DNA of 64,000 nt from Vicinamibacterales bacterium. Its GTDB lineage: Bacteria; Acidobacteriota; Vicinamibacteria; Vicinamibacterales; UBA2999. How positions within the stretch are numbered: position 1 is the stretch's first letter; each line of letters begins with the position of its first letter. A model generated the notes under the pieces. It had not been told where the DNA came from and did no database searches. It saw nothing but the letters and a program-made list of their open reading frames with translations. This document shows positions 1 to 64,000 of the stretch, in pieces. Location of the stretch: assembly GCA_050247355.1 (NCBI GenBank), contig JBFWUK010000011.1, forward strand, positions 68,847 through 132,846. The letters are read 5' to 3'. The position numbers were made by a program, and so were the translations under genes.

Positions 1-257
1 TTGCGCGCTTCACGGGAGGAGAAGCCGGTGTGCTGAGCGGGTTGATGCGCAATCCCGACCAGACCCGCAACCGGCCGATGGTCGTGGACGCCGCGGCCGG
101 CAAGGGCCGCGTGATCATGTTTGCGAACAACCCGATCTATCGCTGGCAGACCTTCGGCGAGCATGGAATGGTGTTCAACGGGTTGTTGTTCTGGAACGAC
201 CTGCCGGCGCCTGGGGCTGGCGCCAAGCCGGCGCCGACGGCACCCGCGCAGCAATAA
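1..257 (+). CDS. C-terminal fragment of a probable M14 zinc carboxypeptidase-family protein (5' truncated by window edge)
   Basis: VLSGL...PMVVD...GKGRVIMFANNPIYRWQT...VFNGLL resembles the C-terminus of the M14 protein at 48399-51098 (LQSGWL...GRGYVV...FRTQ...LIFNAM). Confidence 0.65.
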   Translation, partial: ARFTGGEAGVLSGLMRNPDQTRNRPMVVDAAAGKGRVIMFANNPIYRWQTFGEHGMVFNGLLFWNDLPAPGAGAKPAPTAPAQQ

Positions 258-294
258 TCCGAATGCAGGCCGCGCCCTTCTGGGCGCGGTCTGC

Positions 295-636
295 TCAGCG
301 AACCAGGGCGACGATGCCGGCGATGGCCGCGGTCTGCGTCACGCCGAACACCAGGCCCCACTTCAGCAAGTCGGCGTTCCGGTCGATCATCTCGGCGCGC
401 AACTGCGCAATCTCGGTGCGGACGTCGCCAAACCCGTTGGCCATCTCGGCGCGCACCTTGCCGAACTCAGTCGCCATCTCGTTGCGCACCTTACCGAACT
501 CGGTCGCCATCTCGACGCGCAGCCGGCTGGACTCTTCGGTCAGGCGGCGCTCAAAGCGCTCGGTGACGATGACGATGACGTCGCTATCGGTGTCGTCCAA
601 GCGCGTCAACGCCGGTGTGGCGTTCCTCCCATACAT
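295..636 (-). CDS. DUF1640/CCDC90-like membrane-anchored coiled-coil protein
   Basis: ERFERRL followed by 11-residue EMATEFGKVR repeats, LLKW and a C-terminal TM helix. Start placed at the ATG of MYGRN. Confidence 0.7.
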   Translation of the reverse strand: MYGRNATPALTRLDDTDSDVIVIVTERFERRLTEESSRLRVEMATEFGKVRNEMATEFGKVRAEMANGFGDVRTEIAQLRAEMIDRNADLLKWGLVFGVTQTAAIAGIVALVR

Positions 637-744
637 GACTGCCTCCAATCCACTCGACGACGTTCTCATCGTCGCGGCGCGTCGTCAAGAGGATTACCGG
701 CGCGAGTACCGAGATTTAACAGATCGCAGTTTCTGCAACGTCAC

Positions 745-1290
745 TCAGGACCGGCTGGCGAGATACTCGCGCATCAACTGCGCATTGCGATCGTTCGCTT
801 TGAACCAGATGTCGGCGAAGAAGCCGACGAACGGGATTGATCCGAGGGCGAGGTCGACGACCACGTTCGACAGCATCTTCGAGACGAGCGACGCCGGCGG
901 GCCGTAACGAAGCGTGCGCGCGATCAGGGTCAGCGACACCGCCGTGCCGGCCAGGTCGCCGACGACGGGCACCAGGCCGATCACGGCATCGAGACCGACC
1001 TTGCCCAGGATGGGCAGCGTGATCGCGCTGTCCATGAGCCGGGCCAGCCGATCGATGTGCGCTCCGAAAAAGCGGTTGGCCTCGTCCAGGGGGATGCCCG
1101 TGGCCTGCGCGTAGTTGGCGAGGTGGGTGAACGTGCGCGCCGCGGCGCCGCCGACCCGGCGATCGACCTCGCGCGCCATCCGTTCCGCGGTCCGGATGAA
1201 GAGCCACCGCGCCACGACGTAGCCGGCGACACCGACGACCAGCACGAACACGAAGGCCGCCAGCAGCCACCACAACAGGGTCTCGAGCAT
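745..1290 (-). CDS. DUF4112 domain membrane protein
   Basis: LARLMDSAITLP...GLDAVIGLVPVVGD...GSIPFVGFFADIWFKAN.RN signature. Confidence 0.85.
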   Translation of the reverse strand: MLETLLWWLLAAFVFVLVVGVAGYVVARWLFIRTAERMAREVDRRVGGAAARTFTHLANYAQATGIPLDEANRFFGAHIDRLARLMDSAITLPILGKVGLDAVIGLVPVVGDLAGTAVSLTLIARTLRYGPPASLVSKMLSNVVVDLALGSIPFVGFFADIWFKANDRNAQLMREYLASRS

Positions 1291-1306
1291 CTGGCTCGAT
1301 TATGCG

Positions 1307-2119
1307 TCACTGGCGCCGGGCCGTAACCAGCACGTCAGGGTCTGCGATCGTCAACTGCGTCACCTGCCCGCCGTCACGGGCAAACGCAATTCTTGCCGCC
1401 GGCGCTCCGGTCGGAAAGAACACCAGGCCGCCAGTGTGGATCAGCAGGCGGCGCGCGGGTCCGCCTGGCCGGTCGATGCCCAGTCGATTGTTCTGAACGT
1501 CGACGACGAAGTGATCGCGCGGACCGGTGCCGTACACGTACTTGCCGGCAACGGCATCGCGATCCGCGGGGGCCAGGGTCACGGACGCCAGCGGGGTATC
1601 GGCCCCGCCGAGGCCGGCCAGGTACTGAACGACCGCCGCAGCATCGGGCCCTCCGGCCCGCGCATGCGACATTAGCGTGATGCCATGGGGACCGTGGGTC
1701 GACTGAATACCCGGACGGGCGGCGCAGAACGCTTTGACGACGTCCAGCTGCCCCATCATGGCGGCCGAAAAGATGGTCGGCCGCGCGCCGTTGGCAAGCA
1801 GGAACTCGGCAATGGGCTTGTTGCCGACATGCGCGGCGGCATCGATACAGGTTTCCCAGTCGCCGAATCCCCAATCAATCGAGGCACGGGCAAGCGCGGG
1901 CTGGCGGGTCACCAGATCCTGAACGCGTTTGAGGTTGCCGTGCGAGGCGCCAACGACTTCCTTGACCAGCGCCGGATCCTGCGCCGGAAGGGCGTCGGCA
2001 GGCGAGAAGACCACCGGCGCCGACTGCGCCCAGGCCCAGGTGGGAACGCTGGAGAACCCCAGGAGCGAAAGCCCTGGGACCAGCGAGACGAACGTGCGAC
2101 GAGACCACTCTTGCGACAT
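1307..2119 (-). CDS. Tat-exported ankyrin-like protein
   Basis: SRRTFV twin-arginine signal; ankyrin-like AAAHVGNKPIAEFLLANGA and IFSAAMMGQLDVVK. Confidence 0.7.
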   Translation of the reverse strand: MSQEWSRRTFVSLVPGLSLLGFSSVPTWAWAQSAPVVFSPADALPAQDPALVKEVVGASHGNLKRVQDLVTRQPALARASIDWGFGDWETCIDAAAHVGNKPIAEFLLANGARPTIFSAAMMGQLDVVKAFCAARPGIQSTHGPHGITLMSHARAGGPDAAAVVQYLAGLGGADTPLASVTLAPADRDAVAGKYVYGTGPRDHFVVDVQNNRLGIDRPGGPARRLLIHTGGLVFFPTGAPAARIAFARDGGQVTQLTIADPDVLVTARRQ

Positions 2120-2197
2120 GCAAACCTCCGGCGCTCGTTATCGCCGCCGGCCGCGCGCAGGGCAAACGAGAACCGCTTCAGGAGGTAAGTGTCGCCG

Positions 2198-3085
2198 TTA
2201 CAGTGATTTGCCTGCTGGGTTGAGGACGTAGTCGGTCACCGCTCGCTCAAACTCAGCGGTCACCGCCTCCTCAAGACCGGCCACACCGCCGTCCACGAAC
2301 TGCAGGCGATTGGCCTTCAGGTGCGCTTCGTCGGACAGCCGGATGAAGTGAGTGATGAAGCGGAGGCCAGCCTCGCCCTTCTGGAGTTGCCCCAGCAGGA
2401 CGAAGTCGGCAGGCACGGCGGCCGCGATGCCCTTCAGGTTGCGGATGTTGCGGGGCTGGCGAAGGACGGCGGCGTTGCCGATGACGTCGAGCCGGTCGGG
2501 AGCGAGCTGTGTCAGTCGAGTGACCACCAGGTCCGAGAGCCCGGCGACGACGCGATCGTGTTCGGCCAGTCCTGTCTCGTTGTCAAAGATCGACACCGCG
2601 ATGACCACCTTGTCCGGGGTGTCGGTCGGCGCTGACCCCGAGAGCAGCCAGCCAATAGCCAGGGCGACACCAAGCACCACGTAACCGGCGACCTGCCATC
2701 TCCGAAACTCATCTGCAACCGAGAGTCGGCGGACGGACGATTCGGCGGTGGCTGGCGCGGTGGCCGCGTCCGCCGTCACCGGGGCGATGAACTTGTAGCC
2801 CTTCTTCGGCAGCGTCTGCACGAAACGCGGATTCTCACCGCTGTCACCCAGCACCGAGCGGATCTGAGACAGGCAATAGGCCAGGCCGCGATCGAAATCC
2901 ACGTGTGTGCCGGTGCCCCACACCGCGTCACGCAGATCGTCGCGGCCGACGACCTCTCCGGCTCGCGCCAGCAAGACCGCCAGCGCCCTGGCCGGCTGCG
3001 GCTCGAGCGCCACCACGCGCCCGTTCTTGCGCAGCTCGCCGGGCGTCCCCGGCTCGAACTCGAACACGCCGAACCGATAGGTCAC
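2198..3085 (-). CDS. CadC/ToxR-like winged-helix transmembrane regulator with TolB-N-like domain
   Basis: YRFGVFEF...LEPQP..L..L...GEVV.R..L...VW...IRSVLGDSGENPRFVQTLPKKGYKFIAPV, then a TM helix and an IAVSIFDN domain. Confidence 0.85.
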   Translation of the reverse strand: MTYRFGVFEFEPGTPGELRKNGRVVALEPQPARALAVLLARAGEVVGRDDLRDAVWGTGTHVDFDRGLAYCLSQIRSVLGDSGENPRFVQTLPKKGYKFIAPVTADAATAPATAESSVRRLSVADEFRRWQVAGYVVLGVALAIGWLLSGSAPTDTPDKVVIAVSIFDNETGLAEHDRVVAGLSDLVVTRLTQLAPDRLDVIGNAAVLRQPRNIRNLKGIAAAVPADFVLLGQLQKGEAGLRFITHFIRLSDEAHLKANRLQFVDGGVAGLEEAVTAEFERAVTDYVLNPAGKSL

Positions 3086-4380
3086 TTGACGATCAGCAGC
3101 CGGTAATTGGCCGGATGCAGGAACTGGATCCCCGCCTCGGTCAGAATCGCATCGTCTTCAATCGGGATGCGCAGCTTGGCGCCGCCCCATTCGGGAATTG
3201 GCGTGTAGGCGAAGTACTCGAACGAGAAGATGTGCTGCGCGTGCATCACGAACGTGGACTGCAGTGGCTGCCAGGTGGTCAGCGACGGGCCGATGTCATG
3301 ACCGGTGTTGCCCACCGGGTGGAAGCCGTAAGTGACGTCGGTCTTGTCGTCCTTGTTGGGCCGGTTGAACTCGATCACGCCGAAGCCGGCGGCGGTCAGC
3401 GCGGCGTCCATGCGCTTCATGGTCTCGTCGGCGCGAACGCCGACCGTGATCGCCTTCTTGACCACGTCGCGCACGGAGATGGCCTTGTCGAACGCGGCCT
3501 GGATGCTCTTGGGCGGCGCCGTCTCCCCCGGCTTCAGCACATAGGCGACGCGCTTCACGTCGGTCCCGAAGTTCATCAACTGAACGCCCCAGTCGATCAT
3601 CATCACGTCCCCGGGCTGGATGATGCGGTTCGACGAGGTGGCGACGATGCCGGCGGGGCCGGTGACGTAGACCGAGGGCATGTCGAACTCGGAGCCCAGG
3701 GCGCGCTCCAGCAGGCGATCCTGCATCCACCACGCCACGTCTTCGAGCGTGGTCTTGCCCGGCGTGATCACCTCGTTGGACAGGGCGCGCTCGGTGAGCT
3801 GGATGGCGATGCCGGCCGCTTCGCCGAACGCCACGATTTCGCCGGCCACCCGCGGCGACCGGAAGTCGACGACCAGTTTCTCCGCGCTCGTGAAGCGCGA
3901 CGCGTACGGCTCACCGAGCGTCTTCTTCAAGTGCGCGAGCATCGTCACCGACAAGCCGTCGGCGGGGCCGATCTCGTCCGACATGTTGAGGCCGATGCGC
4001 TTGGGGTCGCGGGCCTTGACGTGAGCGGCCAGCGTGGCAGCCGGGGCGATGATGTCGTAGGCCCCCGACTCGGCGATCATGTAGCCGCTGGGACCGAGCG
4101 CCGCGCGCTCGATGCGGTGGCCGCCGCGGTCGGTGAAGACGTAGTAGCCGATGCCGGTCACATAGCCGCGGCCAAGGTCGTTCCACAGCGGGTCGTAGTG
4201 GTTCTCCTTGACGGCGACGATCCACATGTCGATGCCGTTGCCGCGCATGGCGCGGGGCAGCACCTGCTCGAACTTGTCGAGCCGGATCTGGCGTTCCATC
4301 TCCCACCGCCGGCGCGCCTCTTGCGCAAACGCCGGCAACGACAGCGACAGGACGATCATCGTGGTAAGCAGAATCTTCAT
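3082..4380 (-). CDS. M24 family (Xaa-Pro) metallopeptidase, secreted
   Basis: Signal peptide; IDWG, TDVKR, HPVG..GH, FSFE and IEDD metal-ligand motifs. Confidence 0.85.
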   Translation of the reverse strand: MKILLTTMIVLSLSLPAFAQEARRRWEMERQIRLDKFEQVLPRAMRGNGIDMWIVAVKENHYDPLWNDLGRGYVTGIGYYVFTDRGGHRIERAALGPSGYMIAESGAYDIIAPAATLAAHVKARDPKRIGLNMSDEIGPADGLSVTMLAHLKKTLGEPYASRFTSAEKLVVDFRSPRVAGEIVAFGEAAGIAIQLTERALSNEVITPGKTTLEDVAWWMQDRLLERALGSEFDMPSVYVTGPAGIVATSSNRIIQPGDVMMIDWGVQLMNFGTDVKRVAYVLKPGETAPPKSIQAAFDKAISVRDVVKKAITVGVRADETMKRMDAALTAAGFGVIEFNRPNKDDKTDVTYGFHPVGNTGHDIGPSLTTWQPLQSTFVMHAQHIFSFEYFAYTPIPEWGGAKLRIPIEDDAILTEAGIQFLHPANYRLLIVK

Positions 4381-4516
4381 CGCACCCCCTGGGATGGTGC
4401 CACATGCCGCCCGGCGCCGGGGCGCCGCCGGCCCTTACAACTGGTTACAAGGATCAATCGTATTCCGGGACACGATACACGGTTCCGTTTTCGGCCCTGT
4501 TGGCCACACAGACTAC

Positions 4517-6760
4517 ATGACTTCGATGACGCCACCCGTTCGCCTGCTTGCCTGCTGCTTGTTGCTTGTTTCTGCCGCCACCGCGGCTGCCCAGGGGCCG
4601 CCGGCCCCGGTCATCGATTACGAGGCGGCGCGGCGCGATCGTCGATTGGCGGCGATGCCGGTCCAGGGGCCGATCGCGCTCGACGGCCGGCTCGACGAGC
4701 CGTCGTGGGCGGCGGCGCCGGTGGCCAGGGACTTCGTGCAAAACGACCCGCGCGAAGGCCAGCCGGCCACCTACGACACGGAAGTCAGGCTGCTCTACGA
4801 CGACCGCGCCCTGTATATCGGCGTCTTTGCGAAGGATCCCGACCCGGGCCAGATCATCGTCAACGAACTGCGCAAGGACTTCAACACCGGTTCGGCCGAT
4901 GGCTTTCAGGTGGTGATCGACACCTTCCACGACGAGCGCAACGGTTATCAGTTCGCGGTCAACCCGATGGGCGCGAAGTGGGACTCGCAGATGTCGAACG
5001 AAGGCCGCGACAACAACTCGAATTGGGACGGCATCTGGGACGTCGGCACGCGCATTGGCGACGACGGCTGGTATGCGGAAATCGAAATCCCGTTCAAGAC
5101 CCTCAAGTTCGGCCCCGAGGCGATGCAGACCTGGGGCATCAACTTCCAGCGCCGGCTGCGCCGCCTGAACGAGAACAGCTACTGGTCGCCGCTGCGCCGC
5201 ATTCACCAACTGTCGCGCGTCTCGATGGCCGGCACGGTCGAGGGTCTGCAGGGCCTCAAGCCGGGCTCCAATATCCGCGTCAAGCCGTACGCGCTGGCCA
5301 ACTTCAACAAGCTGGCGGGCGTCGCCGTCGACCGGGACTACGACGGCGGGTTTGACGTGAAGTACGGCGTCACCTCGGGGTTGACCTGGGACTTCACGGT
5401 GAACACCGACTTCTCGCAGGTCGAGGCCGACGAGCAGCAGGTCAACCTGACCCGCTTCAGCCTGTTTTTTCCCGAGAAGCGCGACTTCTTCCTCGAGAAC
5501 TCGGGCGTGTTCCAGTTCGGCGCCGGCAACACCGGCGGGGGTGGCGGCGCCGGCGGCGGCCGGCAGAACGCCTCGCAGGACATGATCTTCTTCTTCAGCC
5601 GCCAGATCGGCCTGTCGCCGAGCGGCGACGCCATTCCGCTGCTGGCCGGCTCGCGCATCACCGGCCGCGTCGGCGGCTGGTCGGTAGGCGCCCTCAACAT
5701 CCAGCAGCGTGAGCAGGGCGCCAGCCCCTCGACCAACTTCACGGCGCTGCGGCTGCGGCGCGACATCCTCGCCAACTCCGACGTCGGCGTGATGATGCTC
5801 AACAAGGATCCGAAGGGCTTCGACCACAATCGCGCGTTCGGCGCCGACGCCAACTTCCGGTTCTTCCGCGACCTGACGCTGAACTTCGCCGCCGCCAAGA
5901 GCGACACCCCGGTGTCGCGCATTCCCGGCACCGGCGACGACTGGTACTCGAAGAGCAGCTTCGGCTACCGCGGCGCCGTGCTCGAAACGCGGGGCATGTT
6001 CCAGACCATCGGCTCGCGCTTCAACGACGAGATGGGCTTCGTGCCCCGGGTCGGCGTCGACAACGCCGAGGGCTACCTGGGCCTGCACCTGCGGCCGAAA
6101 CGCTTCCAGGGCTGGCTGCGCGAGACCTTTCCGCACTTCCAGATCGAGAACTTCTCCAAGCGCAACGGCGCCGGCCTCGAATCGCGCTACATGGACTGGC
6201 ACTGGCCGATCACCCTGCAGAACAGCTCGTTCATCGAGATCGGCACCAATCCCAACGTCGAGGTGATCGACGACCGCTTCGCCATCAACAGCCGCCGCGG
6301 CATCTTCGTCGAACCCGGCCGCTACGAGTTCAAGGAACACTTCGTGCTCGCCAACAGCAACAGCGCGGCCCCGTTCTCGATGAACCTGCGCTACGGCACG
6401 GGTGACTTCTATGACGGCTACCGCCGCAACTACACGGTCGGCGGCACCTTCCGCCTGAACCAGCACCTCAACTTGTCGCTGAGCGACCAGATCAACGACA
6501 TCGACCTGTCAACCGGCTCGTACGTCACGCACCTGGTGACCGGCCGCGTCAACTTCTACTTCAGCACCAAGGTGTTCGTGAACGCGCTCGTGCAGTACAA
6601 CACCGACACCAACCAGTGGAGCTCGAACGTGCGGCTCGACATCATCCACCGCCCGCTGAGCGACATCTACCTGGTCTACAACGAGCGCCACGACTCGCGC
6701 AGCGGCGCGCTGCTCAGCCGCGCGGTCATCGCCAAGATGACTTACTTGCTCGCGTTCTGA
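4517..6760 (+). CDS. CBM9-like plus DUF5916 outer-membrane protein
   Basis: IALDGRLDEPSW, NTDFSQVEAD, FFPEKRDFFLEN; beta-rich C-terminus ending in F. Confidence 0.85.
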   Translation: MTSMTPPVRLLACCLLLVSAATAAAQGPPAPVIDYEAARRDRRLAAMPVQGPIALDGRLDEPSWAAAPVARDFVQNDPREGQPATYDTEVRLLYDDRALYIGVFAKDPDPGQIIVNELRKDFNTGSADGFQVVIDTFHDERNGYQFAVNPMGAKWDSQMSNEGRDNNSNWDGIWDVGTRIGDDGWYAEIEIPFKTLKFGPEAMQTWGINFQRRLRRLNENSYWSPLRRIHQLSRVSMAGTVEGLQGLKPGSNIRVKPYALANFNKLAGVAVDRDYDGGFDVKYGVTSGLTWDFTVNTDFSQVEADEQQVNLTRFSLFFPEKRDFFLENSGVFQFGAGNTGGGGGAGGGRQNASQDMIFFFSRQIGLSPSGDAIPLLAGSRITGRVGGWSVGALNIQQREQGASPSTNFTALRLRRDILANSDVGVMMLNKDPKGFDHNRAFGADANFRFFRDLTLNFAAAKSDTPVSRIPGTGDDWYSKSSFGYRGAVLETRGMFQTIGSRFNDEMGFVPRVGVDNAEGYLGLHLRPKRFQGWLRETFPHFQIENFSKRNGAGLESRYMDWHWPITLQNSSFIEIGTNPNVEVIDDRFAINSRRGIFVEPGRYEFKEHFVLANSNSAAPFSMNLRYGTGDFYDGYRRNYTVGGTFRLNQHLNLSLSDQINDIDLSTGSYVTHLVTGRVNFYFSTKVFVNALVQYNTDTNQWSSNVRLDIIHRPLSDIYLVYNERHDSRSGALLSRAVIAKMTYLLAF

Positions 6761-6776
6761 CGCTTCGCTCGCCGGC

Positions 6777-6816
6777 CGGGAGGCGCTCCTGGTCGGGAGG
6801 GCACTCCTGGTCGGGG
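6777..6816. repeat. Short copy of the 18-bp CGGGAGGGCACT-CTTGT repeat family between convergent genes
   Basis: cgggaggcgctcctggt cgggagggcactcctggt cgggg, similar to the array at 57104-57216. Confidence 0.7.
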
Positions 6817-7920
6817 TTACTTGAGGATGGGCGCGAAGATGCGCAACGGGCCGGTGAGCGTGACGCCGGCCATCAGGCGATCCTTCCAGCGCACGATCGC
6901 GAACAGCAGCACGCACAGCAGCGCGGTGGCGATCAGCGACCCCTCGATCGGCAGCTCGCGCCGCAACGGCCGCCCGAGCACGCCGTAGACCATCTCGACG
7001 TGGATCCAGTAGACAAAGAGCGACGCCCGGCCGAGCACGGTCGCAATCGGCGGGGCCTTTGAGTAGTAGCCGCCCAGCCAACGCGGCATCGCTTCCTGAT
7101 ACCAAACCGCGACGCGAGCGACTGGCAGCATGGCCGTGCAAATCCCAAGGCGAATGAAGAAGAACGTCGGCGAGCTGGTCCAGAAATTCGCCACCGGGTA
7201 GATCGAGGGCTGGAACGACGCCGCGTAGCCAAGCCCGATCCCCGCGGCGCCGGCCGCCAGCAGCGACCACTGCAGCCGGCTCTCCTGCGCGCGCGTGCGG
7301 GCGGCGTGGATCAGTTCGCCGGCAATGCCCCCCGCCAGGAGGAATCCCGCCCACGGAAACAAGGCGAACGTCGTGCGGCCGGGCAACGGCCGGATGTACG
7401 CCTCGATCGGATCGGGTAACGCCGCCAGCGCCCCCGCCTCGCGGACCAGCGGCGTGGTCATGGTCACAACGGCGGTGGCCGCGCCAAACAGCAGGACCCG
7501 GAACGCGCGCGACTCTGACGTCCGCCACAGCAGCGCCGCCGCCATCATGGCCAGGCCCATGACATTGAGGATGTCGACCTTCAGGAAATTCGACCAGGCG
7601 CCCCAGCCGAGCACTTGCGACTGCAGGCGAAACAGGAACGCGAGCGCGAATACCTGCGCGCCGCGCTTGAGGGCCAGCTCCGCCGCGGCGGCGTGACCAA
7701 CCGACGCCGCCCGCACGGAGGCCGCCATCGACAGCGACAGCCCGGCCAGGAACAGGAACAGCGGCGCCGCCAGCCCGGCCACGAACACCGTCAGCATGTA
7801 GAGGCCGGTTTGCCGATCGGCATCGCGTGTCCACGCGTCGTTGACATGCGCCCCGACCATTACCATCACGGCAACGCCGCGCAGCCAGTCGAGGTAAACC
7901 TTGCGCCCGGGCGTGCTCAG
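6817..7920 (-). CDS. DUF1624 / heparan-alpha-glucosaminide N-acetyltransferase-like membrane protein
   Basis: YLDWLRGVAVMVMVGAH, APLFLFLAG, FALFPWAGF, LGRASLFVYWIH. Start codon uncertain (possible CTG overlapping the OsmC stop). Confidence 0.8.
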   Translation of the reverse strand: MSTPGRKVYLDWLRGVAVMVMVGAHVNDAWTRDADRQTGLYMLTVFVAGLAAPLFLFLAGLSLSMAASVRAASVGHAAAAELALKRGAQVFALAFLFRLQSQVLGWGAWSNFLKVDILNVMGLAMMAAALLWRTSESRAFRVLLFGAATAVVTMTTPLVREAGALAALPDPIEAYIRPLPGRTTFALFPWAGFLLAGGIAGELIHAARTRAQESRLQWSLLAAGAAGIGLGYAASFQPSIYPVANFWTSSPTFFFIRLGICTAMLPVARVAVWYQEAMPRWLGGYYSKAPPIATVLGRASLFVYWIHVEMVYGVLGRPLRRELPIEGSLIATALLCVLLFAIVRWKDRLMAGVTLTGPLRIFAPILK

Positions 7921-8321
7921 GCGCGAACCTCGAACGAGGTCGCGAACTCGATATCCTGGCGCAGCGTGTGCCACACCGAGCAGTACTTTTCGCGCGACAA
8001 CAGGATGGCCCGCTCCATGACATGGTCCGGCACGGTCCCGGAAATGGTGAAGTGGAGCGTGAAGCCGACGAACCGCCGCGGCGGCTCCTCGCGACGTTCG
8101 CCGACGATGGTGGCTTCGAGGGCGGTGAAGGGATGACGGCCCTTCGTCACGATATCGGCGACGTCGATGGCCATGCAGCCGGCCAGGGCCAGCGCCACCG
8201 CCTGGACCGGCGACGGCCCGGCAGCGCCGTCGCTGTCGAGCACCATCTCTGTCGTGCCCGAGCGAGCGGCAAAGCGGAGGTCGCCCTGCCAGGTGAGCGT
8301 GGCCGTAATGGGCGGTTTCAC
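7917..8321 (-). CDS. OsmC/YhfA family protein
   Basis: GPSPVQ..LAGCMAIDV and LSREKYCSV conserved cysteines. Confidence 0.9.
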   Translation of the reverse strand: MKPPITATLTWQGDLRFAARSGTTEMVLDSDGAAGPSPVQAVALALAGCMAIDVADIVTKGRHPFTALEATIVGERREEPPRRFVGFTLHFTISGTVPDHVMERAILLSREKYCSVWHTLRQDIEFATSFEVRA

Positions 8322-8339
8322 GTCCAGCAGTATAAGGCG

Positions 8340-9125
8340 CTAGACGGCCCGGTCCGAGGATGCCCGCCGGCTTGACGAACGCCCGGCGCCGGTCAGCATG
8401 GCAACGAGCAGCCAGCCAAGCGGCACCGCCACCAGCAGGTAGGTGAGGTACTGCCCATACACGCCGTCGGGACCGTACGGCTCGGTGGCCCAGTGAAGTA
8501 CGTCGCTGCCGGGAATCAGGTTGGCCTCGGTCAACTCGTGAAAGCCGTAGATCAGGAGCTGCACCACGAACACCAGCAGGAAGATCGCCGTCACCTGGAA
8601 GAACAGCGCCAGGTTCACGCGATGGCCATAGCGCGACCACAACCCGGCAACCCCCGCCGCGCACAGCGTGCCGGCCACGGCGCCGCCCAGAATCGCCGGC
8701 GTCCTGACCTGGGTCAGCAGCGTGCCCATCAAGAGCGCCGTCTCCATGCCTTCGCGCGAGATCATGAGAAGGGTGAAACCAAACACACCCAGCCAGGCCG
8801 GCACCCCGGACTTTTCGGCCGAGGTGCGCAGTTGTCCCTCGATCTCGCCCTTGATCCTCCCCGCGGTGCGCCACATGTGCACGGTGAGCGTGGCGACCGA
8901 AACGGCCGCCAACAGCGCCAGCACGCCTTCCCACAGCGCCTGGTTCGCGGCCTGCTGGAACAGGTAGGCGGCACCGATACTCAACAGCAACGACACGCCG
9001 ATGCCCCAATGCACCGCTGGAATGAGTTGCCGGCGGCCGGTCTTGCGCAAATAGGCGAGGCTGATGGCGACGATCAGGAAGGCCTCGAGGCCCTCACGCA
9101 GGGTGATGACGAATGCCTGGAGCAT
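8340..9125 (-). CDS. FTR1/EfeU family iron permease
   Basis: Two REGxE motifs (LREGLEA, SREGMET); multiple TM helices. Confidence 0.9.
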   Translation of the reverse strand: MLQAFVITLREGLEAFLIVAISLAYLRKTGRRQLIPAVHWGIGVSLLLSIGAAYLFQQAANQALWEGVLALLAAVSVATLTVHMWRTAGRIKGEIEGQLRTSAEKSGVPAWLGVFGFTLLMISREGMETALLMGTLLTQVRTPAILGGAVAGTLCAAGVAGLWSRYGHRVNLALFFQVTAIFLLVFVVQLLIYGFHELTEANLIPGSDVLHWATEPYGPDGVYGQYLTYLLVAVPLGWLLVAMLTGAGRSSSRRASSDRAV

Positions 9126-9229
9126 GCGATGGGGCGTTCCGCCATTATTCTGAGATCAATTCGCAACTCTGTGGCCGGGAGATCCCGCCGATCCCGGCCG
9201 GCCAGGACCGGTTGCGCCGTTCATCCAGA

Positions 9230-9267
9230 CATGCTAAATAATCAGCAAGTGCAATATTTTTAGCATG
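9230..9267 (+). promoter_or_regulatory. Probable BlaI-family operator overlapping the blaI-like start
   Basis: Perfect 9-bp inverted repeat CATGCTAAA (9230-9238) / TTTAGCATG (9259-9267) in an AT-rich island. Confidence 0.65.
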
Positions 9268-9642
9268 ACGACTACTGACCCACTCTCCCGCCGCGAACGG
9301 CAGATCCTCGACATCCTCTATGCGAGGGGCACGGCCACCGCCGCCGAAGTCCTCGAAGCCCTGCCCGACCCGCCCAGCTATTCCGCGGTTCGGGCCTTGC
9401 TCCGCATTCTCGAGGAAAAGGGCCACGCCCGCCATGAAACCCAGGGCACCCGCTACGTCTACCTGCCGATGGTGCCGCGAGAGCGAGCCCGCAACTCTGC
9501 GCTCACGCGCATCGTCCAAACGTTTTTCGACGGCTCGGCGGCGCAGGCCGCGGCCGCGCTGGTCGACTCGGGGTCGCTGTCAGACGACGAGCTGGCGAGG
9601 CTGTCGTCACTAATCGAACGAGCGCGGAAAGAAGGACGCTGA
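9265..9642 (+). CDS. BlaI/MecI/CopY family repressor
   Basis: LSRRERQILDILY...SYSAVRALLRILEEKG...TFFDGS; directly upstream of an M56 gene. Confidence 0.92.
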   Translation: MTTTDPLSRRERQILDILYARGTATAAEVLEALPDPPSYSAVRALLRILEEKGHARHETQGTRYVYLPMVPRERARNSALTRIVQTFFDGSAAQAAAALVDSGSLSDDELARLSSLIERARKEGR

Positions 9643-11063
9643 TGAATCCCGACCTGATCCTCAGGACCTCGGTGCTGCTGATGCTGGCCGCGATCCTCGC
9701 TCGCGTTCTTCACAGAGCGGCGCCGGCCACTCGCCACCTCGTGTGGCACACATCGGTCGTCCTGGTCATCCTGACGCCGTTGCTGGTGCCGCTGGCGCCT
9801 CGCTTCGACCTTCCTGTAAGCGCCGCCGCGATCGAAGGCACTGCCGCCAGCCCGCAGCTCGCGGCCGCTGCTGGTGCGGGTGAGGAATTCGAACCGCCAG
9901 CTCCGGCGCCCATCCGCCTGCGAACGGTCGCGCTGAGCGGCAGCATCGTCGTGGCTGGCTGGTTCGTGCTGTGCTGGCTGCTGAGCGGCATCGCAGTGAA
10001 GCGCGGCTCCCGGCCCGCTCCGGCCGAGTGGCTCTCGGAAGTCCGGAACGTCTGCGACCGGCTGGGCCTGCCGCGCGACATCGAGGTGCGCGAAACAGTG
10101 CGGGACGGCAGCCCGCATGTCGCCGGCTTGTTCCGCTCGGTGGTGATGATGCCGCCGTCAGCGGCGCGCTGGTCGCCCGAGGAGCGACAGGCGGCGTTGG
10201 TCCACGAACTGACCCACATCCGCCGCGGCGATCGGCGCACGCAGGCGATGGCGCAGCTGGCGTGCGCCATCTACTGGTTCAACCCGCTCGCGTGGTATGC
10301 CGCCGCGGGCCTGGCCCGCGAGCGCGAGCGAGCCTGCGACGATGAAGTGCTGAGGGCGGGCATCAAGCCGTCGGCCTACGCCGCGCTGCTGCTCGACATT
10401 GCCCGGAGACCGGCCTCATGGACGCCGGCCGCTGCCCTGAGCATGGCCCGCCCATCGACGATCGAGGGACGGCTCCTGTCAATCCTGGCCAACGCCGTCC
10501 GCACGCCGCGCCGCTCGACGCGCTGGCTCGTTACGGCGGCGGTGGCGGCGATTACCACTGCCGTGCTGGGCGCCCAGCCCGCTACCTCCGACGCGGTGCA
10601 GACTCCACCGGCGATGCCGGCAGCGCAGCCGGCTCTTCTCGTCGAGCCGCAGGAAGTGATGCCGCTGACTGGCGTGCCGGATACCGGATTGACCGAGGTC
10701 CTGGTGAATGCCCTGGGTGATGCCAGCGGCCAGGTTCGCGAGCAGGCCGCGCTTGGACTCGCGCTGACTCCGGGCAATGCCGTGATCGATCCGCTGCTGG
10801 CGGCGTTGCGGGACCGCGACTCGCAGGTTCGTGAGAAGGCGGCGATCGGCCTCGCGTTTCGCCGCGATCCGCGCGTTGTCGATCCGCTGCTGCGGGCGAT
10901 GTCGGACGAGGACGGCCAGGTGCGCGAGAAGGCCGCCATCGCGCTCGGCGCCAGCGGTGACACGCGGGCAATCGCGGCGCTCAAGAAGGCGACCACGGAT
11001 CCGGACCCGCAGGTGCGCGAGAAGGCGGTCGCGGGCCTCGTGTTGCTGGGGTTGGGCCGATGA
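9642..11063 (+). CDS. BlaR1-like M56 peptidase with C-terminal HEAT repeats
   Basis: HELTHIRRGD, YWFNPL, ERACDD; four D-x-x-x-QVRE-x-A HEAT repeats. Confidence 0.9.
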   Translation: MNPDLILRTSVLLMLAAILARVLHRAAPATRHLVWHTSVVLVILTPLLVPLAPRFDLPVSAAAIEGTAASPQLAAAAGAGEEFEPPAPAPIRLRTVALSGSIVVAGWFVLCWLLSGIAVKRGSRPAPAEWLSEVRNVCDRLGLPRDIEVRETVRDGSPHVAGLFRSVVMMPPSAARWSPEERQAALVHELTHIRRGDRRTQAMAQLACAIYWFNPLAWYAAAGLARERERACDDEVLRAGIKPSAYAALLLDIARRPASWTPAAALSMARPSTIEGRLLSILANAVRTPRRSTRWLVTAAVAAITTAVLGAQPATSDAVQTPPAMPAAQPALLVEPQEVMPLTGVPDTGLTEVLVNALGDASGQVREQAALGLALTPGNAVIDPLLAALRDRDSQVREKAAIGLAFRRDPRVVDPLLRAMSDEDGQVREKAAIALGASGDTRAIAALKKATTDPDPQVREKAVAGLVLLGLGR

Positions 11064-12478
11064 CGCTGCTGCCGGCACTGGCGCTCGCGGCGCAGGCCGC
11101 GCTGGCCCCCTGCGCGATTGACGGTGTGCCCGGCGAGGCGCGCTGCGGCACCCATCGCGTCTGGGAAAATCGCGAGACGAAGCAGGGCCGCCAAATCGAC
11201 CTGTCGATCATCGTTCTGCCCGCCACGACCGCGGATCGCCGGCCCGACCCGCTGTTCGCGCTGTCGGGCGGTCCCGGCGACGCGCCATCGTTCAACGCGC
11301 GATTCTTCAGCCGCGCCTTCGCCGACATTCGCAAGCATCGCGACCTGGTCTTCGTCGATCTCCGCGGCACCGGCAAGTCGGCGCCGCTGCTGTGCCCCGA
11401 GCTGGCGCTGCCGGGGGCAAACGGCGTGTTCGACGCCGACCTGCTGAGCCTGCCGGCCGTGCGCGCCTGCCGGGCCCGGCTCGAACGCACCGCCGATCTC
11501 ACGCAGTACACGACCGAGATTGCCGTCGACGATCTCGACGAGGTGCGGCGGGCGCTGGGCTATGACGCCATCAACCTGTATGGCACGTCCTACGGAAGCC
11601 GCGTCGCGCAGGTCTACATGCGCCGCCATCCCGGCAGCTTGCGGGCGGTGACGATGAAAGGCATTGTGCCGCCCTCGATGGCCATGCCCGAATCGCATGC
11701 GCAGGCGGGCCAGGACGCGTGGCGAGCGCTGGTTGAGCGCTGCCGCCAGGACCAGGATTGCCGGCGCACGTTTCCGACGCTTGACGCCGACTTCCACGCG
11801 CTGCTCGAGCGCTTGGACAAGACGTCCCCGGTACTGGCGCTGCCCGCCGAACCGAACCGTCCGGCTCAATCAGTGACCGTCACGCGCGGCCTGTTTGCCG
11901 AAGCGTTCCGCAACCGGCTGTATACGCCGGAGAACGCAGCACGGATGCCGAGAATGGTGCGAGAGATGCTGGGAGGCGACGTGACGAGCATTGCCGAAAC
12001 GGCGCTGGCGGGCCGCACCGCGCTTGGCGGCGATCGCCTGGCGGCAGGGTTCTTCCTGTCGGTGACGTGTGCCGAGGACATCCCCTACCTGCCGGCGAAC
12101 CCACGGGCACTGGCGGCCGGCACCTTTGGCGGCGACTATCGGCTGCAGCAGCAAACCGCGGCGTGTGCCGAGTGGCCGCGCGGCCAGGTGTCGAGCGCGC
12201 ACCGCCAGCCGACGCGATCGTCGATCGCGACGCTGATAGTGTCGGGTGAACTCGACCCGGTCACGCCGCCGTCGGGCGGCGACGAGGTGCTGCGAGGCCT
12301 GGCGGCCGGTGCGCACGTCGTCATTCGCAACAACGGGCATCCGATTGGCAACGCAGAAGCGTGTGTCGGCTCGATGTTTGCCGCGTTCCTGGACAAGGGT
12401 TCGGCCGCCGGACTCGACCGCTCGTGCGCCGAGGCCATTGCCGAGCCTCCGTTCCAGCTGCCGGGCCCGCGCCGATGA
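11060..12478 (+). CDS. Secreted alpha/beta hydrolase (TAP-like peptidase)
   Basis: GGPG, DLRGTG, GTSYG nucleophile, DPVTP, GH. Confidence 0.88.
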   Translation: MTLLPALALAAQAALAPCAIDGVPGEARCGTHRVWENRETKQGRQIDLSIIVLPATTADRRPDPLFALSGGPGDAPSFNARFFSRAFADIRKHRDLVFVDLRGTGKSAPLLCPELALPGANGVFDADLLSLPAVRACRARLERTADLTQYTTEIAVDDLDEVRRALGYDAINLYGTSYGSRVAQVYMRRHPGSLRAVTMKGIVPPSMAMPESHAQAGQDAWRALVERCRQDQDCRRTFPTLDADFHALLERLDKTSPVLALPAEPNRPAQSVTVTRGLFAEAFRNRLYTPENAARMPRMVREMLGGDVTSIAETALAGRTALGGDRLAAGFFLSVTCAEDIPYLPANPRALAAGTFGGDYRLQQQTAACAEWPRGQVSSAHRQPTRSSIATLIVSGELDPVTPPSGGDEVLRGLAAGAHVVIRNNGHPIGNAEACVGSMFAAFLDKGSAAGLDRSCAEAIAEPPFQLPGPRR

Positions 12479-12517
12479 CCAGTCTGTTCCCGGACCCGCG
12501 CCACCTGCGAGCGCGCC

Positions 12518-13114
12518 CTACTCGGAGTAGACGACGGTGCGCACGCTGCGATGGCGCCGGGTGAGTTCGGCCGGCAGCAGCTTGCTCAAGTAGACTTTCG
12601 ATTCGGCTGAATCGCCGGCGTTCGGCTCGTGCTTCACGACGTTGAAGTGCAACTGCGCCAGGACCGCGCGCATGTCGTAGTAGCGGTTCTTCGTCTTGAC
12701 GACGACCTCTTCGAATCCCGCCGCGAGCGCCCACACTTCCGATTCCTCGGTCAGGGCGCGGAAGTGGCCCTGGCCGCGCCAGTCGCGCCGCGTGCCGCCG
12801 ATCCACGAGTAGAGAATGCGCCGGCCATCGAACGTGACGGGACCGGTCAGCCGATCGACCAGGTCGCGCAGCTTCGCGACCGATTCGTCGTGGCGGATCT
12901 CGTGGACGATCTTGTACGACACCGGCACCAGCGCACCGGACGGGTCGTCGGGGAGCGGCGCCTCGGCCATCAGGATGAGCGACTCACGATCGCGCAGCCG
13001 CTCGATGATCTCCGCCGCCGTCTTGCGGCGGGGAAACTCGCCGAAGTACTCCTCGATGTACTGAATTTCCAACGCGCCGGGCTCGAGCGCGTACTGCTTG
13101 ATCAAATACTCCAC
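12518..13114 (-). CDS. Putative GNAT-fold acetyltransferase
   Basis: YSWIGGTRRDWRGQGHFRAL (acetyl-CoA binding motif A) and VKTKNRYYDM. Confidence 0.7.
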   Translation of the reverse strand: MEYLIKQYALEPGALEIQYIEEYFGEFPRRKTAAEIIERLRDRESLILMAEAPLPDDPSGALVPVSYKIVHEIRHDESVAKLRDLVDRLTGPVTFDGRRILYSWIGGTRRDWRGQGHFRALTEESEVWALAAGFEEVVVKTKNRYYDMRAVLAQLHFNVVKHEPNAGDSAESKVYLSKLLPAELTRRHRSVRTVVYSE

Positions 13115-13166
13115 GTGGTCTTGTTCCGCCGGTGTGTCATCGGTGGCCTGATCGGGGGCCCGACGA

Positions 13167-14426
13167 TTATACGAGATGCCCCAGCCGGGAGCTGAGCCAT
13201 CTCTGTTCGGGCGCCGAACGCGCCCGGGTCAGCGCAATCCGGTAGTGGTCGGCGGCCTTTGCCAGGTCGCCGGCTTCGCGCCACAGCTCGGCTTGCACGG
13301 CGGGAAGCAGCGGGTAGTGTTCCAGCGCCGCCCGTCCGGCCATGCCGTCGAGGACGGCGAGCCCCGACAACGGCCCCTCGATGCGGGAAATCGCAATCGC
13401 CCGATTCAGGGCCACCACCGGGGAGGCCGTCAGGGCCAGCAACTCGTCGTACAGGTCCGCGATCTGCCGCCAGTCGGTTGCCTCCCAGGACGGAGCGACG
13501 GCGTGGCACGCGGCGATGCCGGCCTCGAGGTGGAAGGCGCTGACGCGGTCGCCGGCGGAAGCACGATCGAGGGCGCCCATGCCGGCAGCTATCGCCTCGC
13601 GGTCCCACTTGCCGCGATCCTGCTCGCGCAGCAGGAACAACGTGCCGTCCGAATCGACGCGCGCCGGGAACCGGGCCGCATGCAGGAGCATCAGGGCCAG
13701 CAGGGCCCACGCCTTTGGCGAGTCGGTCGCGGGGTGCGCGGCGACCAGCGATGCCAGCCGGATCGCCTCGCCCGCGACGTCGTCGCGAACCAGTGCGTCG
13801 CCCGCAGTGGCGGCGTAGCCCTCGTTGAAGATCAGGTAAAGCGAGTCGAGCACTGAATCAAGCCGGGGCGCAAGATCGGCCGGCGACGGCATGCCGAACC
13901 CGATCTCCTGGTCGCGCAGGTGCCGCTTGGCGCGCACCAGCCGTTGGGCAATCGTGCTGTCGTTGGCAAGAAAGGCGCGGGCGATCTCGCCGACGCTGAA
14001 ACCGCCGACCAGCTTGAGCGCCAGTGCGACCCTGGCATCGGCCGGCAGTTGCGGATGACAGGTCAGGAACAGCAGGCCGAGCTGGTCGTCATCCACCGGC
14101 GGCGGCTCGTCGCGGAGCAGCGCCGCGGCCGGTGGCTGGGGTGCCGGCCGCTCGCGCGCCAGCGCCGGTTGCTTGTCCGCGGCCATCCGCGCATGCCGCA
14201 GCCTGTCGAGGGCACGGTTCTTCGCCACCAGATACAGCCATGCTTCGGGTTGAGCGGGAATGCCGCGGAACGGCCACTGCTGGAGCGCGGCCATGAGGGC
14301 GTCCTGCACCGCGTCTTCGGCGAGGCCAAGGTGCCGCGAGCCGAGTGTCCGCGTGAGGGTGGCGACCATCTGTCCCGCCTGGCGGCGGAACAGATGCTCA
14401 ACAAGTGCGATCGAGTCGGCCGCCAC
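13167..14426 (-). CDS. ECF42-type RNA polymerase sigma factor with TPR/DUF6596 extension
   Basis: AEDAVQDA, DDQLGLLFLTCHP, EIARAFL...QRLVRAK, LYLIFNEGY, SPVVALNRA. Confidence 0.92.
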   Translation of the reverse strand: MAADSIALVEHLFRRQAGQMVATLTRTLGSRHLGLAEDAVQDALMAALQQWPFRGIPAQPEAWLYLVAKNRALDRLRHARMAADKQPALARERPAPQPPAAALLRDEPPPVDDDQLGLLFLTCHPQLPADARVALALKLVGGFSVGEIARAFLANDSTIAQRLVRAKRHLRDQEIGFGMPSPADLAPRLDSVLDSLYLIFNEGYAATAGDALVRDDVAGEAIRLASLVAAHPATDSPKAWALLALMLLHAARFPARVDSDGTLFLLREQDRGKWDREAIAAGMGALDRASAGDRVSAFHLEAGIAACHAVAPSWEATDWRQIADLYDELLALTASPVVALNRAIAISRIEGPLSGLAVLDGMAGRAALEHYPLLPAVQAELWREAGDLAKAADHYRIALTRARSAPEQRWLSSRLGHLV

Positions 14427-14428
14427 GG

Positions 14429-14776
14429 TTACGTGGGCTGTACCTCGCGGATCTCGATGATGCCGAAATCGAGGTGGGGGCAGTCTTTGCTGAGCTCGAC
14501 CACCTCTTCGTAGCTGGCCGCGTCAACCATGAACAGGCCGCCAATCACCTCGCGAGCCTCGGCGTACGGACCGTCGGTCACCTTCGGCGACCCCACGGCG
14601 CCGCGCAAAACGCGGCCGGCGCCGTCGGTCAGCTTGTGGCCCTCCACCTGGCGGCCGTTGGCCTGCACCCGCTGCTTCCACTCCACGTAGCGCTGGATGA
14701 TGGCCTGGATCTGATCGGGACTGAGGTCCGGCGGGAACGTCCCGGAGTCGTGCAGCAGCATGATGAACCTGGGCAT
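14429..14776 (-). CDS. YciI/DGPF family protein
   Basis: VTDGPYAEAREVIGG...CPH...IEIREV; the usual partner of ECF42. Confidence 0.9.
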   Translation of the reverse strand: MPRFIMLLHDSGTFPPDLSPDQIQAIIQRYVEWKQRVQANGRQVEGHKLTDGAGRVLRGAVGSPKVTDGPYAEAREVIGGLFMVDAASYEEVVELSKDCPHLDFGIIEIREVQPT

Positions 14777-14791
14777 TTCAGTGATCCTTGT

Positions 14792-14904
14792 CGGGAACCG
14801 GGACTCGGGACTCGGGAATCGATTCCCCGCCGGCCTTATCCCGATAACGTTCGGCACCTCAGGAAATCGACACGTCGATTCCGTTTTCGACTCCCGACTC
14901 CCGG
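14792..14904. repeat. Inverted 7-bp tandem-repeat arms (CGGGACT / CGACTCC) flanking the yciI promoter
   Basis: cgggaaccgggactcgggactcgggaatcg ... cgactcccgactcccgg. Confidence 0.6.
14846..14872 (-). promoter_or_regulatory. Putative ECF42-dependent promoter
   Basis: TGTCGA-N17-CGTT on the minus strand upstream of yciI-ECF42; matches the recalled ECF42 -35 element TGTCGA. Confidence 0.55.
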
Positions 14905-14909
14905 CAGGT

Positions 14910-16523
14910 TCAGTAGTCCATTCCGACCACAGCGCCCTGGTCGTCGACGTCGAGCTTCTGGGCTTGAGGCACCTTGCCGAGACCGGGCATCAGCATCATG
15001 CTGCCGGCAATCGCCACGACGAAGCCCGCGCCGGCCGAAAGTAATACCTCGCTGACGTTGAGCGTCCATCCCGACGGCGCGCCCATCTGCTTCGGATCGT
15101 CGGTGAACGAATACTGCGTCTTCGCGATGCACACCGGCAGCTCGCCGTAGCCAAGGGCCGCGAGTTTGGCCAGCCGCGACTTGGCCGCCGGCTTGAACGA
15201 GACCTTCCCCGCGCCGTAGACCTTGGTGGCGACGGCGGTAATCTTCTCCTCGAGCGTCTGGCGCGCCGTGTAGATGGGCCTGACCGCGCCGGGGTCTGAC
15301 ACTGCGGCCGCGGCCACCAGCTTCGCGGCCAGTGTGGTCATGCCGTCGCCGCCCTTGGTGTAGCCCTCGGCCAGCGCCGCGTCGGCGCCGATCGACTGGC
15401 AGTACGTCATCACGCGTTCGAGCTCGGCGTCGGTGTCGCCCGGGAAACGGTTCAGCGCGATCACCGCGGGCACTCCCCACCGCTTCAGGTTCTCCAGGTG
15501 GCGCGCCAGGTTCGGGAAGCCGGCGTCGACCGGACCATCGGGCGTGCCGCCCTGCGCCCGCAGCGCCTTGAGCGTCACAATCACCGCCGCCGCCGCCGGC
15601 ACGTGGCCGCACATCGGCATCACCAGGTCGAAGAACTTCTCGGCGCCGAGATCGGCGGCAAACCCGGTCTCGTTGACCACGTAGTCGGCCAGGTGCAGGC
15701 CGATGCGCTGCGCCAGCACGCTGCTGGTGCCGTGCGCGATGTTGGCGAACGGGCCGCAGTGCACGATGGCCGGGGCGCCCTCCGAGGTCTGCACCAGGTT
15801 CGGCAGCACCGCCTCGTTCAGCAGCACCATCATCGGACCGACGGCCTTGAGATCCTCCGCCGTCACGGCCTTGCCGTCGTAGCTGAAGCCGACGACGATG
15901 CGCGACAGGCGGCGGCGAAGGTCGGCCCGGCTTTCCGACAGGGCCAGAATCGCCATGATTTCGGAGGCGGCGGTAATCACGAAACCGGTCTCGCGCGCCG
16001 GGCCGCTCTCGCGCCCGCCCAGGCCGGTGGCAATCCGGCGCAGCGCGCGATCGTTCATGTCCATGCAGCGCGGCCACAGGATCTCGCGCGGATCGATGCG
16101 CAAGTCGTTGCCGAAATGCAGGTGCGTATCGAGCAGCGCCGCCAGCAGGTTGTGCGCCGCCGTGATGGCGTGGAAGTCGCCGGTGAAATGCAGGTTGATC
16201 TTGTCGAGCGGCGCGAGCGATGCCTGGCCGCCGCCGGTGGCGCCGCCCTTCATGCCGAACACCGGCCCCAGCGACGGCTCGCGCAGCGCCGCCACCGCGT
16301 GGTGCCCCAGCTTCACCAGGCCCTGCGTGATGCCGATGGTGTTGACCGTCTTACCCTCACCGCTGGTGGTTGGCGTGATGGCCGTGACGAGAATCAGCTT
16401 GCCCTTGCGCGTCGGGAAGCGATCGAGGGCTTCGAGGCGAATCTTGGCGATGAAGCGGCCGTAAGGTTCGAGGAGGTCTTCGGGCAGTCCAAGTCGCGAG
16501 GCAATCTCTGTAATGGGCAGCAT
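14910..16523 (-). CDS. fhs: Formate--tetrahydrofolate ligase
   Basis: ILVTAITPT..GEGKT, LREPSLGPVFGMKGGATGGG, INLHFTGDFHAI, HCGPFANIAHG, PVCIAKTQYSF. Confidence 0.97.
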   Translation of the reverse strand: MLPITEIASRLGLPEDLLEPYGRFIAKIRLEALDRFPTRKGKLILVTAITPTTSGEGKTVNTIGITQGLVKLGHHAVAALREPSLGPVFGMKGGATGGGQASLAPLDKINLHFTGDFHAITAAHNLLAALLDTHLHFGNDLRIDPREILWPRCMDMNDRALRRIATGLGGRESGPARETGFVITAASEIMAILALSESRADLRRRLSRIVVGFSYDGKAVTAEDLKAVGPMMVLLNEAVLPNLVQTSEGAPAIVHCGPFANIAHGTSSVLAQRIGLHLADYVVNETGFAADLGAEKFFDLVMPMCGHVPAAAAVIVTLKALRAQGGTPDGPVDAGFPNLARHLENLKRWGVPAVIALNRFPGDTDAELERVMTYCQSIGADAALAEGYTKGGDGMTTLAAKLVAAAAVSDPGAVRPIYTARQTLEEKITAVATKVYGAGKVSFKPAAKSRLAKLAALGYGELPVCIAKTQYSFTDDPKQMGAPSGWTLNVSEVLLSAGAGFVVAIAGSMMLMPGLGKVPQAQKLDVDDQGAVVGMDY

Positions 16524-16603
16524 GGGCGGCACCATCTTACTTGCTTCATGCCCCGCGCGTGGGTCGGGTCTTGCGGCCGGTTCAACCGGGCATCAGCCGC
16601 CAA

Positions 16604-17833
16604 TCAACCGCGTAGCACGGGCAGCGCCGCCGCCTGCCACTGACTGTCCCAGCGCTCGGCGGGATTCTCGAAGAGCCAGGCTTTCGACCGCCCCAGCGCC
16701 GAGGCCGGATCGATGGCCCGCGAGGCCACGGTGACGAGCACCGCGGCCAGGCCGCCGGGGTCGCGGAAGGTAATCCCCTCGCGGCCGCTCGTGATCACCT
16801 CGCCCAGCACCGGCGCGTAATCGAAAGCGGCCACCGGCACACCCGCGCCGCGAAAATCGGCGACCTTCATCGGCAGGTCGAGGCCCGAGGCCGACTGGTG
16901 CAGGCACAGGCCCAGATCGGCCATGCCAATCAGCAACGGATAGTCGGCCGGTTCGAGCCAGTGCGTGCGCACGGCAATGGACTTGAACGTGCGCCGCGCC
17001 AGTCGGGTCTCGAACGTTGGCCGGAGCGCGCCGCGGCCGGTAAGGATGACCGCCAGGCGCGGCGCCGGCGCTTCGCCGGTTGCGAGCTGGCGATCGGCGC
17101 GTTCGAGCGCTTCGAGCAGCAAGTCGAAATCCTCGTCGGGTGTCCAACTCGTGGGGCACACCACCAGCGGCAGCCGATCGACGCCGAGATTGGCTTCGCT
17201 GGCCAGGCGGCTCCACAAGGCCACGGCCGCCGACGGCAAGGTCGCTGTGAACACCGGCCCGGGCCGATCGTAGGCGACCGCGGCGCGGATGCCATAGCGG
17301 GCCGCGAGCCATTCGGCCAGGGCCTTCGACACCGCGAGGTGGCCGTCGGCGCGCCGCGCCCACCGGCGTTCACTCCGCGAGAGCGCCTTCACCGCGCGAT
17401 GGGTTTCGCCAAGACGAACGGCTGCCACGGTGTGCGAGAGGTTGTGCCAGTCGATTACGAGCCGTGAGCCGCGCAGCCGCGCGACCGTCCACGCGACGGC
17501 CAGCGTGGGCACGGCGGGCGGATTCTGGACGAGCAGCACGTCGGCCTTCGGCAGCCGCATCAGCATCACGAACAGGCGGCGCGCCTGTCCGATGGCCCTG
17601 GCCATCGATCCCGCCACGAACCGCTTGACCCCGCCCTTCGCGCGCCCCTGGAAGGCGTGGTCCGACAGCCTGTGGCAGGTCACGCGCGGGTGTTGCGCGA
17701 TCGCCGGCATCGGCGGGGCGCCCTCGAGGCCGACCAGGTCGACGTCGTGGCCCGCCTCGGCCAGCGACATCGCGTGATACTGCATCCGCGGGCTGCGGCC
17801 CAGATCTCCGAGTACGATAACGGCGGTTCGCAT
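16604..17833 (-). CDS. ALG1-like (GT33) beta-1,4-mannosyltransferase homolog
   Basis: [71 protein letters not shown], all matching recalled eukaryotic ALG1 motifs. Confidence 0.9.
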   Translation of the reverse strand: [409 protein letters not shown]

Positions 17834-17834
17834 A

Positions 17835-18821
17835 GTGACCGTGTACCTGCTGCTTGGCCTCAGTAGCTCTGCCCTGGCCCTGCTCTTGACTCCGCTGGTG
17901 TCCCGGGTCTCGACCCGGCTCGGACTGGTAGACGCCCCCGGCGGGCGGAAGGTTCACGCCCAATCGGTGCCCAGGCTTGGCGGCCTGGCCATCGTCATCG
18001 CCGCGGTGCTGGCGATGATACTCGCCCGTCTCTGGACGCCACGGGATTTCACCCCTGACGTTTTGGCCGCCCTTCAGCCGTTTGCCGCGGCCGGCGCCCT
18101 GATCTTCGCCCTCGGCCTGCTCGACGATGTGCGCGGCGTCGGGCCGGGGGCGAAGCTGAGCGTTCAGCTACTCGCCGCGGGCGTGTTGATGGCATCGGGG
18201 TTGCTGATCGAGCGCATCACGGTCGCCGGGGCGACCTGGGAGCTCGGCTGGCTGGCCTGGCCCGCGACCGCGGCGTGGCTGGTCGGACTAACCAACGCCT
18301 TCAACCTGATCGACGGCATCGATGGCCTGGCCGCGGGTATCGCGGTGCTGGCGGGCTCGGCCTGCGGCGCCATTCTGATCGTGCGCGGCCACCCGGCCGA
18401 AGCCATGATGCTGGCGGCGCTGGTCGGGGCGGCTGCGGGATTCCTGGTCTTCAATTTCGCGCCGGCCACCATCTTTCTCGGCGACAGCGGCAGCCTGTTG
18501 ATCGGATTCCTGCTGGCGGCTACAGCCATCGCCGGATGGCAGAAGGGCGCAACCGCGTTGGCCGCCGGCGTGCCCCTGCTCATCTTCGCGCTGCCGATTG
18601 CCGACGTGATCAGCACGATCGTCCGCCGCGCGCTGAGGCGGCCGGCCGATGGGCCGCCGGGCGTGCTCGCCGCCCTGCGGCAGTTGGTGGAGCCGGATCG
18701 CCAGCACATTCATCACCGTCTGCTCGCGCTCGGCTGGTCGCAACAGCAGACCGTACTGGTTCTCTACGGCGTGACCGCCGCGCTGTCATGGCTGGCGCTG
18801 GTCACCGCACAGCGGCCATGA
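17835..18821 (+). CDS. WecA/TagO-like polyprenyl-phosphate GlcNAc-1-phosphate transferase
   Basis: RKVH..PRLGG, GLLDD, NAFNLIDGIDGLA, FLGDSGS, PDRQHIHHRL. Confidence 0.92.
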   Translation: MTVYLLLGLSSSALALLLTPLVSRVSTRLGLVDAPGGRKVHAQSVPRLGGLAIVIAAVLAMILARLWTPRDFTPDVLAALQPFAAAGALIFALGLLDDVRGVGPGAKLSVQLLAAGVLMASGLLIERITVAGATWELGWLAWPATAAWLVGLTNAFNLIDGIDGLAAGIAVLAGSACGAILIVRGHPAEAMMLAALVGAAAGFLVFNFAPATIFLGDSGSLLIGFLLAATAIAGWQKGATALAAGVPLLIFALPIADVISTIVRRALRRPADGPPGVLAALRQLVEPDRQHIHHRLLALGWSQQQTVLVLYGVTAALSWLALVTAQRP

Positions 18822-19969
18822 AGCGCGTGCTGCTGGTGCAACCGTCGCTGCAACCGCCGGGCGGCGGCAACGGGGTGGCCGCGTGGGCCTTGCAGGCGCT
18901 CGTGTCCGCCCACCGCGTCACCGTGCTGACGTGGCGTCCCGTGGAAGTCGAGCCAATCAACCGGTTCTTCGGTACCAACCTGCGGCCGAGCAACTTCGAC
19001 ACAATCGTGGTTCCCGCCGCCTGGACCGCACTCCCCGACCGCCTGCCGACGCCGGCGGCGCTGCTGAAGCTATCGTTGCTGACGCGCTACACGCGTATGG
19101 TCAGCGCCGGCTTCGACGTGATCTTCGGGCTGCATAACGAGACCGACTACGGCCGGCGCGGCATTCAGTACATCCATTACCCCACTTACTTGCGGCCTCG
19201 GCCGCCGGCCGATCGACGTTGGTACCATCAACCGAAGGCCGCGCTGGCGGCGTACTACGCGCTGGCGGATCGCCTGGCCGGCCTCTCACTTGCGCGCGTG
19301 AAGTCGAACGTGACGCTCGTGAACTCGAACTGGACCGGCGAGCAAGTGCGCCGCCTGCTGGGCGGCAACCCGCGCACTCTGTATCCGCCGGTGACCGACC
19401 CGGGGCCTGGCCGGCCGTGGGCCCAGCGCGCGCCCGACTTCCTGGCGATCGGACGAATCGCGCCGGAGAAGGAGTACGAGAAGGTCATGCGCATTGTGGC
19501 GCGCGTGCGCGCCGACGGACACGACGCGAAACTGACAATCGTGGGGACGTGGGACCGGCACACGGCTGGCTACCTGGCCGGCCTGCAATCGCAGGCGCGG
19601 TCGTTGGGCGACTGGATCCGGTTTCGCGAGAACGTCAGCCGCGACGAGCTGCGCGACCTGATGGGATCGCATCGCTATGGCCTGCATGGCATGCGGGAAG
19701 AACATTTCGGCATGGCGCCGGCGGAACTGGCGCGCGCCGGCGTCGTGGTGTGGGTGGCGGCGGGTGGCGGCCAGGTCGAGATCGTCGGCGACGAACCGGC
19801 ACTGATCTATCAGTCGGAAGAAGACGCCGCGGCGAAGATCGTCGCCGTACTGTCCGACCCGCCGGCGCAGGAACGGCTGCGGCAGGGCCTCGCGGCAAGC
19901 GCGCCACGGTTCTCGACCGAGCGTTTCATGCACGAGATCCGCGAGGTCGTCGAGGACTTCAGCAACTGA
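18818..19969 (+). CDS. GT4 glycosyltransferase, ALG11-like
   Basis: GGGNGVAAW, QYIHYPT, VNSNWT, LYPPV, IGRIAPEK, YGLHGMREEHFGMAPAE. ATGA overlap with the wecA-like stop. Confidence 0.8.
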   Translation: MKRVLLVQPSLQPPGGGNGVAAWALQALVSAHRVTVLTWRPVEVEPINRFFGTNLRPSNFDTIVVPAAWTALPDRLPTPAALLKLSLLTRYTRMVSAGFDVIFGLHNETDYGRRGIQYIHYPTYLRPRPPADRRWYHQPKAALAAYYALADRLAGLSLARVKSNVTLVNSNWTGEQVRRLLGGNPRTLYPPVTDPGPGRPWAQRAPDFLAIGRIAPEKEYEKVMRIVARVRADGHDAKLTIVGTWDRHTAGYLAGLQSQARSLGDWIRFRENVSRDELRDLMGSHRYGLHGMREEHFGMAPAELARAGVVVWVAAGGGQVEIVGDEPALIYQSEEDAAAKIVAVLSDPPAQERLRQGLAASAPRFSTERFMHEIREVVEDFSN

Positions 19970-19973
19970 CGCC

Positions 19974-21743
<1,770 letters not shown>

Positions 21744-21790
21744 GAGTGGTCCAGTATAGGCCGCGGGCGGTATAGTCGAGGTGGCAGCGC

Positions 21791-23125
21791 ATGCAGGACT
21801 TGACCAACGGGCCGCTCAGCAAACACCTGATCAAGACCACCGGCTTCATGCTCGTCAGCATGATCTTCCAGACCCTGTACGTACTGGTCGATCTCTTCTG
21901 GGTGGGACGGCTCGGCACCGACGCGGTGGCGGCCGTCGGCATCAGCGCGAACCTGTCGTTCCTGGTGCTGGCCATTTCGCAGATGCTCGGCGTCGGCACG
22001 ACGACGGTGGTCTCGCATGCGGCCGGGCGAAAGGAACACGACCAGGCGATTCATCTGTTCAACCAGTCGCAGGTGCTGTCGATGGTGGCCGGCGTACTGT
22101 TTCTTTCGGTGGGCATGTTCTACCGGACCGCCTACGCCGCGGCGCTGAGCGCCGACGCCAGCATGCAGGCACAGACCGAGGAGTACCTGCTCTGGTTCAT
22201 TCCCGCCATGGCGCTGCAGTTTGCGATGGTAGCGATGGGCGCGGCCCTGCGCGGCATCGGCAACTTCAAGCCGGGGATGTACGTCCAGACCGGCACGGTC
22301 ATCATCAACATCGTGCTGGCACCGTTCCTGATCTTCGGCTGGGGCCCCTTCCCCGCCTACGGCGTAGCCGGCGCCGCCCTCGCGACTTTCGTGGCGATCG
22401 CCTTCGGCGTGGCGTGGCTGGCGTACTACTTCCTCGACCGCGACGCGTACCTGCGGTTCCGCCCGGAAACCTGGACTCCCGAGTTTGGCGTCTGGCGGCG
22501 AATGCTCAAGATTGGGCTGCCGGCCGGCGCCGAGTTCGGGCTGATGGGAGTCTACATGGTGGTGGTCTACGCCATCAGCCGGCCGTTTGGCGCCGCCGCC
22601 CAGGCCGGGTTCGGCGTCGGGCTCCGCATCGTGCAATCGGCGTTCCTGCCCATCGTGGCGCTCGGTTTCGCGGTCGCGCCGGTCGCCGGACAGAACTTCG
22701 GCGCCGGCAAGGGCGACCGCGTGCGCGCCGCCTTCAAGGACGCGGCGGCCATGGCCGCGGCGTACGCGCTGGTGGCCAGCGTCGCCATTTACCTGGCGGC
22801 GGCGCAGATCATGGGGCTGTTCAGTTCCGATCCCGAGGTGATTCACGTCGGCGTCGACTACCTGCACGTGGTGACCCTGAACTTCGTGGCGTCGGGCATC
22901 ACGTTCGTGTCGGCGAGCATGTTCCAGGCCATGGGCAACACGCTGCCGTCGCTGGCAACGTCGTTCCTGCGGCTGTTCGTGGGCATCGTGCCCGCGGTGG
23001 TGCTGTCGCGGCGGCCCGACTTCGCGCTGACCTGGATCTGGTGGTTTACCGTCTTGTCAACCATGCTGCAGATGACGCTGAACCTGATCCTGCTTCAGCG
23101 CGAATTCCGGCTGAAGCTCGCGTAG
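21791..23125 (+). CDS. MATE family efflux transporter
   Basis: DLTNGP, VDLFWVGRLG..AVAAVG, NIVLAPFLIFG, KIGLPAG, GQNFGAG. Confidence 0.92.
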   Translation: MQDLTNGPLSKHLIKTTGFMLVSMIFQTLYVLVDLFWVGRLGTDAVAAVGISANLSFLVLAISQMLGVGTTTVVSHAAGRKEHDQAIHLFNQSQVLSMVAGVLFLSVGMFYRTAYAAALSADASMQAQTEEYLLWFIPAMALQFAMVAMGAALRGIGNFKPGMYVQTGTVIINIVLAPFLIFGWGPFPAYGVAGAALATFVAIAFGVAWLAYYFLDRDAYLRFRPETWTPEFGVWRRMLKIGLPAGAEFGLMGVYMVVVYAISRPFGAAAQAGFGVGLRIVQSAFLPIVALGFAVAPVAGQNFGAGKGDRVRAAFKDAAAMAAAYALVASVAIYLAAAQIMGLFSSDPEVIHVGVDYLHVVTLNFVASGITFVSASMFQAMGNTLPSLATSFLRLFVGIVPAVVLSRRPDFALTWIWWFTVLSTMLQMTLNLILLQREFRLKLA

Positions 23126-23126
23126 C

Positions 23127-23210
23127 GAGATCAAGAGACAACAGGAGATAAGGAGTTCAGGAGACAGGAAGGTTAATTCTCCTTATCTCCTTATCTCTTG
23201 ATCTCCTGTT
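23127..23210. repeat. Palindromic element with about 9-bp AGGAGA-rich units
   Basis: GAGATCAAGAGA (23127-23138) / TCTCTTGATCTC (23194-23205); AGGAGATAAGGAG arm versus CTCCTTATCTCCT arm. Confidence 0.7.
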
Positions 23211-23234
23211 ACTGCCTATATAATCGCCTCGCCC

Positions 23235-24794
23235 ATGAAGCTCGCCGTCCCGAAAGAATGCCGCCCCGGTGAACGCCGGGTGGCGGTCACCCCTGAAAAT
23301 GTCGCAAAGCTGGTCAAGCTGGGCTTCACGGTCGCGGTCGAACACGACGCCGGCGCGGCCGCCTCGTTTGGCGACGACGACTATGCCGCCGCCGGCGCCG
23401 AGGTAATCACCGGCACGCGCGAGATCTGGCAAGCCGGCGACATCGTCCTCAAGGTGCAGCCGCCCGCGGCGCACCCGGAACTCGGCGTCCACGAGGCCGA
23501 GCTGATCCGCGAGGGTGGCACGCTGATCAGCTTCCTGTTTCCGGCCAAGAACAAGGAGATCGTCGACCGGCTGGCGGCCCGCAAGGCCACGGCGATCGCC
23601 GTGGACCAGATTCCACGTATCTCCCGCGCGCAGAAGATGGACGCGTTGTCGTCGATGGCCAACATCGCCGGCTACCGCGCCGTGGTCGAGGCGGCCAGCT
23701 TCTACGGCCGGTTCTTCACCGGGCAGATGACGGCGGCCGGACGCGTGCCGCCGGCGAAGGTGCTGGTTATCGGCGCCGGCGTGGCGGGCCTGGCGGCGAT
23801 CGGCGCCGCCCGCGGCATGGGCGCCATCGTCCGCGCCTTCGACACGCGCCCGACGGTGAAAGAGCAAGTCAAGAGCATGGGCGCCGAGTTCATCGAGCTC
23901 GACGTGCACGAAGACGGCGAGGGCACCGGCGGCTACGCCAAGGAAATGAGCCCCGCCTTCATCAAGGCCGAGATGGAGATGTTCGCGGCGCAGGCACGCG
24001 ACGTCGACATCATCATCACCACCGCGCTGATTCCCAACCGGCCGGCGCCGATCCTGATCACCGAAGAGATGGTCAAGGGGATGAAGAAGGGCTCGGTGAT
24101 CGTCGACCTGGCCGCCGAGAACGGCGGCAACTGCGCGCTGACCGATCCGGGCAACGTCGTGCAGAAGTACGGCGTCCACATCCTGGGCTACACCGATCTG
24201 CCGAGCCGCCTCGCGCCGACCGCCAGCTTCCTGTTCGGCAACAACCTGACGCACCTGCTGTCGGATCTCGGCGGCGCCAGTCACTTCCACCTCGACCTGG
24301 CCGATGAAGTGGTGCGCGGCGCGCTGGTGCTGCGCGACGGCGAGTTGTTGTGGCCGCCGCCCGCGCGGCCGCCCGCGGCGCTGCCGCCGGAACCGAAGGT
24401 GATCGCGCCACCGGTTGCCGCGGCGCACGGCGCCAAGGCGCCGGCGTCTGGCGGCGTCGCCGGGCCGGTGTTCGCGCTGGTCGCCGCGGTGGCGCTCGTC
24501 GCCCTCGGCATGGTGGCGCCGCCGGCCTTCCTGACGCACCTGACCGTGTTCGCGCTGTCGGTCGTGATTGGCTGGCAGGTGGTGTGGAACGTCACGCCGG
24601 CCCTGCACACGCCGCTGATGAGCGTGACCAACGCCATCAGCGGCATCATCGTGCTGGGCGGCATGCTGCAGTTGAACGGGCCGCTCACGTCGCCGGTGGT
24701 GCTGGTCGGCACCGCCGCCATCCTCCTCGCCACCATCAACATCGTCGGCGGTTTCCTAGTGACGCAGCGGATGCTCAGGATGTTTAGACGATGA
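23235..24794 (+). CDS. pntA: NAD(P) transhydrogenase subunit alpha
   Basis: [55 protein letters not shown]. Confidence 0.98.
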
Positions 24795-26197
24795 TCACGC
24801 TTCCTGAGACATTGGTAACGATCGCGTATCTCGCGGCCGGCATTCTCTTCATTCAAAGTCTCGGCGGGCTGTCGAAGCAGGAATCGGCGCGCCGCGGCAA
24901 CCTGTTCGGCATCATCGGCATGGCGCTGGCGGTCGGCGTGACGGCCTTTGGCCCACAGGCCGGCAACTACCCCGTGCTGATCGGCGCGCTGGTGATCGGC
25001 GGCGCGATTGGCGCGGCCATGGCGGCGCGGGTGGCGATGACCGACATGCCGCAACTGGTGGCGATGCTGCACAGCTTCGTCGGCCTGGCGGCGGTGCTGG
25101 TCGGGTTCGGCGGCACGCTCAACCCCGCCAACACGCTGGTCGGGGTCGAGGCCACCATCCACTCGGTGGAAACGTTCGTCGGCGTGTTCGTCGGCGCGGT
25201 CACGTTCACCGGCTCGATCATCGCGTTCGGCAAGCTGCAGGGCCTGATCGGCAGCCGGCCGTTGCTGCTGCCGGCCCGCCACGCCCTCAACCTGGCCATG
25301 CTGCTGGCGTGCGTGTTCCTTGGCTACCAGTTCGTCGGCGCCGACCACGGCGCCGCGCTGCAGCCGCTCGTCATCGCGACCGTCATCTCGTCGCTGCTCG
25401 GCATCCACCTGGTGATGGCGATCGGCGGTGCCGACATGCCGGTGGTCGTATCGATGCTCAACAGCTACTCCGGCTGGGCGGCGGCCTCGATGGGCTTCAT
25501 GCTCGGCAACGACCTGCTGATCATCACCGGCGCGCTGGTCGGATCGAGCGGCGCGATCCTGAGCTACATCATGTGCCACGCCATGAACCGCTCGTTCCTG
25601 AGCGTGATTCTCGGCGGTTTCGGCGCCGAGGAAGGCAAGGCCCCGGCCGCGGGGGCACAGCCTGCCGGCGAAGTGAAGAGCATTACGGCGGAAGAGACCG
25701 CCGAGCTGTTGCGGGAGGCCAAGAGCGTGGTGGTGGTGCCGGGCTACGGCATGGCCGTGGCGCAGGCGCAGCACCCGATGTACGAAGTCACGAAGATCCT
25801 GCGCGACAAGGGCGCCAACGTCCGCTTCGCCATCCACCCGGTCGCCGGCCGCCTGCCCGGCCACATGAACGTGCTGTTGGCCGAGGCCAAGGTGCCGTAC
25901 GACATCGTGCTGGAGATGGAAGAGATCAACCACGACTTCAAGGACACCGACGTCGTGATCGTGTGCGGCGCCAACGACATCGTCAATCCGGGCGCGCTCG
26001 ACGATCCATCGAGCCCGATTTTTGGCATGCCGATCCTGGAAGTGTGGAAGGCCAAGACCTGCATCGTGATGAAGCGCGGCATGGCCAGCGGCTACGCCGG
26101 TGTCGACAACCCGCTGTTCTACAAGGACAACACGCAGATGTTGTTCGGCGACGCCAAGAAGATGATCGACGCGGTGCTGGCCGAACTGAAGAAGTGA
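24791..26197 (+). CDS. pntB: NAD(P) transhydrogenase subunit beta
   Basis: [50 protein letters not shown]. Confidence 0.98.
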
Positions 26198-26256
26198 TCG
26201 GCGCGATCGGAATCGCGCTCGCCGCGGTGGCATCGCCACCCGTCCGGAGGTCATCC

Positions 26257-27546
26257 ATGTCAAGGCGTCGAATCGGGCTTGCCCTCGTGCTCGCGGGCTT
26301 CGTCCTGCTGCCCACACCCGCGTCACTGCAGACACAGACCGACAAAGCTAAGGCTTCGTCGTCACCAGCGGCAGGAGGACTGGCCCCCGAGCGCCTGGCC
26401 GTGATCGACCGCGGCTTGCAGCGCTATGTCGACGACAACCGCGTCGCCGGCATCGTCGCCCTCGTCCTCCGGGAGGGCCAGCCGGTCTACGCCAAAGCCC
26501 TGGGCTGGGCCGACAAGGAAGCCGGCCGCCGCATGGCCGCCGACACCATCTTCCGGATCGCATCGCAGACCAAGGCGCTGACCAGCGTCGCCATCATGCA
26601 GTTGATCGAGGAAGGCCGGCTCTCGCTGGGGCGCCGCGCCGGCGACTTCATTCCCACCTTTGCCAGGACGACGGTGGCGATCGGCAAGAAAGGCGAGACG
26701 GTGATCACCGAGCCGGCGCGACGACCGATCACCATTCGCGACCTGCTCACGCACACCGCCGGTGTCTCCTACGGCACCGACCCGCTGGTCTCGAACCTCT
26801 ACGCCGCGAAAGGCCTGGGACCATCGGCCGGCATGGGCTGGTACACGGCCGACAAGGATGAACCGGTGTGCGCGACCATGGAGCGGCTCGGGACTCTGCC
26901 GTTCGTGGCGCAGCCCGGGGAGAAGTGGGTCTACGGCTACAACACCGACATCCTCGGCTGCATTGTCGAGAAGGTGTCGGGGATGCCGCTCGATGAATAC
27001 CTGCGCACCCGCATCACGCAACCCCTCGGCATGAAGGACACGCAGTTCTTCCTGCCGGCTGCCGATCGCGATCGGCTGGCCGCGGTGTATGCGAGCCAGG
27101 ATGACGCTTACGTGCGCGCGCCCGAGGGCGGGCGCGGCCAGGGCCACTACGCCGAAGGGCCGCGCAAGAACTTCGCCGGCGGCGCCGGCCTGCTGTCGAC
27201 GGCCCGCGACTACGCGCGCTTTCTCGAGGCGATTCGGCTCGGCGGCACGCTTGATGGCGTGCGCATCCTGTCGCCGCGCAGCGTGCGGCTGATGGCCACC
27301 AACCAGGTGGGCACGCTGCATTCGACGACCGGGCTCGGCTTCGGCCTGGGCTTCGAGACGACCGACCGTTACGGCGCCGGCGGCATGCAGACCGAAGGCT
27401 CGTACGGGTGGGGCGGCGCCTACGGCTCGGTCTACCGGATCGATCCGGCCCAGAGACTGGTGATGGTCATGATGATCCAACTGATGCCCAACAGCAGCGA
27501 CCTGCGTGAGGTGTTTCCGAACCTCGTCTACCAGGCGTTGCAGTGA
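26257..27546 (+). CDS. Serine hydrolase (beta-lactamase class C-like)
   Basis: FRIASQTK (SxxK), LLTHTAG, WVYG, WGG; GGAGG RBS and signal peptide. Confidence 0.9.
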   Translation: MSRRRIGLALVLAGFVLLPTPASLQTQTDKAKASSSPAAGGLAPERLAVIDRGLQRYVDDNRVAGIVALVLREGQPVYAKALGWADKEAGRRMAADTIFRIASQTKALTSVAIMQLIEEGRLSLGRRAGDFIPTFARTTVAIGKKGETVITEPARRPITIRDLLTHTAGVSYGTDPLVSNLYAAKGLGPSAGMGWYTADKDEPVCATMERLGTLPFVAQPGEKWVYGYNTDILGCIVEKVSGMPLDEYLRTRITQPLGMKDTQFFLPAADRDRLAAVYASQDDAYVRAPEGGRGQGHYAEGPRKNFAGGAGLLSTARDYARFLEAIRLGGTLDGVRILSPRSVRLMATNQVGTLHSTTGLGFGLGFETTDRYGAGGMQTEGSYGWGGAYGSVYRIDPAQRLVMVMMIQLMPNSSDLREVFPNLVYQALQ

Positions 27547-28343
27547 AGGTCTTCAGCGACCATGCCCTGGCGAAGCGGCTGGAGCTGACCGAGGGACGCG
27601 GCAACGCCGCGTTCGTCGAGGTGCAGGCACGACAGGACCCCACGGCCGGCGCGACGTGGCGCGACATTGGCGGCACACTCGCCATGTTCTCGGGCGTGGG
27701 TTCGCCGTTGACGCAGACGTTCGGTCTCGGCGTCGGAGCGTCGTTCACCGAATCGGATCTCGACGCCATCGAGGCCTTCTTCACCACCCGCGGCTCATCG
27801 GTGTTCCACGAAGTCAGCCCGCTGGCCGGCGTCGAGGTATTCGCCACGCTGGCGGGGCGAGGCTACCGGCCGGTCGAACTTTCGAGCGTGATGTTCCGGG
27901 TCCTCGACAGCAAGCGCGACAGCGAAGCCGTCAATCCGCGGATCCGCGTTCGCGAGGTGACACGCGACGAGGCGGGCCTGTACGCTTCGGTCTCGGCGCG
28001 GGGCTGGAGCGAAACCGCCGAAGTGCAGGCGTTCATCGACGGCTTCGCGCGCGTCAGTGTCGAGTACGCCACGTGCACCGTCGCCGAACTCGACGGTACG
28101 GCCATCGCCGCAGCGGCGTTGTATCTGTCGGAAGGGGTCGGGCTGCTCGCGGGCGCAAGCACGGTGCCCGAAGGACGGCGCCAGGGCGCCCAGGCGGCGC
28201 TGCTCGACTGGCGGCTGAAGCGGCTGGCGGCGGAGGGCTGCGACCTGGCCATGATCTGCGCGGCGCCGGGGAGCGCGTCGCAGCGCAATGCCGAGCGCAA
28301 CGGCTTTCGCATCGCGTACACGCGCACCAAGTGGCAACGGTGA
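27543..28343 (+). CDS. GNAT family acetyltransferase
   Basis: LAGASTVPEGRRQGAQAALL...SASQRNAERNGF. Confidence 0.88.
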   Translation: MKVFSDHALAKRLELTEGRGNAAFVEVQARQDPTAGATWRDIGGTLAMFSGVGSPLTQTFGLGVGASFTESDLDAIEAFFTTRGSSVFHEVSPLAGVEVFATLAGRGYRPVELSSVMFRVLDSKRDSEAVNPRIRVREVTRDEAGLYASVSARGWSETAEVQAFIDGFARVSVEYATCTVAELDGTAIAAAALYLSEGVGLLAGASTVPEGRRQGAQAALLDWRLKRLAAEGCDLAMICAAPGSASQRNAERNGFRIAYTRTKWQR

Positions 28344-28375
28344 CGCCGTGGCCGGTCTGACCCTATAATCGTCGG

Positions 28376-29566
28376 ATGGCGCGCGGCCCGCTGGCTCTTC
28401 TGATCGCTGTCCTCTTGAGTGCGCCGGCCGCCGCACAGTCAACCCGAGTCGAAGCGATCGCCGAGCAGCAGGCCGAGAAGGCCAAGGCGCTGGAACCGGA
28501 GGGCCCGAACCCGGCGGAACGGGTGATCGTCCAGGTCATGAACTCGCCGCTGTTCTCGGGCGAGGGCGGCGCCTATCCCTGGTTCGGCAGCGTCTATGGC
28601 GGCAGCGGCTTCTCGGTCGGCGCCGGCTACCTGCGGCGCCTGCCGCGTGGTGCGTCGGCCAACGCGGTTGCCGGCATTTCGATGAACAGTTCGCACTTGC
28701 TCGAGGGACGCTTTACCGCGCCTGAGCTGTGGCACGGCGCGCTGCGTCTCGATGGCCTGGTGCGCCGGATCAGCGCCAGGGAAGTCGACTTCTTCGGTTA
28801 CGGCCCGGACTCGAGCAACGATGGCAACGTCGAGTACGACTTCCGGCCGACCGAGGTCGGCCTCGACGCCACGCTGCAGCCGGGCGGCCGCTGGTTCTCC
28901 GTCGGCGCCGGCTACGCGCGGCTGGGCATTCGCTCCAACTACGACACGCCGAACGATGCCGATGATGAGCCGGTGATCGAGAGGGCGGCGCCGGGTGTCG
29001 GCGAGCCGCTCGACTACAACATCGTGCGCGCGACCGCCGCCATCGACTGGCGCACGTCGCCGGGCTACAGCACCCGCGGTGGACTCTACCGCGTGCGCCT
29101 GTCGCGCCACCGCGCGACCGGCCAGCACGCATTCAGCTTCAAGACCACTGAATGGGAAGTCGTGCAGCTCGCGCCGTTGGTGCGCGAGCAGTTCGTGTTT
29201 GCGTTCCGCGGCCTCGCCACGTTCACCACGCCCGACGCCGGCCACGCCGTGCCGGTGATGCTGGCGCCGTTCCTCGGCAACGGTTCGACACTGCGCGGCT
29301 TCGTCAACCACCGCTTCACCGACCGGCATCGCGTGCTGCTGACCGGCGAGTACCGCTGGCGTCCCTCCCGCTACCTCGACATGGCCCTGTTCCTCGATGC
29401 CGGACAGGTGGCGGCCGAGCGCCGCGCCTTCCGGCTGGGCGAGTTCGAGACCTCGTGGGGCCTGGGGGCGCGCTTTCACGGGCCCGCGTTCAACGCGTTG
29501 CGCATCGAGGTCGCGCGCGGACGTGAAGGCATGCGGCTGATCGTCGGTGGGGCGCAGGCATTCTGA
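28376..29566 (+). CDS. Omp85 (BamA/TamA-family) beta-barrel without evident POTRA domains
   Basis: Signal peptide; LGNGSTLRGF..RF, GEYRW, FLDAGQV, SWGLGARF; C-terminal F; only 396 aa. Confidence 0.8.
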   Translation: MARGPLALLIAVLLSAPAAAQSTRVEAIAEQQAEKAKALEPEGPNPAERVIVQVMNSPLFSGEGGAYPWFGSVYGGSGFSVGAGYLRRLPRGASANAVAGISMNSSHLLEGRFTAPELWHGALRLDGLVRRISAREVDFFGYGPDSSNDGNVEYDFRPTEVGLDATLQPGGRWFSVGAGYARLGIRSNYDTPNDADDEPVIERAAPGVGEPLDYNIVRATAAIDWRTSPGYSTRGGLYRVRLSRHRATGQHAFSFKTTEWEVVQLAPLVREQFVFAFRGLATFTTPDAGHAVPVMLAPFLGNGSTLRGFVNHRFTDRHRVLLTGEYRWRPSRYLDMALFLDAGQVAAERRAFRLGEFETSWGLGARFHGPAFNALRIEVARGREGMRLIVGGAQAF

Positions 29567-29680
29567 ACACCGATGGCGTTTCAACCCGGGCCGCAGATGA
29601 CACCGCTGGCGTTCTACCAGGGCCGCAGATGACACCACTGGCGTTTCACCAGGGCCGCAGATGACACAGATGACGCAGAT
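29567..29680. repeat. Three 32-bp tandem units containing GGGCCGCAGATGACAC
   Basis: Cores at 29588, 29620 and 29652; the last runs into the MTQMTQ start of the next CDS. Confidence 0.85.
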
Positions 29681-31304
29681 CAGGGTGATCGCGATTGCCA
29701 CCGTCGTGCTCGCGGCAACCCTTGTTGTCGGCGGGCAGACGCGTCGCTTTTTCCCGGACGATCCGATCTGGCGGGAGCCGGTCACGCAGGACGTCAAGAA
29801 CGCGACCCGCTACGAACCGGATCTGGCCTACCAGACGCTCGAGAACCTGTTCTGGCATCCGGGCGACAGCCAGACCGGCCAGCGGGCGAAGAACATCAAT
29901 ACCGTGGACGAAGTACCGGACGGCCCGTTCTTCGTCAACCGCGCCGGCCGGCTGCCGCTGACGCCGGCGCTGGTGGCGCGCGCGGCCAACACCAGCGACG
30001 GCCCGGTTGCCGGCCCGTGGACCGTCGTGTCGGCGAAGAGCGACGGTGTCACGCCGGGATTCACCATTCGCGACGCCGCCAACCAGCTGTGGTTCATCAA
30101 GTTCGATCCGCCCGGGTGGCGGGCGATGGCGACCGGCAGCGAGATTGTCGCGGCCAAGCTGTTCTGGGCCGCCGGTTACCACACGGCCGAATACCACATC
30201 GGGCAGTTGCAGCCGGCCAACCTGGTGATTGGCAAGGACACCCGCATCACGCCGCCGGGCGAAGCGCCGCGGGCCATGCAGCACAGCGATATCGCGTGGC
30301 TGCTGTCGCGCGCCGACCGCGACGCCGACGGCAGCTACCGGGTGATTTTGAGCAAGGCCACGCCGGGCCGGCCGGTCGGCCGCATCGGCTTTCATGGCAC
30401 GCGCGCCGACGATCCCAACGACATCGTCCCGCACGAGCATCGCCGGGAGTTGCGCGGCTACTTCGTGTTCGCGGCGTGGCTCAACCACGTCGATGCCAAG
30501 GGCATCAACTCGCTGTCGTCGCTCGTCACCGAGAACGGCCGCAGCTTCATTCGCCATTACCTGCTCGACTTCGGCTCGGCGCTGGGCAGCGCCGCCGTCG
30601 GCCCGCGCGAGGGCTGGGAGGGCTACGAAGCCCTGCTCGAGCAACCGGGCGATATCGGCAAGCGCGTGCTGTCGTTCGGCTTCAAGATTCCGCGGTGGCG
30701 CACGCAGGACTACTTCGAGTCGCCCGCCATCGGCCGCCTGCCGCGCGACCATGCCGAGTGGGACCCCGAGTCGTGGTGGCCGCACATCACCAACGCCGCT
30801 TTCAGGCACAGCCGGGCCGACGATACGTTCTGGGCGGCCACGAAACTGGCCGCGATCAGCGACGACATGATCAAGGCCGCGGTCAGCGAGGGAAAGTTCG
30901 GCGACCCGGTTTCCGAGGCGTTCCTGGCGAAGGCCATCTCCGATCGGCGGCTGCGAATCCTGCAGGCGTTTCTACCCAAGGTGAACCCGCTGGTCGATGC
31001 CGCCATCGACGACAACCGGTTGACCTTCCGGAACATTGCCGTCGAGATGGCGGTTGCCGACCGCGCCCCCGGCTACCGCGCGCTGTGGTACACGTTCGAC
31101 AACCTGGCCGACAAAGCCACGCTGGTGGCGACCACCGAGGAAACGCAGAGCCCGCTCCCCGTGCCGGCGCTGCCCGCCTCGGAGTTCATCAAGGTCGACA
31201 TCTCGGCGGTCGGTGGCCCCGAGGCCTGGAGCCGGCCTATTTCCGTGTATTTCCGAAGAAATTCCTCGGGTTGGAGCCTGGTCGGCCTCGAACGGATGCC
31301 CTGA
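29661..31304 (+). CDS. Secreted hypothetical protein with HipA/PI3K-like kinase motifs
   Basis: Signal peptide; DGVTPGF, WFIKFD, ATGSE, WLNHVDAKGIN, YLLDFG. Confidence 0.65.
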   Translation: MTQMTQIRVIAIATVVLAATLVVGGQTRRFFPDDPIWREPVTQDVKNATRYEPDLAYQTLENLFWHPGDSQTGQRAKNINTVDEVPDGPFFVNRAGRLPLTPALVARAANTSDGPVAGPWTVVSAKSDGVTPGFTIRDAANQLWFIKFDPPGWRAMATGSEIVAAKLFWAAGYHTAEYHIGQLQPANLVIGKDTRITPPGEAPRAMQHSDIAWLLSRADRDADGSYRVILSKATPGRPVGRIGFHGTRADDPNDIVPHEHRRELRGYFVFAAWLNHVDAKGINSLSSLVTENGRSFIRHYLLDFGSALGSAAVGPREGWEGYEALLEQPGDIGKRVLSFGFKIPRWRTQDYFESPAIGRLPRDHAEWDPESWWPHITNAAFRHSRADDTFWAATKLAAISDDMIKAAVSEGKFGDPVSEAFLAKAISDRRLRILQAFLPKVNPLVDAAIDDNRLTFRNIAVEMAVADRAPGYRALWYTFDNLADKATLVATTEETQSPLPVPALPASEFIKVDISAVGGPEAWSRPISVYFRRNSSGWSLVGLERMP

Positions 31305-31413
31305 ATTCACGAATTGCACGGATTTGCCGATATCCGTAGAAGGGGTGAAACCCTGAATTTCCGTGCGATACTGGATGACCGTTTTTCGCCAACCCAAGCG
31401 AGAGTTTTACTTG

Positions 31414-32268
31414 ATGAATTTCCTGCGTCTTGCCACCGTCCTCGTTGCCGCCCTGGTCTTCGCCGTACCCGCTCATGCCCAGGAGGCGGCGCCGGCTGAC
31501 GCCACGCGCCCCGAGGCACAAGCGGCCGAGACGACGCCCGGCGCCGGATCGGAAGCCGCGCCACAACTGCCCCGTCCCGGCCTGCCACTGCCGACCGGCA
31601 TTGTCCCGGGCATCGAAAGCGGCTCGGGCAACCTGTTCAAGCTGGTCGGCAACGATTTCAAGAACTTCTTCAGCAGCGACACCGCTCGGGTCCTGGGCAT
31701 CGTCTCGGTCGGCGCCGTCATCGCCGCGCCGTGGGACCGCGAGGGCGTGAACAACGGTTTCAACATTCCGACGACGCTGTTCGAGTCGGGCAACATCATG
31801 GGCCAGGTCCTCTTCCAGGTCGGAGCCGGGTTCGCCACCAACGCCGTCGGCCGCGCCACCGCCAACGACAAGCTCAAGAGGGTCGGCCGCGACATGGTGC
31901 GCGCGCAGCTGCTGTCGCAAGCGCTCGTCCAGACGGTCAAGGCCACGGTTCGCCGCGAGCGGCCGGATGGCAGCAACAAGGGAGCGTTCCCGTCGGGCCA
32001 TTCCGCCAGCGCGTTTGCCACGGCCGGCGTGCTGCATCGCCACTACGGCTGGAAGGTTGGCGTGCCGGCCTACGCGTTCGGTTCGTACGTGGCCCTGGCC
32101 CGCATGGCCTGGAATCGTCATCACGCCACCGACGTGGTGATGGGCATGGGTGTCGGCCTCGCGTCGGCGCGCACCGTCACCATGGGCCTCGGCGGCGCCA
32201 AGTTCAACGTCGGCGTCCAGCCCCAGGCGGGCGGCGCCTCCGTCAACTTCACCAAGATCTACAAGTAG
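31414..32268 (+). CDS. PAP2 superfamily phosphatase, exported
   Basis: KATVRRERP, FPSGH, ARMAWNRHHATDV; signal peptide. Confidence 0.9.
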   Translation: MNFLRLATVLVAALVFAVPAHAQEAAPADATRPEAQAAETTPGAGSEAAPQLPRPGLPLPTGIVPGIESGSGNLFKLVGNDFKNFFSSDTARVLGIVSVGAVIAAPWDREGVNNGFNIPTTLFESGNIMGQVLFQVGAGFATNAVGRATANDKLKRVGRDMVRAQLLSQALVQTVKATVRRERPDGSNKGAFPSGHSASAFATAGVLHRHYGWKVGVPAYAFGSYVALARMAWNRHHATDVVMGMGVGLASARTVTMGLGGAKFNVGVQPQAGGASVNFTKIYK

Positions 32269-32292
32269 GCGGTCGCCCACCGGGCGCCGGAC

Positions 32293-34758
32293 CTAGCGCA
32301 CGGTAACCGGCGGCCGGCGGTGCCGCGTCGCGCGCTCGTACGCCGCGGCCAGTTCCAGCAGGCGCTTGTCGTCCCACATCCGGCCGAGCAGCGAAATGCC
32401 CACCGGATGGCGGCCGCCGATGAAGCCGGCCGGTACGGTGACCTGCGGCAGCCCGGTGGCCGCGCTCTCCTCGCAGGTTCCCGGCTCCGAACCGTAGCGC
32501 TCGAGTCCGCCTTCGTGGGTGTGTGGGCGCGCGTGATTGGCCGGATACAGAATGGCGTCGAGCTTCTGCTGGTCCATCAGCGTCACGAAAATCTGCCTGA
32601 ACGTTTCCCGTCCCGAATAGAAGCGGCGCGTCGCCTCGTCCAGCGCCGTGCCGGTGGCCACCGGCGCGAGAGCGCCCTCGAACCGCCGGGCGCTGACCGG
32701 CGCCAGCTTCCCTGACGCGAGCAGGTCTTGAATCGTCGTCACCTTGTCTCCCGGCCTGGCGCCGCGCGACAGGTACGCCGTCCATCCGTCGCGTAACGAC
32801 CCGGGTGCGGCACCGCGAGCGGCGGCGTACTTCGCGTCGTAGTCGGGTATTGCAATGTCGACCACGATGGCGCCGGCGGCCTGCAGCTCCGTGATGACGC
32901 GATCCATGTTGGCCGCCACCTCGCGCTCGCCCGTAAAGCCGACGAAGCGCTGGCGCAATGCGCCGATGCGCTTGCCTTTGAGCGAGGCGGCATCCAGCCC
33001 GGCCGCGAACGAACCGGAAATGTGGGATGCCGCCTGGGCCGTAACGGGATCCTCGGGATCGGGCCCGGTCACCAGGTCGAGCGCCAGCGCCACGTCTCGC
33101 ACCGACCTCGCCATCGGCGCGACCGTGTCGTTGAAGGTGTTGAGCGGCATCACGCCGGCCCGGCTGACCAGGCCCCGGGTGGGCCGAATGGTCGCCAGCG
33201 CCGCGAACGACGCCGGGTTCGACAGCGAATTGCAGGTATCGGTGCCAAACGCCAGCGCGGCCAGGCTGGCGGCCGCGGCGGTGGCGCTGCCGCCGCTCGA
33301 GCCGGCGGTGCTGAGCGAGGGATCGTAGGCGTTCCCCACGGTGCCGCCGACCGTGCTGATGCCGAAGTCGCCGAAGGGAAACTCGTCGAGGTTGGCCTTC
33401 CCGAGCACGACGGCGCCGCCCCGCTTCATGCCCGCGGCGGTGCGGGAGTCGCGCCGGGGGCGGTGGTCGACCAGCGCCAGCGAGCCGCCGGTCGTGGGCA
33501 GCTCGACGGCATCGATGTTGTCCTTGTACACGACCGGCACGCCGTGGAACGGACTGCGGACCTGGCCGCCGGCGCGCTCGGCATCGCGCGCGCGGGCATC
33601 GGCCACCGCCCGTGGGTTGATCGACAGCACCGCGCGGAAGGTCGGCCCGTGGCGATCGTAACGCGACAGCCGCGCCAGGTACTCGTTGGTGATGTCCTCC
33701 GCCGTAATCACGCCTCGGGTCATCGCGTCTTGCAGCTCGCTGACGCTCTTCTCGAACACCGTGAACGGCGGCGACGGTGGACCGGCCGGCCAGTTGACGA
33801 TCTGCGATCGCTGCAAGGGCGTGAGGGCGCGGAAGTCAGGGGCCGAAACGAGTTGCTTGGCCACCGCCGTCACGCGCGCAATCTCGGAGCCGGCAGCGGG
33901 GATCCTGGCGTCGGCGCCGCGGTAAACGGCTTCGCCGGTGGCCAGCGCGTCCTTGAGCGGAATGGGATAGCCGCCCCGCGGATCGTAGACCTCACTGAGG
34001 CCCTTCACGACGAAGGTGACGAGCGCGGCGGTCTGCCCCGGCCGCAGGCGCAGCGTGAAGACGTAGCCAATGTGCGAGGTGTCGAACCCCGGCCAGCCGC
34101 CATCGAAGGGATCGCCGTACATGTCGCCGACCGACGTCAACGCGCCGCGGCGGGTCCCCAGCACGTGGGCCGAAGGCCCGTGCCCGGACGGTCCGTCGGC
34201 GGGGTTGGCCGCGCCGGTCGCGTTCTGCATCACGGTGACGTAGCTGTCGGCCGTGTCGATCTGTCGATCGCCGCTCGAGGTGGCGGCCACTGTGACTCGG
34301 CCACCGTCATCCACCGCGCCGACGGCGCCGCCCCAGGCGACGCGGACCGTGCGATCTTCGGCGGTGGTGTTCGTGAAGCTGTCGAAATAGCGCAGGTACG
34401 GCGTGTCCTTCGAGGTCGTGATGCCGCGCGCCGCCAGGATGCCTTCGTGCAGGACCGGCGTGGTCGCATCGAACCGGCCGGCGCCGTCGTGGTGCAGGCC
34501 GAAGCCCCGCAGGTACTGGTTGGTAACCAGGAGGGAATTGTCGGCGCGGCGGACCTGGAGCTTGAGATAGCCGAAGCCGTTGAACGGGTTGGCGCGGCCG
34601 CCGGTGGCAATGCCGCCGCTGTCCTGCGACCACGGCGAGGTGTCCTGGATGTCCCAGAACTGGCCGTCGCTCGAGGGCACGCGGGTGACCGCGCCGACGC
34701 TCATCACGCCGAGCGTGGCACTCGTCACGGCAATCGCCAGGGCCTTGAGAATTCGCAT
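32293..34758 (-). CDS. Amidase-signature protein with a large N-terminal extra domain
   Basis: HGVPVVYKDN, GKANLDEF, AGSSGGS, GTDTCNS; signal peptide MRILKAL. Confidence 0.85.
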   Translation of the reverse strand: MRILKALAIAVTSATLGVMSVGAVTRVPSSDGQFWDIQDTSPWSQDSGGIATGGRANPFNGFGYLKLQVRRADNSLLVTNQYLRGFGLHHDGAGRFDATTPVLHEGILAARGITTSKDTPYLRYFDSFTNTTAEDRTVRVAWGGAVGAVDDGGRVTVAATSSGDRQIDTADSYVTVMQNATGAANPADGPSGHGPSAHVLGTRRGALTSVGDMYGDPFDGGWPGFDTSHIGYVFTLRLRPGQTAALVTFVVKGLSEVYDPRGGYPIPLKDALATGEAVYRGADARIPAAGSEIARVTAVAKQLVSAPDFRALTPLQRSQIVNWPAGPPSPPFTVFEKSVSELQDAMTRGVITAEDITNEYLARLSRYDRHGPTFRAVLSINPRAVADARARDAERAGGQVRSPFHGVPVVYKDNIDAVELPTTGGSLALVDHRPRRDSRTAAGMKRGGAVVLGKANLDEFPFGDFGISTVGGTVGNAYDPSLSTAGSSGGSATAAAASLAALAFGTDTCNSLSNPASFAALATIRPTRGLVSRAGVMPLNTFNDTVAPMARSVRDVALALDLVTGPDPEDPVTAQAASHISGSFAAGLDAASLKGKRIGALRQRFVGFTGEREVAANMDRVITELQAAGAIVVDIAIPDYDAKYAAARGAAPGSLRDGWTAYLSRGARPGDKVTTIQDLLASGKLAPVSARRFEGALAPVATGTALDEATRRFYSGRETFRQIFVTLMDQQKLDAILYPANHARPHTHEGGLERYGSEPGTCEESAATGLPQVTVPAGFIGGRHPVGISLLGRMWDDKRLLELAAAYERATRHRRPPVTVR

Positions 34759-34826
34759 GGCGCGAATTGTATAGCGGACCGCTGGTTCGAATTGTGCGCG
34801 CGGGGTCAGCCCCCTATACTTCCGCC

Positions 34827-37800
34827 ATGCGCACCAGAACCCTGTCTGCTTCCCTACTCGCCGTGTGCCTGATCGCGTTCGCGACGGTGCGCGGCCAGGA
34901 TCGCCAGGCCGGCGACACGGCAAAGCCCGCGGAGGGCTTCACGCTCAAGACGGCCGAGACCATCGAGTTCACCACCGACGAAGTCACGTGGATGCAGGTG
35001 GATGTGTCGCCCGACGGCCGCACCATCCTGTTCGACCTGCTGGGCGACCTCTACACCATGCCCGTCACCGGCGGCGAAGCCACGCGCATCATGGGCGGGC
35101 TGTCGTTCGAGAGCCAGCCGACCTGGTCGCCTGATGGCCGCACCATCGCCTTCCTGACCGACCGCTCCGGCGTCGAAAACCTCTGGATTGCCGACGCCGA
35201 CGGCGGCAATCCCCGCGCCGTCAGCAAGGACGGCAAGACCAACGACCGGCCGCAGATCATGGTCACGCCGGAGTGGACCCCCGACGGCCAGTACATCGTC
35301 GTCTCGAAGTCGCGGCCGCCAGACCCGGGCACGTTCGGCCTGTTCATGTATCACCGCGACGGCGGTACCGGCGTGCGCATTGGGCCGGCCCCGCCGCAGG
35401 CGCCGGGGCCCGACGCGCAGGGTCCACCTCCGGCGCCGCCCACCAACAGGATGGGCGCCACCGTGACGCCCGACGGCCGCTTCATCTACTACACGCAGCG
35501 CACCGGCACGTTCACCTACAACGCGCGCTTCCCGCTGTGGCAGGTCTACCGCCACGATCGCGAGACCGGCGACGTGACGCAGGTGACCAATGCCCAGGGC
35601 AGCGCCATCCGCCCGGTCATCTCGCCCGACGGCAAGTCGATGGTGTTCGGCACGCGCCACAAGTCGCAGACCGGCCTTCGCGTGAGGAACCTCGACACCG
35701 GCGCGGAACGCTGGCTCGCCTACCCGGTGACGCGCGACGACCAGGAATCGCGCGCCAGCCGCGACACGCTGCCCCGCTACGACTTCATGCCCGACGGCAA
35801 GTCGCTGATCGTGCCCGTCGCCGGCAAGCTGCAGCGCATTGACTTCGAGACCGGCGCCGCCACGCCGATCCCCTTCAGCGCGAAGGTGCAGGCCGAGATC
35901 GCACCGCGCGTGTACACACCCGTCCGAATCGAAGACGGCGACACGGTGCGCGCCCGCCTCATCCGCTGGCCGTCGCTGTCGCCCGATGGCTCGAAGCTGG
36001 TATTCAGCGCCATGAACCGCCTCTACATCAAAGACATGCCGGGCGGCGCTCCGCGCCTGCTCACAAATGGGGCTGGTCAGGCGGGTGGGGCGGGTGGGGC
36101 GGGTGAGGGTGAATTCATGCCGTCGTGGTCGCCCGACGGCCGCGCCATCATCTACACGACGTGGACGACGAGCGGCGGGCACATCAAGCGCGTCGCCACG
36201 ACCGGCGGCCAGCCGACCACGCTGACGCAAAGCGAAGGCTATTACCTCGACCCCACCTACACGCCAGACGGCACGCGCGTCGCATTCCTGTCGGGCGCGG
36301 CCTCCGACCAGCTGTACTCCATCCTGATGGACACGCCGCCCGAGAACGAACACGCCGGCGACGAGCAGGCGCCGCGTGAGATCACCGGCGTCAACGCACC
36401 GAACACGCTGGAGATCCGGTGGATACCGGCCGCCGGCGGCGCCTCGACGCTGGTGGCCTCGGCCCAAGGCGGCCGCGGGCCGCAGTTCTCGCGCAACGAC
36501 TCGTCGCGCGTGTATCTGACCTCCAACCGCGGCCTGCAGTCGATCACAATGGATGGGTTCGATCGCCGCACCCACCTGCGCATCACCGGCGTCGGTCCCG
36601 GCAACAATCCGCCGTCGGCCAGCGACATCCGGTTGTCGCCCGACGGCACGCGCGCGTTCGTCAACCTGCAGGAGAAGCACTACCTCGTGACCGTGCCGCG
36701 CGCGGGGCGCGAGACGGTGGAGGTGCGCATTCAGGGCCGCGCCGAGAACACCTCGGTGCCGGTGAAGCGCATGTCGCGCGAAGGCGGCGACTATCTCGAG
36801 TGGACCCACGACGGATCGGCGGTGACCTGGGCCTGGGGAGCGCAGTTCTTCCGGCAACCGGTGGCCGCCGACGAACCGCAGGCGACCGACATCGTCGTCG
36901 AGATGCCGCGGTCGAAGCCGAAGGGCTCGGTCCTGTTGACCGGCGCCCGTATCATCACCATGAAGGGCGACGAGGTCATCGACCGCGGCGACATCCTGGT
37001 CACCAACAACCGCGTGGCCGCCGTCGGCCGCCGCGGCTCGCTCACAGTGCCGGCCGGCACCCGGACGATCAACGTCGCCGGCAAAACGATCATGCCCGGC
37101 ATTGTCGATGCGCACTCGCACATGTGGGCGCCGCGCGGGCTGCACCAGACCGAGGTGTGGCAGTACCTCGCCAACCTCGCCTACGGCGTGACCACCACGC
37201 GCGACCCGCAGACGTCGACGCCGGACGTGTTTGCCTACGCCGACATGGTCGACAGCGGCATGATGCCGGGCCCGCGGGTCTTTGCCACCGGCCCCGGCCT
37301 GTTCTCGGGCTCAGGCATCGAGGATCGCGACGCCGCCTTCCGCTTCGTCAAGCGCTACAAGGAGGCGTATCGCACCAACACCATCAAGCAGTACGTCGCC
37401 GGCGACCGCATTGTCCGGCAGTGGATCATCGAGGCGTGCAAGGAGTACGGCATCACGGCGACGATCGAAGGGTCGCTCGACCTCAAGCTGAACCTGACGC
37501 AGATGGCCGACGGCTACTCGGGCCAGGAGCACAGCCTGCCGATCGCGCCGCTCTACAAGGACGTGACGACGTTCGTGGCGAAGACCAAGACGTTCTACAC
37601 GCCGACCATCCTGGTGGCGTACGGCGCGCCGTGGTCCGAGAACTACTGGTTCGAAAACGAGAACCCGGCCCAGGACGCGAAGCTGCGCAAGTGGATCCCT
37701 TGGGAGTTGCTCGACGGCATGGTCCGCCGCCGCCCGCAGTGGTTCCTGCCGGAAGAGTACGGCCACACGCTGATCGCCAAGGGCGTCGCCGACATCGTCC

Positions 37801-38156
37801 GCGCCGGCGGCAAGGCCGGCCTCGGCAGCCACGGCCAGTTGCAGGGCCTGGGCGCGCACTGGGAAACCTGGAACCTGGCATCGGGCGGCCTGACGCCGCT
37901 CGAGACGCTGCGCATCATCACCTTGTCGAGTGCGGAAGCGATTGCCCTGCACCAGGATGTCGGTTCGCTGGAGACCGGAAAGCTGGCGGACCTGCTGGTG
38001 CTCGATCGCAACCCGCTGGAGAACATCAAGAACACGAACTCAATCCGTTACGTGATGAAGAACGGCGAGCTCTACGAAGCGGACACGCTGAACGCGATCT
38101 GGCCGGAGGCGAAGGCCCTGCCGAAACAATTCTGGTGGGACACAGAGCCGAAATAA
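34827..38156 (+). CDS. PD40/TolB beta-propeller plus amidohydrolase
   Basis: Multiple SPDG repeats; GKTIMPGIVDAHSH, GSHGQLQGLG.HWE, GSLETGKLADL. Confidence 0.9.
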   Translation: MRTRTLSASLLAVCLIAFATVRGQDRQAGDTAKPAEGFTLKTAETIEFTTDEVTWMQVDVSPDGRTILFDLLGDLYTMPVTGGEATRIMGGLSFESQPTWSPDGRTIAFLTDRSGVENLWIADADGGNPRAVSKDGKTNDRPQIMVTPEWTPDGQYIVVSKSRPPDPGTFGLFMYHRDGGTGVRIGPAPPQAPGPDAQGPPPAPPTNRMGATVTPDGRFIYYTQRTGTFTYNARFPLWQVYRHDRETGDVTQVTNAQGSAIRPVISPDGKSMVFGTRHKSQTGLRVRNLDTGAERWLAYPVTRDDQESRASRDTLPRYDFMPDGKSLIVPVAGKLQRIDFETGAATPIPFSAKVQAEIAPRVYTPVRIEDGDTVRARLIRWPSLSPDGSKLVFSAMNRLYIKDMPGGAPRLLTNGAGQAGGAGGAGEGEFMPSWSPDGRAIIYTTWTTSGGHIKRVATTGGQPTTLTQSEGYYLDPTYTPDGTRVAFLSGAASDQLYSILMDTPPENEHAGDEQAPREITGVNAPNTLEIRWIPAAGGASTLVASAQGGRGPQFSRNDSSRVYLTSNRGLQSITMDGFDRRTHLRITGVGPGNNPPSASDIRLSPDGTRAFVNLQEKHYLVTVPRAGRETVEVRIQGRAENTSVPVKRMSREGGDYLEWTHDGSAVTWAWGAQFFRQPVAADEPQATDIVVEMPRSKPKGSVLLTGARIITMKGDEVIDRGDILVTNNRVAAVGRRGSLTVPAGTRTINVAGKTIMPGIVDAHSHMWAPRGLHQTEVWQYLANLAYGVTTTRDPQTSTPDVFAYADMVDSGMMPGPRVFATGPGLFSGSGIEDRDAAFRFVKRYKEAYRTNTIKQYVAGDRIVRQWIIEACKEYGITATIEGSLDLKLNLTQMADGYSGQEHSLPIAPLYKDVTTFVAKTKTFYTPTILVAYGAPWSENYWFENENPAQDAKLRKWIPWELLDGMVRRRPQWFLPEEYGHTLIAKGVADIVRAGGKAGLGSHGQLQGLGAHWETWNLASGGLTPLETLRIITLSSAEAIALHQDVGSLETGKLADLLVLDRNPLENIKNTNSIRYVMKNGELYEADTLNAIWPEAKALPKQFWWDTEPK

Positions 38157-38166
38157 CGAGAGAACA

Positions 38167-38290
38167 GCCGGGGACGCGTTCCTTGACGGGGCGTCACTCT
38201 CTGACGGGGGCGCCCTTGACGGGACCGGTCCCGTCAGTTCGTTTCTCCCCGTCAGGCGGTGTCACCCCGACGAGAGATACCGCCCCGGCT
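38167..38290. repeat. Palindromic TGACGGG element with roughly 18-bp period between convergent genes
   Basis: TGACGGG at 38184, 38202 and 38217; inverted CCCGTCA-like cores at 38230, 38248, 38266 and 38284. Confidence 0.8.
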
Positions 38291-39163
38291 TTACAAGCTC
38301 CGTCTCACCGACGATGGGGTGCGGCCGAAGGTGCGGCGGAAGGTTTCGGTGAAGTGGCTGTGGCTCGAGAAGCCAAGGTCGAGGGCGATGCCGGTCAGGT
38401 CGGCATCGCGCTCGCCGAGCCGGGCGAGCGCCGCGCGCAGCCTGAGCTGGTTGCGATAGGCGTGGAGTGAGAAACCTGTCCGCGCGTGAAACAGGCGCGA
38501 CAGGTGGAACACCGACGCGCCGACCTCGCGGCCGATATCCGACAGTGACAGGTTCTCGCGATAGCGCCGGGCAATCAGGTCGCGGGATGCCTCGACGGCA
38601 TCGACGTCGCTCTTGAGGCGGCGGGGCCGCGGCGCTGCCTTCCCCTGCCGTTGGTAGGCCAGCTTGGTGACGGTGCCCAGCACCGACAGCACCGCCTCTT
38701 CCACGAACAACCGGTCGGGAGCCGACTCGCGGCTGACGTGCTCGAAGACGAGGCGCTGGCGCAAGTAGCTGTCCGGATCACTCGGCCCGTGCGTGAAGGT
38801 GAACGGCCGATCGGGCCGCTCGATGGCCGCCGGTTCGTGCGCCGCCAGGGTGTCAGCAATCGCGTCGGGGGCCACCGCGAACCATTCGCAGTGATCGCCG
38901 GCCTCGCTCAACTGCTGGCGCCGGTAGGGCTGGCCCTTGTTGTAGTACGTCACGGTGTTAGGGTCGGCCACGAACGGCCGGCCGCCGTCGTGTTGAATCC
39001 AGACACTCTTCCGGGGAAACACGAACAACGTGTCCGACACCGGGCCGGAGTCGGCAAACACCGGATGCTCGGCCGGGCAGCGCCAGCGGCCAATCCGCAG
39101 CAACGGCGACGCAAACACCTCGACGTCGAGGTGGTGCCGCGGGCTCTCGGGCGTGATCGTCAC
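38291..39163 (-). CDS. AraC family transcriptional regulator
   Basis: SVFHLSRLF..TG...Y..LRL; IALDLGFSSHSHFTETFRRTFGRTPS. GTGA overlap with the upstream gene. Confidence 0.92.
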   Translation of the reverse strand: MTITPESPRHHLDVEVFASPLLRIGRWRCPAEHPVFADSGPVSDTLFVFPRKSVWIQHDGGRPFVADPNTVTYYNKGQPYRRQQLSEAGDHCEWFAVAPDAIADTLAAHEPAAIERPDRPFTFTHGPSDPDSYLRQRLVFEHVSRESAPDRLFVEEAVLSVLGTVTKLAYQRQGKAAPRPRRLKSDVDAVEASRDLIARRYRENLSLSDIGREVGASVFHLSRLFHARTGFSLHAYRNQLRLRAALARLGERDADLTGIALDLGFSSHSHFTETFRRTFGRTPSSVRRSL

Positions 39164-39741
39164 TTCGCCGGCGCCCGGCGGGTGTAGATCAGGTCGTAGT
39201 TCACGCTCCACGTGCCGTCCATGTTCAGCGCCTCTGAAAACTGGCGCACCTTGTCGGGACCCATCGGAAAGAACGTCAGGCGGACGGTACGTCGTCCGGC
39301 GAAGCGCGAGCCAGGGCCCAGCGGGACTTCACCGGCGAAGACCATGTTGCCGCCGGTCAACGCCCCCCAGTATTCGTGCAGCCCGCCGCCGTTGTCTACC
39401 CACGTCTGGTGCCAGCGCCGGCTGGCGCGGTCGTACAGATTGAAACTCTGACCCGTCTGGCCGGTGGTGGTCCAGTTCTCGATCAGCACGCAGCCGTTGT
39501 GAGCCTTCTCTACGACGTTGCGGGCCGGCTTCGCGCCGGCCGGGGGCGGCGGCGTACCGGGGGGAATGGTGGCCGGATTGGGGACGACGTCCCACGCGCC
39601 AACCCAGAAATCGAACTGGCGATACTCGGGTGCGCTGCAATCGAAGGGCTTCGGCGGCGCGGCGGCGGGCGAAGGTGGCGCCTGCGGCAGTGGCGTCAGC
39701 ATGGGCACGACGGCAAACAGCAAGGCAAAGGGAATCCGCAT
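39160..39741 (-). CDS. Secreted hypothetical protein (DUF1579-like)
   Basis: Signal peptide; CSAPEYRQFDFWVGAWDV, WHQTWVDN, YDLIYTR. Confidence 0.7.
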   Translation of the reverse strand: MRIPFALLFAVVPMLTPLPQAPPSPAAAPPKPFDCSAPEYRQFDFWVGAWDVVPNPATIPPGTPPPPAGAKPARNVVEKAHNGCVLIENWTTTGQTGQSFNLYDRASRRWHQTWVDNGGGLHEYWGALTGGNMVFAGEVPLGPGSRFAGRRTVRLTFFPMGPDKVRQFSEALNMDGTWSVNYDLIYTRRAPAK

Positions 39742-39790
39742 GAACGTTGATACCGCCTCGGCAGAAACCACGGCTACCACGTTCTTGCCG

Positions 39791-39929
39791 ACGCAGATTC
39801 CAGGGCCGCAGACACAGATTCCGGGGCCACAGATGACACAGATTACGCAGAGGTTTCGAGGTTGAACGTGTATTCTGGCCTCATGAAGCGGGCAGTCTTG
39901 AGATCTGCGTTATCTGTGTCATCTGCGGC
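39791..39929. repeat. GCCGCAGATGACACAGAT-family inverted repeat straddling a promoter and start codon
   Basis: Left arm 39826-39851 and right arm 39904-39929 are reverse complements with 2 mismatches. Confidence 0.8.
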
Positions 39930-40944
39930 TCTGATCGTCCTGTCGGCGTCATCCGTCTCCAGCCAGACTCGGCCATCTGGGTTGACGGCCGTTGACGGCA
40001 TCCGCGTCGGACACTTCACCCTCGCCGAGAAGCCGACGGGGTGCACCGTGATCCTGGCCGAGAAGGGCGCCACCGGTGGCGTGTCGGTGCGCGGCGCGGC
40101 ACCTGGCACGCGCGAAACCGATCTGCTGGATCCGTCGAACCTCGTCGAACAGGTTCATGCGGTGGTGCTGTCGGGAGGCAGCGCGTTCGGCCTCGACACC
40201 GCGACCGGCGTGATGCGCTATCTCGAAGAGCGCAAGGTCGGCTTTCCGTTCGGCGGCGCCTACGTGCCAATCGTGCCGGCCGCGGTGATCTTCGACCTGC
40301 CGGTCGCCGGCAAGCCGCTGATTCGCCCCGACGCGACCTGCGGCTACGAGGCGGCCAAGGCGGCCACCACCGGCGTGATCGCGGAAGGCACCATCGGTGC
40401 CGGCGCCGGGGCTACCGTCGGCAAGTTTGCCGGCGGCGGCAAGCCCATGAAGGGCGGCATCGGCACCGCCTCGATCACGCTGCCCAGCGGCTTGACCATT
40501 GCCGCCATCGTCGCCGTCAACGCCGGCGGCGACATCGTCGATCCGGCCACCGGCCGCATTGTCGCCGGCGCGCGCGGTCCCGACGGTCAATCGTTCCTCG
40601 ATGCGCGCGTCGTGATGCGCAGCGGCTCGCTCGAGAAGCCCAGGCCCGGAGAAAATACGACCATCGGTCTCATTGCCACCAACGCGAAGCTCACCAAGGC
40701 GCAGGCGAAGAAGGTGGCCGACATGGCGCACGACGGCTTCGCGCGCGCCATTGTGCCGGCCCACACCATGGGCGACGGCGACACCATCTTCGCCATCGCG
40801 ACCGGCTCGCACGCGGGTGATGCCAACATCTCGCTGATTGGCGGCCTCGCGGCGGAGATGATGGCCGACGCGATTCTGCGCGGCGTGCGCGAAGCCACCG
40901 GCCTGCCGAACATTCCCGCGGTCCGAGACCTGCGCCGGCCGTGA
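39883..40944 (+). CDS. P1/S58 (DmpA-like) peptidase
   Basis: GIRVGH, VRGAAPGTRETDLL, LSGGSAFGL, ENTTIG, PAHTMGDGDTIF. Confidence 0.92.
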   Translation: MKRAVLRSALSVSSAALIVLSASSVSSQTRPSGLTAVDGIRVGHFTLAEKPTGCTVILAEKGATGGVSVRGAAPGTRETDLLDPSNLVEQVHAVVLSGGSAFGLDTATGVMRYLEERKVGFPFGGAYVPIVPAAVIFDLPVAGKPLIRPDATCGYEAAKAATTGVIAEGTIGAGAGATVGKFAGGGKPMKGGIGTASITLPSGLTIAAIVAVNAGGDIVDPATGRIVAGARGPDGQSFLDARVVMRSGSLEKPRPGENTTIGLIATNAKLTKAQAKKVADMAHDGFARAIVPAHTMGDGDTIFAIATGSHAGDANISLIGGLAAEMMADAILRGVREATGLPNIPAVRDLRRP

Positions 40945-42329
40945 ACGTCGCCCTCATCTTCCTGCTCGCCTACACGGTGGCCCTCACCGTGTTCGGCGTG
41001 TGGATTGGCCGCCACGTCAAGGTCGCCGCCGACTTCTTCGTCGCCGGACGGCGGCTCACCTGGCCGCTCGTGGGCGCCACCGTCCTCGCCGCAAACATCG
41101 GCGCCGGCACCACCGTCGGCACGGCTGGACTGGCGTATCACGACGGCATCAGCGCCTTGTGGTGGAACGGCGCGGTCGGTATCGGCACGCTGGTGCTGGC
41201 GCTGTGGGTGGGGCCGAAGCTGTGGACCCTGGCAACGGCCCGCGGTCACTTCACGGTCGGGGATTTTCTCGAAGACCGTTATGGCGGCACGGTCCGCGGA
41301 CTGGTGGCGGTGCTGATTGCCATCGGCGCCCTTGCGCTGCTGGCCGGTCAGCTGATCGCAGGAGCGGCTGTACTCGAAGTCGTGGCCGGACTGCCGCGTT
41401 GGCAAGGCATTGCCATCGGCGGTATCGCGATGACGGTGTATTTCACCGCCGGCGGGCTGCTTAGCTCGGCGTGGGTCAACGCCGTGCAGCTGGTGCTGTT
41501 GATTGGCGGCTTTCTAGTCGCCCTCCCCCTCGTGCTGACCAAGGTCGGCGGGCTGGAAGGCATCGCCGCGACGCCGGGCATTCCGGCAACTTTCTGGGAC
41601 CCGATGTACTCCGCCGGCGTGTCATCCGGCTGGACCATGCTCATTCTGCTGACACCGAGTTTCATCATTTCGCCCGGCCTGGTTCAGAAGGCGTATGGCG
41701 CCGTCGACGTCAGGACGGTCCGAATTGGGATCGGCGTAGCGGCCGGCGCGCAGATACTGTTCTCGTTCCTGCCGGTGCTGCTGGGCATGGCGGCGCGGGT
41801 GAATCATCCCGGCATCGAGAGCGACAACCTGGTCTTGCCTACCGTCGTCATGGCGGAACTGCCGGTCTGGCTGGGCGCACTCACCCTGGCCGCGATCTTC
41901 TCGGCCGAAGTGAGCACGTGCGACGCCATCCTGTTCATGGTGTCGACGTCCTCGTCGCGAGACTTGTACCAGCGGTTCATCAACCCGGCGGCCTCGCCGG
42001 CGCAAATGCTGCGGGTTGCCCGGGCCGCGGCGCTGACCGGCGGCGCGCTCGGCATGGTCCTGGCCACCCAGCTGGCAACCATCATCGATGCGTTGAAGAT
42101 CTTCTATTCGCTGCTGGGCGCCACCCTCTTCGTGCCGGTGGCCGGCGCGCTGCTGTCGAAGCGTGCGGGATCGCCTGAAGCAATGGCCGCGATTGTGTGC
42201 GGGGTCACCACGCTGCTGGCGGTGCAGTTCGGCACCGACCGCACGGGGTGGTGGGACCCAAGCCTGTGGGGGATCGGCGCCGGCGCGATTGGCTTCCTGG
42301 CGGCGATGGCCGTGCCGCGCCGGCCCTGA
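40941..42329 (+). CDS. Sodium:solute symporter family protein
   Basis: DFFVAGRRL, AANIGAG..G.AG.AY..G, FLEDRYG, AAIFSA.STCDA. Confidence 0.9.
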   Translation: MNVALIFLLAYTVALTVFGVWIGRHVKVAADFFVAGRRLTWPLVGATVLAANIGAGTTVGTAGLAYHDGISALWWNGAVGIGTLVLALWVGPKLWTLATARGHFTVGDFLEDRYGGTVRGLVAVLIAIGALALLAGQLIAGAAVLEVVAGLPRWQGIAIGGIAMTVYFTAGGLLSSAWVNAVQLVLLIGGFLVALPLVLTKVGGLEGIAATPGIPATFWDPMYSAGVSSGWTMLILLTPSFIISPGLVQKAYGAVDVRTVRIGIGVAAGAQILFSFLPVLLGMAARVNHPGIESDNLVLPTVVMAELPVWLGALTLAAIFSAEVSTCDAILFMVSTSSSRDLYQRFINPAASPAQMLRVARAAALTGGALGMVLATQLATIIDALKIFYSLLGATLFVPVAGALLSKRAGSPEAMAAIVCGVTTLLAVQFGTDRTGWWDPSLWGIGAGAIGFLAAMAVPRRP

Positions 42330-42342
42330 CGCGGCGCGTGCG

Positions 42343-43140
42343 TCACCCCGGCGGCGCCGGCGCGCTGCGCCGGTCGGCGGTACCGGGAAACTCCCGTCCC
42401 AGGCACGCGGGACAAATGCCGTGCGAGAACTCGGCGTGGCTGTGGTCGCGCACGTAGGCCTCGATCTGCTGCCAGGCGCCGGCTTCGTTGGGCACCTTCC
42501 GGCAGTAGGAACACACGCGAATAATGCCGCGCAGCACCCGGAGTTCCTGCAGGGTGCGCTCGGCCTCGGCACGGGCCTCGTGCTCCCGCCGCCACGACGC
42601 CGCCGCCTCGGCCTCGAGTGCCGTCCGGCGCTTCACCATGATGATGCCGACGATGTTCACGAAGCCAAGCACCACCAAATCGGTCCCCAGCGGATTCGGG
42701 CGGTCGCCGTACAACCAGAAGATCCGCTGCAGCAGCAGGCCTGCCGAGTACAGCAACGGCGCCGCGATTTGCCGGGGAAACGAATTCGGCATGGCGCCGT
42801 AGAAGACGACCAGGAACATCAGGGGCGTCCGAATCGGCAGCTCGGAACCCACCGGCCGCAGCAAGTTCATCCCCAACAACACCGAGATGGTGACCAGGGT
42901 GAAGACCAGGACGATGCGCGACAGCGATTCGCGCGTCTCTGCCCGCCTGACAAACCAGATGCCGGCAATGGGCACGAAGAGCGTGACGGCCCTGATCGTC
43001 AGGCGAACTTTCAGCCGGGGTAGGTCGGCGGCGAATAGCGACAGGTCCACCCACATGAACCAGGTAAGTGGGAACAGCAGGAGGGCCATCACCGCGCTGG
43101 CCAGCCGGCGATCGCTATCGATGCGCAAACGATCGATCAC
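42343..43140 (-). CDS. Membrane protein with coiled coil and C-terminal CxxC...SHGICPxC zinc-binding domain
   Basis: Several TM segments, then LRGIIRVCSYCRKV...WQQIEAYV...FSHGICPAC. Confidence 0.75.
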   Translation of the reverse strand: MIDRLRIDSDRRLASAVMALLLFPLTWFMWVDLSLFAADLPRLKVRLTIRAVTLFVPIAGIWFVRRAETRESLSRIVLVFTLVTISVLLGMNLLRPVGSELPIRTPLMFLVVFYGAMPNSFPRQIAAPLLYSAGLLLQRIFWLYGDRPNPLGTDLVVLGFVNIVGIIMVKRRTALEAEAAASWRREHEARAEAERTLQELRVLRGIIRVCSYCRKVPNEAGAWQQIEAYVRDHSHAEFSHGICPACLGREFPGTADRRSAPAPPG

Positions 43141-43263
43141 GCTCTCAGCTTAGCTCAGCCGTAGGCGTCGGTCCTCACCCAAGTCGCGTTGGCCTTATTC
43201 CGCGCAGTGCGTGGCGGTCGCCGATCGGCCTGACAAGGAACCGCCAGAGGCCCACGGTCGGGA

Positions 43264-43293
43264 GTGCCAGACGGCCGGCACTTTAGTGCCGGC
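43264..43293 (+). repeat. REP-like hairpin upstream of the RAYT fragment
   Basis: GTGCCAGACG-GCCGGCAC-TTTA-GTGCCGGC. Confidence 0.75.
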
Positions 43294-43332
43294 TTGAACC
43301 GCCAGGCATCGCGATTGCAGCAATCAGCCGTC

Positions 43333-43518
43333 ATGGGCCGACCTCACCGCAACAATCGCATTTCCTACGTCGGGCGTTCCACGTTTCTCGTCACCGTTGC
43401 AACGCGGGAACGCGTCGATGCCTTTACAGACATCGCGTTCGGGCGCGCGGCCGAGCGCGCATTGCGTGACAGGGCCGTCAAGACGCGGTTTGCACTTCCT
43501 GCGTACTGCCTGATGCCG
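43333..43518 (+). pseudogene. Truncated REP-associated tyrosine transposase (RAYT, IS200/IS605 Y1 family), N-terminus only
   Basis: MGRPHR...YVG..TFLVTVATRER..AF...FALPAYCLMP; similarity ends exactly where the DHxH (HUH) motif is expected. Confidence 0.75.
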
Positions 43519-43579
43519 CCGGCAGCACCAGCTGACGGCCTTCTGGCACGGTGCACACACACGGCCCGTTCTGCCGGCC

Positions 43580-44326
43580 TCACCTGCCGCCAGCCACGTC
43601 GATGAACGACGCCGTGGTGAACGACGCCTCGTCCGACAACAGCCAGAGTACGGCGTGGGCCACTTCCTCGGCGGTGCCGCCGCGCCGCATGGGCACGAAG
43701 GCCTTCACCCGATCGACGCGGTTCGGCTCGCCGCCGCTGGCGTGAATGTCGGTGTAGATGAAACCGGCGCGCACCGCGTTGACGCGAATGCCTTCCTGCG
43801 CCACTTCCTGCCCCAGGCCAATGGTCATGGTGTCGATGGCGCCTTTCGACGCGGCGTAGTCGACGTATTCGCCGGGCGAGCCCAGCCGGGCGGCCCCCGA
43901 CGACAGGTTGACGATCGCCCCGCCGGCGCCGCCATGCTTCGTCGACATGCGGCGCACCGCTTCGCGCGCGCACATGAACGAACCGGTGACGTTGGTGGCA
44001 AACACGCGTTGCAGCCGCGCCGCGTCCATGTCTTCGACGCGTTTCTGGGTTTCGAGAATACCGGCGTTGTTGACCAGTGCATCGAGCCGGCCCAGCTCGC
44101 GGTCGCAGGTCTCGAACAGCCGGACCACCTCGGCTTCCACGGCAATGTCGGCCTGCACCGCCACCGCCCGGCCGCCCGCGGACGTGATGCCGTTCACGAC
44201 GCTCTCGGCCGATGCGCGATCCTTGAGGTAGTTGACGCACACCGCGTAGCCGCGCGCCGCCGCCAGCCGGGCCGTCGCCGCGCCAATGCCCCGGCTCGCG
44301 CCGGTGATAAGGACAATGCGGCTCAC
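43580..44326 (-). CDS. SDR family oxidoreductase
   Basis: TGASRGIG, NNAG, YAASK, GIRVNAV. Confidence 0.95.
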   Translation of the reverse strand: MSRIVLITGASRGIGAATARLAAARGYAVCVNYLKDRASAESVVNGITSAGGRAVAVQADIAVEAEVVRLFETCDRELGRLDALVNNAGILETQKRVEDMDAARLQRVFATNVTGSFMCAREAVRRMSTKHGGAGGAIVNLSSGAARLGSPGEYVDYAASKGAIDTMTIGLGQEVAQEGIRVNAVRAGFIYTDIHASGGEPNRVDRVKAFVPMRRGGTAEEVAHAVLWLLSDEASFTTASFIDVAGGR

Positions 44327-45681
44327 GGAACGGCGACCCTCAGTTCGGCGCCGTAGAGCATGGTCCGGTCGTTGTCGCGCGCGGACCAGCGCAGCAGCGT
44401 TGCCGCGTCCTTCTTCACGAGACCCTCGAACGCCGTTCGGCCATTCACCGACACGACGACAGGCCTCGAGAAATCAATCGCGTCGGGCGACAGCAGCAGC
44501 GTGAAGGCCGCCACGTCGCGGACCTTGGCGTCGAAGACGTTTCCGGTTCGCGTGACATCCACCCGCCCAGACGGTTTGGTGTGCTGAAAGAACCCACGGT
44601 CCTTGAGCTCGGTCTCGCGCGAGGCATCCTGGCGCAGTTCGTTGATCACCAGCCAGCGGTGGCGATTGAACTTGTCGGTACGCTCGGTTTCCCACGACAG
44701 CTTCGCCGGATGCGCCACGCGCGGGTGTTCGCGGACGAACTTCTCGAATGGCTCACGCTCGGTCGGCCACCATGCCGTGTTGTGGCCGGCGCCGGCCTGC
44801 GGCCGGAACACGTACGGCACGCCCATCGACTGGAACCACTTGATGTGCGGTTCCACCTGATAGACGGGATACAGGTTGTCCATTTCTCCGTTGACGATGT
44901 AGAGCGGCGCGGTCGACAGGTTGTTGCCGTACATCTCGCCGTCGGCGCCGTTCTGCGGGCTGCGAATCACGGCAATGCTGCCGTTCAGCGGCAGGTACGA
45001 CGACCACGGGTTGGGCTCCTTGAGCGCCATGTAGTAGACGCCGGTGCCGCCGTCGGAAATGCCGGTGATGTAGATGCGCGACTCGTCGATGTTGTACTTG
45101 CGCTTGAGGGTGTCGACCGCGCGCAGGATGTTGTCGATCTGCTCTTCGTCCCACCACTGCGCCGCGGCCCAGCCGCTGGGGTGCAGGTAGATCTGCTTCT
45201 CGCCGGCAATGCGGTTCGGATTGCGGCCCGTCACGGACAAACCTGAAGGTTTGTCCCCCCGAGCTGAAGGCGGCACGGGCTGCGGCCTGCCCGCCGTAGC
45301 GCCTGGCGCGGAGGCGGGGTTCGGCGAGGGACGGCCGACACCGCCGTGCAGCTGGACGCGCAGTTGCATCGGCGTCGCCGGGTCGTAGTCGGCCGGCACC
45401 TCGACGATGTTATTGAAGAAGGGGCCGGACTTCGAGCGCCAGCGAAGGGCGTACTCGCCGCGCTTCTCGTCGCCGTAGAGGCGGCCCTTCTTGAGCCGCG
45501 CGTAAGCGGTGTCGAAATCAACGCCGGCCGCAATCAACTCGGTGGCCGCGGTGGCCGCGTCGGCAGGATTCTCCGCGGCAAAGAACTTTTCGAACAGCGG
45601 ATCAACCGGCGCCTGCCCTTGCGCAAGGGCCATGGCCGTGAGCGATGCGGTCAGTGCCGCGACAACGATTGCGCGCCTCAT
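44323..45681 (-). CDS. Secreted alpha/beta-hydrolase (esterase-like)
   Basis: LHGG, YNIDESRIYITGISDGG (GxSxG), NGEMD, AGH. ATGA overlap with the Nudix gene. Confidence 0.8.
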   Translation of the reverse strand: MRRAIVVAALTASLTAMALAQGQAPVDPLFEKFFAAENPADAATAATELIAAGVDFDTAYARLKKGRLYGDEKRGEYALRWRSKSGPFFNNIVEVPADYDPATPMQLRVQLHGGVGRPSPNPASAPGATAGRPQPVPPSARGDKPSGLSVTGRNPNRIAGEKQIYLHPSGWAAAQWWDEEQIDNILRAVDTLKRKYNIDESRIYITGISDGGTGVYYMALKEPNPWSSYLPLNGSIAVIRSPQNGADGEMYGNNLSTAPLYIVNGEMDNLYPVYQVEPHIKWFQSMGVPYVFRPQAGAGHNTAWWPTEREPFEKFVREHPRVAHPAKLSWETERTDKFNRHRWLVINELRQDASRETELKDRGFFQHTKPSGRVDVTRTGNVFDAKVRDVAAFTLLLSPDAIDFSRPVVVSVNGRTAFEGLVKKDAATLLRWSARDNDRTMLYGAELRVAVP

Positions 45682-46310
45682 AGGCCTGCGAGAATAGCGC
45701 AAAATTCCGCCAGCACCATGGCCGTCGCCCCCCACACTTTCTCGCCGTCCACGTCGTAGTAGGGCACGTCGATCGGGACGGTCTCGCCGGCGGTGGTCCG
45801 CTGGCGGAACTCCCGTTTGACCGTGGCCGGATCGCGCAACTGGCCGAGCGTCGGCTCGATGATGCGCGCCACCTCCCATTCGGCGCGATTGAACAAAGGG
45901 CGGCCGGGCAGGTAGCCGACCACGGGATGCAGCAAGTAGTTGCTGACCGGGATGTGCAGCGGCGTCAACCGGCCAAGGACGAGTATCGAGTCGCGCGCGA
46001 CGCCGATTTCCTCCTCGGCCTCACGGGTGGCGGCCGCCTCGATGGACTCGCCCGCGTCCACGCGGCCGCCCGGCAGCGACACCTGGCCGGTGTGGTTGCG
46101 CAACCCGGAACCGCGAACCGTCAGGGCCAGCAGGTCGACGGTGTCGTGGGGATAGACCAGCACCAGCGCGGCGCCGTCCCGGGTGCCCTCGGGTACCTTG
46201 AGCGGATCCCACCCCACCCGTGGCGTGGGCGCCATGCGCAGTTGGGCATCGAGGCCGGGCAGCGGCCGCGACAGCGCCTCGCGCAACCGCTGATCCAGAT
46301 CGGGGGTCAC
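45678..46310 (-). CDS. Nudix CoA pyrophosphatase (NudL-like)
   Basis: LRNHTGQVSLPGG...AATREAEEEIG, VWGATA. Confidence 0.93.
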   Translation of the reverse strand: MTPDLDQRLREALSRPLPGLDAQLRMAPTPRVGWDPLKVPEGTRDGAALVLVYPHDTVDLLALTVRGSGLRNHTGQVSLPGGRVDAGESIEAAATREAEEEIGVARDSILVLGRLTPLHIPVSNYLLHPVVGYLPGRPLFNRAEWEVARIIEPTLGQLRDPATVKREFRQRTTAGETVPIDVPYYDVDGEKVWGATAMVLAEFCAILAGL

Positions 46311-46365
46311 TGCATCAGGTTACTGCAGAGCCGCCTGCGGCGCGTGCCGGCAGGCACCGGGTCGG

Positions 46366-47016
46366 TCAGCGAGCGGTCTCGCGCGGCCGAATCAGCAGTC
46401 CGGTAGTCGAGACGAAGACGTCGAAGTCGGCCGGCTCGTTGACGCGCACGAAGGTGCCGGACCCATACTCCGCATCCAGCAACGGAGCCAGAAAGGCATA
46501 CCGCGAGCGCAGCGCGAACAGGTCAATCCGCCGCTCGGGCGCCAGGGTGTGCACCGTGCGTGATGCCGAACGTTCCTGCTCGAGGTCATCATAGCGGCCC
46601 GCCACGCGATCGAGCTCATAGGCGGTGTGCAGGCCAAGCACGTTGACGACCGGCCGCCACTTGAGGATGTGTGCGTCCACATACAACGCGTCGCCCGCCA
46701 GCTCGTAGTAGGTCGACTCGGCACGGCCGGGAATGTGGAAGGTGGCGCCAAACCGCTGCTCGCCCAGTGGACGCACCTCGACGCGCGCGGCCAGCTCCTC
46801 TCGGGTCAACGCGCGGTAGCCCTGCATGCCGATCGCCACGCTCGCTGACAGCGCGCCGAGCGAAAGCAGCAACAGGCCGAGCAGCGAGCGGAGGACAAAG
46901 CGAAACGGACGGCGGCGCCGCAGCGCGAGCAGGCCGGCCAGCATCAAGGCGCCGCCCAACACGCCGAAGAAGGCGCCGACGATCAGCAGCGGATCAGTCG
47001 CCAGGCCTGATGTCAT
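46366..47016 (-). CDS. Conserved hypothetical membrane protein
   Basis: Two N-terminal TM helices; GDALYVDAHILKW...YELDRVAGRY...DAEYGSGTF. Confidence 0.65.
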   Translation of the reverse strand: MTSGLATDPLLIVGAFFGVLGGALMLAGLLALRRRRPFRFVLRSLLGLLLLSLGALSASVAIGMQGYRALTREELAARVEVRPLGEQRFGATFHIPGRAESTYYELAGDALYVDAHILKWRPVVNVLGLHTAYELDRVAGRYDDLEQERSASRTVHTLAPERRIDLFALRSRYAFLAPLLDAEYGSGTFVRVNEPADFDVFVSTTGLLIRPRETAR

Positions 47017-47080
47017 GTACCCACCGTACCACGCACATGAAGAGAACCACCTGGACGGTTTCGATAGATACTCTTAAATC

Positions 47081-48157
47081 GTGTCGTGGGTAGTACTCGT
47101 CCTGGCGGCGGTTCTCTTCTTCCTCTCGATCTGGATCGTGGTGCCCGCGCCCACCATGTTCCTGCTGACCTTCGCCGTCGGCGCGCCCGAGGTCAGCCCC
47201 ATTCTCCTGGTGCCGGCGATCGTCACAGCGGTGCTGGCGTGGCGGGGTACCGGTCGCGTTCGCCGAGCCGCGTTCGTGCTGGCGGTGTCCGCCAGCGTTC
47301 TGTTCGCGGTGCCGCTCGCACGCTACCCCTGGGGAGTCGCGCCGCTCTCGCTCGACACGTTGTTGGCGGGCGTCGACCTGGGGCAATCGCGCCTCAACCG
47401 CGGCGTGCCCTTTGCGGCGCCCGAGGGCGTGCAGCTGACGATGGATATCTATCGGCCAATCACCGACGGCCCCCATCCCGCCATCGTCCAGATTCACGGC
47501 GGCGCCTGGCAGCGCGGCGCGCCGGGCAACGACGCGGCCTTTGCCGCGCGCCTGGCGTCTCGCGGGCACGTGGTGTTTGCCATCGACTACCGCCACGCAC
47601 CTGCCTGGAAGTGGCCGGCGCAGCTGGACGATGTGCAGACGGCGTTGGCGTGGATTCGGGAGCACGGTGCCGAGTACGGCGCCGACCCGTCGCGGCTCGC
47701 GCTGTTCGGCCGCTCGGCGGGATCGCAACTGGCGATGGTGGCGGGCCTGCAGGACCCGGGCGTATCGGCGGTGATCAGCTACTACGGTCCGGTCAACCTG
47801 ACGAACGGATGGCGCGAACCACCCCGCCCGGATCCCATCGGCTCGCGTGACGTGCTCGAGGCGATGCTGGGCGGCACCCCCGATCAGATGCCGGAGCGCT
47901 ACCAGCACGCTTCACCGATTTCCTACGTCTCGGCCAAGGCGCCGCGCACCTTGCTGATCTACGGTTCGCGCGATCACATCGTACAGCCAAAGTACGGCCG
48001 CAACCTGCACGCTGCGCTGCGGGCAGCGGGGGCGTCGTCAGAGTTGATCGAAATCCCCTGGGGCGACCACGCGTTTGACGCGCTGCCCGGCGGGCTGAGC
48101 GGCCAGGTCGCGTTGTTTTACACGGAGCGGTTTCTGGCCGAAATCTTCGGCCGCTGA
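47081..48157 (+). CDS. HSL-like alpha/beta hydrolase with N-terminal TM helices
   Basis: IHGGAW, IDYR, GRSAG, DHIV, HAFD. Confidence 0.88.
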   Translation: MSWVVLVLAAVLFFLSIWIVVPAPTMFLLTFAVGAPEVSPILLVPAIVTAVLAWRGTGRVRRAAFVLAVSASVLFAVPLARYPWGVAPLSLDTLLAGVDLGQSRLNRGVPFAAPEGVQLTMDIYRPITDGPHPAIVQIHGGAWQRGAPGNDAAFAARLASRGHVVFAIDYRHAPAWKWPAQLDDVQTALAWIREHGAEYGADPSRLALFGRSAGSQLAMVAGLQDPGVSAVISYYGPVNLTNGWREPPRPDPIGSRDVLEAMLGGTPDQMPERYQHASPISYVSAKAPRTLLIYGSRDHIVQPKYGRNLHAALRAAGASSELIEIPWGDHAFDALPGGLSGQVALFYTERFLAEIFGR

Positions 48158-48400
48158 TTTTCGCGATCTGGGGATTTGGTGATTGGATGATTTAGATCAG
48201 GATTTGTGGGTCTCGTGATTTGGTGATTTGGTGATTTGGTGGTTCACGGTCTGGCCGCGGACTCGCCGGGCAAACGGGCGCTTCGGAACATCTCTGCCCA
48301 AACAGCCCGGTCTTCGGAACTTAGCAGCTCACCAAATCATCACAATCGCCAAATCAGCGTCCCAAATCACCAAGTCACGAGATCGCGAAATCACGAGATC
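48156..48400. repeat. Inverted arms of 8-bp GATTTGGT / ACCAAATC tandem repeats between convergent genes
   Basis: Left arm about 48156-48245, right arm about 48330-48400. Confidence 0.75.
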
Positions 48401-51098
48401 ATCTGCCGATCTGCCCCGCCGCCACCGCCGTCGACGGTCCATGGAACATCGCGTTGAAGATCAGCTTGAACGTCGCGCGCGGCTGCGTGCGGAAGTCCAC
48501 CTGGCTGCCGTAGGTCACCACGTAGCCCCTCCCGATGCGGAACGACAGGATGTTGGCCTGGTCGCGCAGGTACCCTTCGCCCAGCAGCCAGCCGCTCTGC
48601 AATACGTTCTTCGTCGGGTAGCGCGACACCACTTGGGTGTCGATGCCGAAGCCGGGGCGCAGCCGGTAGGCCTGATCCCCTTCGAAGAACACCGGCCACT
48701 CGGACGGCATGCCCCACGCCACCGGGTTGTTCACGTCGAACTCGTTCTGCAGGAGCGAACCCGGGCAGAAGAACAGCGACTCCGGATCGGCCACGCGATC
48801 GCGCAGCGTCTGCATCAGCCGCGCCGGACTGCTGAACGCATCGCGCAGCGTGGCATCGGCCGACGCCGCCGTGCCTGCGGCCGGCGTGGCCTGCGGACCG
48901 AACCGCGGCCGGCCTTCCGGCAACGCCTTCTCGATCGGCAGATCCAGCAGCTCGCGCGCGGTTTCAACGGCGGTGCCAATCGCCAGCAGCGTGCCGCCGT
49001 TCTCGACAAACGTCTTCAGCTTCTTCCAGCCCTCGTCGCCCACACCGAACGCCCACGACCACTCTGCCGGATCGTTCCGCTTCGGATCCAGGCCGCTGAC
49101 GATGCGCGCCTTGGAGGTGCCACTGGGCAGCAGAATGACGTCGTACTTGGCATTGAGATCGCCGGCGAAGTCTTGTGACTTCACGATCTCGTGGTTGATG
49201 CCGTACTGCTCGAGCATCCACAGCAGCCAGCCTCCGGGCATGTTGTTGGCGCCCTTCCACAGCCCGACCTTGGTCGCGGGCTTCAGCCGGAAGCCGTCGA
49301 CGGCAGGCACGCGATCGACGCCGGTCACGGCCGCGCCCATCTCCTTCGCGGCCTTCTCGATAATCGGCTGCGCCGCCGCCGATGGCGGAATCACCCAGGT
49401 GCCGGCCGGATGGTTATCGAACGCCTTGGCCGCCCGGTAGATCGGCACCTTGGCCTTCTGCAGTTCGGTCACCGTCTTGAAGAAGCCGTAGGAACCCGGA
49501 TCGACCAGGTAGGCCCCCTTCGGCCGCGCCGCCACCATCGTCGGTCTCGGCGCGACCTTCTTCACCATTTCGAGCGGCGCCTCGAAAGGCTGTTCGACGA
49601 CATCAACCGTCACGCCCATCAGCATCCACAGCGTGTGGCCGGTCACGTCGTAGGGCCGCTGCGGCGGTCCGCCCGGGAACAGGCGCAGGTCCGGGTAGAC
49701 CTGCTTCTCCAGCATGGTCTTGGCGAAGGCGCCGTACGGCTGCGCCGTCTTCACGACATACGAGCCAGCGGCGTACTGCTTGCCGTTGGCGGTAAAAGGC
49801 GCGGCGGCGCGGTGAATCTCGACGTCACCGAACTCGAGGATCTCGAGCATCTCGTAGGTGGCGAACTGGTCTCGCTGCGCCGCCGGCACCACGAACGCGT
49901 ATGGCCCCTTGTCGTAATTCACCCAGTCCTTGTGGACCGTGTAGAAGTTGTAGAGCCACTCGCGGCCGTACTTCGCCACGTGCGACATGCCGGCGATGGC
50001 CGCGGTGATGCCGTACTCCATCTGCTGGCCGAGGGTCCAGGTGTCCTTCGAGTACGGCACCGGGAAGTTGCCGCGCGCTTCCTGCGGCCCGAGGGGACGG
50101 CCCTTCTGCGGGTTGACGAACGGATCGGCCAGGTTGCCGCCGCTGCTGGCGATCTCGGTCAGGATGCGCGGCTGGCCGTGGTAAATCATGTACTGCCGGG
50201 CCGGCGACCACATGTCGTAGCTCTCGTTCCACGCCACGCCCTCTTTACCCTCACCCAGCAGTGCCGACGCCATCGCCTGGCCCACGGTCGCCTGGCCCAG
50301 CGCCAGCAGCGGGTGGATGTTGCGGTCGAACGGATCGGTGAAGGGCGGCACGAAGATGCGCGAGCCCTGCGGCCCCTGCTGGTGCATGTCGTGCGAGATG
50401 ATCGGCTTGTACTTGTTCTGCACCAGCTCGATGTTCATCCGCGTTTCCTTCTGCGTGAACATGAACCAGTCGCGGTTGTCGTCGTGGCCGACGTACTTGT
50501 GGTACAGGTCCGGATACACGCGATTGAACGGCGTGCCCTTGGTCTTGTACCAGTGATCGATCACCAGGTGCTGGCCGTCGGGATTCTGCGACGGCACCAT
50601 CAGCACCACCGAGTTGTCGAGGATTTCGCGAATCTGCGGCGAGTTCTCGGTGGCCAGCCGATGCACGATGTGGATGATCGCCTGGCCGTTCGAGACCTCC
50701 GTGGAATGGATGGTGGCGTAAAGGAAGTAGAACGGCTTGCCTTCGGCCGCCAGCGCGCGGGCCTCGCTGTCAGAGAGGCCGCGGGGATCGGCCAGCCGGT
50801 TGTTGATCTCGACCAGGCGGTCGAACTTCGCCAGGTTCTGCGGCGAGCTGATCCGCAGCAGCGGATAGCTGTTCCCCATTGTCGTCTTGCCCAGCTCCTC
50901 GTACTTCACGCGATCGGTCTGCTTCGCGATCAGCTGGAAGTACTCGAGGATCTTCGGATAGCGGGCCAGCTCGCCGTCGGCGCCGATCTTGAAGCCGAAG
51001 AACTGGTCGGGAGCTGGGACACCCTGCTGCGCGGCAACGCGGCCGTCGGACAGCGACACCAGGGCGAGCAGAGACAGGGCGGTGAGGAGCGTTCGCAT
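48399..51098 (-). CDS. M14 zinc carboxypeptidase family protein
   Basis: IHSTE, NPDG, DDNRDWF, HDMHQ, ILTE; signal peptide. Confidence 0.9.
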   Translation of the reverse strand: MRTLLTALSLLALVSLSDGRVAAQQGVPAPDQFFGFKIGADGELARYPKILEYFQLIAKQTDRVKYEELGKTTMGNSYPLLRISSPQNLAKFDRLVEINNRLADPRGLSDSEARALAAEGKPFYFLYATIHSTEVSNGQAIIHIVHRLATENSPQIREILDNSVVLMVPSQNPDGQHLVIDHWYKTKGTPFNRVYPDLYHKYVGHDDNRDWFMFTQKETRMNIELVQNKYKPIISHDMHQQGPQGSRIFVPPFTDPFDRNIHPLLALGQATVGQAMASALLGEGKEGVAWNESYDMWSPARQYMIYHGQPRILTEIASSGGNLADPFVNPQKGRPLGPQEARGNFPVPYSKDTWTLGQQMEYGITAAIAGMSHVAKYGREWLYNFYTVHKDWVNYDKGPYAFVVPAAQRDQFATYEMLEILEFGDVEIHRAAAPFTANGKQYAAGSYVVKTAQPYGAFAKTMLEKQVYPDLRLFPGGPPQRPYDVTGHTLWMLMGVTVDVVEQPFEAPLEMVKKVAPRPTMVAARPKGAYLVDPGSYGFFKTVTELQKAKVPIYRAAKAFDNHPAGTWVIPPSAAAQPIIEKAAKEMGAAVTGVDRVPAVDGFRLKPATKVGLWKGANNMPGGWLLWMLEQYGINHEIVKSQDFAGDLNAKYDVILLPSGTSKARIVSGLDPKRNDPAEWSWAFGVGDEGWKKLKTFVENGGTLLAIGTAVETARELLDLPIEKALPEGRPRFGPQATPAAGTAASADATLRDAFSSPARLMQTLRDRVADPESLFFCPGSLLQNEFDVNNPVAWGMPSEWPVFFEGDQAYRLRPGFGIDTQVVSRYPTKNVLQSGWLLGEGYLRDQANILSFRIGRGYVVTYGSQVDFRTQPRATFKLIFNAMFHGPSTAVAAGQIGR

Positions 51099-51131
51099 TC
51101 GGGGATTCTACCCCCGTAATGGGGCGGCATT

Positions 51132-51164
51132 GGGGCGGCACTAAAGTGCCGCCCCTTCTGGCAC
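51132..51164 (-). repeat. REP-like hairpin of the same family as 43264-43293
   Basis: Reverse complement reads GTGCCAGAA-GGGGCGGCAC-TTTA-GTGCCGCCCC. Confidence 0.75.
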
Positions 51165-51170
51165 GGATTG

Positions 51171-52472
51171 TCAGCCGCGCTTGCGCCAGCGCGGTCCGTG
51201 AATCGCCAGGTCGACCGCATCACCCGGGGTCTGGACCGAAAGGCCATCGGCCCGGGCGTCGCGAATGAACTTGGCGTCGACCCGGTGAATCCTCATGCGG
51301 ACGAGCTGGTCTTCCGACACGGTAACGAAGCCGACGTCGCGCATGGCCTTGATGTAATCGGGTGTCACGCGGTGGATGCGGAACTTCACGAGCTGGGCGA
51401 TGCTCATGCCGCCGAAGCCGAGCGCCTTCAACTGGTCCATCTCTTCCGGCTTCACGCCGTGGATCCGCATCTTGACCAGGTCTTCGGCGGCCACGTCCTT
51501 GTAGCCGCGCGAGTTGAGCGCGGCGATGAAGTCGCCCGTGACCCGGTGGATCCGGAACTTGACCATCTGGTCGATGCTCATCGAGGCAAAGCCGGCGCTC
51601 TTCAACCGATCGATCTCCTCGGGCGTCACATTGTGAACTCGCATCTTGATCAGGTCTTCCGCCGGCACGTTGCGGTAGCCGCGCGATTCAAGGGCGCGGA
51701 CGAACTCAGGCGTCACGCGGTGAATGCGGAACTTGATCAGCTCCTCGACCGACTGGCCGCGAAAGCCGGCGGCCTGCAGGGCCTTGATGTTGGCGGGCGT
51801 GGCGCCGTGAATGCCCATGCGGACGAGGTCGTCCACGTTGATGCCCTTGTAACCAACCGCCGCGAGGTCGCGCACGAACTCCGGCGTCACGCGGTGGATG
51901 CGCGTGCGAACGATGTCGTCCAGCGACAGGTTGGCATAGCCGGCCTGGGCCAGGCCGCGGACATGCGCAACCGTCACGCCAATCACCGCGAGCCGGACGA
52001 TGTTGTCGGTGGAGAGGGAGCGGTAGCCGGCGGCCCCCATGTTGGTGATGAAGGCCTGGTCGGCCGTGAAGGCGTAGGTGCCGTTGCCGCGGCCCTGGTC
52101 GAACGAACCGGTGAACCGGAACGTCCCGGCCTCGCGCGTCCAACTGAACTGGACGTCGTTGGCGGTGCTGGCCAACGCCGATGCCGGAAGCCCGACCAGG
52201 TCGCGCAGCTTGACGCCGAACCCCCAGCGATTATCGCCGGCGTTGCCACGCAGATTGATCTGCACGCGCGGCTCCCCGTCATCGTCCCGCCACGTGTTGC
52301 GGGAATCGGCGGTCCAATCACCCGACACAGATGCGGTCTGGAGTTCCCGGGCCGCAGACCTGTCCGCCGTAGCGCGAAGCGCGAAGGTGGATGGCGCAGA
52401 GGCCAACGGGGCCGCAGATGACGCAGATGACGCAGAAAGAATGACCAGGGCTAGGGCGGCAAGTCGTCGCAT
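51171..52472 (-). CDS. Secreted protein with about 10 tandem 29-aa (R/K)xxIHxVTP repeats
   Basis: Signal peptide; IH motifs spaced 87 nt apart. Confidence 0.8.
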   Translation of the reverse strand: MRRLAALALVILSASSASSAAPLASAPSTFALRATADRSAARELQTASVSGDWTADSRNTWRDDDGEPRVQINLRGNAGDNRWGFGVKLRDLVGLPASALASTANDVQFSWTREAGTFRFTGSFDQGRGNGTYAFTADQAFITNMGAAGYRSLSTDNIVRLAVIGVTVAHVRGLAQAGYANLSLDDIVRTRIHRVTPEFVRDLAAVGYKGINVDDLVRMGIHGATPANIKALQAAGFRGQSVEELIKFRIHRVTPEFVRALESRGYRNVPAEDLIKMRVHNVTPEEIDRLKSAGFASMSIDQMVKFRIHRVTGDFIAALNSRGYKDVAAEDLVKMRIHGVKPEEMDQLKALGFGGMSIAQLVKFRIHRVTPDYIKAMRDVGFVTVSEDQLVRMRIHRVDAKFIRDARADGLSVQTPGDAVDLAIHGPRWRKRG

Positions 52473-52551
52473 CGCAGTGACCTCGAACCATTTGATGGAT
52501 CGAGGTCACCGGAAGGTTGTCGTCCGCAATCCGCCAAAGGCTTTGGCGGGA

Positions 52552-53382
52552 CTATCGCAGAATTTCCTCGAAAAACTTCAACGCGCGGGGGTCTTTCGAT
52601 TGGCCGAGCCAGAACATGGCCTGCTTGCGCACGGCCGGGTTCTTGTTGGTCCGGGCCTGCTGGATGAGCAGGGGCACGCCTTCGGCCTTCGGCAGCTGGC
52701 TGAGCGCGAACACGGCCTTCTTCTTTACCTCGGTGTCGGGGTCGTTCTCGATCGCGGCGGTGATGGTGCCGACCGCCTTCTGGCCCGCCCGCTGTGCCAG
52801 CCAGAACAGGGCGTTGCCGCGGACGCTGGTGGTGGCGCCGTTGTTGGCCAGGCCGATCAGCTCGTCGAGCGGCTGCTGGCCGTCGGTCAGCGCCAGGACG
52901 GTCACCGCCGAGTCGTTCAGCCGGCGTGTCGAGTTGGCGCCCATGAACGTCTTCATGAAGGCGACGCTGTCGCCCACCGGCACGTTGTTGAACCAGTGCA
53001 CCGGCTTGCCGCCGGCATCGAGCGGGCAGTTGTCCGAGTAGGTCCGGATGCGCGTGATCTGCTTGTTCTCGACGCGGAACATGACGAAGAAGAAGTCCGC
53101 GGGCTCCAGCCGGATCGGGTCGGTCGACTGCGAGTAGCGATTGCCGTTGTTCCAGTAATCGCACATCTCGTGCTCACCGTCGATGAGCGGCTGGGTGTAG
53201 CCGATCCAGGTCGGCTCGGTGAGCGTGGCGGCTAGGGCCTGGAGGTCCTTGCCGACGTTGGTGGTGGCGTGCGGTTCGAGACGCCCGTTCGAGAGCCGGG
53301 GTGTCTGGGCGGCGGCGGCCGCCGTCAGGAGGACCATCATGCAGGCAACCCTAAAGGGTTGCCTCCACCAGAAGGCTCTCAT
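52552..53382 (-). CDS. Exported HEAT-repeat protein
   Basis: VRGNALFWLAQ, VKKKAVFALSQ, VRKQAMFWLGQ. ATGA overlap with the upstream gene. Confidence 0.85.
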   Translation of the reverse strand: MRAFWWRQPFRVACMMVLLTAAAAAQTPRLSNGRLEPHATTNVGKDLQALAATLTEPTWIGYTQPLIDGEHEMCDYWNNGNRYSQSTDPIRLEPADFFFVMFRVENKQITRIRTYSDNCPLDAGGKPVHWFNNVPVGDSVAFMKTFMGANSTRRLNDSAVTVLALTDGQQPLDELIGLANNGATTSVRGNALFWLAQRAGQKAVGTITAAIENDPDTEVKKKAVFALSQLPKAEGVPLLIQQARTNKNPAVRKQAMFWLGQSKDPRALKFFEEILR

Positions 53383-54917
53383 TTGTTCAGGATCTCCATC
53401 AGGTAGTCCATGGCGACCTTCGACTTGGTCATCAGCGACAGCTTCTGCACCATCTCGCGCTTCATGGCGGGATCGGTTTCCTTGCGGGCGATGGCCACCA
53501 GCGAATCGGCGTTGTTCTGCACGAACAGCGCGTTGATCACCTGGCGCTTGATGTCGGCCTCCTTCTCCTTGGCGTAGATGCCGACCAGCGCGTCGCCGGT
53601 CTTGGTGCGGCCCATGGTGCCCAGGTGACGCACGGCGGTGCGGCGGAGATCGGCGTTCTGTTCGCTGTTGGCGACCTCGATCAGGCGGGTGGCGTCGCCG
53701 CCGACGAACAGCGACTGCAGGATCTGCCGCTTGACGTCGACGGTGCCTTCCTTCTGGTACATCTGCCACAGCTCTTCACGGGCACCCATCACGCCGAGCT
53801 GGCGCACGGCTTCCTGTCGCAGTTCGGGCGTCTTCTCGGTGTTGGCCGCGGCCAGCACGCGTTCCTTGTCGCCGGCCACCATGAACGAGCGCAGGATCTG
53901 GCGCTTGATGTCGACGTCGTTCGAGCCGGCGTAGATCTCGGCCAGCACCGCGCGGTTCTGCGCCGAGCCATGCACGCCGAGGTACTGGATGGCGCGGCGC
54001 TGCACGTCGGGATTGGAGCCGCCGCGGGCGACCGTGGCCAGCACCGTGCGGGCGCGGGTCGAGTTGCTTTGCGCCAGCACGAACAGCGCGCGCGCCTTCA
54101 ACTGCGGCGAGGCGGTGCCCTGCAGCAGCTTCTCGAGCATCGGCACGGCCTGTTCGGGATCGGAATGCTGCAGCCCCTGGATGGCGAGCAGCTTCAGCTC
54201 TTCATCCGACTCGGCCTCGGGGCGCGGCGCCTGGCCGGCGTTCTGGCGCACCTGCAACTCGAGGGCTTTGGCATCGGCAATCCAGCGGCTCTGCGGATAG
54301 GCGCTGACCATCTGGCCGAGCGCGGCGAGGGCGTCGGCCTGCTGGTTGAGTTTGTCGAGCGCATAGGCCTTCCAGTAGAGCGCCGCGTCGATGCGGCTCG
54401 AGTTCTTGGAGTCGATGACCGAGGTGAACTGGTCAACGGCACGCGCCCACTGGCGGCGTTCGAGGGAGTCCTGGCCGCGCTGGTAGGTCTCGTCGGCGCG
54501 CTGGCGGCGCTCGGTTTCCCGCTGCTTGGCCTCGTCTGCGCGCCGCCGGGCTTCGTCCTCGCTCGAGCGCTGGCCGTCGAACCGGTAGATGCCGGGCGAC
54601 AGCACCGCGCCGGCGTCGAGCAACGCCAGATCGGCGAGGCGCGAGGCATCGATCATCGCCGGCAACTCGGCGAGATGCGAGAGATCGACAAGCCGCGGCA
54701 GGTCGGCCAGCTGTGGCAGCATCGACAGGTCCGGCATGGGGGGTATGACCGGCAGTGGCGGGATCACCGGCATCGCCGGCATGACCGGCAGCGGCGGTAT
54801 GACCGGCGTCGCCGGCATGGCCGGAAGCGCGGGAACAACCTGAGCGGAGGCCAACGCCGGCATGGCCAGCGCGCCGCACATCACCGCAATCCGACAGGTC
54901 TTGACTACTGCTCTCAT
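53379..54917 (-). CDS. Exported TPR plus HEAT-repeat protein with Pro-rich N-terminus
   Basis: Signal peptide; PVIPPL repeats; AALYWKAYA...YPQSRW (TPR); multiple HEAT repeats. Confidence 0.85.
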   Translation of the reverse strand: MRAVVKTCRIAVMCGALAMPALASAQVVPALPAMPATPVIPPLPVMPAMPVIPPLPVIPPMPDLSMLPQLADLPRLVDLSHLAELPAMIDASRLADLALLDAGAVLSPGIYRFDGQRSSEDEARRRADEAKQRETERRQRADETYQRGQDSLERRQWARAVDQFTSVIDSKNSSRIDAALYWKAYALDKLNQQADALAALGQMVSAYPQSRWIADAKALELQVRQNAGQAPRPEAESDEELKLLAIQGLQHSDPEQAVPMLEKLLQGTASPQLKARALFVLAQSNSTRARTVLATVARGGSNPDVQRRAIQYLGVHGSAQNRAVLAEIYAGSNDVDIKRQILRSFMVAGDKERVLAAANTEKTPELRQEAVRQLGVMGAREELWQMYQKEGTVDVKRQILQSLFVGGDATRLIEVANSEQNADLRRTAVRHLGTMGRTKTGDALVGIYAKEKEADIKRQVINALFVQNNADSLVAIARKETDPAMKREMVQKLSLMTKSKVAMDYLMEILNK

Positions 54918-54991
54918 CGTTCGTTCTCCATCTGAGGCAACGCTTAAGGTTGCCTCCACGTTCTATTTCTTGCGTTCTGTTTCTCGCCGCG

Positions 54992-55801
54992 CTATGAAAT
55001 CGGCTGCGGCAGCCGGCCTTCGACTCCGCTCAGGCCATGGTCGCCAGCCTCGCGACGACCGGGTTGGGTTCGGTTACGCATCTCCGAAGCAATCACGCGC
55101 ACGCGGAACAACAGGTCCTGGGCGGTGATGCGATCTTTCAAGTCAGACAACTCGTTAGACGTGACGTCGGCCGGAGCGTTGGCAATCTCCAGCAGCACAC
55201 GCTCGAGATCCTCGAGCACGTCGACCACGCCGGCGTCGCCCGACTGCGCCGCCGACTGGCGAATCAGGCGATTGATGGCTACCAGGTCCGAGGCACGTTC
55301 CTGCTCGCCGGCAAACATGTCGGCCTGGTCGACGTCGTTGTTGACCAGTTCGGTCAGCATCATCTGCGTGCGATCGAGGTGATCGCCGACGGCGGCGTGC
55401 AGCACGCGAACGGGTGACGCATCGGCGACCACGCCGCTTTCGGGGGCGACGCCGGCCGGCACACCACCGGTGAACCGGCCGGCCATGAACGCCACCAGCA
55501 CCAGCGCGGCAATACCGCCGGCCAGCGCCCACTGCGGGAACCAGAACAGGGCCTTCCAGGTACTCGCCGTATTGGCGTCCAGCTGCGGCTCGAGCCGCGC
55601 CCACACGTCCCGCTCGAAGCCGGGACGCGCCTCCGCCGGCGCCGCCGTCTCGACCAGCATGAGCACGCCGCGCAGCCGGGCATTCGCCGCCTGGCAGCCG
55701 CCACATTCAGCAAGGTGGGTGTCGACGCGCGACTCGTCCGCGCGATCGGTCTCGCCGTAGTAGTGGAGGATCAGTTCTTCTTCCGACAGGTGTTGTGTCA
55801 T
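54992..55801 (-). CDS. zf-HC2 (ZAS) transmembrane anti-sigma factor
   Basis: HLSEEEL...HLAECGGC, followed by a TM helix. Confidence 0.85.
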   Translation of the reverse strand: MTQHLSEEELILHYYGETDRADESRVDTHLAECGGCQAANARLRGVLMLVETAAPAEARPGFERDVWARLEPQLDANTASTWKALFWFPQWALAGGIAALVLVAFMAGRFTGGVPAGVAPESGVVADASPVRVLHAAVGDHLDRTQMMLTELVNNDVDQADMFAGEQERASDLVAINRLIRQSAAQSGDAGVVDVLEDLERVLLEIANAPADVTSNELSDLKDRITAQDLLFRVRVIASEMRNRTQPGRREAGDHGLSGVEGRLPQPIS

Positions 55802-55809
55802 GGTTCCCC

Positions 55810-55832
55810 GGCCCCCATAAAGGGGGCCCTAC
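55810..55832 (-). repeat. GTAG-type REP hairpin
   Basis: Reverse complement reads GTAG-GGCCCCC-TTTAT-GGGGGCC. Confidence 0.7.
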
Positions 55833-55835
55833 GGA

Positions 55836-56405
55836 TTACGCCTGGACGAACGGTTCGAGCGCGTGCCTCATCTTTTTCACCGCGCGAAAAATGCTGTGCT
55901 TGGTCGCGCTGGTCTTCATCCCGAGCTTCTCGCCGACTTCCTCGATCGACATGCCCTCGACGTGACGCAGCGTGAAGGCGGCGCGCTCGAGCGCGGTCAG
56001 CAGGGCCAGCGCCTCGTTCACGCGATCCGAGATCTGCGTGCTGGCGGCCATGCGCTCCGGCGTCGGCTGCGCTTCGGCGCCGCGCTCGCTGAGCGGCCCC
56101 TGTTCGAGATCGGCCGGGTCGTGCGCGTCTTCACGGTGCCGCCGGCCGCGTATCAGGTCGATCGAGCAGTTCACGGTGATCCTGTGCAGCCAGGTGCGGA
56201 AGTCAGCCCGGGCCTCGAATCGGCTCAATTGCTTGTGGGCCTTGAGCCACGCCTCCTGCACCACGTCCTCCGCATCCTGCGCGTTGCCGGTCATCCGGTG
56301 CGCCAGCGAGAAAACGTAGCGGGAATGGCGATCGACGAGCGCTCGAAACGCCTCGCGGTCGCCGTCGCGGGCCTTGGCGACCACTGCCGCGTCGCGTTCA
56401 TCCAT
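55836..56405 (-). CDS. ECF RNA polymerase sigma factor
   Basis: GDREAF..LV, DAEDVVQEAW, FRTWLHRITVN, FTLRHVEGMS.EE; GGAGG RBS. Confidence 0.93.
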   Translation of the reverse strand: MDERDAAVVAKARDGDREAFRALVDRHSRYVFSLAHRMTGNAQDAEDVVQEAWLKAHKQLSRFEARADFRTWLHRITVNCSIDLIRGRRHREDAHDPADLEQGPLSERGAEAQPTPERMAASTQISDRVNEALALLTALERAAFTLRHVEGMSIEEVGEKLGMKTSATKHSIFRAVKKMRHALEPFVQA

Positions 56406-56417
56406 CCCTCCTACTTC

Positions 56418-56441
56418 GACGGGGTCCGGGCGAAACGGTTG
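56418..56441 (-). promoter_or_regulatory. Putative ECF autoregulatory promoter
   Basis: CAACC-N15-CGTC just upstream of the sigma gene RBS. Confidence 0.45.
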
Positions 56442-56578
56442 GCTCCTCAAAAGGGGGGCTCAGGTGCTGCGGTGCTTGGGTGCTGCGGTGCTTAAGTGCT
56501 TCGTGTAGCGAGTCTTAACCGTTTAGAATCAATGCTTTACGCTTGCGAAAACGGTCGGGTTGGCCGCATTATTCTGCC

Positions 56579-57079
56579 ATGGACCCACGATTTCCGACCG
56601 GCAAGTTTGTCTTCAACCCCCACCCGACCCCCGAAACCCGCAAGCAGAACATCGCCGCCATCGGCAGCCTCCCTGGCGAGCTCAAGGCTGCGCTGGCGAC
56701 CGCCCGCGTCGACCAACCCTACCGCGAAGGCGGCTGGACCGCCCGCCAGGTGGTGCATCACGTAGCCGACAGCCACATGAACGCGTTTGTCCGCTTCCGG
56801 CTGGCGCTGACCGAGGACAAACCCAGCATCAAGCCCTACAACGAGGCGGAGTGGGCCAAGCTCGCCGACTCGCTCACCGAGGATCCCGCGCTCTCGGTCC
56901 AGATCCTGGAGGGCCTGCATCACCGCTGGCACCGCATGCTCGAGTCGCTGGCCGACGCCGATTTCGCCCGTGAGGCGATTCACCCCGAACACGGTCCGCG
57001 CACGCTCGACTGGTTCCTGCAGTTGTATGCTTGGCACGGCCGACACCATGTCGCGCACTTGAAGCTCACGGCTCCCTGA
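56579..57079 (+). CDS. YfiT/BstA (DinB superfamily) thiol transferase
   Basis: PYREGGWTARQVVHHVADSHMNA..RF.LALTE, YAWHGRHHVAH. Confidence 0.9.
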   Translation: MDPRFPTGKFVFNPHPTPETRKQNIAAIGSLPGELKAALATARVDQPYREGGWTARQVVHHVADSHMNAFVRFRLALTEDKPSIKPYNEAEWAKLADSLTEDPALSVQILEGLHHRWHRMLESLADADFAREAIHPEHGPRTLDWFLQLYAWHGRHHVAHLKLTAP

Positions 57080-57264
57080 CGGGAGGGCACGGACAGCTCC
57101 CGCCGGGAGGGCACTTCTTGTCGGGAGGGCACTTCTTGTCGGGAGGGCACTTCTTGTCGGGAGGGCACTACTTGTCGGGAGGGCACTACTTGTCGGGAGG
57201 GCACTACTTGTCGGGACAGTCCCGACAGGAATCAACCACCTCCCGACAGAGTTCAACTCCCGAC
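57080..57264. repeat. 18-bp tandem array (CGGGAGGGCACT[T/A]CTTGT x6) with inverted TCCCGAC arm
   Basis: Units at 57104, 57122, 57140, 57158, 57176 and 57194; inverted cores at 57220, 57241 and 57258. Confidence 0.9.
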
Positions 57265-57301
57265 GTGGCACTGAGACACTCGCGGCAGCGAAGGAGCTAG
57301 C

Positions 57302-57652
57302 ATGCTGAGCGAATTTAGGGAATTCATCGCCAAGGGCAACGTCATGGATCTCGCCGTCGGCGTGATCATCGGCGCCGCCTTCCAGAAGATCGTCGACTCG
57401 CTGGTCAACGACCTGGTCATGCCAATCGTCGGTTTCGCGCTGGGTGGCACCGACTTCAGCAACATGTTCCTGGTGTTGACGCAGGGCGCCGAGGTGGCGG
57501 GGCCCTATGCCTCGCTGGCCGACGCGCGGACGGCCGGCGCCGCCGTGTTCGCTTACGGCTCGTTCATCACCCAGGTGGTGCAGTTCCTCATCCTGGCGTG
57601 GATCGTCTTCCTGATGGTCAAGGCCGTTAACAGGGTGCGGCGAACCGCTTAG
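57302..57652 (+). CDS. mscL: Large-conductance mechanosensitive channel
   Basis: [36 protein letters not shown]; short C-terminus. Confidence 0.96.
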
Positions 57653-57659
57653 CCGCACC

Positions 57660-57826
57660 TGACGGGGTGGCACTGCTTGACGGGGAGGCACTGCTTGACG
57701 GGGAGGCACCGCTTGACGGGGAGGCACCGCTTGACGGGGCCGCACCGCTTGACGGGCTGGATTCCCCGTCCATGATCACTCCCCCGTCAAGAAGTGAAGC
57801 CCCGACAGGCGGTGCAACCCCGGCAG
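57660..57826. repeat. 18-bp tandem array (TGACGGGGAGGCAC[T/C]GCT) with degenerate inverted arm
   Basis: Units at 57660, 57678, 57696, 57714, 57732 and 57750; CCCCGTC-like cores at 57764, 57782, 57800 and 57818. Confidence 0.9.
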
Positions 57827-57843
57827 CGCAGTACAATTGTTTC

Positions 57844-58134
57844 ATGTCTGTATCGCTGACGCCTCGCGAGCGCGCCCACCTCAAGGCACGCGCGCACGCC
57901 CTCGAACCCAAGGTGATGGTCGGCCACGGCGGGCTGACGCCGGCGGTCATTGCCGAGATCGATCGCGCCCTGACTGCGCACGAGCTGATCAAGGTGAAGA
58001 TCCTGGGCGACGACCGCGAGGCCCGCGAAACCATCGGCGACGAGATCTGCGCGGCCACCGATGCGGCGCCGGTTCAGCGCGTGGGCAAGATCATCGCGCT
58101 GTGGCGGCCGAAGCCAGCCCCCGTCAAGGAGTGA
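57844..58134 (+). CDS. yhbY: YhbY/CRM-domain RNA-binding protein
   Basis: LTPRERAHLKARAHALEP..VGHGGLT...HELIKVK...VQRVGK. Confidence 0.93.
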   Translation: MSVSLTPRERAHLKARAHALEPKVMVGHGGLTPAVIAEIDRALTAHELIKVKILGDDREARETIGDEICAATDAAPVQRVGKIIALWRPKPAPVKE

Positions 58135-58253
58135 CGCCCCGTCGAGTAGTTCCGCCCCGTCAAGCAGTTCCGCCCCGTCAAGCAGTTCCGCCCCGTCAAG
58201 CAGTTCCACCCCGTCAAGCAGTTCCGCCCCGTCAAGCAGTTCCGCCCCGTCAG
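58119..58253. repeat. 18-bp tandem array (CCCCGTCAAGCAGTTCCG, 8 cores)
   Basis: Cores at 58119, 58137, 58155, 58173, 58191, 58209, 58227 and 58245; inverted relative to the 57660 array. Confidence 0.9.
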
Positions 58254-60637
58254 AGTCTGAACAGGTAGCTGACCTTCAGGAAGAAGCCGTCAACGGTCCG
58301 CTTCAGCCGGGCCGTCCGCGGATCCTCATCCACATTCGCCAGCGTGTTGCCGTAGCCCGCGAACACCACCGTGCCCGGCGTCGGCTGGTACGAGAACAGC
58401 CAGTCGGCGCGGAACGACTTCGTGTAGGTCTTCGCCGCGCGGTCGAAACCACCCGCCGCATTGCGGATGTAGATCGGCAGGTTGGTCCGCGAATCGTCGC
58501 GCAGATCGTCCTGCCAGTCGCTGTTGTACTCGCCGACCATGCGGACGAAGATCGACCGCGACAACTGGTACTCCGCCTTCAGCCGCGGAATACGGCGGAT
58601 GCCGACAATCGAGCCGTCCGTGCGGCGGCGGAACGACTGCAGTTGATAGCGGGCGTCCACGCGCAGCTTGTCGGTAGGTTTCCACGCCGCGCCGACATTG
58701 AGAAAAATGATGTCGGCCGACGACCACTCGTAGAAGTTCTCGTCCTTGCCCCACAGCACCAGCGCGTCGAACTCGACTCCGGCGCGCTGCGGCGTGGTGG
58801 CCGAGAACACGTAGTCGAGATTGGGCAGCCGCGGCGTGCCGACGAACGGCTCGAACTCCAGGCCGCTCGCGCCCTGCCGGCCCAGGAGATAGTTGGTGTA
58901 GAGGCCCTGGTCGTAGCCGAAGGTTTCGAACAACACCGAGCCGCCGACGCGCCAGCCGCCGCGCAGGGTGAAGTTGTTGTTGAAGTGCAGCTTGCGATCC
59001 TGAGACGACCGCCCGGCCATCAGCTCGTCGTACTGCCAGGTACCGTCGACCACCACGTCGCTGCTCCACCGCTCGAGCACGCTGCCGGGCTTGCCGTACG
59101 TGATCACCGCGTGATTGAAGTTGCCCGAGGCAATACCGGTGCGCGAGATGAAGCCGGCGGCGGCGCGGAAATCGGGGTCGACGCCGCGCACCGTATAGCG
59201 CATGGCGAAGCGGCGCCCGGTACGGGCAAACACACCTTGCCACAGTGGTGCGGTGACGATCGCCGCGGGCGAGGCGGTGCGGCTGACCGCGCCCTGCAGC
59301 GTCAGGCTGTAGATGTCTTTCCAGATGAACCGGGCATCGCTGCCGATGACGCGGTTGGACCGACCGCCGTCGATGCGATCGGTGTAGACCAGCGCCGCCT
59401 TCGAGCGGGCGCCGACGTCCTGCTGCACGCGCAGGATGTTGAAGACAGGATAGTCGTCGCCGCTGAACGACAGCGACTGGTCGTCAACCGCCGACAAGTA
59501 CGCAAGATTCGTGCGGCCGGTGATCTTGCCGGTGACCTTGGCCGCGGCCAGCGGCGCCACCACGCGCCGGGTGTAGATCAGGTTGTTCGGCGTCGCGAAC
59601 TGCTCGATGCCGTCGAGGAAGAACGGCCGCTTCTCTGGAAAGAACAGCGCCTGCCGCGGATCGAAACTGAACTGGCCGGCGTCCGACTCGACCTGCGAGA
59701 AATCCGGGTTCACCGTGCCGTTCATGGTCAGGTTGGGCGTGATGCCCCAGCGCAGGTTCATGCCGAACTCGGGACGCGACGCGTCGTAACTCCAGCCGCT
59801 CGCGCTGTCCTGGCCATCCAGGCGGGTCGTGCCCACGGGGTTGAGGTCGAGCACCAGGCCGCGGCGCAGGTCGGTCAGCGACTTCAGCTTGCCGGCCTGC
59901 GCCAGGAACGACGAGCCTTCGCGCTTTGCCGGCGCCCAGCTGTCCTCGACGCCGCGCTGCGGAATGACGCGGGTGACGTGAATGCCCCAATCCTGCTGCG
60001 CCGACGACTGGTAGCGCACGCTCTTGAACGGAATGCGAATCTCGACTTCGTAGCCGTCGCCGGTGAGCCGGCCCTTTGACTGGAAAACGTAGTCGGGTGT
60101 GAGGTCGGGCGACTCGCGGCCCTGCGTCAGGCCGGTGAAGCCGCCGCCGCTGCCGCGCGTGCCTTCCGACAAGGCGCCATCGAGCTGCACCCCGAGGGGG
60201 TTGACGCCGAACACGAACGCCTGGCGGCCGTCGTTGTAGGTGCTGAGGAAGATGATGATGTGATCGTCCGACTGGATGCGATCGCGATCCGCCAGCGTGG
60301 CCCGCACCGAGCCGGCCGGCGCCGATGCGCGAACCCCGAAGTGCATGGCGGTTGGCGAATACCACACCAGCACGTCGGTGGCGTGGTCGGCCGGCTCGCC
60401 GTCGACCGGCGCATAGCGCGAGAACCCGCCGAGCACGGCCGCCTGCGCCCACACCGCCTCGGTCAGCTGGCCATCGACCTCGATCGACTCGTCCACCCGC
60501 GGCGGCACCACGTCGAGGCTGCCGAAGCGGCCATCGTAGATGCGGGTCATGCCCGGAGCGCTGGCCGGAGCCAGCGGTTGCGCCAGGGCGGGAACAGACG
60601 CGGCTATCGCCGCGAAGAAGACGAGAAACGCATGCAT
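58250..60637 (-). CDS. CBM9-like plus DUF5916 outer-membrane protein
   Basis: VDGQLTEAVW, NPDFSQVESD, FFPEKRPFFL, KVSYLFRL. Confidence 0.85.
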   Translation of the reverse strand: MHAFLVFFAAIAASVPALAQPLAPASAPGMTRIYDGRFGSLDVVPPRVDESIEVDGQLTEAVWAQAAVLGGFSRYAPVDGEPADHATDVLVWYSPTAMHFGVRASAPAGSVRATLADRDRIQSDDHIIIFLSTYNDGRQAFVFGVNPLGVQLDGALSEGTRGSGGGFTGLTQGRESPDLTPDYVFQSKGRLTGDGYEVEIRIPFKSVRYQSSAQQDWGIHVTRVIPQRGVEDSWAPAKREGSSFLAQAGKLKSLTDLRRGLVLDLNPVGTTRLDGQDSASGWSYDASRPEFGMNLRWGITPNLTMNGTVNPDFSQVESDAGQFSFDPRQALFFPEKRPFFLDGIEQFATPNNLIYTRRVVAPLAAAKVTGKITGRTNLAYLSAVDDQSLSFSGDDYPVFNILRVQQDVGARSKAALVYTDRIDGGRSNRVIGSDARFIWKDIYSLTLQGAVSRTASPAAIVTAPLWQGVFARTGRRFAMRYTVRGVDPDFRAAAGFISRTGIASGNFNHAVITYGKPGSVLERWSSDVVVDGTWQYDELMAGRSSQDRKLHFNNNFTLRGGWRVGGSVLFETFGYDQGLYTNYLLGRQGASGLEFEPFVGTPRLPNLDYVFSATTPQRAGVEFDALVLWGKDENFYEWSSADIIFLNVGAAWKPTDKLRVDARYQLQSFRRRTDGSIVGIRRIPRLKAEYQLSRSIFVRMVGEYNSDWQDDLRDDSRTNLPIYIRNAAGGFDRAAKTYTKSFRADWLFSYQPTPGTVVFAGYGNTLANVDEDPRTARLKRTVDGFFLKVSYLFRL

Positions 60638-60713
60638 GAGGTGCTACGACGATAGCATGCGCTCTCGATCTGGGACGGGGAGTGGTACCGATAGCCGCGG
60701 GACGGCAGCAGCC

Positions 60714-61493
60714 TCACCCCCTGGCCGCCAACCACCGCAAGAACTGATCGACGCCGGAAATGCCGTCGAGCTTGTGAGTGGCCGCGGTGGGCCGCAAACC
60801 TACCAGCACGCTGATGCCGTTGGTGATCGCCCTGAACGCATCCTCGTCCGTGATGTCGTCGCCCAGGTACGCCACCCACGACGCCCGACCCGTCCGCGCC
60901 TCCACATCCGCCGCAATCCAGCGCGTGGCATCGCCCTTGTGCCCGTTGATGTTCGGCAGGTATTCGACGACGGCGTTGCCATCGAGTCGGCGGACGAGAC
61001 GCTCGGCAATCCAGGGCACGGCCAGGATGTCGGCCCGCGCGAACACCGCCTCGTGCTGCTCGGGTGGCACGCCCCGGGCATGCACCGCCACGCTGGCGCC
61101 TTTGTCTTCAATCAGCGTGCCCGGGACCTCGAACGCCAGGCGGCTGAGGGCCGCCGCCAGCCCGTCCACGCGTTGCGCCGCGGCGCTCAAGTCGGGATGC
61201 GCCGACCTCCGGCCCTCGATCTCGATCTCCAGGCCGTGGAGGCCGGCGTGGTAGATGTGATCAGGCAAACAGGTACGGGCGCGCAGGTCGTCCAGGCGGC
61301 GGCCACTGACAATCCCGACCGTCACATGCGGCTGCTGCGAGATGCGTTCGAGGCAGTCCCGGCGGGCGGGCGTCAGTTGTGGTGCTGCCGGATCGGGGTT
61401 GAACTCGGCAAGGGTCCCATCGAAGTCCAGCAGGAGAATGAAGGCACTGTCGGCAGGGCGGCCGGCGACCGCGGCCTGCACTTCATCTAACAC
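60714..61493 (-). CDS. otsB: Trehalose-6-phosphate phosphatase (HAD family)
   Basis: LLLDFDGTL, IVSGR, AGLHGLE, IEDKG..VAVH, HKG, YLGDDITDEDAF. Confidence 0.92.
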   Translation of the reverse strand: MLDEVQAAVAGRPADSAFILLLDFDGTLAEFNPDPAAPQLTPARRDCLERISQQPHVTVGIVSGRRLDDLRARTCLPDHIYHAGLHGLEIEIEGRRSAHPDLSAAAQRVDGLAAALSRLAFEVPGTLIEDKGASVAVHARGVPPEQHEAVFARADILAVPWIAERLVRRLDGNAVVEYLPNINGHKGDATRWIAADVEARTGRASWVAYLGDDITDEDAFRAITNGISVLVGLRPTAATHKLDGISGVDQFLRWLAARG

Positions 61494-61497
61494 CCCT

Positions 61498-63021
61498 TCA
61501 TTGTGCCGGGAAAAGCACTCCGGATGCGAGTCGGCCATGCGGATCAAGGCTGAGCTTGAGGGCGCGCATGCCGTCAATGCCGGCTGAGCCATACAGCCGC
61601 CTCAGCAGTTCCTGCTTGATTGGATTGCGCCCCACGCCGTGTTCCGCGAGCGGGCTGCCGCCCATGGCGATCACCGCATCGCCCAGCGCCAGCACCGCCT
61701 CCTGCCCCTTCTGCACGTCATCGGCGCTCCTGGGGATCACGTTGGGATGCACGTTGCCGTCGGAGATGTGTCCCCACACCGCCAGATCGAGGTCGCGCTC
61801 GGCGAACAGCCGCCGGCACACGCGCATCATCTCGGCGAAATGCTCGAAGGGAACAATCATGTCGGCCGCCGTCTTGTAGATCCGCGAGTCGATCCTTTGC
61901 TGCGCCAGGGCGACGCGGCGATTGACGCCCGCGGGCACGGCCTCGCGCAACTCCGCGAAAGCTGCCGCACGCGACCGGTTGCCCGGCAGCGCGATCTCCG
62001 CATCGTCCAGGGCGCCGTGGCGATCGAGCAGCGCGCAAAAGCGCCGGAGCGGTGCATCGGCGGCGTCAAGGTCGCGCGCAGATTCCAGTTGCTGCCACAA
62101 GTCGGCATCAGCGGCCGCAGCCGGCAGTTCGATCTCGACCAGCAGGAGAATGCCGGTTCCCGACGGCAGGGCGATCTCGAGCTTGCGGTCGATGCCATCT
62201 TCGCGAACGACGGCAATCGATCGCGCGTCGATGTGCTCGATGGCTGACACGTCGATGCCGTGCGGGTCGCGCGCGCGCCAGGTCTGCCGGGCGGCGGTCC
62301 GCAGCTCCCCGGCCAGCCGAATGCCCGTTTCTTCGTCGGCGACCGGCACCAGCGCGTTACACCTGGCCGCGGGTCGCGCGGCGGTACGAAACACCACGTC
62401 GGTGATGATGCCAAGCGTGCCTTCGGCGCCAATGAACAGGTCCACCAGATCCATCTCCGGCGAGATGCAGTACCCGGCCGAACACTTCGGCACATCCGGC
62501 ATCCGCAGCGCCGGCAGCGACACCAGGCTCGAGGCGAGCCGGAGGCCGCGCGTCAATTCCAGCACGTCGCCGTTGGCCAGGACCACGGTCAGGCCATCGA
62601 CCCATGGGCGAACAGTGCCGTACTTGAACGTGGCCGCGCCGGCCGCGCAGGTGGCGACGGCGCCTCCCGCCGTGGCACCGAGATAGGTCGGCACGGGTGG
62701 CAGCCACCGGCCCACGGCGGCCAGTTCATCCTGAACGGCCTGCAGCGTGACGCCGGCACCGGCGCGCACCCGCTCGCCGTCGATCTGCAACGCGGTCAAT
62801 CGCTCGGTGCTCAACACGACGTCGCCGAACGGCGTCGCTCCCCCGGTCAGCGAAGATTGGGCGCCGACGACGAGGACTCGGTCGAGCGAGCCACGCAGCA
62901 CGTCCGACACTTCCGCCACCGTGCGCGGTCGCACCACGCCTGCAGCATGTCCGCCAGGGAAATGCGCCGCGTCGTGGAGGAAACGCTCGATAAGGTCTGG
63001 GCTGCGCTCGATGGGTGTCAC
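61498..63021 (-). CDS. FAD-linked oxidase (GlcD / D-lactate dehydrogenase family)
   Basis: GAQSSLTGGATP, FKYG, FIGAEGTLGII, WGHISDGNVH, AEHGVG. Confidence 0.9.
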   Translation of the reverse strand: MTPIERSPDLIERFLHDAAHFPGGHAAGVVRPRTVAEVSDVLRGSLDRVLVVGAQSSLTGGATPFGDVVLSTERLTALQIDGERVRAGAGVTLQAVQDELAAVGRWLPPVPTYLGATAGGAVATCAAGAATFKYGTVRPWVDGLTVVLANGDVLELTRGLRLASSLVSLPALRMPDVPKCSAGYCISPEMDLVDLFIGAEGTLGIITDVVFRTAARPAARCNALVPVADEETGIRLAGELRTAARQTWRARDPHGIDVSAIEHIDARSIAVVREDGIDRKLEIALPSGTGILLLVEIELPAAAADADLWQQLESARDLDAADAPLRRFCALLDRHGALDDAEIALPGNRSRAAAFAELREAVPAGVNRRVALAQQRIDSRIYKTAADMIVPFEHFAEMMRVCRRLFAERDLDLAVWGHISDGNVHPNVIPRSADDVQKGQEAVLALGDAVIAMGGSPLAEHGVGRNPIKQELLRRLYGSAGIDGMRALKLSLDPHGRLASGVLFPAQ

Positions 63022-63119
63022 CGATAGTGATTGTACCGCCCGGCCTCGCCCCTGCTTTCGTCACCATCAAACGCACGCACCCGATAGCGGACCAGCGGCG
63101 ATGGCCGCAGAATGGGCGC

Positions 63120-64000
63120 ATGCTGCAGGACCTCTCCCGCGACCTTCGATACGCCGTGCGCGCGCTCACCGCCGCGCCGGCGTTTGCCATTGTCGCCATC
63201 CTGACCCTGGGGCTGGGCGTCGGCGCAAACACGGCCATCTTCAGCGTGATCAACAGCCTGTTGCTGCAGCCCCTGCCTTATCCAGACCCCGAGCGTTTGC
63301 TGTTCGTAGACGGCGCCCTGACCAGGCCCGAAGGCGAGGTCAGCTTCCAGCTGTCGTACCCGGACGTGCGGGACATTGCCAACGAGTCGCGCACGATCGC
63401 CGCGGCTGCCCCGTGGACCAACAACTGGGGGCTGGCGCTCGAAGGCAGCGACGGCGCGCAGCGGCTCGAAGCCAACTTCGTCGGAAGCAACTACTTTGGG
63501 GTCCTCGGCGGCGTACCGCTGATGGGGCGAGTGTTCAGCGAAACCGACCACGCGCTTGGGGCCGACGGCACGCTGGTGGCGATCCTGAGCGAAGGCACGT
63601 GGCGGCAGCAGTTCGGCGCCGATCCGGCAATTGTCGGCCGCGACGTGCGGTTGCAGAATCGCGTATTCACGATCGTCGGCGTCATGCCCGGTTCGTTTCA
63701 CGATGCGGCGGCCAGCCAGGGCTCGCGCATCGGCGTCTGGGTGCCAATCGAGCGGGCGCCGGAAATCTTCGGCGTGGTCGACCTGTCGGCTCGCGCCAGC
63801 CGGATGATGTGGGTGGTGGCGCGGCTCGCTCCGGGCGCCTCGGTCGCGTCGGCGCAGGCCGAACTGGCGGCCCTGGGCGCTCAGATCGCCGCCGCCAACC
63901 CGGCCACCAACGCGAACTTTTCCTACAAGGCGGCAGCTTTCGACAGCACCTTCTTCGCCGATGCGCGGCAACCCCTGTGGCTGCTGCTGGCAGGATCGGT
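63120..64000 (+). CDS. ADOP/MacB-like ABC transporter permease (3' truncated by window edge)
   Basis: Manual translation gives MLQDLSRDLRYAVRAL...AILTLGLGVGANTAIFSVINSLLLQPLPYPDPERL; absent from the ORF track because it has no stop in the window. Confidence 0.9.
   Translation, partial: MLQDLSRDLRYAVRALTAAPAFAIVAILTLGLGVGANTAIFSVINSLLLQPLPYPDPERLLFVDGALTRPEGEVSFQLSYPDVRDIANESRTIAAAAPWTNNWGLALEGSDGAQRLEANFVGSNYFGVLGGVPLMGRVFSETDHALGADGTLVAILSEGTWRQQFGADPAIVGRDVRLQNRVFTIVGVMPGSFHDAAASQGSRIGVWVPIERAPEIFGVVDLSARASRMMWVVARLAPGASVASAQAELAALGAQIAAANPATNANFSYKAAAFDSTFFADARQPLWLLLAGS

Follow-up and report, generated by a model that had tools for sequence, protein, structure and literature searches.

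The window analysed here, a stretch of 64,000 nucleotides from the genome of a soil bacterium of the Vicinamibacterales (Acidobacteriota), encodes a genuine member of the ALG1/GT33 family, which is cytoplasmic and free of a membrane anchor and whose gene context gives a hint of a bacterial N-glycosylation route resembling that of eukaryotes. Judged by its sequence, the protein is a putative GDP-Man-dependent beta-1,4-mannosyltransferase that would act on a lipid-PP-GlcNAc primer. Bacterial ALG1 homologues as such were already reported in a 2025 preprint (10.1101/2025.10.15.682550), and what is new here is the gene context (Table 1).

Table 1. Location of the ALG1-like gene and of the genes discussed together with it (positions within the window unless indicated otherwise).
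Feature	Position	Strand	Basis
ALG1-like (GT33-family) GT-B glycosyltransferase, 409 aa	16604..17833	(-)	ATG start, motifs, homology
WecA/MraY-family polyprenyl-phosphate GlcNAc-1-P transferase homologue	17835..18821	(+)	PF00953 7.6e-38
GT4 glycosyltransferase	18818..19969	(+)	EX7E motif; PF00534 8e-17
Fused TMD-NBD ABC exporter, MsbA/PglK type	19974..21743	(-)	PF00005 + PF00664
STT3-family AglB-like OST (P0392), 764 aa	56 kb downstream of the ALG1-like gene, same contig, outside the window		

The earlier note on this DNA had described two motif segments of 37 and 33 residues as near-verbatim counterparts of ALG1 motifs; both are present in the translation of the ALG1-like open reading frame, and the stored eukaryotic sequences bear the likeness out. 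Eukaryotic ALG1 proteins matched the window protein over its full length with E-values of 1e-66 to 1e-78 and 39-45% identity, the named matches being those from Globisporangium (annotated as 'Beta-1,4-mannosyltransferase'), Chrysoparadoxa, Phalansterium, Hyaloraphidium, Entophlyctis, Cyanophora and Piptocephalis next to one unnamed EukProt record, so that the possibility envisaged in the note, namely that the best matches would be ordinary GT4 enzymes of other function, did not come about. When the window protein was aligned with two bacterial homologues and six of the named eukaryotes (nine sequences), identities of 37-43% were obtained with the motif blocks being invariant or nearly so, and an alignment of 74 diverse homologues identified 11 invariant and 47 nearly invariant columns. 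The motifs GDxGRSPRM, QxPP, DWHN, TSWTxDED and ADLGxxLHxSxSGxDLPMK are all kept in the window protein in both alignments. Among Pfam families solely PF13439 was assigned (6e-11) and NCBIfam assigned no family, while close homologues carry the JGI name 'beta-1,4-mannosyltransferase'. The AF2 model (pLDDT 95.8, pTM 0.93) shows a GT-B fold with two Rossmann domains, for which Foldseek returned GT4 GT-B enzymes as best matches (TM 0.66-0.70, identity <=19%); sequence searches of the PDB with the window protein and with the 74-sequence profile yielded no match, the PDB copy used being devoid of a GT33 structure. Yeast and human ALG1 typically possess an N-terminal transmembrane anchor which is not catalytic. 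Such an anchor was sought in the window protein and not found, the highest 19-residue Kyte-Doolittle mean anywhere in the protein being 1.44, and in the AF2 model the N-terminus coincides with strand 1 of the Rossmann fold, in agreement with the earlier statement that the protein begins at the catalytic domain. Among the eight named eukaryotic sequences, as stored, two possess a strong N-terminal hydrophobic segment (Kyte-Doolittle 2.3-2.7).

The ALG1-like gene is arranged head-to-head with the wecA-like gene, the start codons of both being 1 bp apart, and in 44 of the 48 related genome loci over which the local module was counted the two genes adjoin each other. The best NCBIfam model for the wecA-like protein, TIGR02380 (ECA_wecA), scores 123.6 bits and hence stays under its cut-off of 326; all solved relatives are MraY structures (best 4j72, 6.6e-14), and among solved structures no match to DPAGT1 was obtained at E<=1e-3. 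By these comparisons the neighbouring GPT is of the bacterial WecA/MraY type and not closer to ALG7/DPAGT1. The start ATG of the subsequent GT4 gene overlaps the wecA-like stop codon (ATGA), to judge from which both genes are translationally coupled, and the GT4 gene is found in 45 of the 48 loci. Its product, presumably a retaining enzyme, carries the motifs PPGGGNGVAAW and EHFGMAPAE and has a single solved relative, the 'first mannosyl transferase wbaZ-1' of A. fulgidus (1.4e-5). Homologues with 36-38% identity directly follow the ALG1-like gene in the loci L054, L055 and L056, and a feature-based Atlas search returned generic GT4 clusters, acidobacterial ones first and then archaeal ones, none of these neighbours bearing an ALG2 or ALG11 label. 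For ALG2 a G-loop motif G-I-G-G-A-E-R and an EX7E motif E-H-F-G-I-V-P-L-E were published (10.1101/2025.10.15.682550); the window GT4 possesses neither and was rejected as ALG2. A resemblance of its GGGxxVxxW loop to ALG11 is not claimed either, as the Pfam domain ALG11_N was not among its matches at E<=0.01. The ABC exporter, which was identified in 38 of the 48 loci, many of them on short contigs, matches C. jejuni PglK/WlaB (6hrc) over the full length (6.7e-63, residues 75-570), this being the best half-transporter among the matches listed, and stays under the cut-offs of the NCBIfam models HepA, MsbA and PglK; on this basis it is a candidate flippase for a lipid-linked glycan. A promoter scan of positions 16300-20200 revealed no sigma-70-like site.

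Outside the window, P0392 was identified as a further potential pathway component (PF02516 82.5 bits, AglB_core-like 64 bits, WWDQGYW motif). The best match among solved structures is A. fulgidus AglB, to which P0392 aligns at 1e-59 over residues 15-600 with the acidic and WWDxG motifs in register, and with 444.5 bits it comes close to the cut-off of 450 for TIGR04154 (archaeo_STT3), features which characterize the OST as archaeal AglB-type rather than PglB-type at the level of its sequence. Beside the OST gene, an Asparaginase_2 gene is located, which is adjacent to it in the window genome (G000) and in three of five other genomes; its best NCBIfam model, beta-aspartyl peptidase, scores far under cut-off, and a possible function as glycosylasparaginase is kept as a lead.

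Considering these genes, a route was proposed which as a whole is given a somewhat better than even chance of being correct. Initially, the WecA-like enzyme would transfer GlcNAc-1-P onto undecaprenyl phosphate, whereupon the ALG1-like enzyme would extend the GlcNAc-terminated lipid-PP primer by a beta-1,4-linked mannose taken from GDP-Man, the acceptor carrying one or two GlcNAc residues. The GT4 enzyme whose gene is coupled to wecA would act next, in the order assumed here, and would attach a hexose, probably mannose, in alpha linkage. Flipping of the lipid-linked oligosaccharide would then fall to the PglK-like ABC exporter, and finally the AglB-like OST would transfer the glycan to Asn residues of exported proteins. 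With regard to the supply of the assumed donor GDP-Man, a ManC of the Telmatospirillum type was sought in the genome and not found, and a candidate mannose-1-P guanylyltransferase scored 294.7 bits with NF052502, under the cut-off of 440. A precedent for the mannosyl transfer is provided by the three bacterial homologues reported to be active (10.1101/2025.10.15.682550). The distance of 56 kb between the OST gene and the cluster, to which it does not belong, was counted against the model, as were the two inactive bacterial homologues and the missing Alg13/14-like GT28 that are described below.

The major alternative accepts the same chemistry and assumes a different product, i.e., a surface polysaccharide, an O-antigen-like polymer, a glycolipid or an O-linked glycan, the link to AglB then reflecting subclade ancestry; this is considered possible, if clearly on the less probable side. 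WecA, a GT4 enzyme and an ABC exporter are a common layout of polysaccharide pathways too, and the window cluster was seen to contain neither a polymerase nor a ligase gene, which speaks against such a pathway. Within 121 family genomes, which are relatives and not independent samples, 30 possess both the ALG1-like and the OST gene, six solely the ALG1-like gene, one solely the OST gene and 84 neither. Hence the ALG1-like gene is missing from just one of the 31 OST-positive genomes, whose OST is a fragment, a distribution that is not readily expected from the alternative. Consistently, two genomes from the genus of the window show joint decay of the two genes. One (G338) is devoid of the ALG1-like gene, its OST gene being fragmented and its GT4 gene reduced to a remnant that contains a stop, whereas in the other (G358) the ALG1-like gene is broken by a TGA and both GT4 and OST are missing. 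On the other hand, none of five ALG1-like family genomes without OST yielded an STT3-family match, three of these being at least 97% complete. Of five ALG1-like genomes from other phyla, four possess STT3 over cut-off, in support of the model, and Fodinicurvata, which has none, likewise favours the alternative. Culturable carriers are Telmatospirillum sp. J64-1, where STT3 belongs to the cluster, and the STT3-free Fodinicurvata halophila CECT 8472; autotransporters encoded immediately after the ALG1-like and GT4 genes are the first candidate substrates. Across Acidobacteriota, STT3-family matches were obtained in 26 of 251 genomes (including the unpublished G029) and ALG1-like genes in four, all in one family, and therefore the OST does not need the ALG1-like protein.

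Gene distances point in both directions. In 19 of the 30 genomes with both genes these reside on one contig, 3.4-128 kb apart, with distances of 24-128 kb in the window's genus and in genus g5 fitting the polysaccharide or glycolipid reading. This does not apply to the compact ALG1-like/OST clusters of G289, L049, L050, L052, L055 and L129: G289 combines ALG1-like, GT28, wecA, AglB-like OST, ABC and GT4 genes, L050 comprises wecA, two STT3 genes, GT28, ALG1-like, GT4 and ABC, L055 (Telmatospirillum) ManC, STT3, ABC-2, GT28, ALG1-like and GT4, and in L129 the STT3 gene is 68 bp from the ALG1-like gene. Tight clusters of the ALG1-like gene with STT3-type and MurG-like (Alg13/14-like) GT28 genes thus occur in Binatia-like, Rhodospirillales and metagenome loci, and two ALG1-like loci encode GT4 proteins which by their motifs are ALG2-like (GIGGAER and EHFGYVPLE in L151, GIGGGER and EHFGYGIVE in L050). 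Strict clustering of ALG1-like and OST genes is ruled out by 63 distant metagenome loci, where an OST was found in the fetched flank of three and GT28 in four, many contigs being short and tblastn being insensitive for OSTs. Most of these loci form one large soil clade in which the ALG1-like gene stands alone in unrelated contexts, with xanthine-dehydrogenase or allantoicase genes as neighbours, a further point in favour of a product other than N-glycans.

Alternatively, the protein may belong to the ALG1 family and possess another specificity in this lineage, for Und-PP-GlcNAc, another primer or another nucleotide sugar, with the GT28 partner lost and the GT4 enzyme not being ALG2; this was rated unlikely. 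GT28 genes flank the ALG1-like gene in eight other loci or genomes (G289, G284, L050, L055, L056, L100, L147, L151), yet an Alg13/14-like GT28 is absent from the window genome, G343 and G170. The window genome yielded no match to the Alg14 domain PF08660, and a search for a second GT28 via PF04101 returned one match only (contig C21), presumably MurG. Without this partner, the lineage may not produce GlcNAc2-PP-lipid, the acceptor used in eukaryotes. Next to the missing ALG2 motifs of the window GT4, it fits such a divergent specificity that of five bacterial homologues assayed according to the preprint, two were inactive on GlcNAc2-PP-phytanyl (10.1101/2025.10.15.682550). However, the window protein keeps the residues that are nearly invariant across the family, and Rhodospirillales with the same GT4 type, which belong to the same tree group, retain GT28; both observations argue against this reading.

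As to the origin of the family, GT33 had been regarded as mainly eukaryotic in the earlier note, a view which is outdated. An exhaustive search with an E-value limit of 1e-30 identified 896 cluster representatives, no more than 46 of the 152 rows of the first tree belonged to the clade with all named eukaryotes, and the preprint reports 204 bacterial ALG1 homologues with activity in three of five tested (10.1101/2025.10.15.682550). According to the same source, homologues from Gammaproteobacteria, Polyangia and Binatia complement yeast alg1 and yield Man-GlcNAc2-PP-phytanyl, no reliable archaeal ALG1 homologue is reported, and a bacterial ancestry of ALG1 is argued from BLAST and enzyme assays; a 2016 pathway survey had called the origin of ALG1 unknown and possibly a eukaryotic innovation (PMC4973528). 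The window genome contains no paralogue of the ALG1-like protein at E<=1e-3 (the one match being the protein itself), therefore any outgroup would be too distant; all trees are unrooted. Within the unrooted tree all eight named eukaryotes form one clan (99/93) with every named bacterial sequence outside, the bacterial side comprises at least nine deep lineages from several phyla with different partner genes, and the Vicinamibacterales clade of the window protein groups with Rhodospirillales at 89/94. The claim that this clade is demonstrably distant from eukaryotes was withdrawn, because the short-search trees were poorly optimised: a search constrained to join eukaryotes and Vicinamibacterales gave a tree that is 21.7 log-likelihood units better, and in the AU test their joint clan was not rejected (p-AU 0.75).

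The earlier note had offered two origins, a eukaryote-to-bacterium transfer or a prokaryotic lineage that sheds light on how ALG1 arose, of which the latter is the half that holds up better. An ancient transfer with subsequent spread among bacteria is very improbable, as it has to account for a single eukaryotic clan without named bacteria amid the deep and varied bacterial lineages, for bacterial copies that form operon-like clusters together with MurG-like genes and GPT genes of the bacterial type, and for an identity to eukaryotes (37-45%) no higher than that to other bacterial clades. What it can draw upon is a root that may fall inside the eukaryotes of an unrooted tree, the joint clan not rejected, and the patchy occurrence in Acidobacteriota. 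A chimeric contig or eukaryotic contamination of the assembly, in favour of which nothing was found, can be dismissed: G+C is 0.64-0.71 across the whole window, the GC3 of the ALG1-like gene (0.86) is similar to that of neighbour genes, completeness and contamination of the genome are 99.8% and 0.5%, and the neighbourhood recurs in dozens of related genomes and therefore does not derive from a chimera, so that the gene is native to its Vicinamibacterales genome, just as its GC content had first suggested.

Compared with known systems, the window protein shares with eukaryotic ALG1 the full-length homology, the invariant motif blocks and the GT-B fold, and both would work at the cytoplasmic face on lipid-PP-linked acceptors. 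It differs by its missing anchor, the carrier would be undecaprenyl instead of dolichyl, and by the tests run its genome lacks the partners Alg13/14, ALG2 and ALG11. GaALG1, PoALG1 and BiALG1, for which beta-1,4-ManT activity was reported, belong to the same family and to another clade than the window protein; the main text of that preprint is silent on Acidobacteria, operons, STT3 and PglB, while its supplementary tables may list such sequences (10.1101/2025.10.15.682550). Sequences of the Binatia type (L049-L052), which show 42-43% identity to the window protein, are part of the same family tree. The Campylobacter pgl system (PglC, GT4s, PglK, PglB) follows the same logic of a phosphoglycosyltransferase initiator, cytoplasmic GT-B enzymes, an ABC flippase and a single-subunit STT3-family OST, whereas here the initiator is WecA/MraY-type instead of PglC-type, the key transferase is GT33 and the OST is archaeal AglB-type and unlinked. 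Features shared with the archaeal Agl pathway are the alignment of the OST to AfAglB (AglB-L, PDB 3waj/5gmy) and the archaeal GT4 clusters among the nearest feature-based neighbours of the window GT4, but host and GPT are bacterial in the present case.

The gene contexts, with GPT, MurG-like GT28, ALG2-motif GT4, PglK-like exporter and STT3/AglB-type genes, provide a testable physiological role for bacterial ALG1 enzymes. As the anchor-less bacterial ALG1 combines high predicted fold confidence with the lack of a solved relative, it is a good target for a first GT33 structure, and natural bacterial sets of ALG1, ALG2, flippase and OST could serve E. coli glyco-engineering. A more far-reaching scenario, speculative and rather doubtful at present, holds that several phyla (the Vicinamibacterales family, Binatia-like, Rhodospirillales and soil lineages) run OST-dependent N-glycosylation, where Alg13/14-like GT28 and ALG1-like enzymes, in some together with an ALG2-like enzyme, would build a GlcNAc2-Man core of the eukaryotic type. 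The eukaryotic cytosolic mannosylation block would then have been inherited as a pre-assembled bacterial cluster and not gene by gene, and the window lineage would be a derived mosaic with an archaeal-type AglB swapped in and GT28 lost. If the clusters make Asn-linked glycans of the GlcNAc2-Man type, the range of bacterial N-glycosylation would extend beyond the Campylobacter and Desulfovibrio paradigm, and a bacterial operon would be a plausible precursor of the eukaryotic cytosolic assembly line.

The motifs quoted in the earlier note were all found in the translation of the ALG1-like ORF, and their near-verbatim likeness to eukaryotic ALG1, the N-glycan enzyme of CAZy family GT33, was borne out by alignments, first with six eukaryotes (37-43% identity to the window protein), where they sit in invariant blocks, and then with 74 diverse homologues, across which these blocks are invariant or nearly so. 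Pfam yields a generic Glyco_transf_4 N-domain only (6e-11), NCBIfam returned no family for the protein, and no solved structure was matched by its sequence or by the 74-sequence profile. Of 1.84 billion cluster representatives, searched exhaustively, 3530 match at E<=1e-3; the count falls to 1997 at 1e-10 and to 896 at 1e-30. Among the 150 matches listed, names were looked up for 30 and were returned only for eukaryotes and one bacterium, whereby eight of the 30 are eukaryotic records (Chrysoparadoxa, Globisporangium, Phalansterium, Hyaloraphidium, Entophlyctis, Cyanophora, Piptocephalis and one further EukProt record; E 1e-66 to 1e-78, identity 39-45%) and one is a Phycisphaeraceae bacterium. 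The Globisporangium match carries the UniRef name 'Beta-1,4-mannosyltransferase', and 'beta-1,4-mannosyltransferase' is likewise the JGI pipeline label of many of the closest homologues (68-98% identity), which come from Vicinamibacterales/Acidobacteriota metagenome genomes. The AlphaFold2 model is of the GT-B fold (pLDDT 95.8, pTM 0.93), its closest solved folds being the GT4 enzymes BshA and BA1558 (TM 0.66-0.70, identity at most 19%) in a structure library with no GT33 structure among its entries. The chain begins inside the first beta-strand and no segment of it is hydrophobic (maximal 19-residue Kyte-Doolittle mean 1.44), hence the N-terminal anchor is indeed lacking. The gene looks native, as had been claimed: it resembles its neighbours in codon-position G+C (0.74/0.54/0.86), the window lies at 0.64-0.71 G+C throughout, and close homologues are acidobacterial; the genome (5.49 Mb; window at G000:C11:68847-132846) is 99.8% complete with 0.5% contamination. 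The observation of an ALG1-like protein is confirmed in full, and the protein is probably a mannosyltransferase of the ALG1 family with a lipid-PP-GlcNAc primer as its acceptor.

As to the origin of the gene, a first tree (FastTree) was built from 152 rows: the query, 11 named loci and those 140 of the 150 representatives that are 340-560 aa long. Three IQ-TREE trees followed, each from a hand-picked subset. The named eukaryotes form one clan in every tree, with an SH-like support of 96 in the first tree, 98 and 94 in the short LG+C20 searches (87 and 75 rows) and 99/93 in the careful search (65 rows), the remaining rows of this clan being assigned as eukaryotic by tree position only. The query falls within a Vicinamibacterales clade (100/100), which in the careful tree forms, with Rhodospirillales and a few other rows, a group of 13 that is split from the other 52 rows (89/94); the eukaryotic clan and nine or more bacterial lineages branch from one polytomy. 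All trees are unrooted and their backbone is weak, and a constrained search uniting the eukaryotes with the Vicinamibacterales clade reached a higher likelihood than the unconstrained short one (AU p 0.75). As a consequence, what can safely be said is that the eukaryotic ALG1 sequences form a single clan in a diverse family whose members are mostly bacterial. No sign was seen of the eukaryote-to-bacterium transfer proposed in the earlier note; of the two readings given there, that of a prokaryotic lineage informative on the origin of ALG1 fares better.

Coordinates of the ALG1-like gene, its neighbours and related features (L-numbers denote fetched loci)
Feature	Location	Strand	Remarks
ALG1-like	16604-17833	-	409 aa, ATG start
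WecA/MraY-family GlcNAc-1-P transferase homologue	from 17835		PF00953 7.6e-38; divergent from ALG1-like
GT4	18818-19969		start overlaps wecA-like stop (ATGA)
Fused ABC exporter	19974-21743		convergent on wecA-like/GT4 pair
Formate-tetrahydrofolate ligase	14910-16535	-	adjoins ALG1-like
ECF-type sigma factor with DUF6596, then YCII-domain protein	13167-14857	-	just upstream of formate-tetrahydrofolate ligase
ORF, 547 aa	29661-31304	+
ORF, 433 aa	51171-52472	-
AglB-like OST	L061:9850-12144 (G000:C11:142699-144990)	-	764 aa; outside the window
Asparaginase_2 (PF01112)	L061:12178-13293	+	divergent from OST
PMT_2-like GT-C, weak (24 bits)	L061:13290-15011	-	after Asparaginase_2
GT10 fucosyltransferase-like	L069:10031-11029	-	1.1e-10
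GINT1_N domain gene	L068:16778-17740	-	3.9e-58
Autotransporter	L055:10483-13401	+	directly after ALG1-like/GT4 pair
Autotransporter	L056:10413-12989	+	directly after ALG1-like/GT4 pair
Formate-tetrahydrofolate ligase	L129:12080-13738	+	metagenome locus

The ALG1-like and wecA-like genes start 1 bp apart, therefore each promoter must lie within the opposite gene; a sigma-70 scan of 16300-20200 gave no promoter-like site, and spacings of 0-3 bp (tblastn coordinates) recur in many related loci. The wecA-like protein scores 123.6 bits, under the cut-off, with the ECA_wecA model and has MraY, not DPAGT1, among its solved relatives. It is translationally coupled to a GT4 carrying the motifs PPGGGNGVAAW and EHFGMAPAE. 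The best half-transporter match of the exporter among solved structures is the Campylobacter lipid-linked oligosaccharide flippase PglK (6.7e-63, full length), whereby the HepA, MsbA and PglK models of NCBIfam score about equally, all under cut-off. Within 48 related genome loci (L002-L048 and L053, identity at least 51%), wecA-like is conserved beside ALG1-like in 44, GT4 in 45 and the exporter in 38, many misses being short contigs. Formate-tetrahydrofolate ligase (FTHFS) adjoins ALG1-like in most related loci as well, and its recurrence at the distant locus L129 hints at an old shared synteny. FTHFS, like MatE, PntAB, peptidases and other window genes, has no evident link to ALG1-like, and two well-coded ORFs (GC3 0.85-0.89) matched no Pfam family.

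Searching the genome with the Pfam STT3 profile revealed an oligosaccharyltransferase (OST) encoded 56 kb past ALG1-like, on the contig that also carries the window. Because of its domains (STT3 N-domain 82.5 bits, AglB core 64 bits), its alignment with Archaeoglobus fulgidus AglB (residues 15-600, 1e-59) and its score with the archaeal STT3 model TIGR04154 (444.5 bits vs a cut-off of 450), it is, judged by sequence, an archaeal-type AglB in a bacterium, with WWDQGYW in place of WWDYG. The Asparaginase_2 gene next to it, which adjoins the OST also in three of five genomes checked (G325, G316, G342), could encode a glycosylasparaginase; its best NCBIfam model is beta-aspartyl peptidase, far under cut-off.

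Within the window's family, 121 genomes were searched for both genes; ALG1-like is present in 36 and AglB-like in 31; 30 genomes carry both, six ALG1-like only, one AglB-like only and 84 neither. The two mostly occur together in these relatives, which are not independent samples, and in 19 of the 30 double carriers they lie on one contig, at distances from 3.4 to about 128 kb; one family genome (G289) holds a compact set of ALG1-like, MurG-like GT28, wecA-like, AglB-like OST, ABC exporter and GT4. Within the window's genus, the module is apparently decaying as a whole in two genomes: one (G338, C54) has no ALG1-like, two OST fragments only and the remains of a GT4 that contain a stop codon, the other (G358, C2) an ALG1-like gene interrupted by TGA, no GT4 and no OST. 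Against a general link, an STT3-family search of five family genomes with ALG1-like gave no match, three of these being at least 97% complete. Across 251 sampled Acidobacteriota genomes, STT3-family matches occur in 26 (a count taking in the unpublished genome G029) and ALG1-like in four; these four belong to the window's family, and each also has an STT3 match. Divergent family members have, near ALG1-like, genes of the eukaryote-flavoured glycosyltransferase families GT10 (L069) and GINT1_N (L068).

Tight clusters were also observed elsewhere. STT3-family genes exceed the cut-off in four of five genomes with a more distant ALG1-like, in all four within a few kb of it. A Binatia-like genome (L050) has wecA-like, two STT3, MurG-like GT28, ALG1-like, GT4, ABC exporter and tig-clpP-clpX; Telmatospirillum sp. 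J64-1 (L055) has ManC, STT3, ABC-2 permease, GT28, ALG1-like, GT4, autotransporter and a PglC-type transferase; Fodinicurvata (L056) has GT28, ALG1-like, GT4 and autotransporter, with no STT3 found in its genome. In metagenomes, an STT3-type OST ends 68 bp before ALG1-like (L129), and L151 holds GT28, ALG1-like, GT4 and ABC exporter. By the signature motifs GIGGAER and EHFGIVPLE given for ALG2 (10.1101/2025.10.15.682550), the GT4s of L151 (GIGGAER, EHFGYVPLE) and L050 (GIGGGER, EHFGYGIVE) are classed as ALG2-like, whereas the window's GT4 and its 36-38% identical homologues in L054-L056 are of another type. The autotransporters of L055 and L056, both cultured Rhodospirillales, are candidate glycoprotein substrates. 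Against such clustering being general, among 63 metagenome loci with a distant ALG1-like (40-52% identity; L105 has the same sequence as L050) the fetched flank contains OST in three, GT28 in four and ALG2-like GT4 in four, counts affected by many short contigs and by the weakness of tblastn for OSTs. Four long loci lacking flank matches carry, by Pfam, xanthine-dehydrogenase subunits, amidohydrolase, allantoicase, a LysR regulator and similar. At L097, L114, L154, L113 and L111, ALG1-like stands alone amid purine-catabolism-type genes (xanthine-dehydrogenase FAD and Mo subunits, amidohydrolase, allantoicase), with no glycosylation genes within up to 10 kb. The orphan loci form a single clade (100% support) and therefore count as roughly one lineage.

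The most likely reaction sequence is one in which the WecA-like enzyme would prime undecaprenyl phosphate with GlcNAc-1-P, ALG1-like would transfer a beta-1,4-linked mannose from GDP-Man (the genome has a man-1-P guanylyltransferase-like gene, below threshold), GT4 would attach an alpha-linked hexose, the PglK-like exporter would flip the glycan and the AglB-like OST would transfer it to Asn. Homology, motifs, fold, gene order, translational coupling, joint occurrence and decay, and the tight clusters in other bacteria are observations; the chemistry of each step, which of the two transferases acts first, the acceptor and the protein targets we infer, and we lean slightly towards the whole chain, ending in N-glycosylation, being correct. 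The chitobiose acceptor of eukaryotic ALG1, made by MurG-like GT28 enzymes of the Alg13/14 type, may not be made in this lineage, because a profile search of the window's genome found no Alg14 domain and one GT28_C gene only, presumably MurG; the same holds for G343 and G170.

Alg1 was not placed by Lombard in 2016 and its origin was called unknown in the portion consulted (PMC4973528). According to the main text of a 2025 preprint, BLAST retrieved 204 ALG1 homologues from bacteria and none from archaea that was considered reliable; those from Gammaproteobacteria, Polyangia and Binatia complemented yeast alg1 and made Man-GlcNAc2-PP-phytanyl, while deltaproteobacterium and Methylomirabilota homologues gave neither complementation nor product (10.1101/2025.10.15.682550). 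Bacterial ALG1 as such has therefore been described before, and the finding is real and correctly recognised, its headline being known from the preprint and from automatic annotation. The main text of the preprint, supplementary tables aside, has no mention of Acidobacter-, Vicinamibacter-, operon, gene cluster, transmembrane, STT3 or PglB, and a full-text literature search found no paper tying bacterial ALG1 to oligosaccharyltransferase clusters and none on an AglB-type enzyme in Acidobacteriota. The value added here is the gene context around ALG1-like, which suggests a mosaic, OST-linked pathway in the window's acidobacterial family and eukaryote-like clusters of GT28, ALG1, ALG2, flippase and STT3 in other bacteria, both of which are directly testable.
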